Source: Arenicellales bacterium (GTDB taxonomy: Bacteria; Pseudomonadota; Gammaproteobacteria; Arenicellales; JAHEKD01). Taken from it: a DNA stretch of 64,000 nucleotides. The notes beneath the pieces are model-generated. The model did no database searches. It had not been told where the DNA came from and worked only from the letters and a program-made list of their open reading frames with translations. Below are positions 1 to 64,000 of this stretch, piece by piece. Location: contig OZ242007.1 of the NCBI GenBank assembly GCA_965204695.1, forward strand, positions 451,859 through 515,858. Reading direction: 5' to 3'. The position numbers were made by a program, and so were the translations under genes. Positions within the stretch are counted from its first letter, which is position 1; each line of letters starts with the position of its first letter.

Positions 1-19
1 CCGCGAGGGCTGGCTTGCC

Positions 20-652
20 GTGTTAGCCTTAATATTTATCGGGTTATACGCATTATGTGTGATATTTTTTGAACATCGAATAGCTCTTTTGGGTTTCATC
101 GGTTCACTCTTATGCTTGATTACCGTTTTTGCTACCTCAATGATATATGCTCAAATGAAATCCGTTCCACGTTGGAATCACTGGACCACTTGTGCATTAT
201 TCCTATTGTTGTCATTGTCAGGTGGTGCAATCTTATCTGGACAATCTCTAATAAGCTTTGCATTACTACTTTTGGCTGGTATTACCCAAATTATTGTGTG
301 GACTAACGGTGATACTCGTTTTGTTGAACGCGGCTCGACAATAGAAACAGCTACCCAACTTGGCCATATTGGCAAAGTCAGATTGTTTGAACCACCTCAC
401 ACAGGTGCCAATTATCTTCTAAAAGAAATGGTCTACCAAGTGGGGCGCAAACACGCACAAAAACTACGTAAAATATCATTTGTGTTAATGTGTGTTGTGC
501 CAGCGGCCATATTATTGTTATTCCCAACTAACTTGTTCACCATTACTCTCGCCGTTTTATTGCATCTCGGTGGCACCTTTATTTCGCGCTGGCTTTTCTT
601 TGCTGAAGCAGAGCATGTTGTTGGGCTTTATTACGGCAAACACAGCCAGTAA
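20..652 (+). CDS. DmsC/YnfH-family membrane anchor subunit of a molybdopterin oxidoreductase, probably 5'-truncated by the window edge
   Basis: The protein is polytopic and hydrophobic. Its C-terminal 'RWLFFAEAEHVVGLYYG' resembles the conserved end of DMSO-reductase anchor-subunit family proteins. The frame is open to the window edge. Confidence 0.45.
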   Translation: MLALIFIGLYALCVIFFEHRIALLGFIGSLLCLITVFATSMIYAQMKSVPRWNHWTTCALFLLLSLSGGAILSGQSLISFALLLLAGITQIIVWTNGDTRFVERGSTIETATQLGHIGKVRLFEPPHTGANYLLKEMVYQVGRKHAQKLRKISFVLMCVVPAAILLLFPTNLFTITLAVLLHLGGTFISRWLFFAEAEHVVGLYYGKHSQ

Positions 653-753
653 CAATCAAAAATCTACTGGTGCTAGAGCACCAAAACTGTCATCGGTAAC
701 GCTAAATTCAAACTTATGATCAGTAGATTGTGGGCACTGAAAAAATCAAAAAA

Positions 754-807
754 GCTGAAGTCTGATTAGTTGGCGCGGGTCCGGGAGATCCTGGTCTGCT
801 AACTTTA
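754..807 (+). pseudogene. Short relic of a CobA/CysG-type uroporphyrinogen-III C-methyltransferase N-terminus
   Basis: Bases 766-807 translate to LVGAGPGDPGLLTL, the signature N-terminal SAM-binding motif of tetrapyrrole methylases. A TGA at 763-765 sits where the conserved Tyr would be, and similarity ends after about 14 codons. The segment is locally GC-rich within an AT-rich spacer. Confidence 0.5.
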
Positions 808-902
808 CTCATATTTGAAGTGGGGAGAATATATTTTTTTCCTTACAGGACATTACCCACACTGATGTAAAAATATATGCTAAGGAAACAGGGTAATTAT
901 CT

Positions 903-1112
903 TCAATCCAATTTAACTTTAACAGGCACATTGGAATCATTAGTTGATCCATCACCAAGCTGACCTCTGCTGTTATCGCCCCAGCATCTAGCTTCCCCTG
1001 TATTTAATCTTGCACAACTGTTGTGGCCCACTAGGCTTATTGCTGTTGCGTTAGAAATACCTTGGACATTTTGGGGAATACCAAAATTATTGACAGTAGA
1101 ACCATTTCCTAA
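903..1112 (-). other. In-frame continuation of the RCC1-repeat gene beyond its TAA stop; it encodes one further RCC1 blade
   Basis: Hand translation directly after TAA (1113-1115) gives LGNGSTVNNFGIPQNVQGISNATAISLVGHNSCARLNTGEARCWGDNSRGQLGDGSTNDSNVPVKVKLD, then TGA at 903-905. The frame is the same and the repeat signature is the same. Confidence 0.8.
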
Positions 1113-2567
1113 TTACCCATCACCATTTGCACCCCAGCATTTAACAATACCTGAGTTTAGCAACGCACAAGTATGAGGATTACCAGATGCGACTGATTTA
1201 GCCGTTGATAGACCGATAACGGGAACCGGTGTACTGGAACTTACAAAAGTATTATTACCAAGTTGTCGACTATTATTATTTCCCCAGCAATTTATAGTTC
1301 CGTTCGTAAGAGAAGCACAGCTATGCGCCGTTCCTGTGCTTATGGACTTAGCTCCAGTTAATCCCGTCACCAAAACAGGTATATTCGAATGCGTGCTTGT
1401 TCCATTACCTAACCTACCGCTACCATTGTTACCCCAGCATTGGACAGCAGTACCCACTATCGCACAGGTATGTCCACCAGATGCACTAACCTCAGTAGCA
1501 GTTGTAATATTGGACACGATCTTGGGTGTATTTGAAGATGTGTTGTTTCCAATCCCGAGTTGACCAGAGCTATTTATACCCCAACATTTTATCTCTCCAT
1601 TTCTTAATACAACGCACGTATGATTGCCGCCAGCATCAATTTGAATCGCGTTGTCTATACCAACTACATTAACGGGGATATTGGATGAGGTGTTATTACC
1701 ATTTCCCAGTTGACCGTATCTATTGTAGCCCCAGCACTTTACTTGTCCATTATTAACAATCGCGCACCCATGATTATTATATGTTGATAAATCTGTAGCA
1801 TTGTTTATTCCCAAGACTTTAACGGCTGAACTGGAATCATTATTAGTTCCATTTCCTAACTGACCGAAATTATTTTTACCCCAACATTTGACAGTACCGT
1901 TAGATAATCTTGCGCATCTACCGACGCTTATTTCATCAACTGTAATATCTTCATCCAACAATGTCATGGCGAGCATGGGGATAATGCTTGAATTATTAGA
2001 ATTTAAATATTCTAATATCTTAGTTTCTGGATTTAGTGTTGTTAATGCACCGCAAGCAGGACTAGCCTTGCTACCGTTTCTAACTTCGAGATGGACATGC
2101 TCTGCTCCTGGCACTCCAGTATCTCCTTGAATCCCAAGATAATCCCCGACAGTCACTTCATCATTCACAGAAACAGCAACTTTTCTAGCATGTAAATACA
2201 AAACAGTTATATTCTTGTCGGAATCGTAAATAGCGATAGTCTTGTTACTATCAATTCCTGCGGAAATTACTTTGCCTTTCGATACAGCATAAAATTTCCT
2301 ATTTGCAGTTGCTGCTCCAGCAACATCTTTAGTTTGGATATCTAAACCAGAATGACCATTAATGTACCCATCACACATTCCGGTATTGTTAGGAGTAGCT
2401 TTCCAAATGTTGTAATCAAAATTAGCACCAATATTTGCCTTTCTGATATTTTCTATTTTTATTTTAAAAAGAGCAGATGCAATGATGGCTCTATCATTTG
2501 TATCAGCGAGAACAATATTGAAAAACCCCGACATTAGTATACCGGCTAACAACATAAGGATTTTCAT
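1113..2567 (-). CDS. Secreted M23 (LytM-type) metallopeptidase fused to an RCC1-repeat beta-propeller, ended by a premature TAA
   Basis: The N-terminal signal peptide is MKILMLLAGILMSGFFNIVLA. The M23 motifs HSGLD (HxxxD) and EHVHLEV (HxH) are present. About seven repeats of the RCC1 pattern 'CWG.N..GQLG.G' follow. Confidence 0.8.
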   Translation of the reverse strand: MKILMLLAGILMSGFFNIVLADTNDRAIIASALFKIKIENIRKANIGANFDYNIWKATPNNTGMCDGYINGHSGLDIQTKDVAGAATANRKFYAVSKGKVISAGIDSNKTIAIYDSDKNITVLYLHARKVAVSVNDEVTVGDYLGIQGDTGVPGAEHVHLEVRNGSKASPACGALTTLNPETKILEYLNSNNSSIIPMLAMTLLDEDITVDEISVGRCARLSNGTVKCWGKNNFGQLGNGTNNDSSSAVKVLGINNATDLSTYNNHGCAIVNNGQVKCWGYNRYGQLGNGNNTSSNIPVNVVGIDNAIQIDAGGNHTCVVLRNGEIKCWGINSSGQLGIGNNTSSNTPKIVSNITTATEVSASGGHTCAIVGTAVQCWGNNGSGRLGNGTSTHSNIPVLVTGLTGAKSISTGTAHSCASLTNGTINCWGNNNSRQLGNNTFVSSSTPVPVIGLSTAKSVASGNPHTCALLNSGIVKCWGANGDG

Positions 2568-2809
2568 CTTCGTAACCGCCCCTTAATATCTGTATTTAAC
2601 TGTCTACTTTTATAAAGTGTAATAGATTTGTCCTTGAAACATCAGTAATTTTTACTATTGATAGTTTTGACACCCCTTTCAATGTCACCAGAACTTTACT
2701 TTGGAGTGATTCCTTTGCTTCAAGTCGTATTGTTTCTTTTGTGAGTAGTGATATGCACCACTAATGGTTTACCAACGACTAGGCACAATTCTCGATCCGG
2801 TTAAGGCAC

Positions 2810-3391
2810 TCAAATAGATTTAGTGCTTTTTTGGGGAATCGTTAAAGAAAAAGGTTTTTCAATATAGATAAATAAAAATGTTGATGAGATTAAAGTAACT
2901 GCAAATGTCAATGGCAGTGCTACCCAAAACAGCCAATCATCAGCATTGGCGGGTGGACATATGATAGACAACATTAAGAATATAAATTTTAATGTTAGAC
3001 CATGGATAAGATAATAAGAATAACTCATGTTTCCTAACCACCTGATCGGTTTGAATTCAAACAATTTTTTGGTCAACCCATCAGATAAAAAGCAGTCTGT
3101 ACAAAATACAAAAAATAGCACATATAGCAAGACATATCGCCAGAAGTTATGCGCTTCAAAAACGTTTAATAGTATGACTAAGATAATTGCTATACATAAT
3201 GCAGCAAGTCCAATTGGCGGCATTTTGTACATTTTTTTATTTTCTGTAAATTCAAAGACTAAGATGCCTGAGAGAAACATTAATAAACGAATGTGACTGC
3301 CATAAATTGAAAAATAGATAAAAAACACTAAAGAGATGCAAGAAAACAGGGCAAAACGCATCTCCCATTTCCATGATCTCAATTTAAACAA
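2810..3391 (-). CDS. Acyltransferase family 3 (OafA/YrhL-like O-acyltransferase), C-terminal fragment
   Basis: The product is a multi-TM hydrophobic protein. Its frame continues upstream as 'VFYYLLIPVAIGLFKL', which completes the acyltransferase_3 'W(S/T)LS.E..FY' motif begun in ORF 3400-3912. Confidence 0.6.
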   Translation of the reverse strand: MFKLRSWKWEMRFALFSCISLVFFIYFSIYGSHIRLLMFLSGILVFEFTENKKMYKMPPIGLAALCIAIILVILLNVFEAHNFWRYVLLYVLFFVFCTDCFLSDGLTKKLFEFKPIRWLGNMSYSYYLIHGLTLKFIFLMLSIICPPANADDWLFWVALPLTFAVTLISSTFLFIYIEKPFSLTIPQKSTKSI

Positions 3392-3399
3392 ACCTATGG

Positions 3400-3912
3400 C
3401 TACAGGAATAAGAAGATAATAAAAAACTCATAACTCAATGTCCATGCCACTGTAATTATCGCCTTGATGTCAAATAATCCAGGCAGCAACAAATAATTCT
3501 GTAAAATATAAATTAGCCCATCTAAGCCATCTGGAATTTTCGATTCAGCGGGAAAAATAAACGATAACAGTAGATAAATAGCAAATACAGCCGTAAAGGT
3601 CGGATAAATACGCTGAATTCGTCTTTTAATATAAAAATGATAATTCTGTGACTTCCTTATCAGAATTCCATAAATCAAATAGCCACTCAATACGAAGAAT
3701 AAGTCAACACCAATTTTCCCAACATTTGCGAACTGATTTAAGATCATCTTTGTCACAGAGGCATCACTGATCCAAGGCTCAACCAATGATGCGAAATGGA
3801 CTAAAAATACAAGGAATACTGCAAAGCCCCGAATTCCCTCCATGGACAATATGTTTTGTTTGTCAGCACGGGATATTTCAAATGCTTGTTTTAACCATGA
3901 TGCCCGATTCAT
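3400..3912 (-). CDS. Acyltransferase family 3, N-terminal fragment, separated from its C-terminal part by a frameshift in an A6/T6 run
   Basis: 'EGIRGFAVFLVFLVHF' and 'VDLFFVLSGYLI' are typical acyltransferase_3 N-terminal motifs. The ORF ends inside 'WTLSYEFF' at the homopolymer 3421-3426. Confidence 0.65.
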   Translation of the reverse strand: MNRASWLKQAFEISRADKQNILSMEGIRGFAVFLVFLVHFASLVEPWISDASVTKMILNQFANVGKIGVDLFFVLSGYLIYGILIRKSQNYHFYIKRRIQRIYPTFTAVFAIYLLLSFIFPAESKIPDGLDGLIYILQNYLLLPGLFDIKAIITVAWTLSYEFFIIFLFL

Positions 3913-4352
3913 TTTAAGCCGCTTGTTCTAATTCAACTTCAAGTTTATACGGCAACAATGTTTCTATTTGTTCAGTTGGCAATGACCCTGTGCCGAGATT
4001 CACGGTTTGAATATTATCATATCAACCCTCTGAAAGACCTACAAATAAAGGGGTTGATCGATATTTAATCCGCTTTTCAGCGACGGTTTAAAGGCTGGAG
4101 CAGCTGTAGTAAGGTGGGATAGTATGCCCCTGAACCAGAGTTAACTCATATCCGTCTTCAGCCATTGGGCCTGCTGAGCATTGAGTTGAACATCATACCT
4201 ATCAGCAAATGATGCGGCCAATTAAACCGCTCTTTCTCTATACGATTCATCAGTAATATGAACCCATTGCCATCACAGACTACCAACTTAATAATTGTTC
4301 AGAGTAAGAGTTTTATGCATAACATACTAATCTGAAGATAGTGGACAGAGTG

Positions 4353-5105
4353 CTAGGCTAATGGATAAATTTCAATTCCACAGGCCTGTTGAACCACTCT
4401 GGCATTAATATCGAAAATCGACTTTATATTTTCCTGTGTCAGCACCTGTTCGGGCCTACCGTTATAAATAACTTTGCCTTTACACATTAAATATATGAAA
4501 TCACAGTATTTTGCTGCCAAGTTTAAATCATGAAGGATCACTCCAACACACGTGCCGTCGCTGGCTTGGTTACGTAATAACTCCATAATTTCAAATTGGT
4601 ATTTCAAATCCAGAGAAGCGATGGGTTCATCAACTAGCAGATGATCAGCCTGTACAATTAGAGCACGTGCAAGCAGCACCCTGGCCCGTTCACCACCTGA
4701 CAATGAATTGAAAGTTCTTGTAGCTAAGTCTTGAATACCAACCTGCTGCATTACCTGTCTAACTACTTCCTCATCATTTTCAGGTGAATTGTCTGCACTA
4801 TCTCTGTGAGGAAAGCGCCCCAACCTTACCAATTGCTCTACACTCAAAGGCCAATGTACAAATGAATATTGCTCCAAGTAAGCAATTCGCCTCGCACGTT
4901 CTGTTGACTTGAATGAATCAAATGACTTTCCATCTATAATAAGTTGACCGGATTCTGGCTTTAACAGACCTGCCAAAATCTTTAATAAAGTGGTTTTCCC
5001 AGCGCCATTGGGTCCGATAATACCTATTAGTTTTCCCGCCTCAAGATTGACATTCACATCGTCTAAAACGGGGACAGAACAAGTTATAGATTTAGCTTCA
5101 ATCAT
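4353..5105 (-). CDS. ABC transporter ATP-binding protein of the FecE/BtuD/HmuV type
   Basis: Walker A 'GPNGAGKTT', signature 'LSGGERARV' and Walker B 'LLVDEP' are present. It is the last gene of the riboswitch-controlled uptake operon. Confidence 0.85.
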   Translation of the reverse strand: MIEAKSITCSVPVLDDVNVNLEAGKLIGIIGPNGAGKTTLLKILAGLLKPESGQLIIDGKSFDSFKSTERARRIAYLEQYSFVHWPLSVEQLVRLGRFPHRDSADNSPENDEEVVRQVMQQVGIQDLATRTFNSLSGGERARVLLARALIVQADHLLVDEPIASLDLKYQFEIMELLRNQASDGTCVGVILHDLNLAAKYCDFIYLMCKGKVIYNGRPEQVLTQENIKSIFDINARVVQQACGIEIYPLA

Positions 5106-6091
5106 TAAAATAACTCTTTGCGGTGTTTAATGATTAAAGCAATAAAAAATGGACCACCGATAATGGAAGTCAAAATTCCAATTCTCAATTCCTGACCAGT
5201 GGAAATCACCCTGACAAAAATATCTGCAAGGACTAGTAATATTGCTCCCAACAATGCGCTTGGCACAAGGAGTCTGGAGGGAAGATAGCCGGTGAATGGT
5301 CTAAGAATATGGGGTACAACAAGACCAATGAAACCAATAATCCCGGTAACCGGGATAACTGCTCCAATGGCCAATGACAAACCCATCACAATATAAATCC
5401 GTAGTTTCTGAATATTCACTCCCAGTGAGTTTGCGGTTTCTTCGCCAAAAGTCAGCACATCCAAAGCCTGGCTATTTTTTAGCAATAAATACCAACCTAA
5501 GATCAAGGGAACAATCATAATCAATAGATCAGTAAGTGAAGCATTAGACAACGAACCCTGCATCCATAAATACAAATCACGCACCGCCCAAGGGCTTGGA
5601 GCAAGATTAAGTAACAAAGCCATAGCCGAAGCACAAACTGTATTTATCGCCACACCGGCTAAAATCAGGACTGTAATGCTGGCATTACTACCCGCCATCA
5701 ATAACACCAATATCAGGGCTGTAAAAGAACCTAACATTCCAGCTAATGGCAGCATATAAGCTGAACGAACACCGAAATATAACAAGATAACTGAAAACAG
5801 TGCCGCACCACTGGCATTGCCTAGCAAGCCAGGACTTGCCAAAGGATTGCGCATATACCCTTGCATCACGGCACCAGCCAAACCCAGTGTTGCCCCAGCT
5901 AAAACAGCAAGCAAGGATCTTGGTAATCTTATTTCCCAAAAAATCAATGAATGAGGTGTCGCTGTCTTATCATTAGAAAATATCTGAGCTAATTCCAAAT
6001 CTATTGGCCCTATCCATAGCGACACAAAAAAAACAATGGCCAGTACGATTATTAAAGCGGAAATTAATGTACTTTGGCGTAAGCTTTTCAT
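5105..6091 (-). CDS. FecCD/BtuC-family ABC permease
   Basis: The 328-aa polytopic protein has a FecCD-type sequence (for example 'LAGATLGLAGAVMQ' and 'GIIGFIGLVVPHILR'). Its stop and start overlap the ATPase gene. Confidence 0.85.
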   Translation of the reverse strand: MKSLRQSTLISALIIVLAIVFFVSLWIGPIDLELAQIFSNDKTATPHSLIFWEIRLPRSLLAVLAGATLGLAGAVMQGYMRNPLASPGLLGNASGAALFSVILLYFGVRSAYMLPLAGMLGSFTALILVLLMAGSNASITVLILAGVAINTVCASAMALLLNLAPSPWAVRDLYLWMQGSLSNASLTDLLIMIVPLILGWYLLLKNSQALDVLTFGEETANSLGVNIQKLRIYIVMGLSLAIGAVIPVTGIIGFIGLVVPHILRPFTGYLPSRLLVPSALLGAILLVLADIFVRVISTGQELRIGILTSIIGGPFFIALIIKHRKELF

Positions 6092-6093
6092 TA

Positions 6094-6879
6094 TTACATT
6101 AATCTTTTGGCCGCCTGTACCAATGCTGTGTCACCGCAAATCCACTCTCGTGTAGGCACATAATAAATTTTAACTTGCGCACTTAAATGTTTGAGTACCG
6201 GGTGATCTAGCACAGCTTGTGCCCGTGAATAATCATTAGAATACTTATTTAGAATAATGGCTTCTGGCTCTAAATCTATCGCTTGCTCTATCGATATCTG
6301 ACCATAATCACTAACACGTGCTTCTGATGCGATATTCTTAAAACCTAATAATTCAATCAAATGACTGCCTAGAGAATTTTCACCGCTAATGTAATTATTA
6401 GCGCCTAAAATAATTGTCCTGTTGAGAGGACGCAACACGGTCGCTTTGGTAATACCAGCCAGTTGCTCTACAAGGCTTGTCCCCCTTTTTTCTTGTCCAA
6501 TAAGCTTGGCAACGGTTTGTATATTAGATTTTGCATCGTCAATGGTTCTGGCAGCGGATAACTGCTTTACATCTTTGCCGTATTGTCTGAGACGATTAAT
6601 AACTCTGGAATCATCAAATTCACTGGCAAAAATATAATCCACATCAAGAGCCAGCATTTCCTCAAGTCGGCCATGATTCAGAGGAATATCTGCTGCAGCT
6701 GTCTTGATCATGGAATGCGGATCGACAGCAACATAACTCAGAGAGCGGATTTGTTCTGGATCGGCTAGTGCTAAAACCAGCCGATCCGTACATAGATTCA
6801 TTGAGGCTACTGTGGGTTTGTCTTGTGCTACAACAAAACTTGAAAACAAGACAAATAGTAGTCTAATAATTTTAATCAA
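6094..6879 (-). CDS. Periplasmic substrate-binding protein for B12, haem or siderophore (BtuF-like)
   Basis: It has a signal peptide, is about 260 aa and is positioned between the TonB-dependent receptor and the FecCD permease. Confidence 0.7.
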   Translation of the reverse strand: MIKIIRLLFVLFSSFVVAQDKPTVASMNLCTDRLVLALADPEQIRSLSYVAVDPHSMIKTAAADIPLNHGRLEEMLALDVDYIFASEFDDSRVINRLRQYGKDVKQLSAARTIDDAKSNIQTVAKLIGQEKRGTSLVEQLAGITKATVLRPLNRTIILGANNYISGENSLGSHLIELLGFKNIASEARVSDYGQISIEQAIDLEPEAIILNKYSNDYSRAQAVLDHPVLKHLSAQVKIYYVPTREWICGDTALVQAAKRLM

Positions 6880-6888
6880 ATAAGAGAT

Positions 6889-8787
6889 TTAAAATTCACC
6901 ACTTAAACCAATAAAGTAAGCGCGCTCAGGTGTGTTATAACCTAGCACTTCCTGATATTCCTCATCGAATACATTGTCGACTCGAGCTTTGACAGATATC
7001 AACTCATTAATACGATATCGAGCAGCTATATCGATAACCGTATAATCATCTAGCTCAACCATACTGGTGCTGAAATCCTCATTAAATGCGGTATCAACGC
7101 GATCTTTGACATGGCGAAGATTAGCACCAACCTTCAGTGCATTAGCAAGCATTGAATAATCAAGACCTGCTGAGAATTGATGCTCAGGACGTCTGACTAA
7201 CTGATTGCCCTGGTCGTCCTCAGTATCATTGTAGGTATAAGAGGCATTAAAACCAAAATTATCGGTTAGATCACTTTGGTAAGTCACTTCCACACCTTTA
7301 CTAGAACTTTCTCCATCAATATTGATTGCTGTATCGCCACTACCTGTAATGAGGTCTTCTATATCACGATGGAAATACGTAATGTCAAAAAATTGACGTC
7401 CGTCATCGCTGATATATTCAACACCGATATCGCCACCGTGACTTTCTTCAGGGCTTAGGTTTTCATTACCAGTAAAGTCTGGTGTAAACCCAAATAACTC
7501 AACTAAAGTAGGGTTTTTAATACCTGTACCATAGCTTGTATGTAATCGCATGTTTGGTGAAAACTTCCATGAACCAGCTAAACGCCAGGTTGTTTTGCTA
7601 TCAAATAAATCATTATCATCATAACGAACATTGGCCGCAGCAGCAAAATCAGAGTTATTAAAGCGATATTCACCAACCACACTGTCATTGTCGATTTCAC
7701 GATTGCCACTAAACGTTGAATTGAGTTTATCCTCTTCGGTTTCCAGGACAAAAGAAACACCTTGTTCGGATGATCCGCTATTCCAGCCATAATCAAGCTG
7801 ATAGCCATAATGATTACGTTCACCTTTTGAATCAGTTTTACCAAAGGAACTAAAGAAATCTATGTCACTCTGATTTTTAAAATACTTAAGCGTATGATTC
7901 AATGCCCCACCCAACTGAGCATAACTCCCTTGTAACAGGTAATACTGTTGATCACCGTCAGAACGATCTTCTATACCATCAACTGGAATAGTGGTGAAAT
8001 TATCAAAATCACTTTCAAAATCTGTGTATCTCACAACACCATCAAAGCGTAGATTTGCAATGGGATTAAAACCAAATTTAAAATGAGCTGTGGTATTTTC
8101 GTAAGCATCATCCTCACTATTCCCACCTGTCGTCAACGTGCTTCCATCAGGCAATGTGTAATTAAATACGGTGTCATCTGCTGAGGAAATACCGTCTGTG
8201 TCATAACGCTGAACAGACAATGCATAGTCGACTACCCCCGTATCACCACGCGTTCCGACTGCCCCATTTTTAGTACTAAAGCTACCGTACTCAGCGCTTA
8301 CTGAATATTCTGGATTATCTAGGCCACTTCCAGATTTAGTAATGATATTAACGACACCGCCAATCGCATCACTGCCCCAAAGTGCACTTTGGGCACCACG
8401 CAATACTTCAATACGTTCTACACTCTCAGCCAATAGATGAGCGAAATCAAAGCCTGAGCTTTGTGACGGATCATTGGCTTCAATTCCGTCAATTAATATC
8501 AAAGTTTGGTCGGCCTCAGCACCGCGCAAGCGAATCTCGCTTAAAGTTCCAGGGCCACCGTTTCGGGCCAGATTTAAACCTGGAACGTCTTGCAAAATAT
8601 CAGCAACAAACTCATAACCTTTTTGCTCGATTTCTTCGCTGTCGATAACTGTAACACTGGTACCAACATTGTCGCGACTAACCGGAACCAATCCACCGGT
8701 GATAACAATCTCAATTGGCTCGGGTTCTTGTGCCTGCACAGCAGGAATTAAAAGTAATAAAGTTGAAAACAGGATGGATTTACGCAT
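6889..8787 (-). CDS. btuB: TonB-dependent outer-membrane receptor, BtuB-like
   Basis: It has a signal peptide, a plug-domain motif 'RLRGAEADQTLILIDG' and a C-terminal aromatic residue (..GLSGEF). A cobalamin riboswitch lies directly upstream. Confidence 0.8.
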   Translation of the reverse strand: MRKSILFSTLLLLIPAVQAQEPEPIEIVITGGLVPVSRDNVGTSVTVIDSEEIEQKGYEFVADILQDVPGLNLARNGGPGTLSEIRLRGAEADQTLILIDGIEANDPSQSSGFDFAHLLAESVERIEVLRGAQSALWGSDAIGGVVNIITKSGSGLDNPEYSVSAEYGSFSTKNGAVGTRGDTGVVDYALSVQRYDTDGISSADDTVFNYTLPDGSTLTTGGNSEDDAYENTTAHFKFGFNPIANLRFDGVVRYTDFESDFDNFTTIPVDGIEDRSDGDQQYYLLQGSYAQLGGALNHTLKYFKNQSDIDFFSSFGKTDSKGERNHYGYQLDYGWNSGSSEQGVSFVLETEEDKLNSTFSGNREIDNDSVVGEYRFNNSDFAAAANVRYDDNDLFDSKTTWRLAGSWKFSPNMRLHTSYGTGIKNPTLVELFGFTPDFTGNENLSPEESHGGDIGVEYISDDGRQFFDITYFHRDIEDLITGSGDTAINIDGESSSKGVEVTYQSDLTDNFGFNASYTYNDTEDDQGNQLVRRPEHQFSAGLDYSMLANALKVGANLRHVKDRVDTAFNEDFSTSMVELDDYTVIDIAARYRINELISVKARVDNVFDEEYQEVLGYNTPERAYFIGLSGEF

Positions 8788-8789
8788 TA

Positions 8790-9066
8790 TTTACATCTCC
8801 CAATGTCAAAAAAACTAACCCACGTAATGTGTTTGACACAATGGTGTGGCACTTTCCGCACCGCCATCGAGGCAGATGTCCCTGGTTTTATATCACTCCG
8901 TACAAACCTGAGCGGCGAGGCATTTGGCAGGTCTCCTGACTTACGATTTTAGTACGACTTAACCTTCCCGGTTTCCCAGTGGTATTTCAAAGTCACACAA
9001 TCGGTTACAGTTGCGGGGACAGTCACGGAATTACACCGTATTCCCTATTAATCTTACGAACCAAAT
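8790..9066 (-). promoter_or_regulatory. Cobalamin (AdoCbl) riboswitch leader of the btuB-like operon
   Basis: The minus strand reads GGTTCG..AATAGGGAATACGGTGTAATTCCGTGACTGTCCCCGCAACTGTAACCG...ATACCACTGGGAAACCGGGAAGG...AGTCAGGAGACCTGCC. The last stretch is the B12 box, at 8926-8940 on the plus strand. A GGGAGA Shine-Dalgarno lies just before the ATG at 8787. Confidence 0.9.
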
Positions 9067-9148
9067 GTGTGTGTAGAGTAACGAAATTATTGTTTATTTG
9101 CAATAATTCAGATGCTTTTTAATGGCTCTAAAACTAATGATAAAACAG

Positions 9149-9673
9149 CTATTTAGGCAATTCACCTTTGATAATCTGCGGTATACCGGCAACCATAAAC
9201 ACAACAGTCTCCACATGCTCGGCAAGCCGTTGATGTAAGCGACCAAGTTCGTCTACAAATTGCCTTGTTTCAGCACCCCTGGGAGTAATCCCCAGGCTAA
9301 TTTCATTAGATACCATGATGATTGGATTGGAAATCTTAGCTAGCATTTTTAAATAATCTTCTCTTTGCTCAATCCAGGTTTGTTCTGAATTATATAGACA
9401 ATTGTTTACCCAAAAACTCATACAATCTATCAAAACACAAGTCGAATCTAATTCAATTTGATTAAGTGAATTAGCTAAATGAATGGGTGATTCTATAGTT
9501 TGCCAATGTTGAGGTCGATCTTGTTGGTGTTTCTCAATACGAGTTTGCATCTCACCATCAACAGCCACTCCAGTAGCAATATATGTAACCTCAGGATAGT
9601 TAATGGCCAATGATTCAGCAAAGTTACTCTTGCCAGAACGCGCACCACCAAGAATTAATACAGAATGTAACAA
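9149..9673 (-). CDS. cobU: Bifunctional adenosylcobinamide kinase / adenosylcobinamide-phosphate guanylyltransferase
   Basis: The 174-aa protein has the P-loop 'GGARSGKS' and a CobU/CobP-like length and sequence. It appears to use a TTG start. Confidence 0.8.
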   Translation of the reverse strand: MLHSVLILGGARSGKSNFAESLAINYPEVTYIATGVAVDGEMQTRIEKHQQDRPQHWQTIESPIHLANSLNQIELDSTCVLIDCMSFWVNNCLYNSEQTWIEQREDYLKMLAKISNPIIMVSNEISLGITPRGAETRQFVDELGRLHQRLAEHVETVVFMVAGIPQIIKGELPK

Positions 9674-9887
9674 AATTAATTAGCCATGATCTCGGGGCTT
9701 TGGTGTGGATGTCAGTAGAGTTGAGCCGGGCTTGAATCCTTTTCTAACCAAGCTGTAAACGATGTCTACTTGGGTTTTAATTTGCAACTCCTTGCTCATC
9801 CAAAATGGCTACTGACATGTTTTCAAGGATTGAAATATACGTGATACAAACTGTAAACAATGTCTTTAATACGAACTGGCTTAGTTA

Positions 9888-9963
9888 TGGCGTCCCCACG
9901 GGGATTCGAACCCCGGTTGCCGCCGTGAAAGGGCGGTGTCCTAGGCCTCTAGACGATGGGGAC
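9888..9963 (-). tRNA. tRNA-Glu (UUC)
   Basis: The reverse complement is GTCCCCATCGTCTAGAGGCCTAGGACACCGCCCTTTCACGGCGGCAACCGGGGTTCGAATCCCCGTGGGGACGCCA. This is nearly identical to enterobacterial tRNA-Glu, and the CCA is encoded. Confidence 0.95.
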
Positions 9964-9975
9964 CCTGGACTTAGT

Positions 9976-10158
9976 ACCGGCACATTATCTAATAACTCAA
10001 TGCCGGTGCTTGTGCTGGCACATTATCTAATAGCTCAATGCCGGTGCTGGCTCCTTAGCTAATAAAGCAATACCAGCCTTGTGCCGACACTTTATACATT
10101 AACAATAAAAATCGGCCTTAGTTCCGGCACATTAGCATTCTAACCAAATACCGGAGCT
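9976..10158. repeat. Five degenerate tandem units of about 38 bp, each a short GC stem around an AT-rich loop of about 18-22 nt, in the tRNA-Ala/tRNA-Glu spacer
   Basis: Units 1 and 2 (9976-10010 and 10014-10048) are near-identical: (A/G)C(C/T)GGCACATTATCTAATA(A/G)CTCAATGCCGGTGCT. Units 3-5 keep the stem-loop-stem layout (CTGG..CCAG, GCCGA..TCGGC, TCCGG..CCGGA). Confidence 0.7.
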
Positions 10159-10164
10159 GTTATC

Positions 10165-10240
<76 letters not shown>

Positions 10241-10338
10241 GAAGGCCGTGTATCGTAAGGCTTGAGAGCTAAATGGTCAAGTCTTTCTAAAGAATAAGTT
10301 TTAAGATTATGAAGAAGAATTTATATTACTTTTTAGTG

Positions 10339-10627
10339 CTACTTTTCAATAAATTGCCCGTCTGCATATTTGTACAGAACACTGGCAGCAAGCGTTTGAT
10401 AAGGTATACCTTCTTTTAGCGCGCCCCTTCAACACTCTTAGATCTTTAGAAGATAAACGTATATTAATTCTCGCATCTTTTCTAAATGTAGCGTCGGCGA
10501 TGACTTGATGCTGTTTAATGGATTAAGCAACGTTTTTTGAGCGCTTTGAGTTCACCGTGTTCAAACGAAATCCCTCTTGTTTGTATAAGTACTTCATTTT
10601 CTGATGCGCTCCATGCATACACTTTCA
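10339..10627 (-). pseudogene. Decayed BrnT/BrnA-type toxin-antitoxin pair: truncated toxin start plus frameshifted antitoxin C-terminus
   Basis: The minus strand gives MKVYAWSASENEVLIQTRGISFEHGELKALKKRCLIH*, which looks like a BrnT N-terminus. It then gives ..ADATFRKDARINIRLSSKDLRVLKG, a frameshift near 10419-10427, and ALKEGIPYQTLAASVLYKYADGQFIEK*, which looks like a BrnA ribbon-helix-helix C-terminus. Confidence 0.55.
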
Positions 10628-10798
10628 TAGTTGAATTTTATCTCACATTGTGTGCATTTTGTTATCAGCACTAATTATAAACTGTGAATTATTTACGTAG
10701 ATATTAGACGCTAATTTGAATTTAATAGATAGAACAAAAACAAAGATTTATAAGGGGCGTTCGGGATCGAGGATGGACGTGACATTATAAATATAAAT

Positions 10799-11806
10799 AT
10801 GGTGGAGAATGATGAACGACCAAAAAACTATAATTACAGGGTTAAACAAATGAGTATGCTATGGGATGGCTGGATCTGGGTAGCTCTAGCCGTCCCAATT
10901 CTTTATGCCCTGGATGCAATATTAGATGTGTTCTTCGTTGGTAAATCTGTTTACCGAAATCCAGTGCATGCCACCGTCTTAACCGGTTTATTTTCAGGCT
11001 TCGTATTGTTAATCCTATTGTTTCAACCAGGTTCACTCGACAAACCCAATTTGCCTATTTTAATTGTCGCTCTAGCTAACGGAGCCGTTTATTTATTTCA
11101 TGTTTATTTTTATTTCCGGGCATTATTTAAGCTAAATGACTCTTCGAACCTGGAAGTTTTTCTTGGCTTTAGTGTATTTTTGGTGCCAGTTCTGGCCTTT
11201 TTCTTTCTCAATGAAGAATTGATATTCAATCAATATCTTGGCATCTGTATTGCTTTAATTGGTGTGACTATTCTCACAGTAGCCAGTATCCGGCGCAAAT
11301 CCTTTGTTAAAAGTTTATTACCAATGGTTGGTGCAATTATTTTGCTATCCATCGCAATGGTGATTCAAGATGAAATCTATCAGCATGTTTCGTTTCGAAC
11401 CGGATTGATTTATTTCATGGGTGGTAATATTGCTGCGGCACTTTTATTGTGGTTAGGAACAGAATGTAAGGGTGTAATTTCCAGCGCGAAGCGATTCGGA
11501 CCTCTATTTATGTTTTCACAATTTCTTGGATTGTTAGCAGTCGTTTTCGCACAAAGAGCAATAAATATCAGTCCGTCAATCTCTTACGTCGCCGCTATTG
11601 AAACAACTACCCCCTTGTTCATCATGCTGTTCAGTCTATTGTTGTTTCCGTTTTTATCTGTAAATAAAAGACCAGATGCTGCCATTTTTATAATTAAACA
11701 ACAATTGGTTAAAGTTCCCAGCAAGGTCGTTGCCTTTACATTTCTCCTGGTCGGTATTATTTTTATCACCATTCCTGAAAGCGTTAGCCTGACTTTTAAT
11801 CGCTAG
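10799..11806 (+). CDS. Polytopic membrane protein, DMT/EamA-like; the true start may be the Met at 10850
   Basis: About ten hydrophobic segments are visible, with an EamA-like half-domain end 'FFLNEELIFNQYLGICIALIGVTIL'. Confidence 0.45.
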   Translation: MVENDERPKNYNYRVKQMSMLWDGWIWVALAVPILYALDAILDVFFVGKSVYRNPVHATVLTGLFSGFVLLILLFQPGSLDKPNLPILIVALANGAVYLFHVYFYFRALFKLNDSSNLEVFLGFSVFLVPVLAFFFLNEELIFNQYLGICIALIGVTILTVASIRRKSFVKSLLPMVGAIILLSIAMVIQDEIYQHVSFRTGLIYFMGGNIAAALLLWLGTECKGVISSAKRFGPLFMFSQFLGLLAVVFAQRAINISPSISYVAAIETTTPLFIMLFSLLLFPFLSVNKRPDAAIFIIKQQLVKVPSKVVAFTFLLVGIIFITIPESVSLTFNR

Positions 11807-11908
11807 CGTGGCTTAAATTCCTTGTGGTTTATGGCGAAGAGTTTCATTTGACGTATTTTGCTTGTTACAATCACTTTCGACCTGAACAAGCAAAACTATT
11901 TTGGATAA

Positions 11909-13615
11909 ATGCAAAAAATTAAAGCCGCTCTTATCTTATTAACCCTTTCTTTTTTCTCGCTAACAAGTCTTTCGAGTTATTCACAGGAATTACCCTTTTC
12001 AGAAAGAGCGTTAAAAACGATCGAAGAAATTTCCGATTATAAAACACTGATTGGTCAGATTAACGCTGAAAAGAAGGACAAAATCGGTTATGAGGCCAGA
12101 GCGTTAAAAAAGCAACTTGCTGTTAATGAAGAGGCATACCGTAATCTTCTCTGGCAATTTTCTGATGACTTATTGCAACCTGAAAATATCAGCATCAAAA
12201 CTGAGCATCAGCAATTCATCATCTCGCTATTAGCGGATGAATCTACTGTTCTCAAACAGGAAATCGATCAGAATAGCCAAACTGTCGCTGGTCTTGAACA
12301 ACGAATCATTGATGCCAAAAAGAAAATCTTCACCACCAATCAGGCAATCAGTAAAGACAGGCTCGCCGACATTAAATGGCGGTTGTATCTGGAGCGTTTA
12401 AATCAGGAACAGCTTTATACCGCGCTGGTGAAAAATGCCTTGAGGTTGGACTTATTTGGTGAAAATGCCACTGATGACTTGAGCCTGGGAAAACTACTGG
12501 TTCAAAAACAGGCCGACATGCTGTCCGGCATGATTGGCGATACCAGAGACAAACTCATCAAGCTTGATAAACAGATTTCTGTGATCAGAAATGAATCCGA
12601 AACAGGCAAAAAAATCATTACCGATATCGCTTTAAAGAATGTAGATATTCAAAATTATGCTCGCCGATTGCAAAACATGGTTGGCCTGTTGACTGACATG
12701 AACGTGGATTCATCGTTATATAAGAAAACTATCATTCAATCACAAAATATTATCAGCACTGATATTTTCGACCGCAAAGTCGCATCTCACCTTTTCACCG
12801 AATGGTGGCTCAAAACTAAAAAATGGTTCAGCCAACAAGCCCCAACGATTCTTGGCAAAACAATAACTTTCATTAGTATATTGTTAATCGCCTGGTTCAT
12901 TGCGGCTATTGTAAAACGGATGGTTCGAGGTTTGTTCAAACGCACAAATCCTAATATGTCTGAGTTAGCTAAGAATTTCTTAATCGGCGTGTCTTCAAAA
13001 CTAATCATGCTAATCGGCTTTTTGATCGCTCTTTCAAATCTAGGTATTCAAATTGGACCTATTCTTGCTGGCCTTGGTATCATGGGTTTTATCATTGGTT
13101 TTGCGTTTCAGGAAACCTTGTCTAATTTTGCCTCAGGATTGATGATATTGATTTACCGCCCATACGATGTAGGTGACAAAATCCGAATTTCCGGCCTGGA
13201 AGGAAAAGTTAACAAAATGAATTTAGTCAGCACTACAATTTTTACTTCAGCCAATCACCACCTGACAATTCCGAATAATAAAATCTGGAAGGACATTATT
13301 CATAACATTACGTCACAACCGTTAGTGAGAATGGACTTGTTTTTTACAGCACCCTTTAATGCAGCTTCTGACACCGTGCTTGCCCTAATTCGGGACGAAG
13401 TTGAAAGCAACCCGATTGTTATTAAGGACAAGCCCAAGAATGTTCATATTCAAGAATTGGAAGAGGATGGCGTTAAATACATCGCCCGCTTCTGGATAAA
13501 TTCAGATGACATTGATGAAACCCGATGGGTCATCGCTGAAGGCGTTAAAAAGCGTTTTGACGCTAATGGGATTTCAGAGGAAATTATAGAGAGTTTAAAA
13601 GTAAGAATAGCTTAA
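11909..13615 (+). CDS. Mechanosensitive ion channel, MscS family, with a long N-terminal coiled-coil periplasmic domain
   Basis: A signal peptide is followed by about 300 aa of coiled-coil-like sequence, TM helices and the MscS core 'FAFQETLSNFASGLMILIYRPYDVGDKIRISGLEGKV'. Confidence 0.85.
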   Translation: MQKIKAALILLTLSFFSLTSLSSYSQELPFSERALKTIEEISDYKTLIGQINAEKKDKIGYEARALKKQLAVNEEAYRNLLWQFSDDLLQPENISIKTEHQQFIISLLADESTVLKQEIDQNSQTVAGLEQRIIDAKKKIFTTNQAISKDRLADIKWRLYLERLNQEQLYTALVKNALRLDLFGENATDDLSLGKLLVQKQADMLSGMIGDTRDKLIKLDKQISVIRNESETGKKIITDIALKNVDIQNYARRLQNMVGLLTDMNVDSSLYKKTIIQSQNIISTDIFDRKVASHLFTEWWLKTKKWFSQQAPTILGKTITFISILLIAWFIAAIVKRMVRGLFKRTNPNMSELAKNFLIGVSSKLIMLIGFLIALSNLGIQIGPILAGLGIMGFIIGFAFQETLSNFASGLMILIYRPYDVGDKIRISGLEGKVNKMNLVSTTIFTSANHHLTIPNNKIWKDIIHNITSQPLVRMDLFFTAPFNAASDTVLALIRDEVESNPIVIKDKPKNVHIQELEEDGVKYIARFWINSDDIDETRWVIAEGVKKRFDANGISEEIIESLKVRIA

Positions 13616-13617
13616 GT

Positions 13618-15000
13618 TTATAAATACCATTCATATTCACGGCTAAAGATTGATTCCGTGAAAGCATCAAACTCTGCCTGTTTAACATCAGCGTAGATAT
13701 TCAGGTAATCCGAACCAAAATAATCAGCCAAAAGTTCAGCGTCTCTAAGTGCTTGTAGAGATTGCCATAGAGTTAAAGGTAATTCTGAATCGACTTCGCT
13801 ACCGGCATTTCCTGAATGCTTCTCTCCTGCATCGAGTTCATTTTTAATACCGTGATGCACACCCGCCAATACCGCAGCGATTACTAGATATGGATTAGCC
13901 TCTGCGCCGGAAACACGATGCTCAATGCGCCGATTCTTTTCATCACTGGGAGGAATTCGAAACGCAACCGAACGATTATTGTCACCCCAGTCTTTGGTAA
14001 CCGGTACAAATTCATCAGGTTTAAAACGCCGGTAAACATTCAAATTTGGGGCAAATAACGCCATCGCTTCAGGCATAGTCGCTTGCAGGCCCGCTACAGC
14101 ATGAGCAAGTGTTTTACTTGAACTATCACGATCAGCGTCGAATACATTATTACCCTGCTCGTCCTGAAGACTTAAATGAATATGTAAACCACTACCAGAC
14201 TGATCCGCAAACGGCTTAGACATGAATGTCGCATCATAACCCTGCTCCCTGGCCACCGCCCGAATACAACGCCTTAACAATGCAGCATGATCTGCTGCGA
14301 TTAGAGGATCATGTTGGTGTTGTAAATTAACTTCAAACTGTCCGGCACCGTACTCACTAATCATGGTCGTCGTTGGGATATTCTGTAGCTCACAAGCTTG
14401 CTCAATTGCCGACAAAACAGATTGAAACTCATCAAGCTTGTCCAGTGACAATACTTTTCCCTGAGTTTCAGGCCGATCATTGAACGGCGATCTTGCCGCA
14501 ACAGGGTTACCTTCATCATCAAGTTTTGGATCAATCAAATAAAATTCAAGCTCAACGGCCAACACTGGTTTAAGTTTTAGTTCAAAAAATTTTTCAATGA
14601 CCTCTTTTAAGATCTGTCTAGGTTCATACCACAGTGGTTTTCTAGTTTTGTAATCTACAAATTCGCACAATACTTGGCTTCGATTAGAAGCGCCCCAAGG
14701 TACAGGCACCAAAGTATTCGCAATTGGAACTGCAAAGGCATCAGGATCACCATCAGAAAATCCATAACCCATCGGATCGGCAGTATTACCTAACACATCA
14801 ACCAATTGCATGGCCCCACAAACAGGCGTTCCCTGTTTGAAAAACGATTCCATATTTTGCCGTGGCAAGCGTTTACCAATAGCATTCCCACATAAATCAA
14901 TAATCAATACATCCAGATGTGAAGTGTCTGGATAATCTAGTAGGAATTGCTTTAATTCTGGATTTTGTATTTCTTTACTCATTGCTTCAATACTATGCAT
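13618..15000 (-). CDS. Glutamine-synthetase-family ligase, gamma-glutamyl-amine synthetase (PuuA-like)
   Basis: GS catalytic motifs are present: 'EYGAGQFEVNL', 'KPFADQSGSGLHIHLSL' and 'NRSVAFRIP'. The size is 460 aa. Confidence 0.75.
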   Translation of the reverse strand: MHSIEAMSKEIQNPELKQFLLDYPDTSHLDVLIIDLCGNAIGKRLPRQNMESFFKQGTPVCGAMQLVDVLGNTADPMGYGFSDGDPDAFAVPIANTLVPVPWGASNRSQVLCEFVDYKTRKPLWYEPRQILKEVIEKFFELKLKPVLAVELEFYLIDPKLDDEGNPVAARSPFNDRPETQGKVLSLDKLDEFQSVLSAIEQACELQNIPTTTMISEYGAGQFEVNLQHQHDPLIAADHAALLRRCIRAVAREQGYDATFMSKPFADQSGSGLHIHLSLQDEQGNNVFDADRDSSSKTLAHAVAGLQATMPEAMALFAPNLNVYRRFKPDEFVPVTKDWGDNNRSVAFRIPPSDEKNRRIEHRVSGAEANPYLVIAAVLAGVHHGIKNELDAGEKHSGNAGSEVDSELPLTLWQSLQALRDAELLADYFGSDYLNIYADVKQAEFDAFTESIFSREYEWYL

Positions 15001-15157
15001 TCTATCTTGAACATACGCATCATTGCGAGTACCAAAAATATAAGCAACTCAAACTAACCAATTACAATATTGAGGTAGTCTTGAGGAAACTGTTATTCGC
15101 GATATTGGCTCAAGAAGCACAACTATAAAACTTAGCAAGATGTAGTAAAATCATACT

Positions 15158-15343
15158 ATGAAGGTCAAGGAGTTGACGAAATTGATAGAAAGTCATGGAT
15201 GGTACTTAGTTCGTACTAGAGGTAGTCATCGTCAGTATAAGCATACTACCAAGAAAGGCAAAGTCACTATATCTGGAAAGCCAAGTGCTGATATTCCTCC
15301 TGGAACATTAAATTCAGCTTTAAAACAAGCAGGGTTAAAATAG
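15158..15343 (+). CDS. hicA: HicA-family mRNA interferase toxin
   Basis: The 61-aa protein contains 'LIESHGWYLVRTRGSHRQYKH' and is followed by a hicB-like gene 6 nt downstream. Confidence 0.85.
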   Translation: MKVKELTKLIESHGWYLVRTRGSHRQYKHTTKKGKVTISGKPSADIPPGTLNSALKQAGLK

Positions 15344-15349
15344 ATAACA

Positions 15350-15562
15350 ATGAAATATGCAGTAGTAATTGAAAAAGGAAATAATGGATTTGGAGCATAC
15401 GTTCCAGATCTTCCTGGTTGTATCGCAGCTGGTGATACCAAAGAAGAAGTAAAACAGTTAATCCAGGAAGCGATAGAGCTTCATATCGAAGCCTTAAAAG
15501 AAGATGGAGAGCCTGTCCCAGACCCGTCCTCTATCATTGAATTTATTGATGTTGCTGCATGA
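15350..15562 (+). CDS. hicB: HicB-family antitoxin, short form
   Basis: The 70-aa protein contains 'GFGAYVPDLPGCIAAGDTKEEV', the typical HicB N-terminal fold signature. Confidence 0.8.
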   Translation: MKYAVVIEKGNNGFGAYVPDLPGCIAAGDTKEEVKQLIQEAIELHIEALKEDGEPVPDPSSIIEFIDVAA

Positions 15563-15663
15563 TAAATTGCTAAAGTGATTCTCAATAACAATTACTTTAA
15601 ACGGCGACATTAGTGAGTTTCTAATGCATTAAATTAGTAGCATTTAGTTACAACCCATTTGTT

Positions 15664-16146
15664 ATGATTTTTCAGCTTCCTATACCTAAAAGCCCTGAAA
15701 TTTTTGAACGAATGATTTGCGATTTGCTAAATAGTACCTACAGCACGACCAGTTTTTCACTTCATGGAAGAAGAGGTCAAAATCAACATGGAATTGATAT
15801 CATCTCTTACGAAAAAAATATTTATTGCCAATGCAAACTACGATTGTCACAGCCCAAAACTAAAAATCAAAAAAAGATCTTTCTCAATGAGCTAGTTAAT
15901 GATGCAAACAGAATCTTGGCTAAAAACAATGAAGTCTCAAAAATAATTTTTGCAACAACACTGAATAATGATACTAAGTTACAAGATCAGATTTCAACTC
16001 TGGGATTTTTCAGTTTTGTCAAAGGATCTTTCGAATTTTGGAGCTGGGATTACATATGTGAGTCAATTTTTTTGCATCAGAAAGTTTTGAATAAATACTT
16101 CCCATTTCGGGAAAAGAAAATTGAGCTTTGCGAAAGCAAATTCTAG
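15664..16146 (+). CDS. Hypothetical protein with an Mrr-like PD-(D/E)xK restriction-endonuclease-type N-terminus
   Basis: The pattern 'FERMICDLL...GRRGQNQHGIDIISYEKNIYCQCK' matches the G..D.GIDxx...xQCK layout of Mrr-cat nucleases. The region is AT-rich and the gene lies next to hicAB. Confidence 0.35.
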   Translation: MIFQLPIPKSPEIFERMICDLLNSTYSTTSFSLHGRRGQNQHGIDIISYEKNIYCQCKLRLSQPKTKNQKKIFLNELVNDANRILAKNNEVSKIIFATTLNNDTKLQDQISTLGFFSFVKGSFEFWSWDYICESIFLHQKVLNKYFPFREKKIELCESKF

Positions 16147-16355
16147 ACTATGGAACAACTAAAGTCGATATCGAGGACCCTATTTACGTCTATCCTAAAT
16201 CACCATTTCGTATTCAAGTGCAGGCTGACAAACCTATTACTTTGCATTTCAAAACGAAATTTATCTTTTTGCTTAATAACTTCGAAATTTCAACACCTGT
16301 CATATATTTTAATGATCGGACGTTTTTCAATGGTAGAGCTGTTTCACTGAAATAA
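16128..16355 (+). CDS. Hypothetical ORF overlapping the 3' end of the nuclease-like gene; it may be a frameshifted continuation of that gene
   Basis: The ORF opens right after an in-frame stop and overlaps the upstream ORF by 19 nt in another frame. I recognised no motif. Confidence 0.2.
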   Translation: MRKQILDYGTTKVDIEDPIYVYPKSPFRIQVQADKPITLHFKTKFIFLLNNFEISTPVIYFNDRTFFNGRAVSLK

Positions 16356-16366
16356 GATATTTTCAT

Positions 16367-19300
16367 TCAAGGATTAAATTGACCAATAAATACTTGCAAA
16401 GAGCATTCTAATTTAGAGCAAAGAAAATCTGCATCATTTTTGAAAAGAACCATCGGTGGTTTGAATTTGAGGACGTTTTCGTAAGGGCCATCGGTTGAAA
16501 ACAGCACACCGTTTTCTCTTAAGTCGTTGACAATATCACTGGCGAGTTCGGTTGCGGGTTCGAGGGTTTGTCTGTCTTTAACGAGTTCCAGTCCTAAGAA
16601 GAATCCTTTGCCTCTGACATCGCCTATTACTTCATGTTTTTGTTTTAATTCATTGAATTCATTCAATAAATAACTTCCAGTATTTAATGCATTTTGCATT
16701 AAACCTTCGTTTTCGATTACGTCCATTACCGCCATGCCGACCGCTGTAGAGACCGGATTTCCGCCGAATGAGTTGAAGTATTCCATGCCATTGGCAAATT
16801 TGTTGGCTAATTCTTGTGTTGTCACTACTGCTGCCAGTGGGTGACCATTGCCGATAGGTTTTCCCAAAACTACGATGTCTGGTACAACATCTTGTAACTC
16901 AAATGCCCAGAAGTTTGAACCCACACGACCGAACCCACATTGCACTTCGTCTGCGATACAAAGCCCTCCTTCTTTTCTGACGGCCTCATAGGCAGCTGTT
17001 AAATAACCGTCGGGATAGACCACCTGCCCGCCTACTCCGGAAATGGATTCAGCGATAAATGCTGCAGGCCCGTGACCGGTTCTTTGCTTAATGTTTTCGA
17101 CGCACTCTGCTACTGATTGTGCATAAGCCATTCCTGATTCTTGGCCCATGCCCTTATGTGGCCCACGATAAGGATCCGGAAATTCTGCGATCTCTACGAA
17201 TTCAGGTTTGGTGAAACCGCCCTTGCGTTTGAATTTGTATGGACTAATTTCGACGGCAGCCGCTGAATTTCCGTGATAGCCCCAATCAAGCACGATGGTG
17301 TCTTTGACACCGGTTGCCGTTCTGGCTATACGCAGTGCTAACTCATTTGCTTCAGTACCAGAATTAACGAAATAAACCACGGATAATGGATCAGGCAACG
17401 TTACGGCTATTCGCTCAGCAAAATCCAATATGGTTCTGTGTAAATAACGGGTATTGGTGTTTAACACTTTAGCTTGCTGCTGTAGCGCTTCAACCACATG
17501 GGGATGACAATGCCCGACATGGCAAATATTGTTCACACAGTCGAGATACTGCCGACCGGTTTGATCAAATAAATAAGCGCCCTGTCCTCGAACAATGTTT
17601 AATTTATTTCGGTACGAAATACTTAATGATGGGCCAAGCAGTCGCTGACGGCGTTCAAGCAAATCTGAATCATCTAATAATTCAAATGATTCAGGTGCAA
17701 GTTGTGTAATTAAATTTGGGTCAGGACAAATTTCTGACCAAACGGGCCATAACGACTTTTCCCCAACACCGTTGAAACCCGCCCTTAAACCCAACATGTC
17801 TGTCATGATCTGAAAATGCAGGTGCGGAACCCAGTTGCCATTAACCTCAAATTTACCGATATGACCAATCAGTTGCCCAGCCTCAACTTCCTGACCTTGT
17901 TCTAACAGATCAAAAGCGGTATGAGATAAATGACCATAAAGTGTATAAAACTTAACCCTGCCATCACCTGCTTCATGTTCCAACATAATAGTCGGTCCAA
18001 AACCAAGCTGCACGGCATTATCATCCAACGCATATACCCTTCCTGGCAACGGGGCATAAAGTGCTTCACCTGCGTCAATGAATATGTCTAAACCCAAGTG
18101 CATAGTGCGATGTTCGGGGGAGATCGCGCTTGCAAATTGATCGGCGGTATAAACATTACGATCCTCACCATAAAGGCCGATTAAGTATGCAATTGAATTG
18201 GCTTTATCTTCATCCGTCAGTAAATCTTGGTAGTGTTCAGCCCGAGAATTTTCGACAATGTTATTCAAAGGCAGCACTCGACGGGGAGATCGCTTCAGAT
18301 CGATATCAAACATATTAACAGGTTGATTTTCTGACGAGGACAACCAGTCAACAATCTTCTCATGATCTTTTATTGCCGAATAACCTGCCGCCTTGCGAAA
18401 AACTGCTGTAATAAAACCTGGATTGATTTCTTGCATGCGCCAAAGCAAATCAAAAGCGGGTTTTTGAGATACCAACAGGTAATCATTATCCTGATAATCC
18501 TTTGCTCTAAACGATGAGATACAAACACTCATTACTAGGCGCATACGAATCAGATCAAACAAGATGTCCAGCTCGTCTTCTAACAAAGGAAATTTTTTTA
18601 CATACCCTTTTATAATTTGCTGGCTGGCGGCGTACAAGTCATCTTCACCTTGCAAGACATAGGCCATAGCAACTGCAAGCTCATTAATCTGCTTGCCAAA
18701 GCATAGGTCGCCATAATCGATTAATCCTGTCACTATTTTTTCTTCAGAATTAACGATAATGTTGTTGTCGTTGGCGTCTTGATGCACTACAGCACAACGC
18801 AAATTCTTTAGCTTAGGCAAAACATGTTGCTCATAGCGTTCAAATAACTCAGCGATTAACTGCCGATTATCCTGATTCTCTATGTGGTCTATATAGGCTT
18901 TGCATTGAATCGCATTATCCAGATTCCAAAGAAATTCACTACGATGTGCTGCCGGATGACCAAAACTGGAAAGAGATTTAGACAACCTGCCCAAGTATTC
19001 CCCCAAGCTGAGCAATAGATCAGGCGACTTATTTACTTCACTGTACAACTCGCCTTGTAAAAAACTGACCAGTCGTACGCGATGTTGGCCTTGTTCACTT
19101 GTTATTGTTTGAATTGATTGTTCATCTGTGCCCTCAATCACCTCAGGCACCAATCCTTTCATCCCGCTACGATTCAGATGGCCCAGAGCAGTATTCTGCA
19201 AATCCAAAATATTTGAGTCTTCTGCAATGTTTGAAATTTTCAAAACGAAATCACCCGAATCACTACTTACTTTTACATTTTGATCTCGTTCGCTAACTAA

Positions 19301-19420
19301 AGGTTTCAGCTCTGCGCTGATTCCATAACAATCTATAAGTAGTTGACTGAGTTGATCGTCATTTAGTTTAGGCGGATCAGTTTGAAAAACCGGGTCAGTG
19401 GCTGATTTATTCTTGCTCAT
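16367..19420 (-). CDS. Tri-domain fusion: APH-type (hydroxylysine-kinase-like) phosphotransferase, M23 peptidase-like domain, and class III aminotransferase-fold (phospho-lyase-like) domain
   Basis: The N-terminal kinase motifs are '[13 protein letters not shown]' and 'IDYGD'. The central M23 motifs are 'HLGLD' and 'PHLHFQ'. The C-terminal PLP-enzyme motifs are '[10 protein letters not shown]', '[13 protein letters not shown]' and '[11 protein letters not shown]'. Confidence 0.75.
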
Positions 19421-20205
19421 AGTTTTCCCAAAGTAATTTCTGGTCGCAAAATAGCCTGATAGTAAGATTCCAAGCTTACCTTTCGAATATCTTTGAGTTG
19501 CAAATCACTGTTTACTTTTCTCATCGATTCATCCGCACAAACATCTTTGATACCCTTGAATAAAGCATCTACCGTTTGATCATCAGTATGGATGGAGGTA
19601 ATTAATGGTAGACCCGGAGTTTTTTTTGTAGTGGCTAAAACCCGAGTTTTTTCTAGTACTTCTGGTTGATGTTGCAGCAACAAAGAATGCGTCACACAAT
19701 CTACTGCACAAATATCAGCGATTGATTGACCTACATTGAGAATACTTTGACGATGACCGCCTGATAAAATATTTTCTCCGAAAAATGAAATAGATAATCC
19801 TTGCTCAAGCAAGTTCATTCGAACAGCGTTAAAACCAGACTGTGAATCGGTGCCATTGTAGGTAAAACGGGCACCTTGATATTGCTGAATCGTATTACGT
19901 TGATCATCCGCTTGTACAATATAGAAACTACAATAATTTGGACCTTCACAACCCTGCGCTGAAAATACTGGTGTTCCAATCAGTTTCACTTGTGATTGCA
20001 AATGCGAAACCAGAGGAAACCCACAAGTTTGACTCAACAATAAATCTGGCCTTAACCAATATTCAAACAAGTCCTCTTGCGGCTGTGAAAGAGTTTCTGG
20101 TGCTGTAATGCCCTGCTTCATTAATTGGCTTCGGACAGCCGACCACCAAGCCTGCAAACTCTGTTGCATTTGAGGCAAGTCGTACATTGGATAAGAAGCA
20201 TCCAT
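19417..20205 (-). CDS. PhnD/SBP-like protein without an obvious signal peptide, translationally coupled to the tri-domain fusion
   Basis: An ATGA stop/start overlap lies at 19417-20. The assignment to the periplasmic-binding-like fold is a family-level impression only. Confidence 0.35.
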   Translation of the reverse strand: MDASYPMYDLPQMQQSLQAWWSAVRSQLMKQGITAPETLSQPQEDLFEYWLRPDLLLSQTCGFPLVSHLQSQVKLIGTPVFSAQGCEGPNYCSFYIVQADDQRNTIQQYQGARFTYNGTDSQSGFNAVRMNLLEQGLSISFFGENILSGGHRQSILNVGQSIADICAVDCVTHSLLLQHQPEVLEKTRVLATTKKTPGLPLITSIHTDDQTVDALFKGIKDVCADESMRKVNSDLQLKDIRKVSLESYYQAILRPEITLGKL

Positions 20206-20337
20206 GGCGCAAAAATAACAGAATTAGTGATAAATACCCAGAGATATAATTCATTTCTTAATGATCTTGGTAAATACCTTTAAGTTGAGTTGTTCCCGCC
20301 TGTGATGGGACTATTTTTAGAATTAATTTTGCTTTGA

Positions 20338-21417
20338 TTATGGCGGGAAATCTAACCCACCGATAATTACAGGTACAGGTACACTCTGATCCTCGGAAGG
20401 AAATAGCTGGCGATAAAGATTATGTCCCCAGCATTTAACATTGCTTGTGTCATCTAAAATACAGTTGTGGTTTATGCCAGCAGAGGCCGCCGCTGAGTGA
20501 GTTAGACTTTTAACATCCACGGGTAAATTTGAGTCATCAAAAGTGTCATTGCCTAACTGCCCAAATTCGTTGTCACCCCAACATTTGACATCTCTAAGTC
20601 GCGAAGATGGCTCTCCTATTACCGCACAGCTATGAAAACCACCCATAAAAACCTTTATGACTCTTTGGAAAGTTGTTAAATCTAAATTGCGAACGTTAAT
20701 TGGCCGATGGCTATTGACATTGGTACCGTTACCCAATTGGCCTTGCAAATTGTATCCCCAACATAAAACCGGATTAGAATTACCACTTCTTGATGCACAG
20801 GTGTGATAAAAACCTGCTGAAGCCGTTCTCACGTCAACAAGCACTCCGCCCAGCTTAATTGGTCTGGTTGACATTCTGGTAGTGTTATTGCCTAGCTGAC
20901 CAAATAAATTTCCTCCCCAGCAAGAAATTTGGCCTAGTGCAGTAACCTCACTCACATTAACACCGCAAGTATGAAAACTTCCTGTGGTTATATCTGTAAA
21001 ACGGTCCGCAACGCTTGTTCCAACAACTACAGGCACATTTGAATTTTCAGTTGTACCATCTCCTAACTGGCCAGAGCTGTTAACACCCCAGCATTTAGCT
21101 CTGCGATCCGATTCTACGACACAGGTATGAAAATATTTTGAATCAATGGCTATCGCATCATCAATACCAACAGCTTTAACTGGCAACTCTGAGTCTTCGG
21201 TTGTTCCGTCTCCAAGCTGGCCTAAATGATTATTCCCCCAACATTCAACCGTTCGATCAAACAAAATCGCACATTGATGATAACGCCCTACTGCAATAGC
21301 TGTAGCAAATGGAAGATTGGCAACAGTTTTGGGGGAACCGTCTAAATTTGACACCGGGATGCCGCCAAGCTCACTAACGTGTTTCCCCCAACATTTAACT
21401 TTGCCATTAGAAAGCAA
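20338..21417 (-). CDS. RCC1-repeat beta-propeller protein (repeat-bearing part of a frameshifted gene)
   Basis: About seven repeats of 'CWG.N..GQLG.GT' are present. The frame is open upstream to 21441 (..SGHSNNCALLSNGKVKCWG). Confidence 0.8.
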   Translation of the reverse strand: MLSNGKVKCWGKHVSELGGIPVSNLDGSPKTVANLPFATAIAVGRYHQCAILFDRTVECWGNNHLGQLGDGTTEDSELPVKAVGIDDAIAIDSKYFHTCVVESDRRAKCWGVNSSGQLGDGTTENSNVPVVVGTSVADRFTDITTGSFHTCGVNVSEVTALGQISCWGGNLFGQLGNNTTRMSTRPIKLGGVLVDVRTASAGFYHTCASRSGNSNPVLCWGYNLQGQLGNGTNVNSHRPINVRNLDLTTFQRVIKVFMGGFHSCAVIGEPSSRLRDVKCWGDNEFGQLGNDTFDDSNLPVDVKSLTHSAAASAGINHNCILDDTSNVKCWGHNLYRQLFPSEDQSVPVPVIIGGLDFPP

Positions 21418-21602
21418 GGCACAGTTGTTAGAATGACCGCTTTAATATCAATAACTATGACATTTTCCTGTTCATCAAATAGCAACAAAGAAAGAATCGG
21501 AACGATACTTGATTGATTAGCGCTAACACTGAGGTTAAAGTTCATTGCCACAGTGATAATGATTGGAATTAACTTTGTCAGTAAATTTTTCAGTACCACC
21601 AT
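21342..21602 (-). CDS. Signal-peptide-bearing N-terminal fragment of the same RCC1-repeat gene, in a different frame
   Basis: The hydrophobic leader is MVVLKNLLTKLIPIIITVAMNFNLSVSA. The fragment reads ..VIVIDIKA and then leaves the RCC1 frame at about 21436-21441. Adding one G restores 'IDIKAGHSNNCALL'. Confidence 0.65.
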   Translation of the reverse strand: MVVLKNLLTKLIPIIITVAMNFNLSVSANQSSIVPILSLLLFDEQENVIVIDIKAVILTTVPCFLMAKLNVGGNTLVSLAASRCQI

Positions 21603-21617
21603 GCTCAGATAATTTAT

Positions 21618-21875
21618 TTAGCCCATCAGTTTATTTAGAAAACTAAAAATAAGTTGTTTATACTGATGTGGATAAGCATGAGGGTTTTGCACATGCTCTG
21701 ATTTATCAAACAGATGTTCAGAGATTTTTCCACCTGAGTAACGCTTGAGGAAATCTTCTAAATCTGTGCGAATTGGAAACGGATCGTTTTTACTATTGAT
21801 GATTACTTTCAGCATCACAGAATAACTGTTGTTCATACTTGGAAAGACTCTCGATTGATGCTCCAAACCAACCAA
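21618..21875 (-). CDS. Hypothetical small protein; the first ATG gives about 72 aa
   Basis: This is an ORF only, with no recognised motif. It lies 15 nt upstream of the RCC1 gene on the same strand. Confidence 0.25.
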   Translation of the reverse strand: MVGLEHQSRVFPSMNNSYSVMLKVIINSKNDPFPIRTDLEDFLKRYSGGKISEHLFDKSEHVQNPHAYPHQYKQLIFSFLNKLMG

Positions 21876-22384
21876 AAATTGCGGTGTTGATAGCGATCCT
21901 CCTTTTTTATTATTCGCTGATGTTGAATCTTGAGGATATTGAATATTTTTTTATTTGTAAAAAAAGTAGATAAATTAATATAAATTCGAGCTCAATTGTT
22001 ATAGACGTATATTCAATTTCAAGAATTTACTCCAACTTATCACCATTGATTTAATCTTTTTCAAAAGTAGTTAACATAGAAACAAAGACGATTTTTAGGG
22101 GGGAAATGCAAAACTTCCAGATTTGGCCTGGGTTCGAATATTTATTTTTAGTTCGATATTGGTTTTCTACAAAAGGGATAAGAACAATCAGATAGAAACA
22201 TGACTGACCTTTTTACAATTATCTGTGAATTTATTAGCAGCAAATTAATGTCATTGTTATTATGTTTATTTCTTAATTATCAAGTCCCAAGTAATTTTGA
22301 ACTTAACAATAATACTAAGGTCTGTTTTTTATATGCGTTAAGAATAAAAATCGCTTTCACACTACACAAGTAGAGAATAACAAT

Positions 22385-22798
22385 ATGAATACTATTTCGA
22401 ATGCTTTAAAAGAAATCATTCAAGGCAACCCACTTTTTGAATTCGGCTTTCAAAATCAATTATTCAATCAAGCTCAATTCGCCCGTTATCTTAACCCTTT
22501 GATCAAAGCACGGCTGCAAAAAGAAGTCAGTGATAACGCGATCATGATGAATCTGTCACGCCTGCGTGAAAGCCTGATCAATAGCAATTTGGATGTTACC
22601 CAATACCGTATTGAAAAATTAACGTTGTTTTCTAAATTGGCAAAGTTTACTTATGCCAGAACGGATAAAACACTGCGGGACCTAGCTGTACTACATAGTT
22701 ATGTATCAGTCAAAAAAGGTTTTTTTCATATGTGTGATTGTGTAAACGAAATTACCGTATTTATTAATTCAAGCGATCAACCTAAATTAAAAAAATAG
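22385..22798 (+). CDS. Hypothetical protein, N-terminal part of a gene split at an A7 run
   Basis: The ORF ends in ..QPKLKK* within AAAAAAA (22789-22795). The adjacent frame continues without a stop into ORF 22882-23064. Confidence 0.5.
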   Translation: MNTISNALKEIIQGNPLFEFGFQNQLFNQAQFARYLNPLIKARLQKEVSDNAIMMNLSRLRESLINSNLDVTQYRIEKLTLFSKLAKFTYARTDKTLRDLAVLHSYVSVKKGFFHMCDCVNEITVFINSSDQPKLKK

Positions 22799-22881
22799 TT
22801 AAAGAAAAACCTCTTTATCAAAACCTTAAGGTTGCTTGCATAGGTATAAAATTTATTGAAGAGTATTCGGTCATCCCTGGA

Positions 22882-23064
22882 ATGCTTTATATGTTGTTTA
22901 TGCAGCACATCGCGTTACAGAATATCAGCCTGGCAGGCATTACCACTACCTATACCGAAGTTAATCTTTATTTCCATGAAAGAGATGCACGTTTAGCATT
23001 TGATACGCTATTTGACAGTTTCACTATTGAGAATACACAGGAGCCAATCACCATACCAAGTTGA
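22882..23064 (+). CDS. Hypothetical protein, C-terminal part of the split gene, possibly an ACT-like fold
   Basis: Its frame is open from 22786 (IKKIVKEKPLYQNLKVACIGIKFIEEYSVIPGMLYML...). There is no independent RBS. Confidence 0.4.
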   Translation: MLYMLFMQHIALQNISLAGITTTYTEVNLYFHERDARLAFDTLFDSFTIENTQEPITIPS

Positions 23065-23099
23065 ACTGTGTCATTCTTAGAAGATTCTTTACAACAACA

Positions 23100-24002
23100 C
23101 TATCTAATTTGTTTGACAATCCAGTCCCTTACTTTTATTGCTTCTGGACTGAGACTTTTTTCCTTAGGCCAAACTAAATAAAACGCTTTACCAGTATCGA
23201 AACTGTCCGGCACAACCTTGATCAACAGACCTGCATCAATTAATCGATCAACAATATGCTGCCAACCAAACGCGATTCCTTGACCTTCCAGAGTTGCTTG
23301 TATGACCAAAGCATAATCATTTAAGCGTAGACCTTCACCTTTATCGTAGAAATCGACTCTATTGGCAGCAAACCAATCTTTCCAACTCGTGCGTGGACGA
23401 AATGGTTCATCGAGATGAATTAATCGATGTTTCATCAAATCCTCGAGTTTCTGTGGCCGATCACGTGTGTTGAAATAATCATTTTTAGCCACAGCAAATA
23501 TCTGTTCACGCGCCAGCTCCGCACAATCATATTCGCTCCAATCACCTTCACCGTGGCGAATACCTAATGAAATTGATTCATCAATTAAATTCACGTCTTT
23601 ATCACTGGTTTGTAAACGCAAATCAATCTCTGGGTGGGTTCTTCTGAAAGCCATCATACGTGGTAACAGCCAATAACTGGCAAATGCAGTTGAACTGGAA
23701 ATTGTCACATGATTTTCACTTGCTCTTTGTTTTATAAATTCGATCCCTCGTTGAACAAAAGTAAATCCGGTGGAAACCTCCTGGAAAAGGCGTTCTCCTT
23801 CATCAGTTAATAAGACTTTTCGATGTTGCCGATGAAATAGTGGAACACCTAAATATTGTTCTAGTTGCTTAATAAAATAACTCACTGAAGCTTGAGTCAT
23901 ACCCAACTCTTGCCCGGTCTTGGTAAAGTTTCCGATTCGTGCAGCCACGGTAAACACCAACAAAGAGTTGCTGATAGGCAATAATAATTTAAGATTATGC
24001 AT
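23100..24002 (-). CDS. LysR-family transcriptional regulator, divergent from the mttB-like gene
   Basis: The N-terminal HTH is 'FTKTGQELGMTQASVSYFIKQLEQYLGVPLFHR'. The size is 300 aa. Confidence 0.9.
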   Translation of the reverse strand: MHNLKLLLPISNSLLVFTVAARIGNFTKTGQELGMTQASVSYFIKQLEQYLGVPLFHRQHRKVLLTDEGERLFQEVSTGFTFVQRGIEFIKQRASENHVTISSSTAFASYWLLPRMMAFRRTHPEIDLRLQTSDKDVNLIDESISLGIRHGEGDWSEYDCAELAREQIFAVAKNDYFNTRDRPQKLEDLMKHRLIHLDEPFRPRTSWKDWFAANRVDFYDKGEGLRLNDYALVIQATLEGQGIAFGWQHIVDRLIDAGLLIKVVPDSFDTGKAFYLVWPKEKSLSPEAIKVRDWIVKQIR

Positions 24003-24106
24003 AGAATAAATCTATCAAACTTATAAAATTTTAGCTAGATTACAAATAAATATTTATCAATTAACATTGAAATATCTAATGACACACGATTTTTGAGAAT
24101 AGCGAT

Positions 24107-25621
24107 ATGAGTCGAACAGCACGTTCCCGTAGAGAAGCCAGGCAACGCGATGTTGTTAAGGCTCCAGCCTATATTCAAAGAAAAATCCCATTTTACGAAT
24201 TTTTGGGCGAGGAAGGGTTAGTTAAGCTGGAGGAGCAAGCAGATTGGTTGATACAAGAAATAGGCATGGAGTTTCGAGATGATCCTAAGGCTCTTGAGAT
24301 ATGGAAAGCTGGAGGCGCTGATGTAAATGGAACCCGAGTTAAACTTGAAAAAGGAATGGCACGTGAGTTATGCAAAACTATTCCGCAAAAATTTACTCAG
24401 CTCGCTCGCAATCCTGACAAAAGTGTTGAGATTGGCGGCACATCACAAGTGTTTGCCCCGGTCTATGGTCCCCCATTTGTTAGAGATTTAGAGGGCGGCA
24501 GGCGCTATGGAACCATAAAAGATCACGAGAACCTCGTCAAAATCGCTTATAGTCTGCCCAGCCTTCATCACACTGGTTTGGTCATCTGCGAACCCTGTGA
24601 CGTACCAGTTTCCAAACGCCATTTCGACATGGTTTACAACCACATGCGCTATAACGATAAACCTTTCCTCGGCGCAATCACTGAAAAATCTCGTGCTCAG
24701 GATTCGGTAGACATGGCCCGAGTGTTATTCGGTGAAGAAGTTCTGCAGAACAACTGCGTGATCATGGGTAACGTCAATACCAACTCGCCCTTGCTAATTG
24801 ATCGCGTGGTTACCGAAGCCGCCCAGGTTTACTGTGGAGCAAGTCAAGGCTTGATTGTTGCTCCATTTATTTTGGGTGGAGCAATGGGCCCTGTGACAAC
24901 ATCTGCTTCCATCGCTCAGGCATTGGCAGAAGCCATGATGGTTGGCGCATTTACACAACTAGTACGACCTGGTGCTCCCTTTATTTTAGGAAACTTCCTG
25001 TCGTCCATGAGTTTAAAAAGTGGTGCCCCAACCTTTGGCATGCCAGAACCGGTAATGTCGAATTTAGTAATTGGACAACTAGCCCGACGTTTAGGTGTGC
25101 CACTTCGTTGTGGGGGCTCCTTAACAGCATCTAAATTGCCCGATGCTCAGGCAGCAGCAGAAAGTGCTGACTCGATGCTTTCGACAGCTCTTGGTGGTGC
25201 AAACTTTGTTTTGCATTCTGCCGGTTGGCTCGAAGGCGGATTAGTGACCGGTTATGAAAAACTGGTTTTAGATGCAGACAGACTAGGCGCCTATCAGGTT
25301 ATGCTGTCAGGATTACCGATGGATGAGAATGCCATGGCACGTTCAGCATACTCTGAAGTCGAACCGGCTGGCCATTTCCTGGGCTGCAGCCATACTATGG
25401 GTAATTATCAAACTGCTTTCTATGATGCCAAACTCTCTGACAGCGAAAGTTGTGAACAATGGGAAGAAAATGGCTCCAAAGATTCAGCAAAGCGTGCCTA
25501 TGAACGTTGGAATCAAATTCTAGACGAGTATGAATTACCACCAATGGATGAAGCCAAAAACGAAGAATTATTAGAATTCATCGCTAAACGTAAAGCCGAA
25601 ATCCCGGATGCGTGGTATTAA
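24107..25621 (+). CDS. MttB-superfamily methyltransferase (trimethylamine methyltransferase family, non-pyrrolysine type)
   Basis: The 504-aa continuous ORF has an MttB-like sequence throughout and no in-frame TAG. Confidence 0.75.
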   Translation: MSRTARSRREARQRDVVKAPAYIQRKIPFYEFLGEEGLVKLEEQADWLIQEIGMEFRDDPKALEIWKAGGADVNGTRVKLEKGMARELCKTIPQKFTQLARNPDKSVEIGGTSQVFAPVYGPPFVRDLEGGRRYGTIKDHENLVKIAYSLPSLHHTGLVICEPCDVPVSKRHFDMVYNHMRYNDKPFLGAITEKSRAQDSVDMARVLFGEEVLQNNCVIMGNVNTNSPLLIDRVVTEAAQVYCGASQGLIVAPFILGGAMGPVTTSASIAQALAEAMMVGAFTQLVRPGAPFILGNFLSSMSLKSGAPTFGMPEPVMSNLVIGQLARRLGVPLRCGGSLTASKLPDAQAAAESADSMLSTALGGANFVLHSAGWLEGGLVTGYEKLVLDADRLGAYQVMLSGLPMDENAMARSAYSEVEPAGHFLGCSHTMGNYQTAFYDAKLSDSESCEQWEENGSKDSAKRAYERWNQILDEYELPPMDEAKNEELLEFIAKRKAEIPDAWY

Positions 25622-26527
25622 TCAATTATTGTCTAATTGATGAATCTTCTTCAGCCGGTAATCCAACTTCCCGGGAGTGATACCCAAATCCTTAGCTGCA
25701 TTTGATAATTGTCCTTTACCTTTATTCTCGGTCATGGCTTCTTCTAAGTATATTTTTTCTAATCCTTGCAGATGTTTCCAAAGCTCGGACTTATCATTCC
25801 CAGAGTATAGGAAAAATGACAGATCTCTTTTAGCCCGCCAGGACGGAGAAAAAGGCATAAAAATAGAATAATCTAGAATTTTATTATTATTAGTCGCATA
25901 AAAGCATCCGAACAGGAATATTGTGGTCGTTATTGGGAGCAATACAGCTGCATTAACATTTTTCCCAATTGCCATTAACAGAAGAACTATTAGTGTACCT
26001 AGAAACAAAGGAAATAATGAAATTAAAAGTACTGCGGCCTTTGCTCTTAGGTAAGAAAGCTTTTTGCGATCATAAACAGCTTGGATAATATAATAGATCG
26101 ATAAAATCAGACAAACTACTGCATATAACTGAAAAATATAGTAGTAATCTCCTGGGATACGGGTATATCCGATACCACCTTCTTTAAACCCAGCAATTAT
26201 AAGATCACTAATAAATAACAAGCTTGATTGCATGACACCAAACGCAAAAATTAGATCAGGCAGCTTTGTATCAAGTTTTGCTAATGCTTTAATCACGACT
26301 AGAATCATTGCCAAGACCAAAATCAAGAAAACATAAAAAAGTTTAAAACCGATAATAGAATGAAGCATTCCAGATAATCCCATAAACTCAATCAGACTCA
26401 ATGCAAATAAAAAAACAAGTAACCAAATAAAAGCAGTTCCTACATTCCTCTTGTCGATTATTAATTTTATGGCAAGGAATACCTTCAAAATAAGAGCAGC
26501 CAGTGAAAAAATACTATATGCAAACAT
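25622..26527 (-). CDS. Paralog A: 7-TM membrane protein with a C-terminal Fis-type helix-turn-helix
   Basis: About seven hydrophobic helices are visible. The conserved motifs are 'TRIPGDYYYIFQLYA' and 'FFLYSGND'. The C-terminus 'LEKIYLEEAMTENKGKGQLSNAAKDLGITPGKLDYRLKKIHQL' follows the NtrC/Fis HTH pattern. Confidence 0.6.
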   Translation of the reverse strand: MFAYSIFSLAALILKVFLAIKLIIDKRNVGTAFIWLLVFLFALSLIEFMGLSGMLHSIIGFKLFYVFLILVLAMILVVIKALAKLDTKLPDLIFAFGVMQSSLLFISDLIIAGFKEGGIGYTRIPGDYYYIFQLYAVVCLILSIYYIIQAVYDRKKLSYLRAKAAVLLISLFPLFLGTLIVLLLMAIGKNVNAAVLLPITTTIFLFGCFYATNNNKILDYSIFMPFSPSWRAKRDLSFFLYSGNDKSELWKHLQGLEKIYLEEAMTENKGKGQLSNAAKDLGITPGKLDYRLKKIHQLDNN

Positions 26528-26951
26528 TTAAATCCCTAATCTGAAAATTATTCCCTTCATTAAAATTAATTTACAACATTACTATTTCGTTATTTATTGT
26601 GAATATTAGACTTAATTCCATCATCTTGTTGGTAAGAATTATATCTGATGGACGGCATCAAATTTTATAGTTTTCTGATGTCCTGGATACAAATTTACCA
26701 AACATTTTATACCACAAGTAAAACTTCTAGCTAGCAAAGTTATTCCTACCTGGATATGTTGAGCTACAACTCAAATGAAATTGAAGCCAATGATTGTTCA
26801 CAAATTAGAAGAACGTGAAATTACTCAATCATAATGTATATGAAGCTGAACTAAATATTAGGTGAGTAAGACTTATCTTATAGGGATGAAGTAAAAATGT
26901 GAGTTTAAAAAAAGATATAGAAAGCTGAGACTTCAGATGCCTGGTATTAAT

Positions 26952-27863
26952 TTACTTAACATCTAATTGATGGATAGTCTTTAAACGGTAATCAAGTTTT
27001 CCTGGGGTATAACCAAGTGTTTTAGCTGCTTTTGTAATTTTACCCTTATTCTTTTTTAGAGCATCTTCAATATACAATTTTTCTAACTCCAACAATTTAT
27101 CCTGTAAGTTGATCTGATCATTTCCAGCATAAAGAAAAAATAATAACTTGTTCTTTTTACGCCACGATAGTGTTCCCGGAATCAGAATAGAAAAATCAAT
27201 AATCCTGCTATTTGAACAAGCGTATATACAGCCACCTAAGAAAATAGTTGTAGCAATCGGAACAATCACCACAGCATTAACTCTAAAACCTAAAGCCATC
27301 AAAAATATAATAATTAATACTGACATGAGCAACGGCATTAACGAAATTAAAATTATTGAAGAACGCGCCCTTATTACATTGTTCCTTTCACTCAAAGTAA
27401 AAGTTTTTTTACATATTATATAAATACAACTTATCAACTCACAAATTGCAAAAAGTTGGAACAAAAAATAAAAATCACCTGGAACACGAGTAATCGTGGA
27501 ATGTAATATCTCCACATCGGCAATTATTAAATCGCTAAAAAAAATTAATACAGCGATTGCAAGGCCGAGGCTATGAACAAAATTCAAGATAACTAAACTT
27601 ATCTTCGTAACTTGCAACACCAAAACAGTAAATAATATGAGTGAAAGTATTGCTAATACATAATAGATCTTAAGTGTTAAAAGGTTTTTACCAATAATTG
27701 TAAACGTTAAAAACTCAACAAAATTCAGTAAAAAAAGCGTCGTAAGCAAAATAAATAATACCTGCTTGAGATCATTCTTCTGCTTTCTAGCCACAAAAAA
27801 TAAAAAATAACACTTCGCTAACAAGGCAATCAGAGAAGGTATTGCGACCACTGTTAGTTGCAA
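26952..27863 (-). CDS. Paralog B: 7-TM membrane protein with a C-terminal Fis-type HTH, in an operon with the KAS III-like gene
   Basis: It aligns with paralog C along its full length. Its TTG start has a GGAGG 7 nt upstream and lies 17 nt after the KAS III-like stop. The C-terminus reads 'LEKLYIEDALKKNKGKITKAAKTLGYTPGKLDYRLKTIHQL'. Confidence 0.6.
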   Translation of the reverse strand: MQLTVVAIPSLIALLAKCYFLFFVARKQKNDLKQVLFILLTTLFLLNFVEFLTFTIIGKNLLTLKIYYVLAILSLILFTVLVLQVTKISLVILNFVHSLGLAIAVLIFFSDLIIADVEILHSTITRVPGDFYFLFQLFAICELISCIYIICKKTFTLSERNNVIRARSSIILISLMPLLMSVLIIIFLMALGFRVNAVVIVPIATTIFLGGCIYACSNSRIIDFSILIPGTLSWRKKNKLLFFLYAGNDQINLQDKLLELEKLYIEDALKKNKGKITKAAKTLGYTPGKLDYRLKTIHQLDVK

Positions 27864-27880
27864 TTCAGCACCTCCAGTTA

Positions 27881-28882
27881 CTACATATGTGACGACAATG
27901 CGATTTGAGATATGGACAGACCACTACCAGCTCCCATCAACAAGATATTCATTGATTTTATATTACTTATTTTTAATGTTCTACAAAAATTTACCGGCAT
28001 AGTTGCAGAAGCAATATTACCAAGTTTAGGGAAAGTTTTTGACATTCTGTTTTGATCAACTTTTGCCATTTCAGAGAATCTTTGATGTGGCCTTTTTCCA
28101 ACTTGATGTGTAATTAGAAAATCTGGTTTTTCCCAATCCAATTTCTTTAAAGTTTTTCTAAGTAAGCTTTTATGAGTTATAAGCATTCTCGCACATATTT
28201 TGTCCATGATCATCTGACCTGAAAATTCATTTTCTGGAAAATGATAGTGACATAACTTGTAACTTTGACTATCGGATTTCATTTCGAAATGGATGAACTT
28301 CAATCCTACTTCACTTGGATAAGAAGTGATTAACATTGCCCCAGCAGCATCGCCAATTGTTAGTGCACCAAACATACTTTGAAATTTACTATGGTCATGA
28401 TTAATCGAATTGATAGCTAACTTTGTAATATTTGAAGAAATCTCAGCTGTAACTAATAGTATTGAATCAAATCCCCTTTTTATAAACGAGTCAGCAACAA
28501 ACATACCATCTGAGAAACCATGACAAGCATTTGTTATATCAAAGCAAAACCCATTACTACCAATATTGGCCTGGACTATATGTGAAGTACCAGGTTCCAA
28601 GTAATCTCTTTCGATTCCACAATAAATTACACAATCAATTTCGCATGCATCGATGTTATTTTCATATAACAATTTCTCCGCAGCTTTTGATGCCATGAAT
28701 GAATGCTTATTTTCTCTAGAGTTAGCAAATCTTCTTTCAATTATTCCCATTCTTTCGTTAATGAAAGTCCGAGAAACACCAAAATTTGTCTCCGATTTTA
28801 GTTCATCCATTAAATCTTCAGATTTAACTATTTCTCCAGGGATAAATGCACTTGCCGCGTAAATATATGAATTAATTGACAT
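27881..28882 (-). CDS. Stand-alone 3-oxoacyl-ACP synthase III (FabH/KAS III)-family condensing enzyme
   Basis: The Cys-His-Asn triad contexts are 'ITNACHGF', 'ITHQVGKR' and 'LGNIASATMP'. I prefer the ATG at 28882 (GGAGG 8 nt upstream, product about 333 aa) over the TTG at 28984 given in the ORF track. Confidence 0.8.
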   Translation of the reverse strand: MSINSYIYAASAFIPGEIVKSEDLMDELKSETNFGVSRTFINERMGIIERRFANSRENKHSFMASKAAEKLLYENNIDACEIDCVIYCGIERDYLEPGTSHIVQANIGSNGFCFDITNACHGFSDGMFVADSFIKRGFDSILLVTAEISSNITKLAINSINHDHSKFQSMFGALTIGDAAGAMLITSYPSEVGLKFIHFEMKSDSQSYKLCHYHFPENEFSGQMIMDKICARMLITHKSLLRKTLKKLDWEKPDFLITHQVGKRPHQRFSEMAKVDQNRMSKTFPKLGNIASATMPVNFCRTLKISNIKSMNILLMGAGSGLSISQIALSSHM

Positions 28883-29002
28883 TTTAGTAACCTCCAATTT
28901 CAATATTAAATTTCTGTAATCAGAAACAATATCAAAAAAAATTTTTATTGCATCTGAAATTAGATGCTTTAAGTTGTTTTTCAATCTTGATGGCTAGGGG
29001 TT

Positions 29003-29067
29003 GGTGCGTTGCACCCTGGTGGGTACGCAGGTAGGTAAGATATCGCGTACCCACCTTATTTTCTTCT
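29003..29067 (+). terminator. GC-rich double hairpin with a plus-strand T-rich tail, located in the 5' leader region of the KAS III-like gene
   Basis: The first hairpin is GGTGC-GTT-GCACC (29003-29015). The second has GGTGGGTACGC (29018-28) pairing with GCGTACCCACC (29045-55) across a 16-nt loop, followed by TTATTTTCTTCT. No plus-strand gene ends here. Confidence 0.4.
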
Positions 29068-29358
29068 GTAGCTGGAATATTATTATGGCTACTTTGTATT
29101 TAGTTATTAACACCCTCTCTCTAAGTTGCTCATAATATTTACCTATAGGTTGTAGCAACCAGATAAATATACGACATGGATGTCAATGAGCAACTTTGTT
29201 TCCCCTGGTATACAAAGGCGCCACGGATAAAATCACTAACCCCAGTTTAAATTACCGGCAAATAAAGACTACTTAATATTGTGAGAGAAAATTAGGAATT
29301 TAGTAATTTTTTCCAGAAATAATCCAGAACACTTGGCTTTTGTTATTGATCATGGGTG

Positions 29359-29607
29359 TTAATCGTTATTGCTTAGAGCGAGTTGTACACTTTGAATATC
29401 ATCATGCGCTTTACTCTTTTTTACACTAATGATTTCGTTTTCATGCTCGGCAGTTAAATCTGGAAGCTCAGTTCCTTTTTTAAGATGAACAGATTTGATT
29501 TTTATGCGGTATTGACTACCTTCATCTTTTATTATTTCCCCTTTTATGAAGGTGTCTTTGAAAATCGTTAGTTCTGGTTTTGGAACAAAGACTTCTTTGT
29601 TGCTCAT
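29359..29607 (-). CDS. Hypothetical 82-aa soluble protein translationally coupled to paralog C
   Basis: An ATGA overlap with the stop of paralog C lies at 29604-29607. The protein is charged and lysine-rich, and I recognised no motif. Confidence 0.45.
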   Translation of the reverse strand: MSNKEVFVPKPELTIFKDTFIKGEIIKDEGSQYRIKIKSVHLKKGTELPDLTAEHENEIISVKKSKAHDDIQSVQLALSNND

Positions 29608-30545
29608 GACATTTCCTTGGATTTTGTTTTTGCCTTTTGGTTCTCGATCTTATGAATTGATTTAAGTCTATAATCAAGTTTTCCTGGTGTGTAACCCAAC
29701 GCATCCGCTGCCCTTGAAACTTTACCATTGTTCTGTTTAATTGCATCCTCGATATACTTTTTTTCCAAGTTCAAAAGCTGTGATTGAAGATTGATTTTGT
29801 TAGAGCCAGCATATAAAAAGAACATCATATCATGCCTGTTTTTCCATGAAACAGTCCCGGGTATTAGCATCGACAAATCAAAAACACGCTGATTCATACA
29901 AGCATAGATACATCCAGCCAGGAATATAGTCGTCATTATTGGGATAATGACTACAGCATTCATCTTATAACCTAGCGCCATAAAAATAATTATCGTAATC
30001 GCTGATATAACTAATGGTAAAAGCGAAACTAGGATAATGGATGATTTTGCCCGCATAAGCTGATTAGAAGTGCTGTGAGAAAATGTTGCTTTGACAATCC
30101 AGAATAAACAGACAAATAGTTCACTGATGGCGAAAAACTGAAATAAAAAATAAAAATCTCCAGGCACGCGGGTATAAGTATGATGAAGTCTTTTTATATC
30201 TACAATGATTAGATCAGTAAAAATTATTAGAAAAATTACTATAAGTCCAAGCGCATGTAGCAATAATACGTATCTTATTCTCTTGTTCAAAATCAAGGCT
30301 ACCAGATGAGTCGCCAGACCCAGAGAAATTATGACTGAAATAAAATAGAGAATAAATAGCCAAAGCTGATCACCTAATGGTGTGAATAGACAAAATTCAG
30401 TTAAATTCAAAAAACTCAAAGCGGTAACTAGTGCGATTAAAGTAGTATGCGCTACCTTTTGATGCTGCCGAAACACATAAAAAAGAAAATAACACTTAAT
30501 AAGCAAAGCAATCAGGGACGGTATTGATAATAGTGAAAATGACAT
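29604..30545 (-). CDS. Paralog C: 7-TM membrane protein with a C-terminal Fis-type HTH
   Basis: Conserved motifs 'TRVPGDFYFLFQFFA' and 'FFLYAGSN' are present. The C-terminus reads 'LEKKYIEDAIKQNNGKVSRAADALGYTPGKLDYRLKSIHKI'. Confidence 0.6.
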   Translation of the reverse strand: MSFSLLSIPSLIALLIKCYFLFYVFRQHQKVAHTTLIALVTALSFLNLTEFCLFTPLGDQLWLFILYFISVIISLGLATHLVALILNKRIRYVLLLHALGLIVIFLIIFTDLIIVDIKRLHHTYTRVPGDFYFLFQFFAISELFVCLFWIVKATFSHSTSNQLMRAKSSIILVSLLPLVISAITIIIFMALGYKMNAVVIIPIMTTIFLAGCIYACMNQRVFDLSMLIPGTVSWKNRHDMMFFLYAGSNKINLQSQLLNLEKKYIEDAIKQNNGKVSRAADALGYTPGKLDYRLKSIHKIENQKAKTKSKEMS

Positions 30546-30873
30546 ATTCTTTAAAACAACATCATACTATTCAATGGATAAGAATATTCATTATTGATTA
30601 GAGATTAGCTTTTTCTTTTATACCAGCACGAACAATAAAAACATCGTAACTATTTGTTTTTAAACAACTCCTGATTTCAGAAATAACTTTTTTCGTTATT
30701 CTGAATTCAAAATTTAACTTGAATTGCAAAAAATTAACGATATGATTAACGCTCTCTCGCCAAATGTAAGTCACTCGCTTACATAATTTAGGTGTGTCTG
30801 AATAGGCACACCTATTATTTACTTTACATCTAGGAATTCTGAAACAATCTATCCTCATTTTAACCACTATTTT

Positions 30874-31164
30874 CTATAGCCCAATCAACAACTGGTGAAC
30901 CTGATGACACCACTCTAAATCGCCAATTTCAGTCGACGTATTGTCCGAAATGGTGTATTTCTCATCTAACGCCGCTAACCATTGTGGCGAACCTGCAGGC
31001 GGACGACCAGTATTTTGATCAATTAAATTAACCTGCTGCTCAACTTCTATAAACCATTTTTTTGAGCACGGCTCAGGAAACTTATCCTGATAAGTTTGTT
31101 GTGAAGTTGCAACACAACCAGTTAGCACTAATATGCCGGTCAAAAGTTGAATCTTGAAATTCAC
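30874..31164 (-). CDS. Small lipoprotein, hypothetical
   Basis: A lipobox 'LVLTGC' follows a signal peptide. The size is 96 aa. Confidence 0.5.
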   Translation of the reverse strand: MNFKIQLLTGILVLTGCVATSQQTYQDKFPEPCSKKWFIEVEQQVNLIDQNTGRPPAGSPQWLAALDEKYTISDNTSTEIGDLEWCHQVHQLLIGL

Positions 31165-31170
31165 TCAGAG

Positions 31171-31638
31171 CTATCCACGTCCACGATAAGTTGCGACCCC
31201 TTGATCTGGAACCCAAACATCTTCAGGTACTGAACCTGACTGATAAAAAACATCAATAGGCATTCCACCACGTGGATACCAATAACCTCCAATACGTAAC
31301 CAAACTGGGCTCAATGTTTGTTCGAGTCGATTAGCAATTCCAACGGTACAATCTTCATGAAAAGCTCCATGGTTACGAAATGATCCTAAAAATAGCTTTA
31401 ACGACTTACTTTCAACAAGCAGTTGACCTGGAATATAGTCGATAACCAGGTGTGCAAAGTCAGGTTGATAAGTTAGTGGACAAAGCGAAGTAAACTCAGG
31501 TTGCGTGAAGCGCACAACATAGTTAACACCCTGTCTTGGATTTTGTACTGTTTCCAAAATGGCTTCATCTGGTGAATTCGGCAAAGGTGTGTTGGCACCT
31601 AACTGACTGAGATCGTCGTAAATCGTTGAACTTAACAC
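31171..31638 (-). CDS. queF: NADPH-dependent 7-cyano-7-deazaguanine (preQ0) reductase, type I
   Basis: '[23 protein letters not shown]', '[20 protein letters not shown]' and the size of about 155 aa fit type I QueF. It uses a GTG start. Confidence 0.8.
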
Positions 31639-31748
31639 TAAGCATACTTTAGTTTTAAAGAGCCAAATTCTAGCGTTTTTTTTGAATTCTTGACAATGAA
31701 AAGGCCAGTACTAGGACTGGCCTTCCCATTTCGTCAACAAGGGGTAGA

Positions 31749-32333
31749 TTACTGACGAACTCCTTCAGCGGTTAACATTAACTCTACTGTTGCCGCGGCT
31801 GGCCCAAGCTGCCCAACCATATCAATACCAAAATCACCCGGTTCAATAGTTGTTCTGCCCTCAAAGCCTTGTCTATAGCCACCCCAGGGGTCATCTCCAC
31901 CGCCTATGTGTTCAACGCTAATAGTGACTTCTTTAGTTACCCCATGCAGAGTTAAATTACCAGTTAAATCCGCAGTATTATCACCGGTCGGTGTGTACGA
32001 GGTGCTTTCAAATGTCGCCGTTGGAAATTGATCTGTATCCAAAAAATCAGATGAACGTAGATGTTTATCACGCTCGGCATGATTAGAATCTAATGATGTG
32101 GTATCAATTTCAACTGAAACTTGACTAGCTGCTGCATCGCCTTCATCGTAGTTAAAATTACCAGAAAACTCGTTAAAACGGCCGTATAACCAGCTATAGC
32201 CCAAATGTTTTACCCTGAACTGAACAAAAGCGTGTGAGCCTTTAGTATCGATGACATAATCTGCTGCCGATGCAACAGAAACGCCTGTTAGTGCAACTAT
32301 TCCGGCAACTGCTGAAATAAAAGTTTTTTTCAT
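31749..32333 (-). CDS. yceI: YceI-family periplasmic polyisoprenoid-binding protein
   Basis: It has a signal peptide and YceI-like motifs ('HLGYSWLYGRF', 'LTLHGVTKEV'). It is adjacent to cytochrome b561, the usual yceI/yceJ pairing. Confidence 0.8.
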   Translation of the reverse strand: MKKTFISAVAGIVALTGVSVASAADYVIDTKGSHAFVQFRVKHLGYSWLYGRFNEFSGNFNYDEGDAAASQVSVEIDTTSLDSNHAERDKHLRSSDFLDTDQFPTATFESTSYTPTGDNTADLTGNLTLHGVTKEVTISVEHIGGGDDPWGGYRQGFEGRTTIEPGDFGIDMVGQLGPAAATVELMLTAEGVRQ

Positions 32334-32354
32334 ATTACTATCCTCAAGTTAATT

Positions 32355-32918
32355 TTAGTTTTCCGCCTTCCCTAACATTCTGAGCAAGGTGGAATCCTTA
32401 TCTATAAAATGATGTTTTAATGCTGCTAATGCATGTAAAGAAGCAAAGCCAATTAAGATATATGCCAAAATTTCGTGAATCTCGCCAACTTTATCTTCTA
32501 AATTTTTAATGCCTAAATCATCACCGGTGACTATTGCCGGCAAACTAAACCAATTAAACACATCCACAGGCTGGCCCTTGGCCGTGGAAATTAAATAGCC
32601 GCTAATAAACATAGCAAACATCCCCAGATATAAGGCCCAGTGAACGATATGCCCAACATTAATTTCCCAGGTTTTATGAGTAGACAAGGGGGCTGGCTGT
32701 GAGTTCACAGATCGCCATATAAGCCGGGCAATTATAAAAATCGCCAGCAACACTCCAATACTTCGGTGTATATCTGGGGCAGTTTTGTACCAATCACTGT
32801 AATAAGTAAGGTCGACCATCCACAGCCCAAGTATAAAGAGTCCAATGATAACAACGGCACTAATCCAATGGAACACACAGGCTAACCAACCATATGCCTG
32901 ATCTGTGTTTCTTAGCAT
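32355..32918 (-). CDS. Cytochrome b561 (CybB/YceJ family)
   Basis: It is a four-TM protein with conserved His residues ('FHWISA', 'HRSIG', 'HWALY', 'HALAALKHH'). Confidence 0.8.
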   Translation of the reverse strand: MLRNTDQAYGWLACVFHWISAVVIIGLFILGLWMVDLTYYSDWYKTAPDIHRSIGVLLAIFIIARLIWRSVNSQPAPLSTHKTWEINVGHIVHWALYLGMFAMFISGYLISTAKGQPVDVFNWFSLPAIVTGDDLGIKNLEDKVGEIHEILAYILIGFASLHALAALKHHFIDKDSTLLRMLGKAEN

Positions 32919-33057
32919 TTATTCTCCATTTAGTGATTTAATGGCACTCAAACTTAAAAGCGTATGAGTTAATAATTATTTTTAACATTTTAGTTTATTC
33001 GTAAATTATGATAAATAAGAAATTTACAAATTTACTATTTAAAAATTACGAATAATT

Positions 33058-33960
33058 ATGGATAAGTTCAAATCTATGACGATTTTTCTCAAAATTGTCG
33101 ATGCAGGTAACTTTACTGAAGCTGCGAAACAATTAAAAGTGCCCTTGGCCAGCGTAAGTTATCACATGAGCAAACTGGAAGAATCTCTTGGTATTCGCTT
33201 ACTAAATCGAACTACCCGTAAAGTTTCACTAACAGATTTAGGGCGCAATTATGCTGAACGTTGCAGATACATACTGGCGGAAGTTGAGGAAACTGAAAAC
33301 ACCTTAAATCAACTGCATAACGAACCAGAAGGCACTTTGAATCTCAATGCTCCGACCTCTTTTGGTACGCTATTTCTGTCAGATTTTATTAGTGAATTCA
33401 TACAACGCTACCCCGGAGTCAAAATCAATTTAACTCTTACCGATAAATTGGTTAATGTCATGGAAGAAGGTGCCGATATTGTTATACGAATATCCAAACC
33501 ATCAGACTCAAGTCTATTGATGCGTAAACTGGCACCCATAAATATTATCTTTTGTGCTAGTCCTGAGTATTTACAACGCCATGGTGAACCTAAAAAACTT
33601 TCTGATTTAACTAAGCACAATTGTCTTAAATATAGTTACTATCAAAGCCAACGCTGGCAGGCAGCGGGACCATATGGCCTTGAAAAAATAAAAACCTCTG
33701 GCAGTTTGCAATCCAATAATGATGAAATACTTAAGATCAGTGCCTGTGCTGGACATGGAATCATCTATATTCCGTCCTATATTGTTTATGAGGAATTACA
33801 ATCAGGCCGCCTAAAACAAATCCTAGTTGACTATCATGAACCAGGCTATTTTATCTACGCACTTTATCCACCTTCACGTAGATTGTCCGCAAAAACTCGT
33901 GTGTTCCTGGACTTTCTAGTGGAAAAGTTTCAAAACACGCCCTATTGGGCTATACATTAA
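33058..33960 (+). CDS. LysR-family transcriptional regulator
   Basis: The N-terminal HTH is 'FTEAAKQLKVPLASVSYHMSKLEESLGIRLLNR'. Confidence 0.9.
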   Translation: MDKFKSMTIFLKIVDAGNFTEAAKQLKVPLASVSYHMSKLEESLGIRLLNRTTRKVSLTDLGRNYAERCRYILAEVEETENTLNQLHNEPEGTLNLNAPTSFGTLFLSDFISEFIQRYPGVKINLTLTDKLVNVMEEGADIVIRISKPSDSSLLMRKLAPINIIFCASPEYLQRHGEPKKLSDLTKHNCLKYSYYQSQRWQAAGPYGLEKIKTSGSLQSNNDEILKISACAGHGIIYIPSYIVYEELQSGRLKQILVDYHEPGYFIYALYPPSRRLSAKTRVFLDFLVEKFQNTPYWAIH

Positions 33961-33963
33961 CTT

Positions 33964-34878
33964 CTAGGCAATTGAACGTGAGTTGACCTCAAGAAAGTCA
34001 GGTGTTTTGGTTAAGCGATTATTACTGCCAACCTGGGTCAACATGTAATCGATTAAATGCTTGAGCGCCTGAGATGTTGAAGATCGATCATACTCTAATG
34101 ATATAAATGTGGCAGGTAATGATGGGAAGCCATTTCCTTGCCCAATCACTTTCAATCCTTTGGGAACAGTGCTTTTTGCTAAAGCGGTAACACCCAAACC
34201 GGCCATGACCGCCGCGCGGATTCCACCATAACTAGTACTGGTATAAACGATTCGCCATGGTGTGTGATGATCATTTAATGTATGAATGATAGTATTCCTA
34301 TAAATGCAACCTTCTGGGGCAACCACTAGCGGCAATGGTGCATCGTTGTTTAATGTATGATCGTCTCCCACCACCCAAACTAACTCTTCATTCCAGCTTT
34401 CTTTATGATTGACTTGCACATCATTTGGCTTATGGATAGCCACGACCATATCCAGATTTTTGTCTTCTAACATTAGCATCAAGTTCGTAGTCAGATCACA
34501 GGTAACCTCCAAAGAAATTTCTGGGTGAGCATTTGAAAATTTACCTAAAATGCCAGGTAAAAATGAAATCGCGAATTCATTAGGAATCCCTAAACGAATA
34601 TGTCCGGTGACTTTAGGCTGAGTTAAGCTGGAAATAGCCTGGTCATTTAACTTCAAAATTTGCTTGGTGTAGCTTAATAGAATCTCACCTTTTTCAGTCA
34701 ACTCCAGTTGGCGACCATTTCGGCTCAACAATTCTCCATCTATAATTTCTTCCAGTCGCTTAATTTGCAGACTAACCGCCGGTTGTGAACGCCCTATTTG
34801 TGAACCCGCTTTGGAAAATCCGCCGAGTTCAGCTACATTCACAAATGTTCGTAATAATTCAGTGGGTAAATTCTTCAT
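33964..34878 (-). CDS. LysR-family transcriptional regulator, divergent from gcvT and a candidate gcv activator
   Basis: The HTH is 'FSKAGSQIGRSQPAVSLQIKRLEE'. It is divergent from the gcv operon. Confidence 0.85.
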   Translation of the reverse strand: MKNLPTELLRTFVNVAELGGFSKAGSQIGRSQPAVSLQIKRLEEIIDGELLSRNGRQLELTEKGEILLSYTKQILKLNDQAISSLTQPKVTGHIRLGIPNEFAISFLPGILGKFSNAHPEISLEVTCDLTTNLMLMLEDKNLDMVVAIHKPNDVQVNHKESWNEELVWVVGDDHTLNNDAPLPLVVAPEGCIYRNTIIHTLNDHHTPWRIVYTSTSYGGIRAAVMAGLGVTALAKSTVPKGLKVIGQGNGFPSLPATFISLEYDRSSTSQALKHLIDYMLTQVGSNNRLTKTPDFLEVNSRSIA

Positions 34879-35020
34879 GCAACATCATCCTCAATTGAAG
34901 TCCATATTATAAATAAAATTAATAAATAAATTGAAACAATTTATTTTTCAAATACGACAAGGTTATTTATATTTACGCCCGACTAAGATACCCTCACTTA
35001 ATGACAAACAAAGGAGTGAA

Positions 35021-36139
35021 ATGAGCAGCGACGAACTGAGATATACCCCGCTTTTTGAGTTGCACCAGCAACTGGGCGGCAAAATGGTACCTTTTGCTGG
35101 CTACTCAATGCCAGTCCAATACCTAACCGGAATCATTAAAGAACATCAGCACTGCCGTGAATCAGCCAGTCTATTTGATGTTTCGCATATGGGACAAGTC
35201 AGGCTTAAAGGTGACAAAGCAGCACAAGCATTAGAATCATTAGTGCCCGTTGATGTTATTGATCTACCCGCTTTCCATCAGCGCTATGCGCTTTTTACTA
35301 ACGAAAATGGCGGGATTCTGGATGATTTAATTATCACAAACGCCGGCGATCACATATTCCTGGTTGTGAACGGTGCTTGTAAAGAGCAAGACATTGCACA
35401 CTTGCAATCAAATCTTGCTGAACACTGTGAGATCGAGGTATTAACTGATCAAGGCTTAGTTGCTTTACAAGGCCCCAAGGCCGGCGATGTAATGAAACGT
35501 CTAGCGCCCGAAGCGGCTGAGTTGGTTTTTATGACAGCTTGCTCTGCCCAAATTGATGGTGTTGATTGTTTTATTACTCGATCAGGCTATACAGGCGAAG
35601 ATGGTTTTGAAATTTCTATGCCGGCAGACAAAGGTGATCAAATTGCCAGATTACTGCTAGACCAACCAGAAGTCGAACCTTGTGGCCTAGGTGCTCGTGA
35701 TTCCCTCAGATTAGAAGCTGGGCTTTGTTTATATGGTCATGATCTGACAACAGAAACGACACCCGTGGAAGCCACTTTATTGTGGGCTCTTTCCAAAGTT
35801 CGCCGTGAAGATGGTGAGCGTGCTGGCGGTTATCCTGGCGCAGAGATTATTTTTGAGCAAATCAAGAATAAATCAAAACAAAAACGCGTCGGTTTACAAC
35901 CTCAAGGTCGAGCGCCCATTCGTGAAGGGGCAGAGATTCAAGGCCCCGATGGTACCATCATTGGTCATGTCACAAGTGGCGGATTTGGCGCTACAATTGG
36001 CGGGCCTGTTGCGATGGGTTATGTTGATCGAGAACATAGCGAAATCGGCACAGAATTAAACGCAATGGTTCGTGGTAAGTTACAACCATTAACCGTTGCA
36101 AAATTACCTTTTGTTACACAACGTTATTATCGAGGATAA
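35021..36139 (+). CDS. gcvT: Glycine cleavage system T protein (aminomethyltransferase)
   Basis: 'TPLFELHQQLGGKMVPFAGYSMPVQY' is a typical GcvT N-terminus. I chose the ATG at 35021, which has AAGGAG upstream; the ORF-track start at 34931 is probably too long. Confidence 0.9.
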   Translation: MSSDELRYTPLFELHQQLGGKMVPFAGYSMPVQYLTGIIKEHQHCRESASLFDVSHMGQVRLKGDKAAQALESLVPVDVIDLPAFHQRYALFTNENGGILDDLIITNAGDHIFLVVNGACKEQDIAHLQSNLAEHCEIEVLTDQGLVALQGPKAGDVMKRLAPEAAELVFMTACSAQIDGVDCFITRSGYTGEDGFEISMPADKGDQIARLLLDQPEVEPCGLGARDSLRLEAGLCLYGHDLTTETTPVEATLLWALSKVRREDGERAGGYPGAEIIFEQIKNKSKQKRVGLQPQGRAPIREGAEIQGPDGTIIGHVTSGGFGATIGGPVAMGYVDREHSEIGTELNAMVRGKLQPLTVAKLPFVTQRYYRG

Positions 36140-36144
36140 GTTTT

Positions 36145-36519
36145 ATGACTACCAAATACACAGAAGATCACGAATGGATTAGCGTAGACGGCGATTCAGC
36201 TACTGTCGGCATCACAGATTACGCACAAGAACAATTGGGCGAAGTGGTTTTTATCGAGTTACCTGACATTGACAAAGATGTGGCTAAAGGTGATGAATCA
36301 GCAGTGATCGAATCTGTTAAAGCGGCTGGCGAATTAAAAAGTCCAGCTAGTGGAACAGTCACTGCAGTGAACGAATTATTGAATGACGAACCAGGCAAAG
36401 TCAACGAAGACCCTGCAGGTGATGGCTGGTTTTTCAAGATGAAGATTAGTGATGCCAGTGAATTAGATGGATTAATGGATCAATCTGCCTATGATGCCTA
36501 CGTTGAATCTTTAGGCTAA
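36145..36519 (+). CDS. gcvH: Glycine cleavage system H protein
   Basis: The lipoyl-lysine context is 'ESVKAAGEL'. The size is 124 aa. Confidence 0.95.
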
Positions 36520-36571
36520 ACAATATCGTTCACACATTTACTTAACCCATCCTTACACTTTAGGAGCCGTA

Positions 36572-39481
36572 ATGTCCGATTCCAGACCCAGTTTATTTGA
36601 TCTTGAAATGCACCAGGATTTTCACCGACGCCACATTGGGCCAGATGAAACTGAAACGGCGCAAATGCTTGCAACCGTTGGTGCGCAGTCAGTTGAACAG
36701 TTAATTGATCAAACCATTCCAGCAAATATCCGCTTAACGGAAGAAATTAACATTGATCCACCAATGAGTGAACGTCGTACTATTTCTTACGTTCGCAAAA
36801 TGAAGGATCGTAATAAAGTTTTTATTTCTATGATCGGAATGGGCTATTACGGCACCGTCACTCCGAACGTAATTAAACGTGTAGTTCTGGAAAATCCTAG
36901 CTGGTATACGGCCTATACGCCCTATCAAGCTGAAGTCAGCCAGGGTCGTTTGGAAGTTTTATTGAATTTCCAGCAAATGATTATGGACATGACCGGCATG
37001 GAAATTGCTAATGCTTCTTTGCTGGATGAAGCAACTGCTGCTGCTGAAGCTATGATCATGGCTAAACGAGTTGCTAAAAACAAATCGAATACTTTCTTTG
37101 TTTCTGATCGCTGCCACCCACAAACAATCGCTGTCATTCAAACTCGTGCTAATACTATGGGTGTGGATGTGGTAGTTGGTGACGTGCATTCCGAACTCTC
37201 TAGTCATGATTATTTTGCCGTTATTGTTCAATACCCAGATACCTATGGCTCAGTTGACGACTTTTCTAACATCGTTACTCAGGCCCACGATAAGCAGTCA
37301 CTTGTTATTGTAGCCAGTGATTTATTAGCGTTAGCGATGTTAACCCCTCCGGGCGAATGGGGAGCCGATATCGTAGTGGGTAACTCTCAACGATTTGGTG
37401 TGCCGATGGGTTATGGTGGTCCACACGCTGCTTTTTATGCCACTCGTGAAGCTTACAAACGATCAGTACCTGGAAGAATTATCGGGGTTTCTGTTGATGC
37501 ACAAGGCAAACCTGCCCTGCGTATGGCGCTACAAACTCGTGAGCAACATATTAGACGTGATAAAGCAACCAGTAACATTTGTACCGCGCAAGTTTTATTA
37601 GCAATTATCGCGGCACTTTACGCCTGCTACAACGGTCCAGATGGCATCAAAACGATAGCTCGTCGTGTTCATCGTAAAACACGAATTCTTGCCGAAGGAC
37701 TAGAGAAACTCGGATACAGAATCACCAATGACTCTCATTTTGATACCTTATGTGTTCACACACCAGGTATCGCCTGGCGGCTTGCGGCTAAAGCACGAGA
37801 GTCGCGCATTAATGTTAGAGTGATCGATAGCGATTATATTGGTCTAGCGCTTGACGAAACGACTCGCAGACGAAATATCGAAGCAATATGGAAAGTTTTT
37901 GATACTAAAGCCTTAACAAAAATCAGTATCACAGAGCTTGATGATGTTGTTTTAACTTCTATTCCGGAAAATCTACAGCGGAAAAGCGATTTTTTAACCC
38001 ATCCAGTATTTAATAAATATCACTCCGAAACTGAGATGCTGCGTTATTTAAAACGTCTTGCAAATAAGGATATTGCACTAGACCGCTCGATGATCCCATT
38101 GGGTTCTTGCACAATGAAGCTCAATGCAACGACTGAAATGATTCCGATTACGTTTCGAAACTTTGCGGCGATCCATCCTTTCGCGCCTTTAGACCAAACC
38201 CAAGGTTATCAGCAGCTTTTTGAAGAATTGGAAAATATGTTGTGTGAATTGACGGGTTTTGATCGTGTTTCCTTACAACCAAATGCCGGCTCACAAGGTG
38301 AATACACAGGTTTGCTCTGCATTCGAAAATATCATGAAACACGTGGCGATGGACATCGAAACATCTGCTTAATCCCACAGTCGTCACACGGAACAAACCC
38401 TGCCAGTGCAGTAATGGCTGGCTTCAAGGTTTTAGTCGTTAAATCAGATGAAAATGGTAACGTTGATGTCGCTGACCTAAAGGCAAAAGCCAAAGAGCAT
38501 AAAGATGATCTAGCGGCTTTGATGATCACCTATCCATCAACTCACGGAGTATTTGAACAGGACATCGTTGAGATTTGCCAAACCATTCATGACAACGGTG
38601 GCCAGGTATACATGGATGGTGCTAACTTGAATGCGATGGTTGGTTTATGTAAGCCAGGACAATTCGGTGCAGATGTTATGCATATGAACTTGCATAAAAC
38701 TTTTTGCATCCCTCATGGCGGAGGCGGCCCTGGAATGGGACCCATAGGTGTTGGTCGTCATTTAGCACCCTTCTTGCCAAACCACGTCGCCGTTGAAGGT
38801 GTTAATCCAGATGCAACCCCTGATTCTTCAGTTGGCACTGTAGCGGCTGCTCCCTGGAGTTCTGCCAGTATCCTACCGATTTCATGGGCTTACATAGCAT
38901 TGATGGGTGCGGAAGGTTTAAAAAAGGCGACCCAACAGGCGATTTTAAACGCTAACTATATCGCTGCTCGACTTAACCCACATTTCCCGGTTTTATATAC
39001 TGGCAAGAATGGTCGTGTTGCTCATGAATGCATCATTGACCTTCGAGGTATCAAAGAAGAAACTGGGATTTCTGTAGATGACGTTGCTAAACGCTTGGTG
39101 GATTTTGGCTTCCATGCCCCAACCATGTCATTTCCGGTTGTCGATACACTTATGGTTGAGCCAACTGAGAGCGAAAACAAAGCGGAGATTGATCGCTTTT
39201 GTGATGCCATGATTCACATTCGCCAGGAAATTGCTGAAGTTGAAAACGGTAATACTGATGCGAAGAACAATGTTCTTACTAACGCTCCTCATACTGAAGA
39301 GTTGTTGATTGCAGAGACTTGGGACAAGCCTTATAGTAAAGAAATCGCATTCTTTCCATTAGCATGGGTTAAAGACTACAAATACTGGCCCCCTGTTGCC
39401 AGGGTAGATAATGTCTATGGTGATCGTAACCTGGTGTGTGCTTGCCCACCCATGGAAGATTACATGGATGAAGCAGCCTAG
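36572..39481 (+). CDS. gcvP: Glycine dehydrogenase (decarboxylating), single-chain P protein
   Basis: It is 969 aa, has the PLP-lysine context '[16 protein letters not shown]' and lies in the gcvTHP order. Confidence 0.95.
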
Positions 39482-39509
39482 TTTGTAATTAGTCAGATAT
39501 AATGCGTTT

Positions 39510-40484
39510 ATGACAGACACATCTACAAAACGTCGCCGACCCATTGAATATGGCACTAAGTTCAGAGGTGAAGATAAGGTCGCCAAAATCCCAGTCAAAA
39601 TCACCCCGACTACGGCTGAAACACGTTTGCGCAAACCCAAGTGGATTCGTGCTCAGTTTTCTGGCACTGCTGAAGTTCAACGCTTAAAAAAGATTCTCAG
39701 AGAGAACAAGTTACATACTGTATGTGAGGAAGCCAGTTGCCCAAACCTGGGCGAATGTTTCGGTCACGGTACCGCTACATTCATGATTATGGGTGACATT
39801 TGTACCCGTCGCTGTCCATTCTGTGATGTCGGACATGGCCGACCAAACCCATTGGATAAAGACGAACCCTTTAATCTTGCCAAAACAGTTAAAGCAATGG
39901 GGCTCAAGTACGTCGTCATCACATCTGTTGACCGTGATGATTTGCGTGATGGTGGGGCTAACCATTTTGTTGAATGTATTAATCATGTGCGAGAGCAATC
40001 TCCTAATACTAAGATTGAGACTCTAGTCCCTGATTTCAGAGGGCGAATGGATGTCGCGGTCGAAATCATGGACAAAGCGCCGCCCGATGTATTCAATCAT
40101 AATTTAGAAACCGTCCCCCGCTTATATCGCGCTGCCAGGCCTGGTTCTGATTACCTTCATTCATTGACTTTGCTCAAGACATTTAAACAGCATCATCCAG
40201 ATGTACCTACAAAATCCGGCCTCATGGTTGGACTGGGTGAAGCCAATGACGAAATCTTAGAGGTTATGCAGGATCTGCGTGATCACAACGTTGATATGTT
40301 AACTATCGGTCAATATTTGCAGCCTTCACGTTTTCACTTGCCAGTTAAGCGTTATGTCACGCCGCAGGAGTTTGATGATTTCGCAGATCAGGGTTATCCC
40401 ATGGGCTTTTCACATATCGCTTCAGGGCCAATGGTTAGATCGTCTTATCATGCTGACTTACAAGCTAAAGAGCTAGTCGAATAA
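39510..40484 (+). CDS. lipA: Lipoyl synthase
   Basis: The radical-SAM motif '[10 protein letters not shown]' and the auxiliary cluster motif '[12 protein letters not shown]' are both present. Confidence 0.95.
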
Positions 40485-40511
40485 CAAGCTTCCTGACTAT
40501 AATCGCTCAAC

Positions 40512-41699
40512 ATGAGCGAAAAGCCTAAAGTTTTAATAGTCGCTACCCATCCTGTCCAATATCAGGCACCTTGGTTTCGTCATTTAGAAAAGGAAATAGA
40601 AGGCTATGATTTTGAAGTCTTATACTTGACGATTCCAGATGCTGAACAACAAGGCGTAGGGTTTGGACAATCCTTTACATGGGATATCCCATTACTTGAA
40701 GGATACCGATGGACTAAAGTAGATGAAGAATTTTTATCAGGTGCTGGCAGTCTCGATAAATTCTCATCGATCAAACTAAACAATACTTCAAAGTTACTAA
40801 AGCAACTAAAACCTGATGTAGTATTCCTTACTGGCTGGCAAAGCTTTGCCCTGTTGCAGCTATTATTCGCCTGTAATCGGGCTAAGATTCCAACATTAAT
40901 CCGGGGTGACAGCAATAATCTAAAGCCACGCAAGGCAACAACCAAGCTAGTACACAAGTTACTACTGAATCGTTATGATAAATTCCTTGCAGTTGGGCGG
41001 GCTAACAAAGAATTTTATTTGGAAAATAATGTTAATGCGTCTGACATTTATTTTTGCCCACATTTCATCGACAACGACTTTTTTAGCGAACATGCAACAA
41101 TGGCCCGGCTTGATCGCAAAGAGCTTAGACAGAAATATAATATTCAGGAACAGGCATTTTGCTTTTGTTATGTTGGAAAACTAAATCCCAAAAAGCGAAT
41201 CATGGATGTTCTACAAGCTTTTTATGAATTTGATAGCAATAATTCTTACCTCCTGGTTGTTGGTGATGGCGAATTAATACAACAGGCAAAAGAGTTCGTA
41301 AATACAAACAAACTTAATGTGTCATTTACAGGCTTCTTAAACCAAACCGAAATTTGTAATGCTTATTCGGTTTCAGATTGTTTAGTCCTCGCATCCGACT
41401 TTGATGAGACATGGGGACTAGTCGTTAATGAAGCAATGGCTTGCGGTTTACCTGCTATTGTCAGCAATCATTGTGGCTGCCATCAAGATTTAATTATCAA
41501 CGGAAAAACCGGCTATGTATTTGAGTTTGCCAACATTAATGATCTAGCCAATAAAATGAATTCGATGTTGAATCTCAACCATCAAATCTATTGTCAAATG
41601 AGTAAACAAGCTCAATCACATGTCATCAATAATTATTCAATCGATAAGGCTACTGGTGGTTTATTAGAAGTATTAGACAGTTGTTTTAGCAACGATTAG
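40512..41699 (+). CDS. Glycosyltransferase, GT4 (GT-B fold) family
   Basis: The C-terminal 'ETWGLVVNEAMACGLPAIVS' is an EX7E-type motif. Confidence 0.75.
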   Translation: MSEKPKVLIVATHPVQYQAPWFRHLEKEIEGYDFEVLYLTIPDAEQQGVGFGQSFTWDIPLLEGYRWTKVDEEFLSGAGSLDKFSSIKLNNTSKLLKQLKPDVVFLTGWQSFALLQLLFACNRAKIPTLIRGDSNNLKPRKATTKLVHKLLLNRYDKFLAVGRANKEFYLENNVNASDIYFCPHFIDNDFFSEHATMARLDRKELRQKYNIQEQAFCFCYVGKLNPKKRIMDVLQAFYEFDSNNSYLLVVGDGELIQQAKEFVNTNKLNVSFTGFLNQTEICNAYSVSDCLVLASDFDETWGLVVNEAMACGLPAIVSNHCGCHQDLIINGKTGYVFEFANINDLANKMNSMLNLNHQIYCQMSKQAQSHVINNYSIDKATGGLLEVLDSCFSND

Positions 41700-42001
41700 G
41701 CGCATTTCTCAAACAAAAGCAAAAATATTTTATTTCGTTTTTCACATAATAAATTACATTTGGTATTAAAATTAACTACTTGTTTTAAATGGATAATTTT
41801 ATGTTGCTAAAATTTAGTAATTGCCATGTATCCAAGCACCTTGCTGACAATATTAACTAAATATAAGGTTAGAGATTGTAATAATTAAGTCATTTTGTTT
41901 TATAATCCTTAGTCTTTTTTCTAGTCGCCATGAATTCACATTCTTGGCAACTTAAGAAAACAGGGGAACAAACTATTAACTTAATATATGGAGATCACTC
42001 T

Positions 42002-43024
42002 ATGAAACTGCTTAAAATAGCAGCTTATACAACTGCTTTATTCTCATTAACTGCTATGAATGCTCAAGCAGGCACGCTTGAAGATGTTCAAGCGCGTGGT
42101 GAGCTAAACTGCATCGTATCTACTGGACTTGCCGGTTTTGCCGCACCAAATGAAGACGGTCGCTGGGAAGGTTTAGACATTGATTTTTGTCGTGCCTTTG
42201 CCGCTGCTGTGGTAGGTGACGGTGAAAAAGTGAACTTTGTACCCACTACTACAAAAAATCGATTTACAGTACTGAACTCGGGTGAAGGTGACATCATGTT
42301 TCGTAACACAACGGAAACAATGAGTCGTGATGCAGACCTTAAACTAACTTTCTTACCCGTTAACTATTATGATGGTCAAGGCTTTATGATTCGTAGTGAA
42401 CTTGGTATCGAATCAGCCAAAGATTTAGACGGTGCTTCAGTCTGTATCCAAACAGGCACTACAACTGAACTAAATCTTGCTGATTTCTTCCGCACTAACG
42501 GTATCAGTTATGAGCCGGTTGCTATTGAAACTAACGAAGAAGGCATCGCTAATTATAGCGGCAACCGTTGTGATGTTTACACGACTGACGCTTCTGCTCT
42601 GGCTTCCACTCGTGCGGCATTAGAAGATCCGTCTGCACATATCATTCTTCCTGAGATTATTTCCAAAGAACCACTTGGTGGTGCTGTTCGTCATGGTGAT
42701 GATCAATGGTCTGATATCGGCAAATGGGTTGTAAATGCAATCATTGCAGCTGAGGAACTTGGTATTAACCAAGGAAATGTTGAAGAACTTGCAAGCGCTG
42801 CTGGTGATAACCCAAGTATCAACCGCCTGTTGGGCACTGAAAGCAATATGGGTGAAATGATAGGGCTTGACAATCAGTGGGCCGTGCGAGCAATTAAAGC
42901 TGTAGGTAATTATGCAGAAATCTTCGATAGAAATATTGGACCAGAAACTGCGATTGGCCTTGAGCGAGGTTTGAACGCACAATGGACTGACGGCGGCATT
43001 TTATATGCTGCACCAATCCGCTAA
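42002..43024 (+). CDS. aapJ: General L-amino-acid ABC transporter substrate-binding protein (AapJ-like)
   Basis: The signal peptide is MKLLKIAAYTTALFSLTAMNAQA. It is followed by two long permeases and an ATPase, the aapJQMP order. I chose the ATG at 42002. Confidence 0.75.
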   Translation: MKLLKIAAYTTALFSLTAMNAQAGTLEDVQARGELNCIVSTGLAGFAAPNEDGRWEGLDIDFCRAFAAAVVGDGEKVNFVPTTTKNRFTVLNSGEGDIMFRNTTETMSRDADLKLTFLPVNYYDGQGFMIRSELGIESAKDLDGASVCIQTGTTTELNLADFFRTNGISYEPVAIETNEEGIANYSGNRCDVYTTDASALASTRAALEDPSAHIILPEIISKEPLGGAVRHGDDQWSDIGKWVVNAIIAAEELGINQGNVEELASAAGDNPSINRLLGTESNMGEMIGLDNQWAVRAIKAVGNYAEIFDRNIGPETAIGLERGLNAQWTDGGILYAAPIR

Positions 43025-43035
43025 GGATTATTAAC

Positions 43036-43066
43036 TAAGGGGCGCAACTTGCGCCCCTTAGCTTTT
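43036..43066 (+). terminator. Intra-operon hairpin (attenuator or terminator) between the SBP and permease genes
   Basis: TAAGGGGCGC-AACTT-GCGCCCCTTA forms a perfect 10-bp stem and is followed by GCTTTT. Confidence 0.7.
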
Positions 43067-43112
43067 AGTCACCTGGACTTTTCCACAAACAGACACAGAG
43101 AGGAGCCTTCGT

Positions 43113-44306
43113 ATGAGTGAAGCCGCGGTTCAGCAGCCAAGTAGCGGCAGCATAATGCAATTATGGAACAACAAGGAATCCAGATCGGTTATTGTTCAAA
43201 TCATTGCTGTTGCTATTTTCTTCGCCTTGGTATTCTATATGGCACGCAATGCCATCGTAAATCTAGAAACTCTGGGCAAAGATATTAGTTTAGATTTTTT
43301 GGGTCAAACTTCGAGTTATGATATCAGCCAGCATCTGATTGAATACAGTTCTACGTCAACACACTTCCGGGCAATGCTAGTCGGTATTATTAATACCTTA
43401 TTAGTGGCTTTTTGCGGCATTATTCTCGCAACCATTCTGGGCTTTTTACTAGGTGTTTTCCGCTTATCTAAAAACTGGCTAACCAATAAACTGGCTTATG
43501 TCTATATTGAATATGTACGTAACGTTCCTGTTTTGTTACATATTTTAATGGTACATGGTGTTATTATTCATTCGCTTCCCGTACCTAAAAATGCTATCTC
43601 TGTCGGCGATGGTGCCTTTTTAACCAATCGCGGCTTTTTTGTGCCAAAACCATTATTTGAACCTATGTTCTGGATAGTTTTCGGATTATTTGTCATAGGT
43701 ATACTCTTTACAATATGGTTTCGTCGCTATGCTAAAAATGTCCAGGATCAAACAGGTAAACAATATCCTGTCTTTTGGATAAGTTTAGCGGCAATCATTG
43801 GCGTGCCTGCTCTTGCTTTTTTGATCCTGGGCATGCCCATTACCTGGGATGTGCCAGAATTGAAAGGCTTCAACTATAAAGGTGGAATGGTTTTAAGGCC
43901 GGAATTTATTGCTTTATGGCTAGCATTGTCACTGTATACCGCTGCCTTTATCGGTGAAATCGTTAGGGCAGGAATTACCGCTGTCAACTGGGGCCAAACA
44001 GAAGCTGCCTCAGCATTAGGTTTAACTCGCAGCCGTACGTTAAATCTTGTTGTAATTCCTCAAGCACTCAGAATCATCATACCGCCTTTGACCAGTCAAT
44101 ACCTGAATTTAACTAAGAACTCTTCTTTAGCTATTGCAGTCGGATACATGGATATAGTGGCAACTGTTGGCGGAGTCACTTTAAATCAGACTGGACGAGA
44201 GATGGAATGTATGACGATTGTTTTACTGCTTTATCTGACATTTTCGTTAATCATCTCGACGTTTATGAACTGGTATAACAAACGTATAAAACTGGTCGAA
44301 CGGTAG
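43113..44306 (+). CDS. aapQ: Amino-acid ABC transporter permease (AapQ-like)
   Basis: It is a 397-aa polytopic protein with the EAA-loop-type motif 'QTEAASALGLTRSRTLNLVVIPQALR'. Confidence 0.8.
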   Translation: MSEAAVQQPSSGSIMQLWNNKESRSVIVQIIAVAIFFALVFYMARNAIVNLETLGKDISLDFLGQTSSYDISQHLIEYSSTSTHFRAMLVGIINTLLVAFCGIILATILGFLLGVFRLSKNWLTNKLAYVYIEYVRNVPVLLHILMVHGVIIHSLPVPKNAISVGDGAFLTNRGFFVPKPLFEPMFWIVFGLFVIGILFTIWFRRYAKNVQDQTGKQYPVFWISLAAIIGVPALAFLILGMPITWDVPELKGFNYKGGMVLRPEFIALWLALSLYTAAFIGEIVRAGITAVNWGQTEAASALGLTRSRTLNLVVIPQALRIIIPPLTSQYLNLTKNSSLAIAVGYMDIVATVGGVTLNQTGREMECMTIVLLLYLTFSLIISTFMNWYNKRIKLVER

Positions 44307-44317
44307 GAGGAAAAACA

Positions 44318-45433
44318 ATGACTGATACAGTGCAAAATTATAAAGTTGGTGAACATCCTTCACTACCCCCCCCATCTAATACTGTCGGACCAATTGCTTG
44401 GATACGGGACAATCTGTTTTCATCTCCAACGAATATAGTGTTAACCCTAGTATGCGCATGGCTGCTATATAAAATTGTTCCAGGTTCATTAAACTGGCTA
44501 TTTTTTGACGCAGCTTTTACTGGAGAAGATCGCAATGCCTGTAAGGCTGTTGCCGATGGAGCATGCTGGGCCTTTATTGGAGAACGCTTAGCATTATTTA
44601 CCTATGGTTTTTATCCGGCTGAGCAACGATGGCGCGTTAACCTTTCTTTTATATTATTATTACTTGCCATTGTCCCGGTTCTATTCGATAACATTCCTTT
44701 TAGAAAGTACGGCTTGATTTACGCCGCCCTATTCCCATTTATTGCAGGTTGGTTATTGATTGGTGGTTTTGGATTGGAACCGGTACCAACGAGTGAATTT
44801 GGTGGCCTGATGCTGACATTAGTCATAGGTGTTACCGGCATTGCTTTTTCTTTTCCAATCGGGATCTTGCTGGCCTTGGGCCGAATCTCAAATTTGCCTT
44901 TAATTAAAATGTTTTGTGTCGGCTTTATTGAGTTTATTCGGGGCGTGCCATTAATCACATTACTGTTCATTGCTTCGACAATGTTAAGTTATTTTTTACC
45001 ACCAGGATCAAGTTTTGACTTGCTACTGCGGGTGTTGATTATGGTGACAATCTTCGCTGCTGCCTATATGGCCGAAGTCATACGCGGTGGTTTACAGGCT
45101 ATACCCAAGGGTCAGTTTGAAGGCGCTGATTCATTAGGCCTTAAATATTGGCAAACTATGCGTTTGATAATACTCCCACAGGCATTAAAGATTTCCATCC
45201 CCGGCATTGTTAATACATTTATTGGATTATTTAAGGATACAACACTTGTTGTTATCATTGGATTACTAGATCCATTGGGCATTGGCCGAGCGTCTTTAGC
45301 AGATACTAAGTGGACAGGCCTTTCTACCGAAGTTTATTTATTTATTGCGTTGTTCTTTTTTATCTCCTGCTTTGCGATGTCACGCTATTCATTATACCTG
45401 GAGAAAAAACTGGACACCGGACACAAAAGATAA
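44318..45433 (+). CDS. aapM: Amino-acid ABC transporter permease (AapM-like)
   Basis: It is 371 aa, with the motif '[26 protein letters not shown]'. Confidence 0.8.
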
Positions 45434-45443
45434 GGAAAAAATC

Positions 45444-46229
45444 ATGACTGAGCAAGCAGAAAACGTTAATCAAGCATCTACACAGCCAAGTGACGAAGTT
45501 GTTATTGAAATTAAGAACATGCATAAATGGTATGGCGATTTCCATGTGCTGCGAGATATCAATCTTGAAGTAACCCGAGGCGAGAAAATCGTCATATGCG
45601 GTCCCTCTGGTTCCGGTAAGTCCACCGTTATTCGATGCATCAACCGCCTTGAAGAACATCAGCAAGGGCATATCATCGTTGACGGAATCGAACTGACCAA
45701 TGACCTAAAAAACATTGAACAGGTTCGACGTGAGGTCGGCATGTGCTTCCAGCACTTCAACCTGTTTCCGCATTTAACCGTAATGGAAAATTGCACACTT
45801 GCACCAATCTGGGTACGAAAAACGCCTAAGGCAGAAGCAGAAGCCACTGCGATGGAATACTTAGAGCGTGTCAAAATTCCTGATCAGGCTAACAAGTTTC
45901 CAGGACAACTGTCAGGCGGACAACAACAACGTGTTGCTATTGCCAGAAGCCTATGCATGAAACCAAAAATCATGTTGTTCGATGAGCCGACATCTGCGCT
46001 TGACCCCGAAATGATCAAGGAAGTGTTGGACACCATGATCCAGCTTGCTGAAGAAGGCATGACCATGCTTTGTGTAACTCATGAAATGGGATTTGCCAAA
46101 ACAGTTGCTAATCGGGTTATTTTCATGGATGCAGGACAAATCATTGAAGAAAATGAGCCAGAAGAATTCTTTAATAATCCTCAAAATGAACGTACCCAAT
46201 TATTCCTAAGCCAGATACTGGCTCATTAA
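45444..46229 (+). CDS. aapP: Amino-acid ABC transporter ATP-binding protein (AapP/GlnQ-like)
   Basis: Walker A 'GPSGSGKST', '[13 protein letters not shown]' and '[11 protein letters not shown]' are present. I chose the ATG at 45444; the ORF-track start at 45345 overlaps aapM. Confidence 0.9.
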
Positions 46230-46449
46230 TTAACCCACACATACCCACTAGTGATACCAACTAGTGGGTCAATTAAATGGCTATAACATAGCCATCTCGC
46301 TTTAGCATTCTCATTTTTTTTAATTTTCAAGCTTAATTCGAGCACGCACTTTTAAAACAAATTCCCCGTGTAACTATCTATACTCTCAGACAAAGAATGA
46401 TTATACTGCCTATACCTACGCAGCTTATAAAATTCAATGGGAAAATATA

Positions 46450-49197
46450 ATGAAAGCAAATCTATCTACTTTAGAAAATAGCCTTTTCGAGCAAATACTT
46501 GAATCATCACAAAATAATTCTGAAGTAATCGCTATTCACGAAGACATCAGATCAATCACATACGGCGAACTTCAATCTCAAGCAGAAAGCATAGCGCAAC
46601 AGTTGTATGACTATGATTGCCAAATCGAAGAACCTATTGCAATCATTACTAACGGTGGGATTGATATGATTGCAGGTATGATTGGTAGTATGCAAGTCGC
46701 TGCCACCTTTGTTCCGCTTGATTTTTCCGCACCCATTGAAAGAACCACGCAGATGCTTTCGGATTTGCAAAGTAGAACTGTTATTGCGGATGAAGGTTTA
46801 AACATCGACCACATAGTTGGGCCAGAAACAAATGTTATTCGCCCACAATCCGGTGTTCAAAGCTCCAAATTTCGCCCCCTGCGCGATGAAAGTATTATTT
46901 ATGGTTTCTTTACATCGGGCAGCACTGGCCAACCAAAGTGTTGCCTAAACACGCATCTTGGATTATCGAACAGGTTTGCTTTTAACAGTTCTGTTAAATC
47001 ACTAAGCGTAGGTGATTCTATTCTGCAAAATTCTAAGCACACTTTTGATGCAGTACTGTGGCAAACTTTATGGCCATTGACTGCTGGAGCAACAGTCGTT
47101 ATCCCCAAGCGCGATAAGCTGGTTGATATTGAAAGAACTGTCAACACTATTTATACACACAATGTAGTAATGACCGACATAGTGCCCTCTGTTTTGACTG
47201 TTCTACTTGATTATTTGGACCTCCATCAAAGCGACAGGGAAAAACTAAAAAGCTTGACTGAATTATTTGTTGGAGGAGAAGAAACCTCTGTACAGCTAGT
47301 TCAGCGTATAAAAAATATACTTCCCTGGGTTCGCTTAACCAATACCTATGGTCCCACAGAAGCGGCAATTGGCATGATTTACCATCATTTTGATGGAACT
47401 GAAACGGATGACATTCCTCTAGGCAAGCCTATTCCTGGCGCCACAGCCGTTATCTTGGATGAGGATCTTAAGCCTGTAGCTGAAGGAGTTGTTGGACAAT
47501 TGGCTATAGGCGGTAATTGCTTGGGCGCTGGATATCACAATGACATTTTAAAAACAGAGAAAGCATTTCCAACTATTGGCTCCACAGAAAACAAGCAGAG
47601 AGTTTTCCTGACTGGCGATCGAGCGGTTGTAAAAAATGAGCGGCTATACTTTCGGGGACGTGCCGACAAACAAATTAAAATACGAGGTGTCCGCATAGAA
47701 TTAAAGGAGGTAGAAACATCATTCGAAGCTCACCCTGAAATCATCCAGTTCCGGGTCGTACCTGTATCGAGAACAATTGGTGGTACACAGCTCTATGCAT
47801 TCTATACAGCACATTCGACTCTACCTATTTCTGAATTGAAGGGCTTTGCTCATAAACGGCTGCCCAGTGAGTTTATTCCTTCACATTTCCAACAAATAGA
47901 TGCCTTTGAGACAACCAGTGCCGGAAAAATTGACCGTACTAGACTCAGAAACATGGCAGCACCCAAAGTTAACAACACAAACTCCAGTACATCTGATGCG
48001 CTAAAAACGTTAGTGTTAGAACAAACCGGATTAACAGTCGACTCTAATGATAATTTATTTCTTGCCGGTTTAGATTCGCTGAATGCGATGCGCCTCGCTT
48101 TAGCTATAGAACAAAAATTCAATATCTCTATCTCTGCCAGGCAACTATATGAAAATCCAACTATTGCTGCCATTGATAAACTCCTTGAAAGCCCGCCTGT
48201 TAAACCTCCTAGTAATTTTAAGCCCGTTCTTTATACCTCTCTCGCCCTGTTTGCGATAGGGCTTGTTATGATTTACCCCACTCAGGTACAGGGGACACTG
48301 CTGTACATTGTCAAGAGTCTTAGTGCGGTCATATACCTCGTCACTCTGGGGATCGTAATCGCTGCCTGGATCACCGCCAGCGGTGCCAGCAAGCATGTGG
48401 CTGAAGTGTTCAACGGGAATCTTCTCAAAACAGTTATCGCCGCTTCAGCAATAGGCACTGTCACACCTGTATGTGGATTGGCAATTTTGCCGGTAATGGC
48501 CGGGCTATTGGCTACTCGTGTACCACTCGCACCCGTGATGGCGTTTTGGTTATCCTCTCCAGTGACAGGACCGGCTATATTAACAGCAACCGCTGCCACC
48601 TTAGGCATGAACTTTGCTATCGGCAAAGCATTAGCTGCTTTTGGCCTGGGCATTTTCGGTGGCCTGGTAGTTGGATTGCTAAGCGCAAAACCCTGGATCA
48701 AATCGGTTTTACGTGATAACGCCTTTGTCGGAAAGCTTGGCCAAGTGAGTCAAGCCGATAAAATCGAGTGGGCTATATGGCGTACGCCTGAAACACGCCA
48801 TCGCTTTGCAAGAGAATTCCTTGCAACCGCACGCCTTGTACTAATGTGTCTGATCCCGGCATTTATCGCTGAATATTGGCTGCAGCACTTACTGGAGCCT
48901 GAGTCTCTATCAATTTATGTTGGTGAAGATGTCTGGTGGGCTATTCCACTGACAGTCCTGATTGGAGCACCTGCTTATATTGATGCTTTTGCGGCTCTGC
49001 CCCTGACCCGTTCTCTCATGGATCACGGTATGTCGACAGGTGCTGCAATGAGTTTTCTCGTGTCAGGTGGCGTTGTCAGTATCTGGGGGGCGATGGCAAT
49101 ATTCCCGGTGCTTAAAATCAGGCCATTCCTTCTCTATCTTACCCTCGCTGTAACCGGGTCGATGGCAGTTGGTTGGCTATTTGGGATGACCGTTTGA
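46450..49197 (+). CDS. NRPS-like adenylation (A) domain plus thiolation (T/PCP) domain, fused to a C-terminal polytopic permease domain (YraQ/ArsP-like)
   Basis: All ten A-domain cores are readable, for example 'FTSGSTGQPK', 'FDAVLW', 'NTYGPTEA', 'FLTGDRA', 'GRADKQIKIRGVRIELKEVE' and 'SAGKIDR'. The T-domain motif is 'LFLAGLDSLNAMRLA'. About 330 aa of TM helices follow, including 'GTVTPVCGLAILPV'. Confidence 0.75.
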   Translation: MKANLSTLENSLFEQILESSQNNSEVIAIHEDIRSITYGELQSQAESIAQQLYDYDCQIEEPIAIITNGGIDMIAGMIGSMQVAATFVPLDFSAPIERTTQMLSDLQSRTVIADEGLNIDHIVGPETNVIRPQSGVQSSKFRPLRDESIIYGFFTSGSTGQPKCCLNTHLGLSNRFAFNSSVKSLSVGDSILQNSKHTFDAVLWQTLWPLTAGATVVIPKRDKLVDIERTVNTIYTHNVVMTDIVPSVLTVLLDYLDLHQSDREKLKSLTELFVGGEETSVQLVQRIKNILPWVRLTNTYGPTEAAIGMIYHHFDGTETDDIPLGKPIPGATAVILDEDLKPVAEGVVGQLAIGGNCLGAGYHNDILKTEKAFPTIGSTENKQRVFLTGDRAVVKNERLYFRGRADKQIKIRGVRIELKEVETSFEAHPEIIQFRVVPVSRTIGGTQLYAFYTAHSTLPISELKGFAHKRLPSEFIPSHFQQIDAFETTSAGKIDRTRLRNMAAPKVNNTNSSTSDALKTLVLEQTGLTVDSNDNLFLAGLDSLNAMRLALAIEQKFNISISARQLYENPTIAAIDKLLESPPVKPPSNFKPVLYTSLALFAIGLVMIYPTQVQGTLLYIVKSLSAVIYLVTLGIVIAAWITASGASKHVAEVFNGNLLKTVIAASAIGTVTPVCGLAILPVMAGLLATRVPLAPVMAFWLSSPVTGPAILTATAATLGMNFAIGKALAAFGLGIFGGLVVGLLSAKPWIKSVLRDNAFVGKLGQVSQADKIEWAIWRTPETRHRFAREFLATARLVLMCLIPAFIAEYWLQHLLEPESLSIYVGEDVWWAIPLTVLIGAPAYIDAFAALPLTRSLMDHGMSTGAAMSFLVSGGVVSIWGAMAIFPVLKIRPFLLYLTLAVTGSMAVGWLFGMTV

Positions 49198-49301
49198 ATT
49201 AAAGTTTAATTTACTATCACTAGATTTTTATGATTGAACCAAGTTCAGTAAATCCCGTAATAAGTGCGGGAAACAGTTATTTAGAAGCAAAATAGCGATA
49301 C

Positions 49302-50516
49302 TTATTTTAAGGTTTCCTCAAGACTAACAACATGGTTATAAGCATCTATGTCATTTTGATCTAAATAGCTTTGTCTGGCCTTGGCATAATAATCTTCTGC
49401 TTTATCAAGGTTATTGTTAGAGTCAAATAGCAATGCCATAACATCCGGCAGTCTAAAATACATATCCCTTTTGCCAGAACGCGATAGGATTTCAGATGCC
49501 TTGACTCTAAATTCCCAGGCCCGGCCTTGTTCTCCTTTTGATTTATAGAGGCTGTAAAGTTTCATATAGTCACGTGCTTGTCGCACCAAATTAATTTGCG
49601 ACTCATAATTAAAAAGCTTCGATTCAATATCGGATTGCAATGCTGCGATAGTATCCAGGGACGCATGTTTTTCACGTAACTCTGATAAAACCAGCATAGC
49701 TTGATGATCTTGACCCGAGTCAGCGTAATAATTTGCGGCCTTCACTAATGCATCACGCTCGTCATTATAATTCTGTTGCGAACCATAATATCTTGCTAAT
49801 GACTTAAATGCACTTGCGACCGCTCCCGAACGCCCTAGCTGTAGATTTTCTTCTATTGAGGAATCAATAATCTGCTTGGCAATGTAGCTTCGGCCTTTGC
49901 TCAGATAATATCTGGCAATCAATAAATCATCATAAGCGTTACCCGCACGTTTGGCGATTTCTCGTCGCTTTGCATACATGCGCCCAATCAATAACTGAGT
50001 ATTTGCGATTTGCTGATAGTTATTTGATTGTTCAAAAATATCCAATGCCTCAAATAAATACACTTCAGTTGACGCTAAATCTCCTTCCGTAGCCGAGACA
50101 CGGCCAAGTAATTGCATCACCTCTCCAAGGAAAAAACTATCTTGTTGATCAACAGCTAAAGATGCTTTTTTTATTAAATAATGCCTAGCTTTCGCATAAT
50201 TGTCATTATTAACCCAACTGATTAAGGTTTGTTTATCTAGTTTTATTGGGTTGGATTGCTTAGTAACAATTGGGTTTTTCTCAATATCCTTTAACAGTTC
50301 TTGTTTGGGATCCGGTTGTTGAACATTTAAATTCTCTTGCTCAATATAATTAGCGGCCGGAACGGAATCAACATTGTTTTGTATAACATTTTCATTAGGT
50401 TCTTGAGGTTCGTTTTTATTCTGGTACAGGGTAAGCACCAAAAGTGAACTGGCTAAAACTATAGAAAAAACAATACTATAGAGCGTATTCTTTTGTTTTT
50501 GTCTTGAAACTGACAT
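49302..50516 (-). CDS. Membrane-anchored TPR-like repeat protein, hypothetical
   Basis: One N-terminal TM helix is followed by repeated A/Y-rich helical-pair patterns ('ARYYLSKGR', 'ARYYGSQQNY', 'ANYYADSGQ', 'AEDYYAKARQSY'). Confidence 0.4.
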   Translation of the reverse strand: MSVSRQKQKNTLYSIVFSIVLASSLLVLTLYQNKNEPQEPNENVIQNNVDSVPAANYIEQENLNVQQPDPKQELLKDIEKNPIVTKQSNPIKLDKQTLISWVNNDNYAKARHYLIKKASLAVDQQDSFFLGEVMQLLGRVSATEGDLASTEVYLFEALDIFEQSNNYQQIANTQLLIGRMYAKRREIAKRAGNAYDDLLIARYYLSKGRSYIAKQIIDSSIEENLQLGRSGAVASAFKSLARYYGSQQNYNDERDALVKAANYYADSGQDHQAMLVLSELREKHASLDTIAALQSDIESKLFNYESQINLVRQARDYMKLYSLYKSKGEQGRAWEFRVKASEILSRSGKRDMYFRLPDVMALLFDSNNNLDKAEDYYAKARQSYLDQNDIDAYNHVVSLEETLK

Positions 50517-50609
50517 CGCTGTTTAGAACTACTTGTTCACTACAGTATCCCAAACTTTGAACTAAAGGTCAAAATAGTAAAACACAGTAGATTTGATAAC
50601 TTAAAAATT

Positions 50610-51245
50610 TTATTTTAAAGCTAAGGCTATCATCGATTTAGCTATGGGTGCAAAACGACCCACTCTTTTAAATTCAACCTTACTAAAACCGGCCTCTCGC
50701 AGCAAAGTCGATAATGTTGCTTCAGAAAAGAAACGAATATGTCCATCGTCCCATAAGGGATCATAATGGGAGTCCGTTTTACCTGCTAATGCGATAACAA
50801 GGTTTTTAATATAGCCGTGATATGGAGTGGAAATAATCGCCCTGCCTCCTGGCATTAATAAATCAAACACTGATTTAGCAAATTTACGTGGAAATTGAAC
50901 ATGCTCGATAACCTCGAGACTATAAACGATTGGGAAGGTGCCAAATTCTTGTTTTAAGTCTTGGTAAATATTTCCAGATTTAAGATTTAAGCTTGGATAG
51001 GCTTTTTGTGCCACCTCAACACCTGTCTTTGAAGGTTCAATGCCAGTGACGTGATAACCCATTTGTGCCAAATGATTTGCCGTCCAGCCATTTCCAAAAC
51101 CCACTTCAAATAAACGTTTATCTGATAAATCATAATCATTAATGATTTCAACCAAAGGATTTACGAGATAATCATTTTCCCAACGTCCAGTACCGAAATA
51201 CTGATAATCACCTTCTAACTTAACGTTTTCGTTCGAGTCACTCAC
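50610..51245 (-). CDS. Class I SAM-dependent methyltransferase
   Basis: Motif I is 'LFEVGFGNGW' and the post-I motif is 'GYHVTGIEP'. The size is 211 aa. Confidence 0.7.
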   Translation of the reverse strand: MSDSNENVKLEGDYQYFGTGRWENDYLVNPLVEIINDYDLSDKRLFEVGFGNGWTANHLAQMGYHVTGIEPSKTGVEVAQKAYPSLNLKSGNIYQDLKQEFGTFPIVYSLEVIEHVQFPRKFAKSVFDLLMPGGRAIISTPYHGYIKNLVIALAGKTDSHYDPLWDDGHIRFFSEATLSTLLREAGFSKVEFKRVGRFAPIAKSMIALALK

Positions 51246-51259
51246 TCCCGCATATCAAC

Positions 51260-51796
51260 CTAATTTGACTTTATTCGTGCGCGTCTTCCACCTTTGCGCT
51301 GAGTTGGTTGTGCATTTTCAGAGGCAGCTCTTATTAAAATAGTTTGATCCGGCCACATCATGTTTACAGTTTGCCAACCTGTCGCAGGCAAGCCGGACTT
51401 AACCTGATCAATCTGTGCACCTACAACGACCAACAACCCACCGGGCATGAGTTTATCTAACAAACCAGATATCATTGCCGTTAAATTCGGATTGTTTTCA
51501 AGTAAGATCAAATTAAAAAAGTAGCGCGATATATCATCCAGAAATGATAAATGATTTTGTTTATGCACAGCAATTCTGATGTCCTTGGCCGTAAGTCCCT
51601 GGCTAGCTGACAGGCCTTGATCCGTTTCAACATTGAGCACCAAACGTGTAGTCATGGGCATCGCTTGTGATATCGCTAGGCAATTATCATAAAGCGCTTC
51701 ACCGCAGCATAGAATCAAACCTGAATCGTAGTCACTAGCCATCATAGCCAGGAACTGTGGAGCCGGAGAACCCTTATTCAATAAACCCTGATCCAT
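51260..51796 (-). CDS. Hypothetical protein, possibly a degenerate methyltransferase-like fold, with a basic C-terminal tail
   Basis: This is an ORF only. 'LMPGGLLVVVG' resembles a methyltransferase beta-4 region, but no motif I is evident. Confidence 0.3.
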   Translation of the reverse strand: MDQGLLNKGSPAPQFLAMMASDYDSGLILCCGEALYDNCLAISQAMPMTTRLVLNVETDQGLSASQGLTAKDIRIAVHKQNHLSFLDDISRYFFNLILLENNPNLTAMISGLLDKLMPGGLLVVVGAQIDQVKSGLPATGWQTVNMMWPDQTILIRAASENAQPTQRKGGRRARIKSN

Positions 51797-51867
51797 TTCA
51801 ATAATACAGTCACAAACAATAATAATCGGATTATAGTTCAGTTATTGCTCAGTTCATTTAGTTATTT

Positions 51868-52680
51868 ATGGCTATAATCCATCAACCCACTAAGGATGTA
51901 TCTATGTTACCGGACAATATAGAAGGTTTTTCTAACCAGCTCGCTGATCAAGCTAGAGAAATTGCTTTGAAATATTTCCGTAAAACTCTAACGGTTGAAA
52001 ATAAATCTGATAATTCACCGGTCAGTATTGCTGATAAGGAAATTGAACAAACCTTAAGAAGCATGATTGCTAGTGAATTCCCGGATCATGGTATTTTGGG
52101 TGAAGAGTTTGAAACCAAGTCAGCGGATTCGGATTATCTTTGGGTGATTGATCCCATTGACGGTACTAAAAGTTTCATTTGCGGCCATCCTTCGTTTGGA
52201 GCATTAATTTCCCTATTAAAAAGTGATCAGCCTGTGCTGGGTATTATTGAAATTCCAGCCATGGGAGAAAGATGGCTGGGAATTGATGAGAAGGGAACAT
52301 TTTTTAATGGTAATCAAGTTCATACTAAAACAACACAAAGACTATCTGATGGTATTTGTTGTGCTACCGGACCAGATTTTTTCAAACAAGATGAACTTCC
52401 AATCTACAATCAAGTCAGCCAACATGGATCATTTAGATTATTCGGCGGGGATTGTTATAACTATGGCTTACTAGCAAGCGGTCACGTAGATGTTGTAATG
52501 GAAGCCGGCCTTAAGCCTTTTGACTTTATGGCTTTGATACCTGTAATCGCAAACGCAGGGGGAATAGTTACTGATTGGCAGGGAAATGAAATGACTTTAG
52601 AGTCGTGCGGTCAAATTCTAGCTTGTGCTAATGAGGATTTGCACAAACAGTGCTTGGATGAAATTAAAAAGGCCGCATAA
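51868..52680 (+). CDS. Inositol-monophosphatase-family phosphatase (SuhB/HisN-like)
   Basis: The motifs 'ILGEEF' and 'WVIDPIDGTKSFI' are present. The real start is probably the Met at about 51901. Confidence 0.8.
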   Translation: MAIIHQPTKDVSMLPDNIEGFSNQLADQAREIALKYFRKTLTVENKSDNSPVSIADKEIEQTLRSMIASEFPDHGILGEEFETKSADSDYLWVIDPIDGTKSFICGHPSFGALISLLKSDQPVLGIIEIPAMGERWLGIDEKGTFFNGNQVHTKTTQRLSDGICCATGPDFFKQDELPIYNQVSQHGSFRLFGGDCYNYGLLASGHVDVVMEAGLKPFDFMALIPVIANAGGIVTDWQGNEMTLESCGQILACANEDLHKQCLDEIKKAA

Positions 52681-54266
52681 GAGGCTGTGTGAAAACAGCT
52701 TTTAAGCTCCTCCGATATCTAAATGCCTCGACCCTGGTCGAGGCATTTCTAGTTGAATGATCTTTTTGCCAATTACGCAAGCTGTTTCAATAGGGGTTTA
52801 ACACCCAGAATGTTGATCGTTCGCAGCAGATTGTAGCTCAACACTCCAATACTGTATTCACTGTAGGCGGATTTTTTCCCCCAACATCGGAACCGTCCGC
52901 CATTGATTAACCGTTTTAGCGTCCCAAACGGTGGCTCCACAATAGCCATTCGTCGTTTCATCAACGTGTCAGAGGCTAAGGCATTGGCCTTTTGCAACGC
53001 CTCTTCATAAAAGTGCCTGGATAGCTGCCGTTTGGTTGATTTAGTACACTGAGGTCTCAGCTCGCAGGAGCGGCAATCACTCACCTTGGGGTAATACATC
53101 GTCAACTTGTCTTTTTTATTCGCCGTACGCCTGGACAATGTTTTCCCAGCCGGACAAATATAAATATCCTCCTCGCTCACATAGGTAAACACTGAACTTG
53201 GAAAGATGCCTTTTTGATTATTCCTTGCACGATTCGAGGGCACCGCAACCGTTACATTCGGATAATCACACCCAGCAATATGTTCTCCATTGGAATAACC
53301 CACATCTGCTAACACCATCATGTCGCCCTGTTTGAGCAATGCATTCGTGGCATCAACCATCGGTTTGAGTGAGCGTGTATCGTTACTCTCCTGTGTCAGG
53401 TCATGATGAACAACAATCTGATGTTTGCTGTCGACTGCATGTTGTACATTGTAGCCGGCCACAGTGCCACCTCGACCCGCCCGCATGAGCTTGGCATCCG
53501 GTTCGCTTGTACAACGCTGGCTATGTCCTGATTCGATGAGTTTATCCAGATTATTTTGCGCTTTGTCACGTTGAGATGTCAGCGATGCCAACACACCTTT
53601 GACCTTATCTTCATTAAACGCCGGCTGAGTACATTCAGCCGAATCCATTTGCTCTAGCTGCTCCAGGTAGTGTTCAATTTTTTGATCTAACCGGCGAATG
53701 CATGTCGAGAGTTTCTGTTGGCTAATGATGCTGTCTTTGCTTGCCGCTGACTTGAACTTACTTCCATCAATGGCAATCACTTCACCAGAAATCAAGCCCG
53801 CCTGACGACAGAATAAAACAAAACAACGACACACCTGTTTAATCGCCTCACCGTTATCCTTCCTAAAGTCAGCAATGGTTTTAAAGTCAGGTGCCAATTG
53901 CCTTAACAGCCAAATCACTTCTAAATTACGCTGACATTCTTTCTCTAGCATGCGGCTACTGGTGCGTTGATTCAGATAGCCGTATATATACAGTTTCAAT
54001 AAGTCACCCGGGTGATAGGGCTTACGGCCCGTTGATGCGGGGTGTGATTGAGTGAAACCATACGCTGAAATATCAAGTGAATTAACAAATGCATCGATTA
54101 CTCGCACAGGATGATCAGCAACAACGAATTCATTAATGCTCGGGGGTAACAGCATCGACTGCTCTCTAGCCGTGCCTTCTATGTATCTCATAAAAAATAA
54201 CCGCGAACTGTGTCGCGGTTATTTTATCAAGTCAGGTCGATAGCAGTGCCGTTTTCACACAGCCTC
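52681..54266 (-). mobile_element. Intact IS1182-family insertion sequence (1586 bp) with perfect 16-bp terminal inverted repeats
   Basis: IRL GAGGCTGTGTGAAAAC (52681-96) is the exact reverse complement of IRR GTTTTCACACAGCCTC (54251-66). It carries a single transposase ORF and internal hairpins at 52721-48 and 54195-54224. Confidence 0.85.
52773..54191 (-). CDS. IS1182-family DDE transposase
   Basis: The N-terminus 'LLPPSINEFVVADHPVRVIDAFVNSLDI...GRKPYHPGDLLKLYIYGYLNQRTSSRMLEKECQRNLEVIWL...PDFKTIADFRK' matches the IS1182/IS5-like N-terminal transposase domain pattern. The size is 472 aa. Confidence 0.8.
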   Translation of the reverse strand: MRYIEGTAREQSMLLPPSINEFVVADHPVRVIDAFVNSLDISAYGFTQSHPASTGRKPYHPGDLLKLYIYGYLNQRTSSRMLEKECQRNLEVIWLLRQLAPDFKTIADFRKDNGEAIKQVCRCFVLFCRQAGLISGEVIAIDGSKFKSAASKDSIISQQKLSTCIRRLDQKIEHYLEQLEQMDSAECTQPAFNEDKVKGVLASLTSQRDKAQNNLDKLIESGHSQRCTSEPDAKLMRAGRGGTVAGYNVQHAVDSKHQIVVHHDLTQESNDTRSLKPMVDATNALLKQGDMMVLADVGYSNGEHIAGCDYPNVTVAVPSNRARNNQKGIFPSSVFTYVSEEDIYICPAGKTLSRRTANKKDKLTMYYPKVSDCRSCELRPQCTKSTKRQLSRHFYEEALQKANALASDTLMKRRMAIVEPPFGTLKRLINGGRFRCWGKKSAYSEYSIGVLSYNLLRTINILGVKPLLKQLA

Positions 54267-54294
54267 ATATAGCGGCCTTTTTGTAGTAAAAAGC

Positions 54295-54960
54295 TTATAA
54301 TTTGTTCGGCTGTTTAGTTACACGCAAATAAGGCTTTTGCTCATCCCAACCTTGCGGGAACATATCTTTGGCCTCTTCATTAGTTACCGCCGGAACAATA
54401 ATGACATCCTCACCATCTTTCCAGTTAGCTGGTGTTGCAACTTTATAACCTGCCGTTAATTGCATTGAGTCGATTACACGTAATATTTCATCAAAATTAC
54501 GTCCCGTGGTCATAGGATAAATCATCATTAACTTGATGTTTTTATCAGGACCAATAATAAAAACAGTACGCACAGTAGCATTAGTCAATGCAGTTCGGCC
54601 TTCTGCCGTTCCCTGTTCATCAGCGGGAAACATGTTATATAACTTGGAAACATGTAAATCGGTGTCGCCGATCATTGGAAAATTAACTGCATAGCCTTGT
54701 GTTTCTTCGATATCACTGGCCCAGGCTGAATGATTATCGACCGGATCAACACTCAAACCGATTACTTTGCAGTTACGTTTTTCAAATTCAGCTTTTAATT
54801 TGGCAACCTGCCCTAACTCAGTTGTACAAACAGGGGTGAAATCTTTTGGGTGAGAAAACAGAACACCCCAGCTATCGCCGAGCCATTCATGAAAATTAAT
54901 TTCTCCTTCGGTTGTCATGGCCGTAAAATCAGGCGCTTGGTCATTAATTCTTAGTGACAT
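54295..54960 (-). CDS. Peroxiredoxin (1-Cys / Prx6-type)
   Basis: The active-site context is 'HPKDFTPVCTTEL'. The size is 221 aa. Confidence 0.9.
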   Translation of the reverse strand: MSLRINDQAPDFTAMTTEGEINFHEWLGDSWGVLFSHPKDFTPVCTTELGQVAKLKAEFEKRNCKVIGLSVDPVDNHSAWASDIEETQGYAVNFPMIGDTDLHVSKLYNMFPADEQGTAEGRTALTNATVRTVFIIGPDKNIKLMMIYPMTTGRNFDEILRVIDSMQLTAGYKVATPANWKDGEDVIIVPAVTNEEAKDMFPQGWDEQKPYLRVTKQPNKL

Positions 54961-55118
54961 GTGTTTATCCTCTTAAGTTAAGTATCAATATCCATCAGGG
55001 ATATTATATATGTATCTGGGTCAGATGTTTTTCAAGCTTTAATCGCTAGCGAAGGTTGGTTTGGCACGGGATAATATACAAAGCAAAATAGATACCCCGG
55101 TGTTTTCGGTGGGGAGTT

Positions 55119-55787
55119 TCATTTGATCAATGAAGCTTTAATGCGAGTGATTAGCCATTGGTTAATTAAATCAATTTCTTCCATCACAACTTGATGCTGC
55201 ATTGGGTATTGATGCCAGACAGGATCCATTCCATTGCTGACGAGCCACTCTCGACTTTTAATAGCTAATGCAATTGGAATAATCGGGTCGTATTCTCCAT
55301 GCGCATAAAAAATATCAGGTTTTTGCTTTATATCAATCTGATCAGCAATCGGCACATAAGTTGACAGAGCAACAATACCGGCTAGTGGATAATCGAGACT
55401 TAAGCCTGAATATAAAGCTATAGCTCCGCCTTGAGAAAAACCGGCCAGGAATATCTTTTCTGGCTCAAAACCAAGGCCTATTTGCTCTTCAATAAAACCC
55501 TTAATGATCTGGGCAGATTCTTTGATGCCTTGTGCGTCCTGCCTAACAGCCAAATCCATCTCTGCTATGTCATACCAACCTCGCATAGTCATGCCACCAT
55601 TAATGGTAATTGGACGCATCGGTGCATGAGGAAATATGAACTTTATTCCAGGCACATCACTAAAGTCCATAGACTTTAAAACCGGCACGAAGTCGTTTCC
55701 ATCTGCGCCTAATCCGTGTAACCAAATTACTGCAAACTCAGGATTTTCCTTGGTTTGTTTAATAATCGTCTCAGAGCTATTGTTCAT
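55119..55787 (-). CDS. Alpha/beta-hydrolase carboxylesterase/phospholipase (Abhydrolase_2 type)
   Basis: The nucleophile elbow is 'GFSQGGA' and 'WLHGLGADG' lies near the N-terminus. Confidence 0.8.
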   Translation of the reverse strand: MNNSSETIIKQTKENPEFAVIWLHGLGADGNDFVPVLKSMDFSDVPGIKFIFPHAPMRPITINGGMTMRGWYDIAEMDLAVRQDAQGIKESAQIIKGFIEEQIGLGFEPEKIFLAGFSQGGAIALYSGLSLDYPLAGIVALSTYVPIADQIDIKQKPDIFYAHGEYDPIIPIALAIKSREWLVSNGMDPVWHQYPMQHQVVMEEIDLINQWLITRIKASLIK

Positions 55788-55819
55788 AAATTGCAGGTAA
55801 AGAAAAAAAGCTAATAAGC

Positions 55820-55854
55820 AAAAAGCGGCAAAAAATAAAATTTTGCCGCTTTTA
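55820..55854 (-). terminator. Rho-independent terminator after fhs
   Basis: AGCGGCAAAA...TTTTGCCGCT forms a stem flanked by A and T runs, immediately 3' of the fhs stop. Confidence 0.7.
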
Positions 55855-55888
55855 AATATAAAGTACAGGGTTTTAGCCTAACTGTTAA

Positions 55889-57556
55889 TTAGAAAAGCCC
55901 TTCCACCTGACCTTCGTCATTAATGCGGATATGGTTTGCTGCTGGAACTCTTGGCAGGCCAGGCATAGTCATAATATCGCCACATACGACCACGATAAAT
56001 CCAGCTCCAGCAGATAATCTCACTTCACGAATTGGAACTACATGTCCGGTTGGGGCGCCTTTCAAGCTCGGATCAGTTGAAAAGCTATATTGTGTCTTGG
56101 CAATACAAACTGGAAGATTGCCAAATCCAGAAGCCTCAAGATCCTTGATCGCATTACGTGTTTTTTGGTCAGCCGTAATATCGTCAGCACGATATAACTT
56201 GGTGGCAACAGATTTGATCTTGTCCCAAATACCCATATCGTCTGGATATAAGGTACCAAATTGACTCATACCACTATCGGCAACTTTAACCACTTCTTCA
56301 GCCAATTCAGTGGTACCATTTCCGCCATTAGCCCAATGACTGGCTTCAATCGCCTTAACACCGTGTTCAGCAGTAACCTCTGTGACCACATCCATTTCAG
56401 CTTGCGTATCAGCACTGAATTGGTTGATTGCGACAACCACAGGTACGCCGTATTGCTTGATATTCTCAATGTGGCGAACCAGGTTAGAGCAACCTTTTTT
56501 TACCGCTTCGACGTTTTCTTCCGTTAAAGCATCTTTTTCAACTCCTCCATGCATTTTCAAGGCACGGATTGTAGCGACTAAAACGACAGCATCAGGCGCT
56601 AAATCTGCGCTACGGCATTTGATATCGAAGAATTTCTCAGCGCCAAGGTCAGCACCAAAACCGGCTTCTGTGACAATGTAGTCAGCGAGTTTCAAGGCGG
56701 CTTTGGTAGCAATAACAGAGTTACAACCATGGGCAATATTGGCAAATGGACCACCATGGATAAAGGCTGGATTGTGTTCAAGTGTTTGTACTAAATTCGG
56801 CGCCAATGCGTCTCTCAATAACACCGTCATTGGGCCTGGAGCCATCACCGCTTCGGCACGAATCGGTTCACGGTCTCGCGTATAACCCACTACAATTCGG
56901 CTTAACCGTTCTTGTAAATCTTCCAGGTTTTTGGACAAACAGAAAATCGCCATAACTTCAGAAGCTACAGTGATGTCGAAACCGTCCTCTCGCGGATAAC
57001 CATTCGCGACACCACCCAGTGAACTGGTAATTTGACGTAACGAGCGATCATTCATATCAACGACACGGCGCCATGAGACGCGGCGAGTGTCAAAACCAGC
57101 TGCATTGCCCCAATAAATATGATTATCAATTAGAGCTGATAACAAACTATGGGCAGAAGTGATAGCATGAAAATCCCCAGTAAAATGCAGGTTGATATCT
57201 TCCATTGGGATAACCTGAGCATAGCCACCACCAGCAGCACCACCTTTCATACCAAAACACGGGCCAAGTGAAGGCTCACGCAAACAAACCATGGCTTTTT
57301 TACCAATCTTGTTCATGCCATCTGTCAACCCCACTGAGGTTGTGGTTTTACCTTCGCCAGCTGGAGTTGGTGTAATGGCAGTAACCAAAATTAATTTGCC
57401 ATCAGGCCTGTCCTTTAGCGATTCAATGTAATCCAGACTAACTTTGGCTTTGGTATGTCCATGAGGCATTAAGGATTCATTTGGAATATCCAGCTTAGCC
57501 GCAATTTCACCAATAGGTTTAATTGGTGCGGCGCGTGCAATTTCAATATCACTCAT
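55889..57556 (-). CDS. fhs: Formate--tetrahydrofolate ligase
   Basis: The 555-aa protein contains '[12 protein letters not shown]' and '[15 protein letters not shown]'. Confidence 0.95.
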
Positions 57557-57725
57557 ACAAAATTCTCTGCGATAGGGTTATGGTTTATATTCGGGTAAGA
57601 CCCGGTAATCGCCCGGTATTTTAGTCCGAATTGACCCGATATAAAGGTAAATCGCGCATTTTACAGCTTAAATTCGAATTTGATAATCAAATTACGAAGT
57701 CGATCATCGAAAAAACGAAGAAGGC

Positions 57726-58712
57726 TTAGATTTGTAGAACAATTTTGCCGAAATGCTGGCTAGACTCCATCATTTGATGAGCTTTGACCGCTTCTGACAG
57801 AGGAAAAACCTCGAATATCAACGGCAGCATGGCTTGACTGGCGAATAACGGCATTACTGATTGTTGGAATTGCTGAATGACTTTAGCTTTTTCCTCAATC
57901 GGCCGAGAGCGTAAAACAGAACCTATAATACGCTGGCGCTTAACCATCATTAGAGCCAGATTAATTTCTGCCTTTGTACCCTGAGAAACTCCGATCTGCA
58001 TCAATGTGCCGCCTAAGGCTAAGGAGCGCATGTTATCTTGGTGATAAGGGCCACCGATATGGTCAAGAATTACGTCGACTCCCCTACCCTTGGTAATTTG
58101 TTTGATCTCATCAGCAAAAGATTGTTGTTGGTAATCAATGACGTGATCAACACCTAATGCCTTAACCCGGTCCACTTTGCCAGTTGAACAAGTCACGAAG
58201 GTAGCTACTTCTGGAGTTAAGTGTTTACACAATTGAGTTGCCGCGGTATTAACTCCCCCGCCTCCACCGTGTAACAAAACCGACTGCTGGCCGGCTAATT
58301 GCCCTAACATAAAAACGTTAAGAAAAGCAGTGATATAGGTTTCACATATACACGCAGCCTGATTGAAATCCAGTGCCTCGGGAATCATCATGATGTGATC
58401 TTCATAAGCCGTGCAATACTCGGCATAACCACCTCCCGCTACCAAAGCAAATACCCTGTCACCAACTTTCCATTTAGTCACCTCATCGCCAACTTGCTCA
58501 ACTACTCCAGCAACTTCAAGGCCTAAAATTTCTGATTCTCCTTTGGGAGCAGGATATTGCCCCATCCGCTGCATGATGTCAGGTTTGTTGACCGATGTAG
58601 CGTGGGCTTTAATTAATACTTGGGTAGCAAATGGTTCAGGCTTTGGGCTGTCCCCCAAAATCATCATTTCCGGGCCCCCAAAATCCTTGAGCAAAATGGC
58701 TTTCATAGTCAT
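57726..58712 (-). CDS. NAD(P)H:quinone oxidoreductase, MDR superfamily (PIG3-like)
   Basis: It has the GroES-like N-terminus 'GLEVAGVVEQVGDEV', the nucleotide-binding stretch 'VLLHGGGGGV' and the end 'HFGKIVLQI'. Confidence 0.8.
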   Translation of the reverse strand: MTMKAILLKDFGGPEMMILGDSPKPEPFATQVLIKAHATSVNKPDIMQRMGQYPAPKGESEILGLEVAGVVEQVGDEVTKWKVGDRVFALVAGGGYAEYCTAYEDHIMMIPEALDFNQAACICETYITAFLNVFMLGQLAGQQSVLLHGGGGGVNTAATQLCKHLTPEVATFVTCSTGKVDRVKALGVDHVIDYQQQSFADEIKQITKGRGVDVILDHIGGPYHQDNMRSLALGGTLMQIGVSQGTKAEINLALMMVKRQRIIGSVLRSRPIEEKAKVIQQFQQSVMPLFASQAMLPLIFEVFPLSEAVKAHQMMESSQHFGKIVLQI

Positions 58713-58719
58713 CCTGGCT

Positions 58720-59721
58720 TTAAAGCAACTCAGCGATTTGCACGCTATTCAAGGCCGCACCTTTGCGCACATTGTCAGATACCACCCACATATTAAGCCC
58801 CCTAGGGTGAGAAATATCCTCACGAATACGACCGACAAAAACATCATCCTTGTGGGCAGCTTCTGTTACAGCGGTTGGATAACCTCCGGGAATTTGGGTA
58901 TCCAAAACTGTAATCCCAGGTGATTTCTTCAGAATTTTCATCGCCTGCTCGGCTGTTATTTTTTCTCTCGTTTCGATATGTACTGCCTCTGAATGCCCGT
59001 AGAATACCGGCACTCGTACCGCAGTTGGGTTGACTTGAATCGAGTCATCTTCCATGATTTTTCGCGTCTCCCAGACCATTTTCATTTCTTCCTTGGTATA
59101 GCCATTGTCCAGGAAAACATCTATTTGCGGCAAAGCATTAAAGGCAATCTGCTTCGGCATGGCTTGTGGCTTTATTGGTTTGGCATTCAACAGGTTGGCC
59201 GTTTGCGAAGCCAATTCTTCAATGGCGACCTTACCAGCGCCGGAAACAGCCTGATATGTAGCTACATTAATACGCTCTATACCAACCGCATCGTAGATCG
59301 GTTTCAATGCCACCAACATTTGAATCGTCGAACAGTTAGGGTTGGCAATAATATTGTTGTGCCCTTGTATCGCATGCGGGTTAACTTCAGGCACTACCAG
59401 CGGTTTATCGTCGTCATAGCGAAAATGCGAGGTATTATCGATAACCACACAGCCTGCATCGGCAGCAATAGGCGCATACTCAGCGGAAATAGAACCACCA
59501 GCAGAAAATAAGCCGATCTGGGTCTTGGAAAAGTCAAATTCGGCCAAGTTCTCAACTGTGACTGATTTACCATTGAAGTTGATTTTTGTTCCGGCAGAAC
59601 GCTCACTGGAGAGTGGATAAATATTCTCTACTGGAAAATTTCGTTGCTGCAAAATATCCAGCATGGCCTCGCCAACTGCGCCAGTGGCACCGACAACTGC
59701 TACATTAAATTTGTCTGACAT
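58720..59721 (-). CDS. asd: Aspartate-semialdehyde dehydrogenase
   Basis: 'VAVVGATGAVG' and the active-site context 'ANPNCSTI' are present. It lies downstream of leuB. Confidence 0.9.
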   Translation of the reverse strand: MSDKFNVAVVGATGAVGEAMLDILQQRNFPVENIYPLSSERSAGTKINFNGKSVTVENLAEFDFSKTQIGLFSAGGSISAEYAPIAADAGCVVIDNTSHFRYDDDKPLVVPEVNPHAIQGHNNIIANPNCSTIQMLVALKPIYDAVGIERINVATYQAVSGAGKVAIEELASQTANLLNAKPIKPQAMPKQIAFNALPQIDVFLDNGYTKEEMKMVWETRKIMEDDSIQVNPTAVRVPVFYGHSEAVHIETREKITAEQAMKILKKSPGITVLDTQIPGGYPTAVTEAAHKDDVFVGRIREDISHPRGLNMWVVSDNVRKGAALNSVQIAELL

Positions 59722-59746
59722 AAATTACCTTATGATATTTAGTGTG

Positions 59747-60820
59747 TTAATTCAAAGCCTGGATTACCGCATCACCCATCTGACTTGTGCTGCAAACACT
59801 ATCATTTGATGTCGCGATATCTGGTGTTCGTAATCCTTGGGCAAGCACCTGTTTAACTGCTAATTCAATTTTATTGGCTAATTCTCCCTGACCTAGTGAA
59901 TACCGTAGCAACATTGCTAGAGATAAAATCGTAGCCAGAGGATTAGCTTTAGACTGTCCGGCAATATCGGGAGCTGAACCGTGAACAGGCTCATACAAAC
60001 CTTGTGAGAATTGATTTAACGAGGCTGAAGGCAACATGCCAATTGAACCTGTCAACATCGCCGCGCAATCCGATAAGATGTCCCCAAACATGTTGCCGGT
60101 TACGATGACATCAAACTGCTTGGGATTTCTTACCAGTTGCATGGCCGCATTGTCGACATACATGTGACTGAGTTCAACGTCGGAGTATTCTGTTGCCACC
60201 TCCTCGACTACTTCCCGCCATAATTCTGACACTTCCAATACATTGGCCTTGTCTACCGAACATAAGCGATGATTACGAGCTTGCGCTGTTTTAAAGGCAG
60301 TATGCGCGATTCGCCTAATTTCTGATTCACTATAAACCAGCGTATTAAAACCGACCCGTTCACCATCGCGATCTTCTATGCCACGTGGTTGGCCGAAATA
60401 AATACCTCCGGTTAACTCGCGAACAATCAAAATATCGAGATCCGCAACTATTTCAGCGCGTAGTGTCGAGGCATCCGCTAATTCAGAATATAAAATCGCC
60501 GGACGTAAATTTGCATACAGATCAAGCTCAGCACGTAATCTTAGTAATGCGGTTTCCGGGCGTTTACTGCGTTCAAGATTATCCCATTTAGGTCCACCGA
60601 CAGCGCCAAGCAATATTCCAGCCGCCGATTTGGCTTGATCTAACACTTCCTGAGGAAATGGATCGCCACTTTTATCGTACGCTGCTCCGCCTATATCTAG
60701 CTTACTAATTTCAGCATCCAAACCGTAATCTTGGTTTAAAAATTGCAGTAATTTTTGCGCTTCGTTAACGACTTCAGGCCCGATGCCATCACCTGGCAAT
60801 AGTAAGATTTTCGCACTCAT
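59747..60820 (-). CDS. leuB: 3-isopropylmalate dehydrogenase
   Basis: The protein contains '[11 protein letters not shown]' and 'NMFGDILSD'. Confidence 0.95.
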
Positions 60821-61458
60821 TAATTAAACACCCAGGGAGTAATTTTAGCTCGCTCAGTTTCATAGGCTTTGATTTTGTCGGCTTGCTGCAGCGTGATGCC
60901 TATATCATCCAGACCTTCCAGCAAACGATGCTTATGGCCCGGATTAATTTCGAACTCATAAATCTTACCAGTATCGGTTGTCACCGATTGATTCGGTAAG
61001 TCAACATTAAACTCGCAGCCTACATTTTCAATCACTTCAGCAAACATTTCATCGATCTGCTCATGAGATAAAATCACAGGCAAAATGCCATTCTTAAAAC
61101 AGTTGTTAAAGAAAATATCAGCGAAACTGGGGGCAATAACACAGCTAAACCCATAGTCCAACAATGCCCAGGGCGCATGTTCACGCGAAGAACCACAACC
61201 GAAGTTTTCACGTGTCAACAAAATCCCCGCTCCCTGATAACGATCGTGGTTAAGAACAAAATCCGGATTAAGTTGGCGTTTAGAATGGTCCATGCCCGGT
61301 TCACCTTTATCAAGGTAACGCCAATCATCAAACAAATTTGGACCAAAACCAGTACGCTTAATAGACTTTAAATACTGCTTTGGAATAATTTGATCAGTAT
61401 CGATATTGGCTTGATCCAATGCCGCGACTAATCCTTTTAAAGTTGTAAATTTTTGCAT
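60820..61458 (-). CDS. leuD: 3-isopropylmalate dehydratase small subunit
   Basis: The protein contains '[13 protein letters not shown]'. It is positioned between leuC and leuB. Confidence 0.95.
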
Positions 61459-61464
61459 CGCTAG

Positions 61465-62865
61465 TTACTCAACATTTACATCAACAAAATGGCCCGTGAC
61501 CGCTGCCGCTGCAGCCAAAACAGGTGAAACCAGATGTGTGCGCCCGCCTCTTCCCTGTCGACCCTCAAAATTACGATTTGAGGTCGATGCACAACGTTCA
61601 CCCGGCTCAAGCTGATCTTCATTCATCCCCAAACACATTGAACAACCAGGTTCACGCCATTCGAATCCTGCTGATTTAAACACCTGATCAATTCCTTCTT
61701 GCTCCGCCTGTTGTTTAACCAAGCCTGAGCCTGGAACCACCATAGCAAGCTTAATATTCTCGGCCAGTTTTTTACCTTTAATCACATCCGCCGCAGCCCG
61801 CAAGTCTTCAATCCGTGCGTTAGTGCATGAACCAATAAAAATTTTATCTGGGTGAATATCTTCAGCCTTCATTCCTGGTGTTAAATCCATATATTCAAGC
61901 GCACGTGTCATTCCTTCGCGCTTTACTGGATCATCCTCTTGCTCAGGATCAGGCACGGTTGCATCAATTGGCATGACCATTTCAGGTGATGTTCCCCAAC
62001 TCATAAAGGGTCTGATTTTGCTGCCATCTAATTCGATTTCCACATCAAATACAGCATCAACATCACTATGCAAATCTTGCCAATAGTCAACCGCCTGCTG
62101 CCATTGCTCAGCTTTAGGGCTATATGGCCGACCTTCAACATATTCAATTGTCTTATTATCAACAGCGACTAAGCCGGCTCTGGCCCCTGCTTCAATTGAC
62201 ATATTACAAACTGTCATCCGCCCTTCCATAGTTAGCGAACGCATTACTTCACCTGCAAATTCTATGGTATATCCAGTACCACCAGCCGTTCCAATCTTTC
62301 CGATAATAGCCAGAATCACGTCCTTAGCCGTTACTCCCGGCTGAAGCTGACCATTGACTGTCACTCGCATATTTTTTGCTTTTTTCTGCAAAACACACTG
62401 TGTTGCCAGAACATGCTCAACATCTGAAGTACCGATCCCAAATGCCAAGGCACCAAGCGCACCGTGTGTGGAAGTATGTGAATCACCGCACACTATAGTC
62501 ATACCTGGCAATGTTGAACCCTGCTCTGGACCTATAACGTGCACGATTCCCTGCCGAACATCATTCATACCAAATAATGTAATGCCGACTTCTTCACAGT
62601 TATCTGTCAAAGTGGTTACTTGCAGCCTGGAAATAGGATCAGCGATACCCTGAGTTCTATCAGTAGTCGGAACGTTATGATCAGCTACAGCCAAATTGGC
62701 ATTAATACGCCAGGGTTTGCGACCAGCCAGTTTTAAACCTTCAAAGGCTTGAGGTGAAGTGACTTCATGCACGAGTTGTCTGTCTATATAAAGTATACAA
62801 GTGCCATCATCATATTCATGGGCTAAATGCGCATCCCAGAGTTTGTCATAAAGCGTTTTGGCCAT
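61465..62865 (-). CDS. leuC: 3-isopropylmalate dehydratase large subunit
   Basis: Aconitase-family motifs 'VCGDSHT', 'GSCTNAR' and 'PGCSMCLG' are present. Confidence 0.95.
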
Positions 62866-62962
62866 TGAATCGTACCTAAAACTATTTAGCTTGAAATATT
62901 AACCAAACTAATTTATAAATCAAATTTATTATTTTTATAATTTTAATTCCAAATAGGAATAT

Positions 62963-63853
62963 ATGGATTATGATCAATTAAATACGTTTATCACCTTGGC
63001 TGATAAGGGTTCATTCTCGCTCAGCGCCGAAAAGCTTAATATTACTCAACCTGCGGTTAGTAAAAGAATTGCACTGCTAGAGGCACAATTAAATTGCAGA
63101 TTATTTGACCGTGTTGGTAAAACTAACAAGTTAACTGCAGCCGGTGAGTTAACCTTGGTCCGTGCAAAAAAAATTCTTAATGAGAGCAAAGAGTTACGGC
63201 ATGACATTGAAAATTTAACGGATGCTGTTTCTGGGAAGCTAGTCATCTCCACCAGCCATCATATTGGCCTGCATCGATTACCACCCATTTTACGAACATT
63301 TGTCGGGCTATACCCAGACGTAGAACTCGACATGCGATTTACCGATTCGGAAATTGCCTATTACGACGTATTGCATGGTGATACCTCGCTTGCTATCGCT
63401 ACACTTCCCAGCCAAATAGATAATAAGAATATTCAGATTTATTCATTGTGGTTGGATAAGCTAGTCTTGGTTTGCGCAAAAAACCACCCTTTGGCGAAAC
63501 TTAAAAAACTCAGTGCTGTGGATTTAGAGGCTCACAATGCTATATTGCCGGGCGTAGAAACCTTCACTCGTCGTATTATTGATCATTATTTTCAGTCGCA
63601 AAATCTGAAGCTTCCAATTGCCTTTGAGACCAACTACCTGGAGACAATTCGAGTCATGGTTTCCTCCGGCTTGGGCTGGTCAATCCTACCGGATATTCTT
63701 GCCAGCAAAGAATTGAAAATCATATCCTTTCCGGCGTTAGATCTAACTCGTGAATTAGGTGCGATTGTAAACAAAAACATGACTTTGCCAAATTCTGCCC
63801 TAGCAATGATCGAATTATTGAAAGCACAAAGTGATTTCAATAAGCTAAATTGA
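62963..63853 (+). CDS. LysR-family transcriptional regulator, divergent from leuC
   Basis: The HTH is 'FSLSAEKLNITQPAVSKRIALLEAQLNCRLFDR'. Confidence 0.9.
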   Translation: MDYDQLNTFITLADKGSFSLSAEKLNITQPAVSKRIALLEAQLNCRLFDRVGKTNKLTAAGELTLVRAKKILNESKELRHDIENLTDAVSGKLVISTSHHIGLHRLPPILRTFVGLYPDVELDMRFTDSEIAYYDVLHGDTSLAIATLPSQIDNKNIQIYSLWLDKLVLVCAKNHPLAKLKKLSAVDLEAHNAILPGVETFTRRIIDHYFQSQNLKLPIAFETNYLETIRVMVSSGLGWSILPDILASKELKIISFPALDLTRELGAIVNKNMTLPNSALAMIELLKAQSDFNKLN

Positions 63854-64000
63854 TTGATTCTCCTGGTCTTGTGCCGGAACCGCAATATTTTTACTAAAAT
63901 CCGGCTAAACTAGGGATTCTTACCGTAACAGTCCTTGCAGGCTGATCCGATGAACATCGCGCATTATTAAAATAGCGATGTTCAATCTATAGTTATTCTC

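Follow-up and report, generated by a model that had tools for sequence, protein, structure and literature searches.

A gene for an exported M23 peptidase joined to an RCC1-type propeller carries an in-frame TAA that is probably a recent and real nonsense mutation, which would make the gene a young pseudogene within a decaying, dispensable islet of acquired DNA. The gene lies on the minus strand of the window, the whole stretch of 64,000 nucleotides that was analyzed (G000:C1:451859-515858), on an effectively circular contig that holds 5.05 Mb of a 5.17-Mb genome of 97% completeness. Ancestrally, it would have encoded an exported protein of 554 aa composed of a Sec signal peptide, a LytM/lysostaphin-type M23 zinc endopeptidase, a linker and a seven-bladed RCC1-type propeller, and it would have arrived together with an acyltransferase gene on a foreign insert of 3.5 kb, in place of most of cobA. 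One substitution, CAA to TAA being the likeliest, would have put a stop into the sixth repeat at its Gln; translation would then halt after 23 of the 28 propeller strands, leaving a ring unable to close, and the product would either be degraded or persist as an M23 domain whose tail is misfolded. The results below show the stop, a tail that is homologous and coding in character, a model with seven blades, the borders of the islet and the lesions next to the gene. From them we infer the enzymatic activity, the targeting role of the propeller and the loss of function, and also that the stop is real and not an error of the consensus.

The in-frame stop and the probable original codon

The open reading frame (ORF) of the M23-RCC1 gene runs on the minus strand from an ATG at 2567 to 1116 and encodes 484 aa, with its final residues VKCWGANGDG followed directly by a TAA at 1115..1113. 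In the same frame, 69 sense codons follow the TAA (1112..906, LGNGSTVNNF...CWGDNSRGQLGDGSTNDSNVPVKVKLD) and are closed by a TGA at 905..903, this stretch translating as LGNGSTVNNFGIPQNVQGISNATAISLVGHNSCARLNTGEARCWGDNSRGQLGDGSTNDSNVPVKVKLD, and the product with the TAA read through is 554 aa long. The coordinates and translations of the ORF, the TAA, the 69-codon tail and the TGA given in the initial annotation proved exact when re-read from the sequence, and its observation of an in-frame stop with an open tail is confirmed. From ATG to TGA the gene spans 1.66 kb and is otherwise perfect, the TAA at 1113-1115 being its one lesion, which is of the substitution type with no homopolymer at the site. 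No second lesion was found in the 69 downstream codons, and the event therefore appears to be recent. The TGA at 903..905, which lies 24 aa past the seventh CWG motif, the modal tail length among 119 RCC1 relatives, was taken as the original gene stop. No intrinsic terminator was found directly past the TGA at 903, the nearest minus-strand terminator-like site being located at 684-667.

The tail (906..1112, minus strand), which comprises the last strand of repeat 6, repeat 7 and a C-terminal tail, was recognizable as RCC1 sequence on its own, with its 69 aa matching the Pfam families RCC1 (E 3.6e-10, 40.7 bits), RCC1_2 (1.4e-7) and WD40_RLD (4.6e-9). Using a hexamer coding model trained on 1,251 long ORFs of the same genome, the tail scored 0.38 bits per codon, which lies at the 21st percentile among genuine coding windows of equal length and exceeds 3,068 of 3,068 windows taken from non-coding frames; the five other frames of the region scored between −0.05 and −2.7. 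These scores indicate that the tail is either former or still-current coding sequence. The chance of 69 open codons, given the base composition, is ~1.4%. The downstream codons had initially been described as open and repeat-like, with which both the Pfam match and the coding score agree.

With a residue in place of the stop, seven CWG motifs are found at residues 228, 278, 328, 377, 427, 477 and 528, and the translation and repeat alignment place the TAA (residue 485) immediately after the Gly in motif 6, that is, at the Gln position of the sixth GQLG motif. Four of the other six repeats read GQLG, one reads GRLG (repeat 4) and one RQLG..N (repeat 5), so that Gln occupies the stop-equivalent position in five of them. 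The earlier claim that every other repeat has the form CWG.N..GQLG.G thus holds for four of the six and fails for repeats 4 and 5. Its placing of the TAA at an expected Gln was borne out by 1,640 repeats from the 119 RCC1 relatives, in which Gln makes up 78.7% of the residues at this position, against 9.0% for Glu, 1.3% for Lys, 1.1% for Leu, 0.6% for Ser and 0.1% for Tyr; among residues whose codons are one base from TAA, the share of Gln is ~87%. At the DNA level, the plus-strand TTA (1113-1115) aligns within repeat family D1 with TTG and CTG (Gln) and CCT (Arg) of other repeats. Because Gln is present in ~79% of the 1,640 repeats, CAA→TAA, a transition, is judged from these alignments to be the likeliest original change.

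No orthologue was found among 40 relatives including three same-genus genomes, in species-representative genomes, among 5.8 billion proteins queried with either the whole protein or its M23 part, or in metagenome contigs scanned for the exact pattern with the first base of the stop codon left free. These searches yielded paralogues only, at 43-47% identity. Since neither an orthologue nor a second assembly exists in the collections searched, the sense codon was never directly observed.

An open, gene-like tail would also be seen if full-length protein were made by decoding the TAA, whether through programmed read-through or through reassignment of the stop codon. Nevertheless, TAA is the commonest stop of this genome, ending 1,714 of its 3,337 ORFs of at least 200 aa, and recoding of TAA was rejected on this usage. 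The TAA is also followed by a T, and UAAU is the strongest termination context in E. coli. No RNA element was found near the TAA, and decoding of this stop is scarcely credible.

Domain architecture and effect of the truncation

The start codon and a Sec-type signal peptide are located at 2505..2567 (minus strand), as seen in the translation and in an N-terminal helix of the structural model, with a putative cleavage site at MKILMLLAGILMSGFFNIVLA|DT. Next to it lies the M23/LytM metallopeptidase module (residues ~23-190; 1998..2501, minus strand), which matches Peptidase_M23 (PF01551) at residues 72-167 and, at 45.8 bits, exceeds the curated cut-off of 28.7. Its H72-x3-D76, H126 and H157-x-H159 are intact, and the same five residues (H72, D76, H126, H157, H159) show no variation among 15 relatives. 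Searching the PDB with a profile built from the module retrieved LytM at E 8e-11, and lysostaphin was matched as well. When the whole protein was folded, the M23 part had a pLDDT of ~30 on a shallow alignment, and the module was therefore folded separately; alone, its core reached a pLDDT of ~90, and Foldseek aligned this model with LytM and lysostaphin at E 5e-9 and a target TM of ~0.7. By analogy with lysostaphin and its SH3b domain, the product would be a secreted peptidoglycan endopeptidase with the propeller as its binding module, the M23 domain presumably cutting peptidoglycan cross-links and the propeller presumably binding or targeting.

Relatives of the M23 module are metagenome proteins of 45-57% identity, including proteins from a 'Thiotrichaceae bacterium' MAG and a Candidatus Albibeggiatoa psychrophila MAG, and it is only through these best matches of the module that the host may be called 'Beggiatoaceae-like'. 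In these relatives the module is combined with SLH, FN3, dockerin, ricin, NlpC/P60-like or DUF2690 domains, and short members of 282-374 aa have other or small tails. A conserved N-terminal segment, 'RAIIASxLFxIPxxxID...NYxYNPW', marks the subfamily (P0122-P0135, L018), one member of which, from Ca. Albibeggiatoa, exceeds 1,275 aa. The combination of M23 with RCC1 was found in none of 16 relatives of the M23 subfamily and in none of the best 120 RCC1 matches. The fusion, an unusual recombination of known domains, thus appears to be unique in the collections searched.

Between the M23 and RCC1 parts of the 2567..903 gene sits a linker motif, IIPMLAMTLLDED (1947..1985, minus strand), of the pattern 'I-V-P-x-L-x-x-L-L-L'. 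Its equivalents are IVPILSLLLFDE in a second RCC1 gene of the window, ILPIISTLLLDG in an intact paralogue elsewhere in the genome (locus L002) and IVPVLSLLLLSG in the same-genus genome G002, and all three proteins consist of a signal peptide, this linker and RCC1 repeats, with no M23 module. As the linker is common to these plain paralogues, the gene looks like an M23 module inserted ahead of a linker-RCC1 module. It is in this ancestral architecture, in which an M23 module shuffled among many partner domains of Beggiatoaceae-like bacteria would have acquired a propeller, that the sole wider interest of the locus would lie.

RCC1 repeats 1 to 6, corresponding to the first 23 propeller strands (E209-E479 in the model), lie within the ORF (1116..1943, minus strand), and residues 213-484 score 142 bits with PF00415 (RCC1), 143 bits with PF13540 (RCC1_2) and 166 bits with PF25390 (WD40_RLD). 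The read-through product was folded with AlphaFold2 on an alignment of 47 sequences, giving a propeller at residues 209-552 with a pLDDT of 92-98, except that the last partial block of 10 residues averages 82; the residues after the stop have values of 82-97. Its 28 strands, four in each of seven repeats, include E495-E550 from the tail, and the stop residue 485 falls between strand 23 (E475-479) and strand 24 (E495-500), which leaves 5 of the 28 strands untranslated. The ORF as encoded therefore has six motifs and 23 strands and falls short of a complete seven-bladed propeller, seven motifs and 28 strands being obtained only when the TAA is read through. The initial statement that the last blade is cut off was right as to the truncation, and according to the model it slightly understates the loss. 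Foldseek showed that the read-through model spans the whole of seven-bladed UVR8 (target TM 0.86-0.90, rmsd 1.5-2.5 Å, ~362 columns) and also matches the RLDs of HERC2 and HERC1, RPGR and RCC1, with target TM of 0.75-0.90 for UVR8, HERC2, RPGR and RCC1, and more distantly the bacterial BLIP-II.

Motif counts among the 119 RCC1 relatives cluster at 14, that is, two propellers of seven. Tails past the last motif measure 24-25 or 33-37 aa in these proteins and are shorter than 19 aa in only one of the 119; the read-through product has 24 aa at this place and the truncated form 5 aa. The genome contains two other RCC1 genes with seven motifs each. One of them, the intact 369-aa L002 paralogue (L002 1150..2259, plus strand; G000:C1:2556490-2557599), also ends 5 aa past its seventh CWG motif, so that a short tail alone would not seem fatal, but as this paralogue keeps seven motifs, six would not appear to be the norm. 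The other lies in the window (20338-21602, minus strand), where what looks like a −1 frameshift at GCGG (plus strand, ~21437-21440) cuts the repeats off from the signal peptide and linker; the two RCC1 genes of the window are thus both broken, with the third copy intact.

These comparisons bear on whether, with the stop real, the 484-aa product could be a working form in which M23 acts without a closed propeller, the truncation being tolerated or even selected. The signal peptide and the M23 domain are complete in the 484-aa form, with all zinc and catalytic residues in place, and some function may have survived; relatives of 282-374 aa manage with other or small tails, and M23 catalytic domains, such as that of lysostaphin, are active without their targeting domain. 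On the other hand, judging from the model, the incomplete propeller of ~275 residues in the 484-aa form would likely misfold and be attacked by periplasmic proteases, just one of the 119 relatives ends at an equivalent point, and the deaths of the neighboring gene and of cobA (see below) point to decay and not to adaptation. A functional short form is therefore improbable. The initial annotation had allowed for a recent lesion, a sequencing error or a tolerated truncation; its interpretation is supported, and among these options the context favors a real lesion.

Compared with known enzymes, the protein resembles M23 endopeptidases of the LytM/lysostaphin type (PDB 2B0P, 4ZYB, 4LXC) in its export, its PF01551 match, its HxxxD and HxH ligands with the catalytic His, its predicted fold and its modular plan of a catalytic domain with a separate non-catalytic C-terminal domain. 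It differs from them in that the C-terminal domain is an RCC1 propeller instead of SH3b, LysM or coiled-coil, and in that the M23 module belongs to a distinct subfamily with a 'RAIIASxLFxIP' helix, so far represented by Beggiatoaceae/Thiotrichaceae-like metagenome proteins. With RCC1-like repeat propellers (Stevens & Paoli 2008, as cited in PMC9218822), among them RCC1 (1A12), UVR8 (4DNW), the HERC2 RLD and BLIP-II (1JTD), the read-through product shares seven repeats of ~50 aa and the CWG..GQLG signature, and with BLIP-II it further shares being a secreted bacterial protein. In contrast to these propellers, the 484-aa product has six motifs and 23 strands and is fused to a peptidase, and GEF activity or a specific ligand is without support. 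Legionella LegG1/PieG (Swart et al. 2020, as cited in bioRxiv 10.1101/2023.11.21.568195) are likewise bacterial RCC1-repeat proteins, described as substrates of type IV secretion with activity within eukaryotic cells. Unlike those effectors, the protein here combines a classical Sec signal peptide with a cell-wall hydrolase domain and is encoded in a sulfur-bacterium-like genome, and nothing suggests an injected effector.

A genome-specific islet in place of cobA

The M23-RCC1 gene and a split acyltransferase_3 gene lie in a genome-specific islet of 3.5 kb (~808-4339), delimited by comparing its flanks with two same-genus genomes. Window positions 2-806 and those from 4340 onward match G003, and positions 2-641 and those from 4396 onward match G001, at 70-78% identity, while the gap between the matched blocks measures ~0.8 kb in G003 and ~2 kb in G001. 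In both genomes this interval contains an intact gene for a 252-aa methyltransferase of the CobA/CysG type. In the window, tblastn with the G003 CobA detected only a relic of 23 codons interrupted by an in-frame stop (EKIKKAEV*LVGAGPGDPGLLTL; 739..807, plus strand), which indicates that the ~3.5 kb at 808-4339 replaced cobA. A second cobA-like copy of 62% identity is located at G000:C1:4164832-4165575. Part of the islet has a GC content of 33-37%, and no flanking repeats or mobile-element ends of the islet were found. A tRNA fragment or att site at ~770-800 was considered and rejected, ARAGORN being negative and the sequence being that of the N-terminal cobA relic.

The acyltransferase_3 gene (2810..3912, minus strand) is split into two ORFs, 3912..3400 and 3391..2810, in different frames, whose products of 170 aa and 193 aa match positions 2-138 and 144-324 of the PF01757 profile, respectively. 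The junction sequence places the break at or close to a run of six T (GAGTTTTTTATT; a run of A at 3421-3426 on the plus strand). The intact L002 RCC1 paralogue also adjoins a divergent acyltransferase_3 gene (L002 1-480, minus strand), a recurrence of the islet's gene pairing that could be coincidental.

Thus, the M23-RCC1 gene has the marks of ordinary nonsense pseudogenes in acquired genes, namely a single in-frame stop, downstream homology, a genome-specific islet and inactivated neighbors, and no essential difference from them was seen, only the domain combination being unusual. The islet destroyed cobA, of which a second copy exists elsewhere, and both of its cargo genes have since been inactivated. 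The case is of little importance by itself, though as a young pseudogene it is clean and its limits are well defined. It is of use for annotation, since what public protein sets contain as the 484-aa ORF is a truncated product that should be flagged as a pseudogene or as having an 'internal stop'.

Farther along the window, a cobalamin riboswitch (8909-9080, minus strand, 114.6 bits) lies upstream of btu-like transport genes, which fits a B12-related neighborhood (btuCD, cobA), and two tRNA genes are found at 9891-9963 and 10168-10240 (both minus strand).

Assembly quality and lesion load

A stop produced by a substitution error in the consensus or assembly, or a stop present as one allele in a heterogeneous and possibly polyploid population, would mean that the TAA is not a fixed sequence and that an intact 554-aa gene exists. 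The gene itself looks as this would predict, with a single lesion and a perfectly preserved tail, since a single consensus error would look alike. The sample is also a mixed community with a contig (C6) from a second, related organism, and other breaks in the genome occur at homopolymers (the A6/T6 run at 3421-3426 and a 7-base run near 22796) and could be long-read artefacts. To weigh these points, the lesion load of the whole genome serves as the reference.

Seventy-nine ORFs of at least 1,000 aa are intact in the genome, the longest having 3,918 aa, whereas at the density of ~5 lesions per 23 kb found in the first 23 kb of the window, if genome-wide, roughly half of the genes of that size would be expected to be broken. 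A scan for nonsense-type lesions, defined as a stop with coding-like sequence immediately after it and no start codon nearby, returned ~26 candidates among 4,024 ORFs, including the TAA of the M23-RCC1 gene, and a strict frameshift scan returned 14 candidates among 3,851 ORFs, mostly outside long homopolymers. So few candidates, together with the 79 long ORFs, indicate an assembly that is not full of errors and a genome with an ordinary load of pseudogenes. The lesions near the M23-RCC1 gene form a local cluster in accessory DNA, which a uniform sequencing error fails to explain given an assembly that is sound overall. This cluster falls in an islet where selection is independently seen to be relaxed, from the cobA relic and the split acyltransferase gene, and the TAA is a substitution outside homopolymers. 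Such a substitution within a local lesion cluster favors a real mutation, and we regard a consensus error or a non-fixed allele as possible but unlikely.

Taken separately, the reading in which the TAA is one allele of a heterogeneous or polyploid population, with an intact, propeller-targeted, secreted lytic M23–RCC1 peptidase still being made, is doubtful. If it were true, the peptidase might serve inter-bacterial antagonism or the remodelling of sheath and cell wall in filamentous sulfur bacteria. A recent and real nonsense mutation is the account that we prefer.

The 31-kb contig C6 is collinear with C1:5023855-5047595 and C1:2507-6554, though at only ~80% identity. Because C6 joins both ends of C1, C1 is effectively circular, and the low identity indicates a related second organism in the bin (3.3% contamination), which shows that the sample is a community; for the same reason, C6 was ruled out as a second, redundant assembly from which consensus error could have been estimated.

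Two further lesion candidates emerged from the scans, one of frameshift type and one that is probably a second TAA-type pseudogene. The frameshift candidate at ~22796 (plus strand; G000:C1:474654) consists of a 137-aa ORF with a 7-base homopolymer at the junction, past which the coding signal shifts to a different frame. At G000:C1:3077258-3077260, an in-frame TAA has a 309-aa ORF before it and 679 coding-like codons after it, with no start nearby.

Follow-up and report, generated by a model that had tools for sequence, protein, structure and literature searches.

A conserved gene pair of an OleA/PpyS-like condensing enzyme and a seven-helix membrane protein with a Fis-type HTH resembles a cassette for making and sensing a lipid signal

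What does a condensing enzyme do when it is encoded outside a fatty acid gene cluster and among three related membrane proteins that end in a predicted DNA-binding domain? The question is raised by an AT-rich island at 25622-30545 of the window, i.e. the whole 64,000-nt stretch of Arenicellales DNA that we analysed. Five ORFs lie there on the minus strand, as do all features described below: paralog C, an 82-aa ORF, a gene for an enzyme of the KAS III fold, paralog B and paralog A. The original prediction had drawn this layout from the DNA alone, and its coordinates are confirmed, as are the ATGA in which C and the 82-aa ORF overlap, the 17-nt enzyme-B gap with its GGAGG and the 424-bp gap between B and A. 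The island is indeed more AT-rich than its flanks, with a G+C content of 0.331 as compared to 0.412 for the remaining window (33% vs 41%). The enzyme gene is accompanied in the window by 7TM-HTH genes, mttB and queF and not by a fab cluster (plsX-fabH-fabD-fabG-acpP), and an MTTB-family gene ends at 25621, adjoining paralog A. A Pfam domain search agrees with the earlier statement that the locus encodes no kinase, receiver or AAA+ domain.

The rest of the island is readily described. The B-A intergenic region (26528..26951; 424 bp, G+C 0.29) ends in a relic duplicate of the 3' end of mttB (26921-26951, forming repeat D7 with 25592-25622, 77% identical), and the region upstream of C (30546..30873; G+C 0.28) has a hairpin at 30789-30814 in addition to sigma-70-like matches. 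The soluble 82-aa ORF (29359..29607), which shares its ATGA with the stop of C, gave no significant family in profile searches including Pfam, NCBIfam and PADLOC; its sole homologue is an 83-aa ORF in L001/L007 (59% identical), and it is not a conserved member of the cassette that we describe here.

The enzyme (27881..28882; 333 aa from ATG) matches ACP_syn_III and ACP_syn_III_C, and its start at the ATG at 28882 is backed by homologues and by a GGAGG 8 nt upstream (28891-28895). It had been labelled FabH-like and set apart from housekeeping FabH. The KAS III fold and the separation both stand, although the protein is better named an OleA/PpyS-like head-to-head thiolase. As judged by sequence, it is not a housekeeping FabH: it scores 119.6 bits against TIGR00747 (cutoff 292.1) and 135.8 bits against NF006829 (cutoff 249), and falls below every NCBIfam FabH cutoff. 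Its top NCBIfam model is NF006720 (PRK09258), which we take to cover OleA-type proteins, yet the enzyme's 162.7 bits fall short of that model's cutoff of 285. The top PDB matches are the OleA entries 3ROW and 5VXF, with CorB and MxnB also among the matches; a profile of the enzyme's clade scores 201.7 bits against OleA and 186.8 bits against the best FabH structures, a modest margin, and the enzyme itself is about 26% identical to OleA.

Four residues of the enzyme, E96, C120, H259 and N289, are invariant across its clade. The last three align with FabH C112, H244 and N274; this Cys-His-Asn triad is common to the whole superfamily and does not discriminate FabH from other members. E96 aligns with OleA Glu117, a base that comes from the partner subunit, and C120 with Cys143 in a HMMER alignment to 3ROW, with which a second alignment agrees (the 5VXF chain has Gln at the Glu117 position), whereas E. 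coli FabH has a hydrophobic residue, Phe87, in the Glu96 column, which lies at the cross-subunit pocket (FabH sequence checked against 1HN9). OleA and the enzyme also have in common an insertion without FabH counterpart. By homology through OleA Glu117, the equivalent of PpyS Glu105 is present together with the triad; the catalytic roles of both glutamates have been described (PMC4578411), and the keto-acid products of OleA decarboxylate to ketones (PMC7064751). These residues point to a predicted head-to-head Claisen condensing enzyme.

The three membrane proteins, A (25622..26527, 301 aa), B (26952..27863, 303 aa, TTG start) and C (29604..30545, 313 aa), are true paralogs, since C is 54% identical to B (E 3e-96) and 37% identical to A (E 2e-52); the three shared motifs from which the relationship had been proposed are present, and the full alignments are significant. 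The claim of Fis-type HTH tails holds as well: the HTH_8 score exceeds the gathering cutoff of 22 bits (PF02954) in A (22.6 bits, residues 256-294), B (35.2 bits) and C (34.2 bits). Paralog B starts 17 nt past the enzyme stop, has its own ribosome-binding site (GGAGG, 7 nt upstream) and is separated from the enzyme gene by no terminator; the two genes are probably translationally coupled. Paralog A, which scores 287 bits against the family profile over positions 1-300 and whose orthologues adjoin mttB in L002, L005 and L006, is likely an extra 'solo'-type receptor.

The N-terminal domain is related to HisKA_7TM (PF16927, cutoff 28.6 bits). In the window, C reaches 17.7 bits over positions 3-222 of the 224-position profile, and A and B give no match; partners at the same cassette position in other loci pass with 42.5, 38.5, 46.7, 46.8 and 43.0 bits, and these can be aligned with A, B and C over their whole length, scoring 177-222 bits against the A3-alignment profile. 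P0075, a long form found with a profile of the window-type paralogs, passes too (34.1 bits). An AF2 model of C (pLDDT 77.7) has seven TM helices followed by a C-terminal three-helix domain. The K+R counts are 2.1/1.9/3.5/3.7 in the odd loops vs 0/0.5/1.3/0.5 in the even loops, and the predicted topology has the N-terminus outside and the HTH inside. Structure comparison returned weak GPCR/rhodopsin-type matches only, with no transporter fold and no solved close relative, in keeping with the prediction that the domain is not a transporter.

The architecture is not restricted to the island. An exhaustive profile search yielded 558 representatives of a sizeable uncharacterised 7TM-HTH family, on which we found no literature. 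The family includes long forms (~850 aa) with a decayed sigma-54 AAA+ remnant; besides the HTH, they keep a segment that matches the ZraR/NifA/NtrC/PspF AAA+ domain in its back half, together with the lid. Medium forms match Fis. The short 300-aa form probably arose as membrane-bound NtrC-type activators lost their AAA+ domain. Pfam and NCBIfam searches find no AAA+ match in A, B or C. With AAA+ domain, receiver and GAFTGA loop all missing from the window proteins, canonical sigma-54 action is not possible for them.

How firmly is the membrane protein tied to the enzyme? The original prediction had proposed testing co-occurrence across genomes, and the outcome is clear-cut: a 7TM-HTH_8 ORF lies directly downstream, on the same strand, in 25/25 clade thiolase loci with readable downstream DNA (L001 and L007 taken as one locus), as compared to 0 of ~56 sister thiolases that also have the Glu-Cys-His-Asn set and served as a control. 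The spacing is 6-513 nt, and pairing persists at thiolase identities down to 33% and receptor identities of about 20%. In the window, B occupies the conserved partner position. Around the pair, the 25 loci show no further conserved gene, oleB, oleC and oleD included, and none of these three lies in the window island. Several receptor paralogs per enzyme occur in the window and also in L021, L025 and L026.

The DNA upstream of the enzyme gene is conserved in its own right. The original prediction described a 374-bp gap with a GC-rich hairpin. The hairpin is real; the length is not, having been counted from an assumed TTG start at 28984, and the ATG at 28882 makes the gap 476 bp (28883-29358), a value already implied by later coordinates in the same prediction. 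Its enzyme-proximal 190 nt (28883..29072) form a conserved structured non-coding element: a GC-rich hairpin P1 with 11-bp stems and compensatory changes (29018-29055), a small hairpin (29003-29015), a hairpin P2 (28950-28967) followed by an A/T run and a palindrome, TTCTG-N4-CAGAA (28912-28925), between TTGATA and TTTAAT hexamers. At the DNA level, this leader is 86-98% identical to that of L006 vs 52-75% in the CDS, and is more conserved than the enzyme gene itself; its RNA fold has a z of -5.6, and it has no Rfam match. The palindrome occurs twice in the window vs 0.08 times expected, for a motif defined after viewing the data, and palindromes are enriched upstream of enzyme genes, again with motifs chosen post hoc. 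The conserved leader may act as RNA, not as an operator. The remainder of the gap (29073..29358) is poorly conserved and contains a sigma-70-like TTAATA-17-CATAAT (29110-29082).

Taken together, the cassette has the look of a bacterial system, so far undescribed, for producing a lipid signal and sensing it, and we consider it somewhat better than an even bet that the locus pairs a synthase with a membrane-embedded one-component receptor-regulator, accompanied by extra 'solo' receptors, the ligand, DNA binding and regulation being putative. The thiolase would condense a pair of acyl thioesters head to head in a non-decarboxylative reaction, and the lipophilic product would be either a 2-alkyl-3-keto acid that can decay to a ketone or a pyrone-type lactone. 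The 7TM domain could bind this product from the outer leaflet or the periplasm; binding would alter the dimer geometry, and the membrane-tethered HTH dimer would bind palindromic DNA near its own locus, a candidate site being TTCTG-N4-CAGAA in the spacer of the promoter-like sequence that directly precedes the enzyme gene. This would switch other targets as well as the enzyme-receptor operon, resulting in autoinduction. Paralogs A and C may be additional receptors in the manner of LuxR solos, possibly specific for different chain lengths or for signals from neighbours. The original proposal, that the enzyme makes a hydrophobic molecule sensed in the membrane by proteins acting directly on DNA, is partly supported: its parts that can be tested in silico all came out favourably, and it is product sensing, in-membrane sensing and DNA binding that we infer.

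A conserved enzyme-regulator pair alone does not prove that the regulator senses the enzyme's product. The 7TM-HTH protein might instead sense a different cue, such as fluidity, temperature or a host or environmental lipid, and switch on a thiolase whose product, be it a hydrocarbon-type compound, a ketone or a long-chain keto acid, modifies the cell's own envelope, with no cell-cell signalling. The strict pairing is equally compatible with any enzyme-regulator pair, in known systems the products of OleA-type enzymes are lipids of the membrane (PMC7064751) and HisKA_7TM is a generic histidine-kinase sensor domain (PMC5847659). Moreover, related genomes carry 7TM-HTH genes without a thiolase (L002/L003, L004 and L005), and the receptor can therefore work without a local synthase. 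However, the pair comes without OleBCD-type processing genes or any third conserved gene, diverged receptor paralogs serving a single enzyme suit ligand diversification better than one physical cue, and the family-conserved residues cluster in the periplasmic (outer) half of the helix bundle. We regard this explanation as rather unlikely, though the strongest of the competitors.

Still less probable, in our judgement, is a minimal secondary-metabolite locus, in which the enzyme makes a bioactive pyrone or beta-keto lipid that acts as an antimicrobial or a toxin, with the 7TM-HTH protein serving as the pathway-specific regulator or as an immunity sensor. Pyrone-forming ketosynthases such as PpyS, PyrS, MxnB and CorB do make bioactive compounds (PMC4578411), and the module is more AT-rich than its flanks in 21/21 loci, which suggests mobility; but the conserved unit holds no exporter, resistance, tailoring or carrier-protein gene, and no protein has a PADLOC defence-system match, the only hit being that of the HTH end of B and C to one RtcR/PspF-like regulator model (E ~1e-4).

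The probable translational coupling of enzyme and B across 17 nt, together with a 7TM fold lacking a solved close relative, would also suit a protein that is mainly the enzyme's membrane partner (acceptor, flippase or exporter) with a structural or vestigial HTH-like tail. This we consider improbable: conservation among the Arenicellales-type paralogs is highest in the HTH_8 tail, with its invariant GKLDYRLK, this tail reaches 64 bits in longer forms, the long forms keep NtrC/ZraR-type AAA+-lid and HTH segments, and the 7TM domain shows kinship to an established sensor domain but no match to a transporter fold. Finally, a functionless, lineage-specific accident of adjacency in a hypervariable AT-rich island, for which one could cite the island's rearrangement scars and its differing content among relatives, is effectively refuted by the 25/25 linkage, kept in 11 unrelated neighbourhood groups with proteins 20-40% identical and host G+C ranging from 40 to 66%.

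How does the proposed synthase-receptor cassette compare with known systems? The seven N-terminal helices can be aligned with the HisKA_7TM profile from one end to the other, but there the output is a histidine-kinase domain and here it is DNA-binding, with the window copies being divergent; the literature that we found lists HisKA_7TM merely as a sensor domain and names no ligand (PMC5847659). The C-terminal HTH_8 module is that of NtrC-class enhancer-binding proteins and Fis, although the window proteins have none of the NtrC-class AAA+, receiver and GAFTGA elements. ToxR, TcpP, CadC, TfoS and ChiS are membrane-anchored one-component DNA-binding regulators that often act on adjacent genes (PMC11856585, PMC7888679). 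These have one or few TM helices, periplasmic sensors and OmpR-type winged-helix or AraC-type DNA-binding domains, whereas here the sensor is a seven-helix bundle and the output a C-terminal Fis-type HTH; A, B and C have no ToxR-like N-terminal cytoplasmic OmpR-type winged helix, single TM helix or periplasmic sensor.

On the enzyme side, the best solved relative is OleA of the Xanthomonas campestris OleABCD olefin/beta-lactone pathway (3ROW, 4KU5, 5VXF), whose Cys143, His285, Asn315 and Glu117 are all matched. OleA turns two long-chain acyl-CoAs into a 2-alkyl-3-keto acid non-decarboxylatively; FabH uses malonyl-ACP decarboxylatively. Unlike in the OleABCD pathway, oleB, oleC and oleD are missing from the conserved unit, and a regulator takes the place of processing enzymes as the partner. 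As a pairing of synthase and receptor, the cassette recalls CqsA/CqsS of Vibrio and LqsA/LqsS of Legionella, in which an alpha-hydroxyketone signal is made from acyl thioesters and a polytopic membrane sensor adjoins the synthase; a lipophilic ketone-type signal would be common to both, on the product predicted here. There, however, a PLP-dependent synthase is paired with a receptor that is a histidine kinase of six TM helices, from which a phosphorelay leads to LuxO (AAA+ plus HTH_8), whereas here one protein spans from membrane to DNA without kinase or receiver. In the PpyS/PluR photopyrone signalling of Photorhabdus, a KAS III-derived ketosynthase with the glutamate E105 joins two acyl units head to head into a lipophilic signal for a dedicated transcription factor (PMC4578411). 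DarB/PauR dialkylresorcinol signalling is a comparable system. The enzyme described here keeps the same Glu and triad as PpyS; but where PluR is a soluble LuxR-type solo with PAS4, the candidate receptor here spans the membrane with seven helices and ends in a Fis-type HTH.

Five minus-strand ORFs make up the island between the MTTB-family gene, which ends at 25621, and the lipoprotein/queF block: paralog A (25622–26527), paralog B (26952–27863, with a TTG start), the KAS III-fold enzyme gene (27881–28882), an 82-aa ORF (29359–29607) and paralog C (29604–30545). All five positions agree with the original prediction. So do the overlapping ATGA, the GGAGG-bearing 17-nt gap ahead of B, and the 424 bp that separate B from A. 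A GC-rich hairpin is likewise present upstream of the enzyme gene, at 29018–29055; the gap on that side, put at 374 bp, is in fact 476 bp, because the enzyme starts at ATG 28882, as backed by homologues and the ribosome-binding site (RBS). The sequence motifs quoted as shared were found in the paralogs, paralogy holds at 54% identity for C versus B (E 3e-96) and 37% for C versus A (E 2e-52), and the island is AT-rich, with a G+C content of 33.1% as compared to 41.2% in the remaining window. No family was matched by the 82-aa ORF (minus strand, coupled to C); its one homologue (59% identity; 5335–5586 in the Arenicellales MAG locus L001, with a genome copy, L007) precedes the A-type gene there, and the ORF lies outside the conserved cassette. 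On either side of the wider region lies a LysR-family regulator gene (23100–24002, minus strand; 33058–33960, plus strand), an arrangement also seen in the syntenic loci L001, L002 and L006; we found nothing tying these genes to the cassette. Also unrelated to it are a cobalamin riboswitch (8909–9080, minus strand, 114.6 bits) and two tRNA genes (9891–9963 and 10168–10240, both minus strand). A defence island was rejected: PADLOC returned no defence-system match, merely the HTH ends of B and C on one regulator model.

The enzyme gene and a 7TM-HTH_8 gene form a conserved two-gene unit. Gene-context look-ups for thiolase relatives at 43–44% identity placed a 7TM-HTH_8 gene directly downstream, in neighbourhoods that differ from that of the window (the psp operon/purL in L010 and L011, Ldh_2/DUF3179 in L009). 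Scanning metagenomes with an alignment of the enzyme's thiolase clade yielded 80 loci, in which six-frame ORFs were scored with profiles of both families. A locus was counted for the clade when its thiolase reached 307 bits or was a frameshifted copy from the clade, and when downstream DNA was present; in 25/25 distinct loci a same-strand 7TM-HTH_8 ORF lies 6–513 nt downstream of the thiolase, and two further clade contigs, which end too early to judge, are outside this count. Sister thiolases (259 bits or less, likewise Glu-Cys-His-Asn) served as the control set and had such a neighbour in 0 of ~56 loci. Seen from the enzyme clade, the co-occurrence with 7TM-HTH genes that the original prediction proposed to test is borne out. 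The paired loci fall into 11 neighbourhood groups, their hosts range from 40 to 66% G+C, and in 21/21 loci the module has a lower G+C than its flanks, by 1 to 11 percentage points (e.g. L022 5001–6977 and L025 3231–7760), which suggests either horizontal spread or compositional constraint. Additional receptor paralogs beside a single enzyme recur in L021, L025 and L026/27. Against PLSDB plasmids, the thiolase gave distant actinomycete KAS III matches only and the receptor no 7TM-HTH homologue. Three thiolase genes (L023 1179–2180, L031 1145–2183 and L036 4974–5991) are split over frames, being either pseudogenes or sequencing errors, each with an intact receptor gene still downstream.

Housekeeping FabH was rejected as the identity of the enzyme: it misses every curated FabH cutoff, with OleA nearest, has no fab context and carries Glu in place of Phe87 of E. 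coli FabH (sequence verified against 1HN9). Its best solved relatives are Xanthomonas OleA entries (3ROW, 3S21, 4KTI, 5VXF and others). A single-sequence search favoured OleA (E 1.6e-25) over E. coli FabH (1.8e-10), and the clade profile scored OleA at 201.7 bits versus 186.8 for the best FabH. HMMER aligned ERDYLEPGTS of the enzyme with SRDYLEPST of OleA and, by residue counting, the aligned Glu and Cys correspond to OleA Glu117 and Cys143 (the 5VXF chain has Gln at the Glu117 position). Glu96, Cys120, His259 and Asn289, the OleA/PpyS-type catalytic residues, are invariant among 24 clade members, and the clade shares with OleA an insertion that FabH lacks. The keto-acid products of OleA decay to ketones (PMC7064751).

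Pfam HTH_8 scores above cutoff in all of A, B and C, and C matches HisKA_7TM end to end, below threshold. In the AlphaFold2 model of C (pLDDT 77.7, pTM 0.68), seven TM helices are predicted across residues 5–217, followed by a linker of ~35 residues and a three-helix C-terminal domain. A transporter fold for the N-terminal domain, a possibility that the original prediction had raised against itself, was rejected, no transporter being among the 50 matches listed by Foldseek against the PDB; those listed are only weak GPCR and rhodopsin 7TM matches (best E 0.014). Across 41 family members, the odd loops and the stretch following TM7 have Lys+Arg counts of 2.1, 1.9, 3.5 and 3.7, against 0, 0.5, 1.3 and 0.5 for the N-terminus and the even loops; this distribution places the N-terminus outside and the Fis-type HTH in the cytoplasm. 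All twelve family-conserved residues (N47, E50, Y67, Y68, G116, T125, G129, Y132, Q136, M189, G192 and N196) are positioned in the periplasmic half of the helix bundle.

Word-indexed searching yielded no more than nine close relatives, of which the window's own genome supplied three; where organism names are attached, the sources are MAGs named as Arenicellales bacterium and Gammaproteobacteria bacterium. Exhaustive profile searching extended the family to 558 representatives with an E cutoff of 1e-3, of which 448 also pass 1e-10. The largest class is short (~300 aa), covering the whole 7TM and HTH_8 profile; medium forms (~430–600 aa) have an unassigned middle region, and long forms (~765–877 aa) retain part of a sigma-54 AAA+/lid segment, with matches to ZraR, NifA, NtrC and PspF. 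Since the long forms keep this AAA+ remnant, the short form resembles a membrane-bound NtrC-type activator from which the motor has been lost. Short, medium and long forms alike are partners of the enzyme. In high-GC hosts the partners of the thiolase are longer receptors (L033 6369–8924; L024 1098–2654; L025 6159–7760; L026 1318–2880 and 2920–4473): those of ~520 aa have an unassigned 230-aa middle region, and one of 852 aa retains just the back half of a sigma-54 AAA+ domain plus the lid. Taken together, these resemble successive steps in the loss of the motor. The 7TM gene of L009 (8990–9904) had been called too short, with homology from 9041 and the called ATG at 9194. The papers found that mention HisKA_7TM simply list it as a sensor domain (PMC5847659). 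Our literature searches found no description of the 7TM plus HTH_8 architecture, nor of its pairing with a thiolase.

Receptor genes also occur without a local thiolase gene. Among relatives of the window's organism the content of the queF–mttB site varies: an A-type gene, the enzyme and a B-type gene in L001; the enzyme and two receptor genes in L006; two receptor genes plus a 2.5-kb gap free of ORFs in L002/L003; and one receptor gene in L005. A solo receptor lies at another site in L004. Decayed thiolases in the gaps of L002, L004 and L005 were rejected (tblastn best E 1.6), and these are therefore true solo receptor loci, the existence of which parallels that of LuxR solos. In related genomes, an AMP-binding (acyl-activating) enzyme gene immediately precedes solo 7TM-HTH genes at L004 3929–6265, L005 2–553 and the locus of P0006 (a related protein), L004 additionally having a PlsC-type acyltransferase gene; this neighbour is another link to lipid metabolism, and the loci are orthologous, hence not independent evidence. 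The window island is itself undergoing reshuffling. The last 31 nt of mttB (25592–25622; ...IPDAWY plus stop) are repeated, at 77% identity, directly after the stop of paralog B (26921–26951). Probably B formerly abutted mttB, as in L001, and A with the 424-nt spacer was probably inserted or recombined in later, bringing the mttB tail.

Upstream of the enzyme gene lies a conserved, palindrome-bearing cis element. The 190 nt before the enzyme ATG (29072–28883) are 86–98% identical to those of L006, as compared to 52–75% for the coding sequences and 59% for the proteins. The element consists of hairpin P1 (10–11-bp stems), a small GGTGC/GCACC hairpin, hairpin P2 followed by an A/T run, a palindrome and the RBS; the palindrome, TTCTG-N4-CAGAA, sits within a 19-nt spacer between TTGATA and TTTAAT hexamers. 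Folded as RNA, the element reaches -51.1 kcal/mol (z = -5.6). Copies are located at 28883–29072 (minus strand) in the window, L001 6795–6982, L006 6649–6832, L005 1069–1300, L004 6846–7065, L002 10749–10935, L003 5895–6088 and L009 15708–15940. It is the upstream region of the enzyme in three loci; copies without the RBS lie 540–950 nt upstream of the solo receptor genes of L002/L003, L004 and L005, and the one L009 copy is 6 kb away from the enzyme–receptor pair. Compensatory GC/AU changes at 4/10 pairs of P1 between copies, with a fifth variant from L009, place the pairing under selection; as P1 has no G-U pairs, these data fit an RNA helix and a DNA inverted repeat equally, and candidate roles for the element are small RNA, leader and operator platform. 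No Rfam family matched it, whether at gathering score or with E relaxed to 1, and a search of other clades and the rest of the window with a covariance model of its 5′ half gave no copies.

TTCTG-N4-CAGAA occurs twice in the window versus 0.08 expected (a post hoc statistic), and also in the elements of L005, L006 and L009. The second exact window copy (TTCTGTGATCAGAA, 12577–12590), inside an MscS-like gene (11909–13615), is identical to the enzyme-upstream copy at 15/16 positions over a 16-nt TTTC...GAAA stretch; it is probably due to chance and could be a second binding site. Other clades have TTCA-N4/6-TGAA palindromes 80–175 nt upstream of the enzyme gene in 7/21 loci (4/11 groups) versus 0.5 expected from shuffles, for a motif picked after inspection of the data. 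A sigma-54 promoter upstream of the enzyme gene, in the leaders of L017, L020 and L022, was rejected, the GG-N10-GC spacing being a misfit by eye.

We file the cassette as a synthase–receptor signalling pair with an undescribed receptor architecture, and consider the whole model, inferred steps included, somewhat probable. The enzyme's product, a lipophilic keto acid, ketone or pyrone, would either partition into the membrane or exit the cell, and would bind the 7TM bundle in its outer half; this would reorient a membrane-tethered HTH dimer, which would bind palindromic DNA beside its own locus and so control the enzyme–receptor operon (autoinduction), with A and C as extra receptors. More tentatively, the locus may be the first recognised example of a widespread system for cell–cell or cell–environment signalling, in which a lipophilic autoinducer (a keto-lipid or pyrone) made by an OleA/PpyS-type thiolase would be read in the outer leaflet by a GPCR-like receptor of seven helices; this receptor would double as the transcription factor, acting directly on DNA without kinase, second messenger or partner protein; paralogs would be eavesdropping ‘solos’, and the immediate target a lineage-specific structured RNA or operator element. 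The main rival keeps the enzyme–regulator link and has the receptor sense a different cue, the product serving the cell’s own envelope; we consider it rather unlikely. A minimal bioactive-lipid locus is improbable: across the 25 loci in 11 groups we found no third conserved cassette gene (families common to several groups are mostly shadow ORFs antisense to the two genes). It is very improbable that the 7TM protein is a non-regulatory membrane partner, and to chance adjacency, with a partner in every clade locus and none in the control set, we give practically no weight.

If the signalling model is true, the cassette represents a new class of bacterial receptor, in which a DNA-binding domain is joined directly to a seven-helix membrane sensor, about the shortest possible route from membrane ligand to promoter, together with a new class of signal synthase drawn from OleA-type thiolases. 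It would also give the HisKA_7TM sensor domain a ligand context, of which we know no earlier one. The family would also document how NtrC-type activators may shed the AAA+ motor and turn into simple membrane-tethered regulators. With two genes and such a range of host G+C, heterologous testing should be easy, and the cassette could become a compact lipid-responsive switch. Even under the main rival, with the receptor regulating a lipid-modifying enzyme, the strictly conserved pair is an unstudied membrane-lipid circuit.

Among known systems, OleA has the same catalytic residues as the enzyme, but oleBCD is absent here and the score is under the model cutoff. ToxR/CadC-type transmembrane regulators are similar to the receptors in principle, with no domain in common. 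In its proposed way of working the cassette comes nearest to PpyS/PluR and DarB/PauR, in which a dedicated transcription factor responds to a signal made by a ketosynthase, and to CqsA/CqsS, in which a polytopic membrane domain senses a ketone signal; it belongs to none of them, its receptor being neither of the LuxR type nor a kinase.

Follow-up and report, generated by a model that had tools for sequence, protein, structure and literature searches.

Putative membrane-bound regulators with a seven-helix sensor and a Fis-type DNA-binding domain, encoded beside a KASIII-type enzyme in an Arenicellales bacterium

A transmembrane transcription regulator (TTR) is defined as a single protein that contains at least one TM region and a recognised DNA-binding domain, and among the 50,302 entries of the TTR census HTH_8 occurs in 72 and HisKA_7TM in 22 (PMC10269533). 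Three paralogs of an Arenicellales genome, here called A, B and C, carry TM helices and a DNA-binding domain according to Pfam searches and AlphaFold2 (AF2) modelling and fall under this definition. As in ToxR, CadC, TcpP, VtrA, BcrR and ArnR, membrane sensing and a DNA-binding domain are united in one polypeptide, which presumably acts while anchored. Compared with the ToxR, CadC and TcpP group the layout is reversed, as the first-pass annotation of this DNA had pointed out, with a polytopic 7TM sensor at the N-terminus and the HTH at the C-terminus. Furthermore, the DNA-binding domain is of the Fis/NtrC type rather than the winged helix or XRE domain of ToxR-type TTRs, and there is virtually no periplasmic domain.

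The DNA-binding domain of the activator PilR is of the HTH_8 type. Rsp of Neisseria gonorrhoeae, in which the membrane part of PilS is fused to the DNA-binding domain of PilR (PMC10269533), likewise joins a kinase-derived polytopic membrane domain to the DNA-binding domain of a sigma-54 activator and dispenses with kinase, receiver and ATPase. By description, the membrane domain of Rsp is of the PilS type and not, as here, of the HisKA_7TM type. Rsp also counts as a lineage-specific remnant, in contrast to the large family of A, B and C, which is conserved and has a partner enzyme of its own. Histidine kinases of the HisKA_7TM class possess a homologous N-terminal seven-helix domain, the difference being that the output here is a fused HTH instead of HisKA/HATPase.

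Signal synthesis and membrane-bound perception are encoded side by side in the CqsA/CqsS and LqsA/LqsS systems, wherein a lipid-like alpha-hydroxyketone made by one enzyme is sensed by the polytopic membrane domain encoded in the neighbouring gene. CqsA and LqsA are PLP-dependent acyl-CoA transferases, CqsS and LqsS are six-TM histidine kinases that feed a phosphorelay, and neither part is known to be homologous to the module described below. In PpyS/PluR of Photorhabdus and in DarABC/PauR, a stand-alone OleA-like ketosynthase with a trans-acting Glu gives rise to a dialkyl signal read by a transcription factor (PMC4578411), an arrangement that the present module may share. Their receptor is a soluble LuxR solo, whereas the putative receptor here is a membrane 7TM-HTH_8 protein encoded directly 3' of the synthase. 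PpyS relies on an essential E105, and its products are the photopyrones, which serve Photorhabdus as quorum-sensing signals (PMC4578411). OleA itself, from the OleABCD route to olefins and beta-lactones, requires E117 for non-decarboxylative Claisen condensation, and OleAs share the motif [LIVYF]-E-P around this residue (PMC8180931); the product of OleA loses CO2 spontaneously, leaving a ketone (PMC7064751). Other enzymes, of the FabW/PA3286 type, divert beta-oxidation intermediates to fatty-acid synthesis (PMC4549310).

Architecture and family of the three paralogs

The window, that is, the whole stretch of 64,000 nucleotides that was analysed, encodes A, B and C on the same strand (Table 1) and holds no fourth receptor copy besides them. 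B and C are closer to each other (54% identity) than either is to A (42% for A-B, 37% for A-C), in agreement with the relationship proposed earlier. B begins with a TTG codon, with GGAGG lying 7 nt 5' of it. An orthologue of B with 74% identity occupies the same position in an Arenicellales MAG; the orthologue of A (76%) is found there 5' of the KASIII gene, and the gene order must therefore have been rearranged between the two genomes. No orthologue of C is present at the MAG locus.

Table 1. Positions of the genes, protein segments and upstream elements in the window
Feature	Position	Strand	Length	Content or basis
Paralog A	25622-26527	minus	301 aa	7TM and Fis-type HTH
Paralog B	26952-27863	minus	303 aa	HisKA_7TM-like 7TM sensor and Fis-type HTH
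B residues 253-303 and stop codon, HTH_8 DNA-binding domain	26952-27107	minus		Pfam, tail profile
B residues 218-252, juxtamembrane linker with Pro229	27108-27212	minus		AF2 model, conservation
B residues 1-217, seven TM helices and loop-4 beta-hairpin	27213-27863	minus		AF2 model, conservation, charge bias
KASIII-type condensing enzyme, between C and B	27881-28882	minus	333 aa	ACP_syn_III and ACP_syn_III_C
Region 5' of the KASIII start, candidate promoter/operator	28883-28970	minus		~95% identity to the MAG
GC-rich double hairpin, conserved	28995-29056	minus		~115-175 nt 5' of the KASIII start
Small ORF	29359-29607	minus	82 aa	4-nt overlap with the stop of C
Paralog C	29604-30545	minus	313 aa	7TM and Fis-type HTH

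The AF2 model of B (pLDDT 93.2, pTM 0.87) contains seven long helices at residues 3-26, 31-52, 61-86, 91-109, 132-155, 159-190 and 200-217, with residues 114-128 of the fourth loop forming a beta-hairpin; cytoplasmic helices follow up to residue 302. Hydropathy peaks agree with these seven TM helices, the number that had been counted by eye in each paralog. Conservation, charge and domain counts were taken on 132 family members, and in 127 of them K+R in loops 1, 3 and 5 exceeds K+R in the N-terminus plus loops 2, 4 and 6. According to the positive-inside rule, this bias supports the N-out/C-in topology predicted before and would place the DNA-binding domain in the cytoplasm; the cytoplasmic tail, first put at about 90 residues, is refined to about 86. 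Polar residues conserved throughout the family (N47, E50, Y67, Y68, T125, Y132 and N196 in B) map to the predicted periplasmic ends of TM2, TM3 and TM5 and to loops 4 and 6, on the outer-leaflet side. Behind TM7, Pro229 of the juxtamembrane linker is kept in 96% of the family, and many members carry the motif 'TDIRRF(I/L)PFS.ER' in this segment.

The Pfam model HisKA_7TM (PF16927) matches C at 17.7 bits (E 0.0034, residues 11-224), below the cut-off of 28.6, and does not match A or B. Across the family, it matches 29 of the 132 members at E<=0.01, the best of them at E 1.8e-10; two long relatives, P0085 and P0129, exceed the cut-off. The assignment of the family's membrane part to the HisKA_7TM sensor domain is supported by these profile matches, and the window copies would be divergent members, since their scores lie below the Pfam gathering score. 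The first-pass annotation had been unable to place such an architecture, a view that no longer holds: the 7TM part appears to be a divergent HisKA_7TM, and proteins with TM helices and HTH_8, as well as the Rsp precedent, are already present in the TTR census. HisKA_7TM is regarded as a sensor domain whose ligand is not known (PMC5847659). When the model of B was compared with the PDB by Foldseek, only generic GPCR-like 7TM matches were returned (E >= 3e-3, TM-score 0.3-0.5), and there is no solved sensor homologue from which a function could be transferred.

The DNA-binding tail is better covered by known structures. Pfam HTH_8 (PF02954, gathering score 22 bits) matches residues ~256-295 of A, B and C at 22.6, 35.2 and 34.2 bits, the score of A being only just at the threshold, and 94 of the 132 family members at E<=0.01. 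A profile of the family tail matches the solved structures 4fth/3e7l (NtrC4, E 2e-11), Fis (1fip, 5e-10) and the DNA-binding domains of NtrC (1ntc), FleQ and ZraR, with E ranging from 2e-11 to 3e-7. The match spans Fis residues 30-97, helices B-D, and includes the dimer-interface helix that precedes the HTH. The C-terminal Fis/NtrC-type HTH recognised by eye is thereby substantiated, although the consensus pattern quoted for it is exact only in B and C, whereas A reads 'YLEEA' and has a 2-residue insertion, 'GKGQLSNAA'. As stated earlier for all three proteins, domain searches and the AF2 model reveal no transmitter, receiver or ATPase domain; in particular, no AAA+ or Sigma54_activat domain is matched in A, B or C, and only about 35 residues separate TM7 from the HTH. 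By their domain content, as read from sequence, they are not bacterial enhancer-binding proteins, which are recognised by a sigma-54 AAA+ domain.

The recognition helix, 'TPGKLDYRLK', does not vary within the window's clade. It is less basic than that of Fis and lacks the basic residues with which Fis touches DNA; in our alignment, R85, R89 and K90 of Fis fall opposite P, D and Y of this helix. Identity among A, B and C reaches 87-93% in the recognition helix as against 23-40% in TM1-4, and diversification therefore appears confined to the sensor side. Of the earlier suggestion that the copies diverged in ligand or operator specificity, the ligand half appears compatible with these values and the operator half does not.

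The family is large. At 50% identity it forms at least 524 clusters, this being the number of representatives at E<=1e-10 (635 at E<=1e-3), and most of the 524 are about 300 aa long and matched over their full length. Nearly all members come from metagenomes, several of them marine, and uncultured Gammaproteobacteria are also represented; a literature search found no paper on this receptor family. Further searches added little: a second word-indexed search, run with the profile of 132 sequences, contributed one more protein, a contig scan with the over-specific peptide GKLDYRLKxI gave 2 loci, and a degenerate DNA pattern retrieved 23 stretches, 3 of which were true family members. Among PLSDB plasmids, no receptor homologue was found and matches to KASIII were weak. 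The short form represents the family majority. Longer relatives, of 765-880 aa, share this 7TM domain and HTH_8 but carry between them a region that weakly resembles the AAA+ domain of sigma-54 activators (Sigma54_activ_2 E 0.001, PspF E 0.004), and one of these long forms (L037) also follows a KASIII gene.

The neighbouring KASIII gene

The KASIII gene, absent from the first-pass annotation, is the main clue to the family. It lies immediately 5' of B, with a gap of 17 bp, and a homologous KASIII gene is located directly 5' of a receptor gene in 13 loci, which count as 12 lineages because one of them (L001) is orthologous to the window. On the same strand, the upstream KASIII was seen in the window, L001, L005, L009, L012, L013, L023, L035, L037, L038 and a JGI contig. 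In the reverse direction, look-up from three KASIII homologues (35-44% identity) led to a receptor directly downstream in all three cases (L039, L040, L041), such that enzyme and receptor genes were found linked and co-inherited from both sides. For 11 of the 13 loci with DNA, the gap between the two genes is -1 to 59 bp. The paired receptors are 20-74% identical to each other (median 27%), and pairwise identities of enzymes and receptors correlate with r 0.89, a correlation that shared descent alone could give.

Several receptors can accompany a single enzyme, namely three in the window and two each in L001, L038 and L041, while L002 and L004 contain orphan receptors without an enzyme. By analogy, such multiple and orphan receptors may be likened to LuxR solos. 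Gene adjacency of this kind indicates a functional link and does not give its direction. A regulator encoded beside an enzyme gene often senses the substrate of that enzyme.

The wider surroundings vary. fadA and fadB adjoin the module in L005, and fadE, fadA and fadB in L037, which amounts to 2 of about 14 contexts; neighbours in the window and the syntenic L001 include genes for QueF, YceI, cytochrome b561, MTTB and a LysR protein. No oleB, oleC or oleD was found near the module, nor was there a trio of AMP-ligase, short-chain dehydrogenase and hydrolase in the window or L001. The 82-aa ORF that overlaps C is kept in the MAG with 59% identity, at another position, and it is absent from distant modules and hence probably not part of the core module. 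Small ORFs beside modules (82 aa in the window, 61-122 aa elsewhere) were considered as a conserved third gene and rejected, as they are mutually non-homologous.

Among solved structures, the best relatives of the window KASIII are the Xanthomonas campestris OleA entries (E 1.6e-25); identity to OleA is low, and the preference for OleA over FabH is modest (93 vs 80 bits). The Cys-His-Asn triad, which OleA has in common with the module enzymes, is kept in 13/13 of them. The window sequence 'YLEPGT' aligns with OleA 'YLEPST', which contains the 'L-E-P' of E117, and Glu-Pro occupies this position in all 13 enzymes, where E. coli FabH has Phe. In 9 of the 13, unlike in the published OleA motif, the Glu is preceded by P, E, T or Q and not by one of [LIVYF], and most of the distant module enzymes read P-E-P or E-E-P at this site. 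The best NCBIfam match of the window enzyme is the generic KASIII model NF006720, at 162 bits and under the cut-off. Because of one conserved Glu and the modest preference for OleA over FabH, we infer that the module KASIII may join two acyl thioesters head-to-head in the manner of OleA and PpyS.

Possible lipid sensing and competing readings

On balance, we lean slightly towards A, B and C being membrane-bound one-component regulators that sense a lipid made or used by the partner enzyme. In such a two-gene module, enzyme gene first and receptor gene second, usually co-oriented and almost abutting, the enzyme would condense acyl thioesters into a hydrophobic dialkyl product, which could be a pyrone-like compound or else a 2-alkyl-3-keto acid decaying to a ketone. 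This product, or a closely related lipid, could partition into the membrane and be recognised where the conserved polar residues cluster, on the side of the 7TM bundle towards the outer leaflet. The receptor would consist of a HisKA_7TM-type sensor in N-out/C-in orientation, linked by the juxtamembrane segment of about 35 residues to the Fis/NtrC-type HTH, and this HTH would, in common with every solved relative of the domain, engage DNA in dimeric form, here while anchored in the inner membrane. Movement relayed through TM7 and the Pro229 linker may then alter how the paired HTH domains engage the operator, and the targets probably include the module's own promoter. The extra copies A and C could be additional or 'solo' receptors for other ligands or chain lengths that act on the same kind of DNA site. 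A version of this model wherein the lipid is autoinducer-like, i.e., a signal between cells, is a tentative possibility; sensing of that same lipid to keep the membrane or fatty acids in balance is a less likely version.

A different kind of homeostasis loop, which seems somewhat unlikely, would have a KASIII of the PA3286/FabW type condense medium-chain acyl-CoA from beta-oxidation with malonyl-ACP, with the 7TM-HTH protein responding to fatty acids from outside or to the physical or compositional state of the bilayer and turning the enzyme operon on or off. Indeed, a FabW/PA3286 shunt from beta-oxidation is known (PMC4549310), the generic KASIII model is the best NCBIfam match, and the fad genes beside the module in L005 and L037 suit a metabolic reading better. 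A membrane-embedded sensor with very short loops would also be suited to sensing the bilayer, and the TTR census points to the membrane as the stimulus of many such regulators (PMC10269533). However, the fad genes adjoin so few of the modules, the OleA/PpyS-type Glu of every module enzyme sets them apart from E. coli FabH, the comparison used, and diverged receptors around one enzyme together with orphans are hard to square with a single bulk property. Membrane-bound regulators are well known to undergo regulated proteolysis, and triggering of the 7TM part could conceivably free the Fis-like domain of a latent transcription factor by cleavage near Pro229. The strong conservation of the segment behind TM7 is in keeping with this idea, and release would remove the need to bring chromosomal DNA to the membrane; yet it appears improbable, as KASIII is the only partner gene that recurs and none for a protease is conserved, ToxR and CadC act while anchored (PMC10269533), and a freed fragment of about 75 aa would still have to dimerise.

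The long relatives raise the question of decay. With their weak AAA+-like region between 7TM and HTH_8, and with a KASIII gene preceding the long form of L037, they would fit a scenario in which the short proteins have decayed from larger NtrC-like activators fused to a 7TM domain, much as Neisseria Rsp has been described as a PilS/PilR remnant (PMC10269533). Such remnants would have little or no role or act as passive repressors or competitors. This is very improbable: the short form is the majority and is full-length across hundreds of 50%-identity clusters, and the sensor residues are nearly invariant, as is the recognition helix within the window's clade, which argues for purifying selection on a working protein.

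Returning to the lipid-sensing receptors, it is a tentative possibility that they belong to a widespread unrecognised module in which the dialkyl ketone or pyrone of a stand-alone OleA/PpyS-type enzyme is read within the bilayer by a 7TM transcription factor, with no kinase, G-protein-like or second-messenger step, and in which several receptor copies, three here, hear related signals through one type of operator. If true, no shorter path would be known from a membrane lipid-like signal to a promoter, the seven-helix receptor itself touching DNA, and bacterial cell-cell or lipid sensing would gain a new class of receptor and probably a new signal chemistry. The orphan HisKA_7TM domain, present in many bacterial and archaeal histidine kinases, would acquire its first candidate ligand class, and synthetic biology a compact two-gene part of synthase and receptor. 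On the conservative reading, there is a family of membrane-bound regulators, several hundred in number and uncharacterised, whose partner enzyme is clear.

Sequence elements upstream of the KASIII gene

The KASIII gene starts with ATG at 28882, whereas the mechanical ORF extends to a TTG at 28984. An N-terminal coding extension over most of 28883-28970 was rejected: the longest possible MAG ORF begins downstream, which makes the stretch non-coding in the MAG, distant enzymes do not share the extension, and the enzyme is entered in the database with 333 aa. Scans for sigma-70 promoters and terminators in this AT-rich region yielded sites not above the level of shuffled sequence, and no promoter is therefore claimed. 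A 'TGTCATGAT'-like motif 5' of distant KASIII genes was likewise set aside, being more simply explained as a -35 hexamer. The heptamer TTTC[AT]GA occurs 7 times 5' of A, the KASIII gene and C, against 0.69 expected; the motif was picked after viewing the data and is treated only as a lead.

Two perfect palindromes lie in the region, GCATCT-N6-AGATGC at 28950-28967 and TTTCTG-N4-CAGAAA at 28911-28926, and comparison of the two genomes makes them candidate operators. Further upstream, the conserved double hairpin has no match in Rfam and occurs once in the window. Its first hairpin has the form GTGGGTACGC-N16-GCGTACCCAC, and the second differs from that of the MAG by one compensatory change.

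Architecture and extent of the receptor family

The three paralogs A, B and C each consist of seven transmembrane helices followed by a C-terminal helix-turn-helix (HTH) of the Fis type, an observation of the first-pass annotation that is hereby confirmed. Pfam finds HTH_8 (Fis family) at the C-terminal end of all three, at 22.6 bits for A, 35.2 for B and 34.2 for C against a gathering score of 22, which A passes only barely; the C-terminal pattern quoted in the earlier reading holds overall and fails in small details in A. NCBIfam matches, to the last ~45 residues of NtrC-type activators (MobR, PrdR, NtrC and LuxO among them), all stay below threshold. A profile of the cytoplasmic tails from 32 family members, run against solved structures, matches the DNA-binding domains of Aquifex NtrC4 (4fth/3e7l, E 2e-11), Fis (E 5e-10), NtrC, FleQ and ZraR, and since the match covers Fis helices B to D, it includes the dimer-interface helix besides the HTH.

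An AlphaFold2 model of B, built from a 132-sequence alignment (pLDDT 93.2, pTM 0.87), has seven long helices (3-26, 31-52, 61-86, 91-109, 132-155, 159-190 and 200-217), a beta-hairpin (114-128) within the fourth loop and five cytoplasmic helices. Loops 1, 3 and 5 are net positive across the 132 family members, and in 127 of these they hold more Lys and Arg than the N-terminus and loops 2, 4 and 6. Seven helices with this bias give A, B and C a predicted external N-terminus and a cytoplasmic HTH, the topology that had been proposed for them.

The membrane domain is probably related to HisKA_7TM, which C matches over its full length at a sub-threshold 17.7 bits (E 0.0034). Of 132 proteins from the wider family, 29 match this domain (best E 1.8e-10) and 94 match HTH_8. 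Pfam describes HisKA_7TM as the 'N-terminal 7TM region of histidine kinase'. The literature treats it as a sensor domain in the membrane part of histidine kinases, with no known ligand (PMC5847659). Foldseek against the PDB returned only generic GPCR-like seven-helix bundles (E >= 3e-3, TM-score 0.3-0.5), and the sensor thus has no solved homologue there. A word-indexed search gave 13 close relatives, one of them in a syntenic Arenicellales MAG (locus L001), and a profile compared exhaustively with 1.84 billion cluster representatives matched 635 proteins at E<=1e-3, 524 of them also at E<=1e-10; the majority are ~300 aa long and aligned end to end, with C-termini carrying the canonical '..GN...AA..LG..RSTLY..L.' signature. 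Members that were looked up are almost exclusively metagenomic and either unnamed or 'hypothetical protein', and our literature search found no paper on the family. With hundreds of representatives, the architecture is therefore no rarity in nature, but reference genomes contain few examples, to judge from a census in which 72 of 50,302 transmembrane transcription regulators have HTH_8 and 22 have HisKA_7TM (PMC10269533). Among described proteins, Neisseria gonorrhoeae Rsp comes closest as a precedent, with the membrane part of PilS fused to the DNA-binding domain of PilR (PMC10269533). Given the related membrane domain, the size of the family and this precedent, an architecture that could not at first be placed belongs to a known kind, the transmembrane transcription regulators.

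A minority of the family is longer (765-880 aa; P0085, P0088, P0101 and ~10 more), and in these relatives the 7TM and HTH_8 parts are separated by ~550 residues with faint similarity to the AAA+ domains of sigma-54 activators; this middle region looks degenerate and contains a coiled-coil-like stretch, and in P0085 no Walker A motif was seen by eye. The P0085 gene (850 aa; locus L037, 6001-8553) is preceded by a KASIII gene. The route by which the short form originated may be visible in these proteins.

Pairing with a KASIII-type enzyme

C and B flank a KASIII-type gene (ACP_syn_III and ACP_syn_III_C in Pfam), which is separated from the start codon of B by 17 bp that contain GGAGG. The order of KASIII gene and then receptor gene, both on one strand, recurs in the MAG and at P0013 (28% identical to B), P0134 (22% identical), P0018, P0024, P0131 and a second family member in locus L038; a metagenome pattern scan found the order repeated in L023 and L035. 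In the reverse direction, a look-up from homologues of the window enzyme (35-44% identity) found a family member behind the enzyme gene in three of three cases, one of which, L041, has two. Genomic context was sampled at about 20 loci, which is no census, and the pair is counted at 13 loci with DNA, outside of which stands the JGI contig that carries P0024. The gap between enzyme and receptor genes is -1 to 59 bp at 11 of these, and 170 and 197 bp at the remaining two. Paired receptors share 20-74% identity (median 27%) and paired enzymes 33-83% (median 38%), and the linkage has thus outlasted very deep divergence. No conserved third gene was found among the module loci compared. This deeply conserved pairing, apparently not yet described, adds to the interest of the family. 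Receptors also occur without a neighbouring enzyme, namely A, C, the MAG A-orthologue, those of L002 and L004 and one of the two in L038.

At L002 (5929-10912), the orphan receptor P0005 lies downstream of genes for an AMP-binding enzyme and an acyltransferase, from which it is separated by 1.7 kb without an ORF of at least 120 aa; a weak tblastn match to KASIII in this stretch (E 0.007) might mark a decayed enzyme gene. An MTTB-family (trimethylamine methyltransferase-like) gene converges on A with zero bases between their ends, and also adjoins a family member in L001 and L004.

The Cys-His-Asn triad of KASIII is kept in all 13 module enzymes. The best solved relatives of the window enzyme are structures of Xanthomonas campestris OleA (3row, 3s21, 4kti and others; E 1.6e-25, 93 bits), with FabH structures slightly behind at 80 bits and below. 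In the HMMER alignment, OleA 'SRDYLEPSTASIV' pairs with 'ERDYLEPGTSHIV' of the window enzyme, and by counting from the catalytic Cys143 the aligned Glu is OleA E117. All 13 enzymes have Glu-Pro at this position, where E. coli FabH has Phe; the full published OleA motif is present in four (window, L001, L038 and L040) and Glu-Pro only in the others. In OleA, E117 extends into the active site of the partner subunit (PMC8180931), and the beta-keto acid product becomes a ketone by spontaneous decarboxylation (PMC7064751). An equivalent essential Glu, E105, is found in PpyS, an OleA-like ketosynthase; its products, the photopyrones, serve Photorhabdus as quorum-sensing signals and are read by the LuxR solo PluR (PMC4578411). 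Neither the window nor the MAG locus has oleBCD-like neighbours, which places the enzyme outside the olefin and beta-lactone pathways and suggests that it would release its primary condensation product.

Receptor expansion and a proposed mechanism

As had been noticed, B and C are the closest pair (54% identity; A-B 42%, A-C 37%). The MAG has orthologues of A (76%) and B (74%), the former, unlike in the window, upstream of the enzyme gene, and C is, judged by identity, an extra B-like copy. Two family members near one KASIII gene also occur at L041 (in tandem, 6029-7894) and L038 (3 kb apart on opposite strands, 3423-4337 and 7257-8201); as these are other, unrelated lineages, receptor expansion is recurrent and not peculiar to the window genome. 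Identity among A, B and C is lowest in TM1-4 (23-40%), followed by TM5-7 (38-62%) and the HTH domain (61-72%), and is highest in the recognition helix (87-93%), whose 'GKLDYRLK' is invariant in 12 of 12 members of the window clade. Because the sensor has diverged and the recognition helix has been kept, the paralogs probably share a common operator type and differ in the ligands that they sense. The earlier interpretation is partly supported overall, and its suggestion of diversified ligand or operator specificity narrows to the sensor side, which alone appears to have diversified.

From the observed domain architecture, predicted topology, family, gene pairing and catalytic residues, we infer the remaining steps of a mechanism in which the receptors would act as membrane-bound one-component regulators. 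Family-wide conservation in the membrane domain falls on K17, N47, E50, Y67, Y68, G116, T125, G129, Y132, P177, N196 and P202; P229, immediately behind TM7, is conserved as well, as are E261 and A280 of the HTH. When these positions are mapped on the AlphaFold2 helices, the polar residues cluster mostly where TM2, TM3 and TM5 reach the periplasm, in the loop-4 hairpin and in loop 6, and we read this as a putative binding site near the outer leaflet. The ligand of such a site would be the hydrophobic compound made by the partner enzyme, or else a lipid closely related to it. The signal would travel through TM7 and the linker with the conserved Pro229, and a pair of dimerised Fis-type domains would in response bind or release operators. 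The recognition helix of the window clade is less basic than its counterpart in Fis.

Two versions of this mechanism are consistent with the data, the module enzyme being likened to PpyS and PA3286 by their descriptions. Autoinducer-like signalling, which would resemble PpyS/PluR except that the receptor sits in the membrane, finds support in the OleA/PpyS-type Glu of the module enzymes, the several diverged receptors per enzyme at four loci and the existence of orphan receptors. Lipid or fatty-acid homeostasis, with an enzyme of the PA3286/FabW type (PMC4549310), finds support in the fad genes that adjoin the module in two loci and in the rule that a regulator generally senses the substrate of the enzyme encoded next to it.

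Candidate regulatory DNA and neighbouring features

The ~85 bp before the enzyme ATG (28882) are ~95% identical to the MAG, compared with 74-84% for the proteins, and most of this stretch cannot be coding in the MAG. It contains two perfect palindromes. The heptamer TTTC[AT]GA, a motif chosen after inspecting the data, occurs 7 times in total across the three regions upstream of A, the KASIII gene and C, against 0.69 expected from a Markov-1 simulation. Further upstream, a GC-rich double hairpin stands in an AT-rich spacer and is conserved at L001 8805-8860, its second stem showing a single compensatory pair relative to the MAG. The window has one copy of this hairpin, with a folding z-score of -3.8, no T-run behind it and no match in Rfam; an RNA element, a repeat element and a protein-binding site are all possible readings. 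Palindromes, heptamer and hairpin are leads only, candidate regulatory DNA picked out from the sequence.

Features of the window
Feature	Position	Strand	Remark
Two tRNA genes	9891-9963, 10168-10240	minus	unrelated to paralogs
Cobalamin riboswitch	8909-9080	minus	114.6 bits; unrelated to paralogs
MTTB-family gene	24107-25621	plus	
Paralog A	25622-26527	minus	301 aa
Heptamer region	26528-26951		upstream of A; at least 2 copies
Paralog B	26952-27863	minus	303 aa; span singled out in the first-pass annotation
ORF antisense to B	27148-27423	plus	91 aa; most likely AT-rich by-product, no gene
KASIII gene	27881-28882	minus	333 aa
Heptamer region	28883-29358		upstream of KASIII gene; at least 2 copies
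Palindrome TTTCTG-N4-CAGAAA	28911-28926		upstream of enzyme ATG
Palindrome GCATCT-N6-AGATGC	28950-28967		upstream of enzyme ATG
Double hairpin	28995-29056	minus	~115-175 nt upstream of KASIII start
ORF	29359-29607	minus	82 aa
Paralog C	29604-30545	minus	313 aa
Heptamer region	30546-30873		upstream of C; at least 2 copies

The 82-aa ORF has a 4-nt overlap with the stop codon of C; it matches no Pfam family, and distant modules lack it. It is 59% identical to an 83-aa ORF of the MAG, placed there upstream of the A-orthologue.
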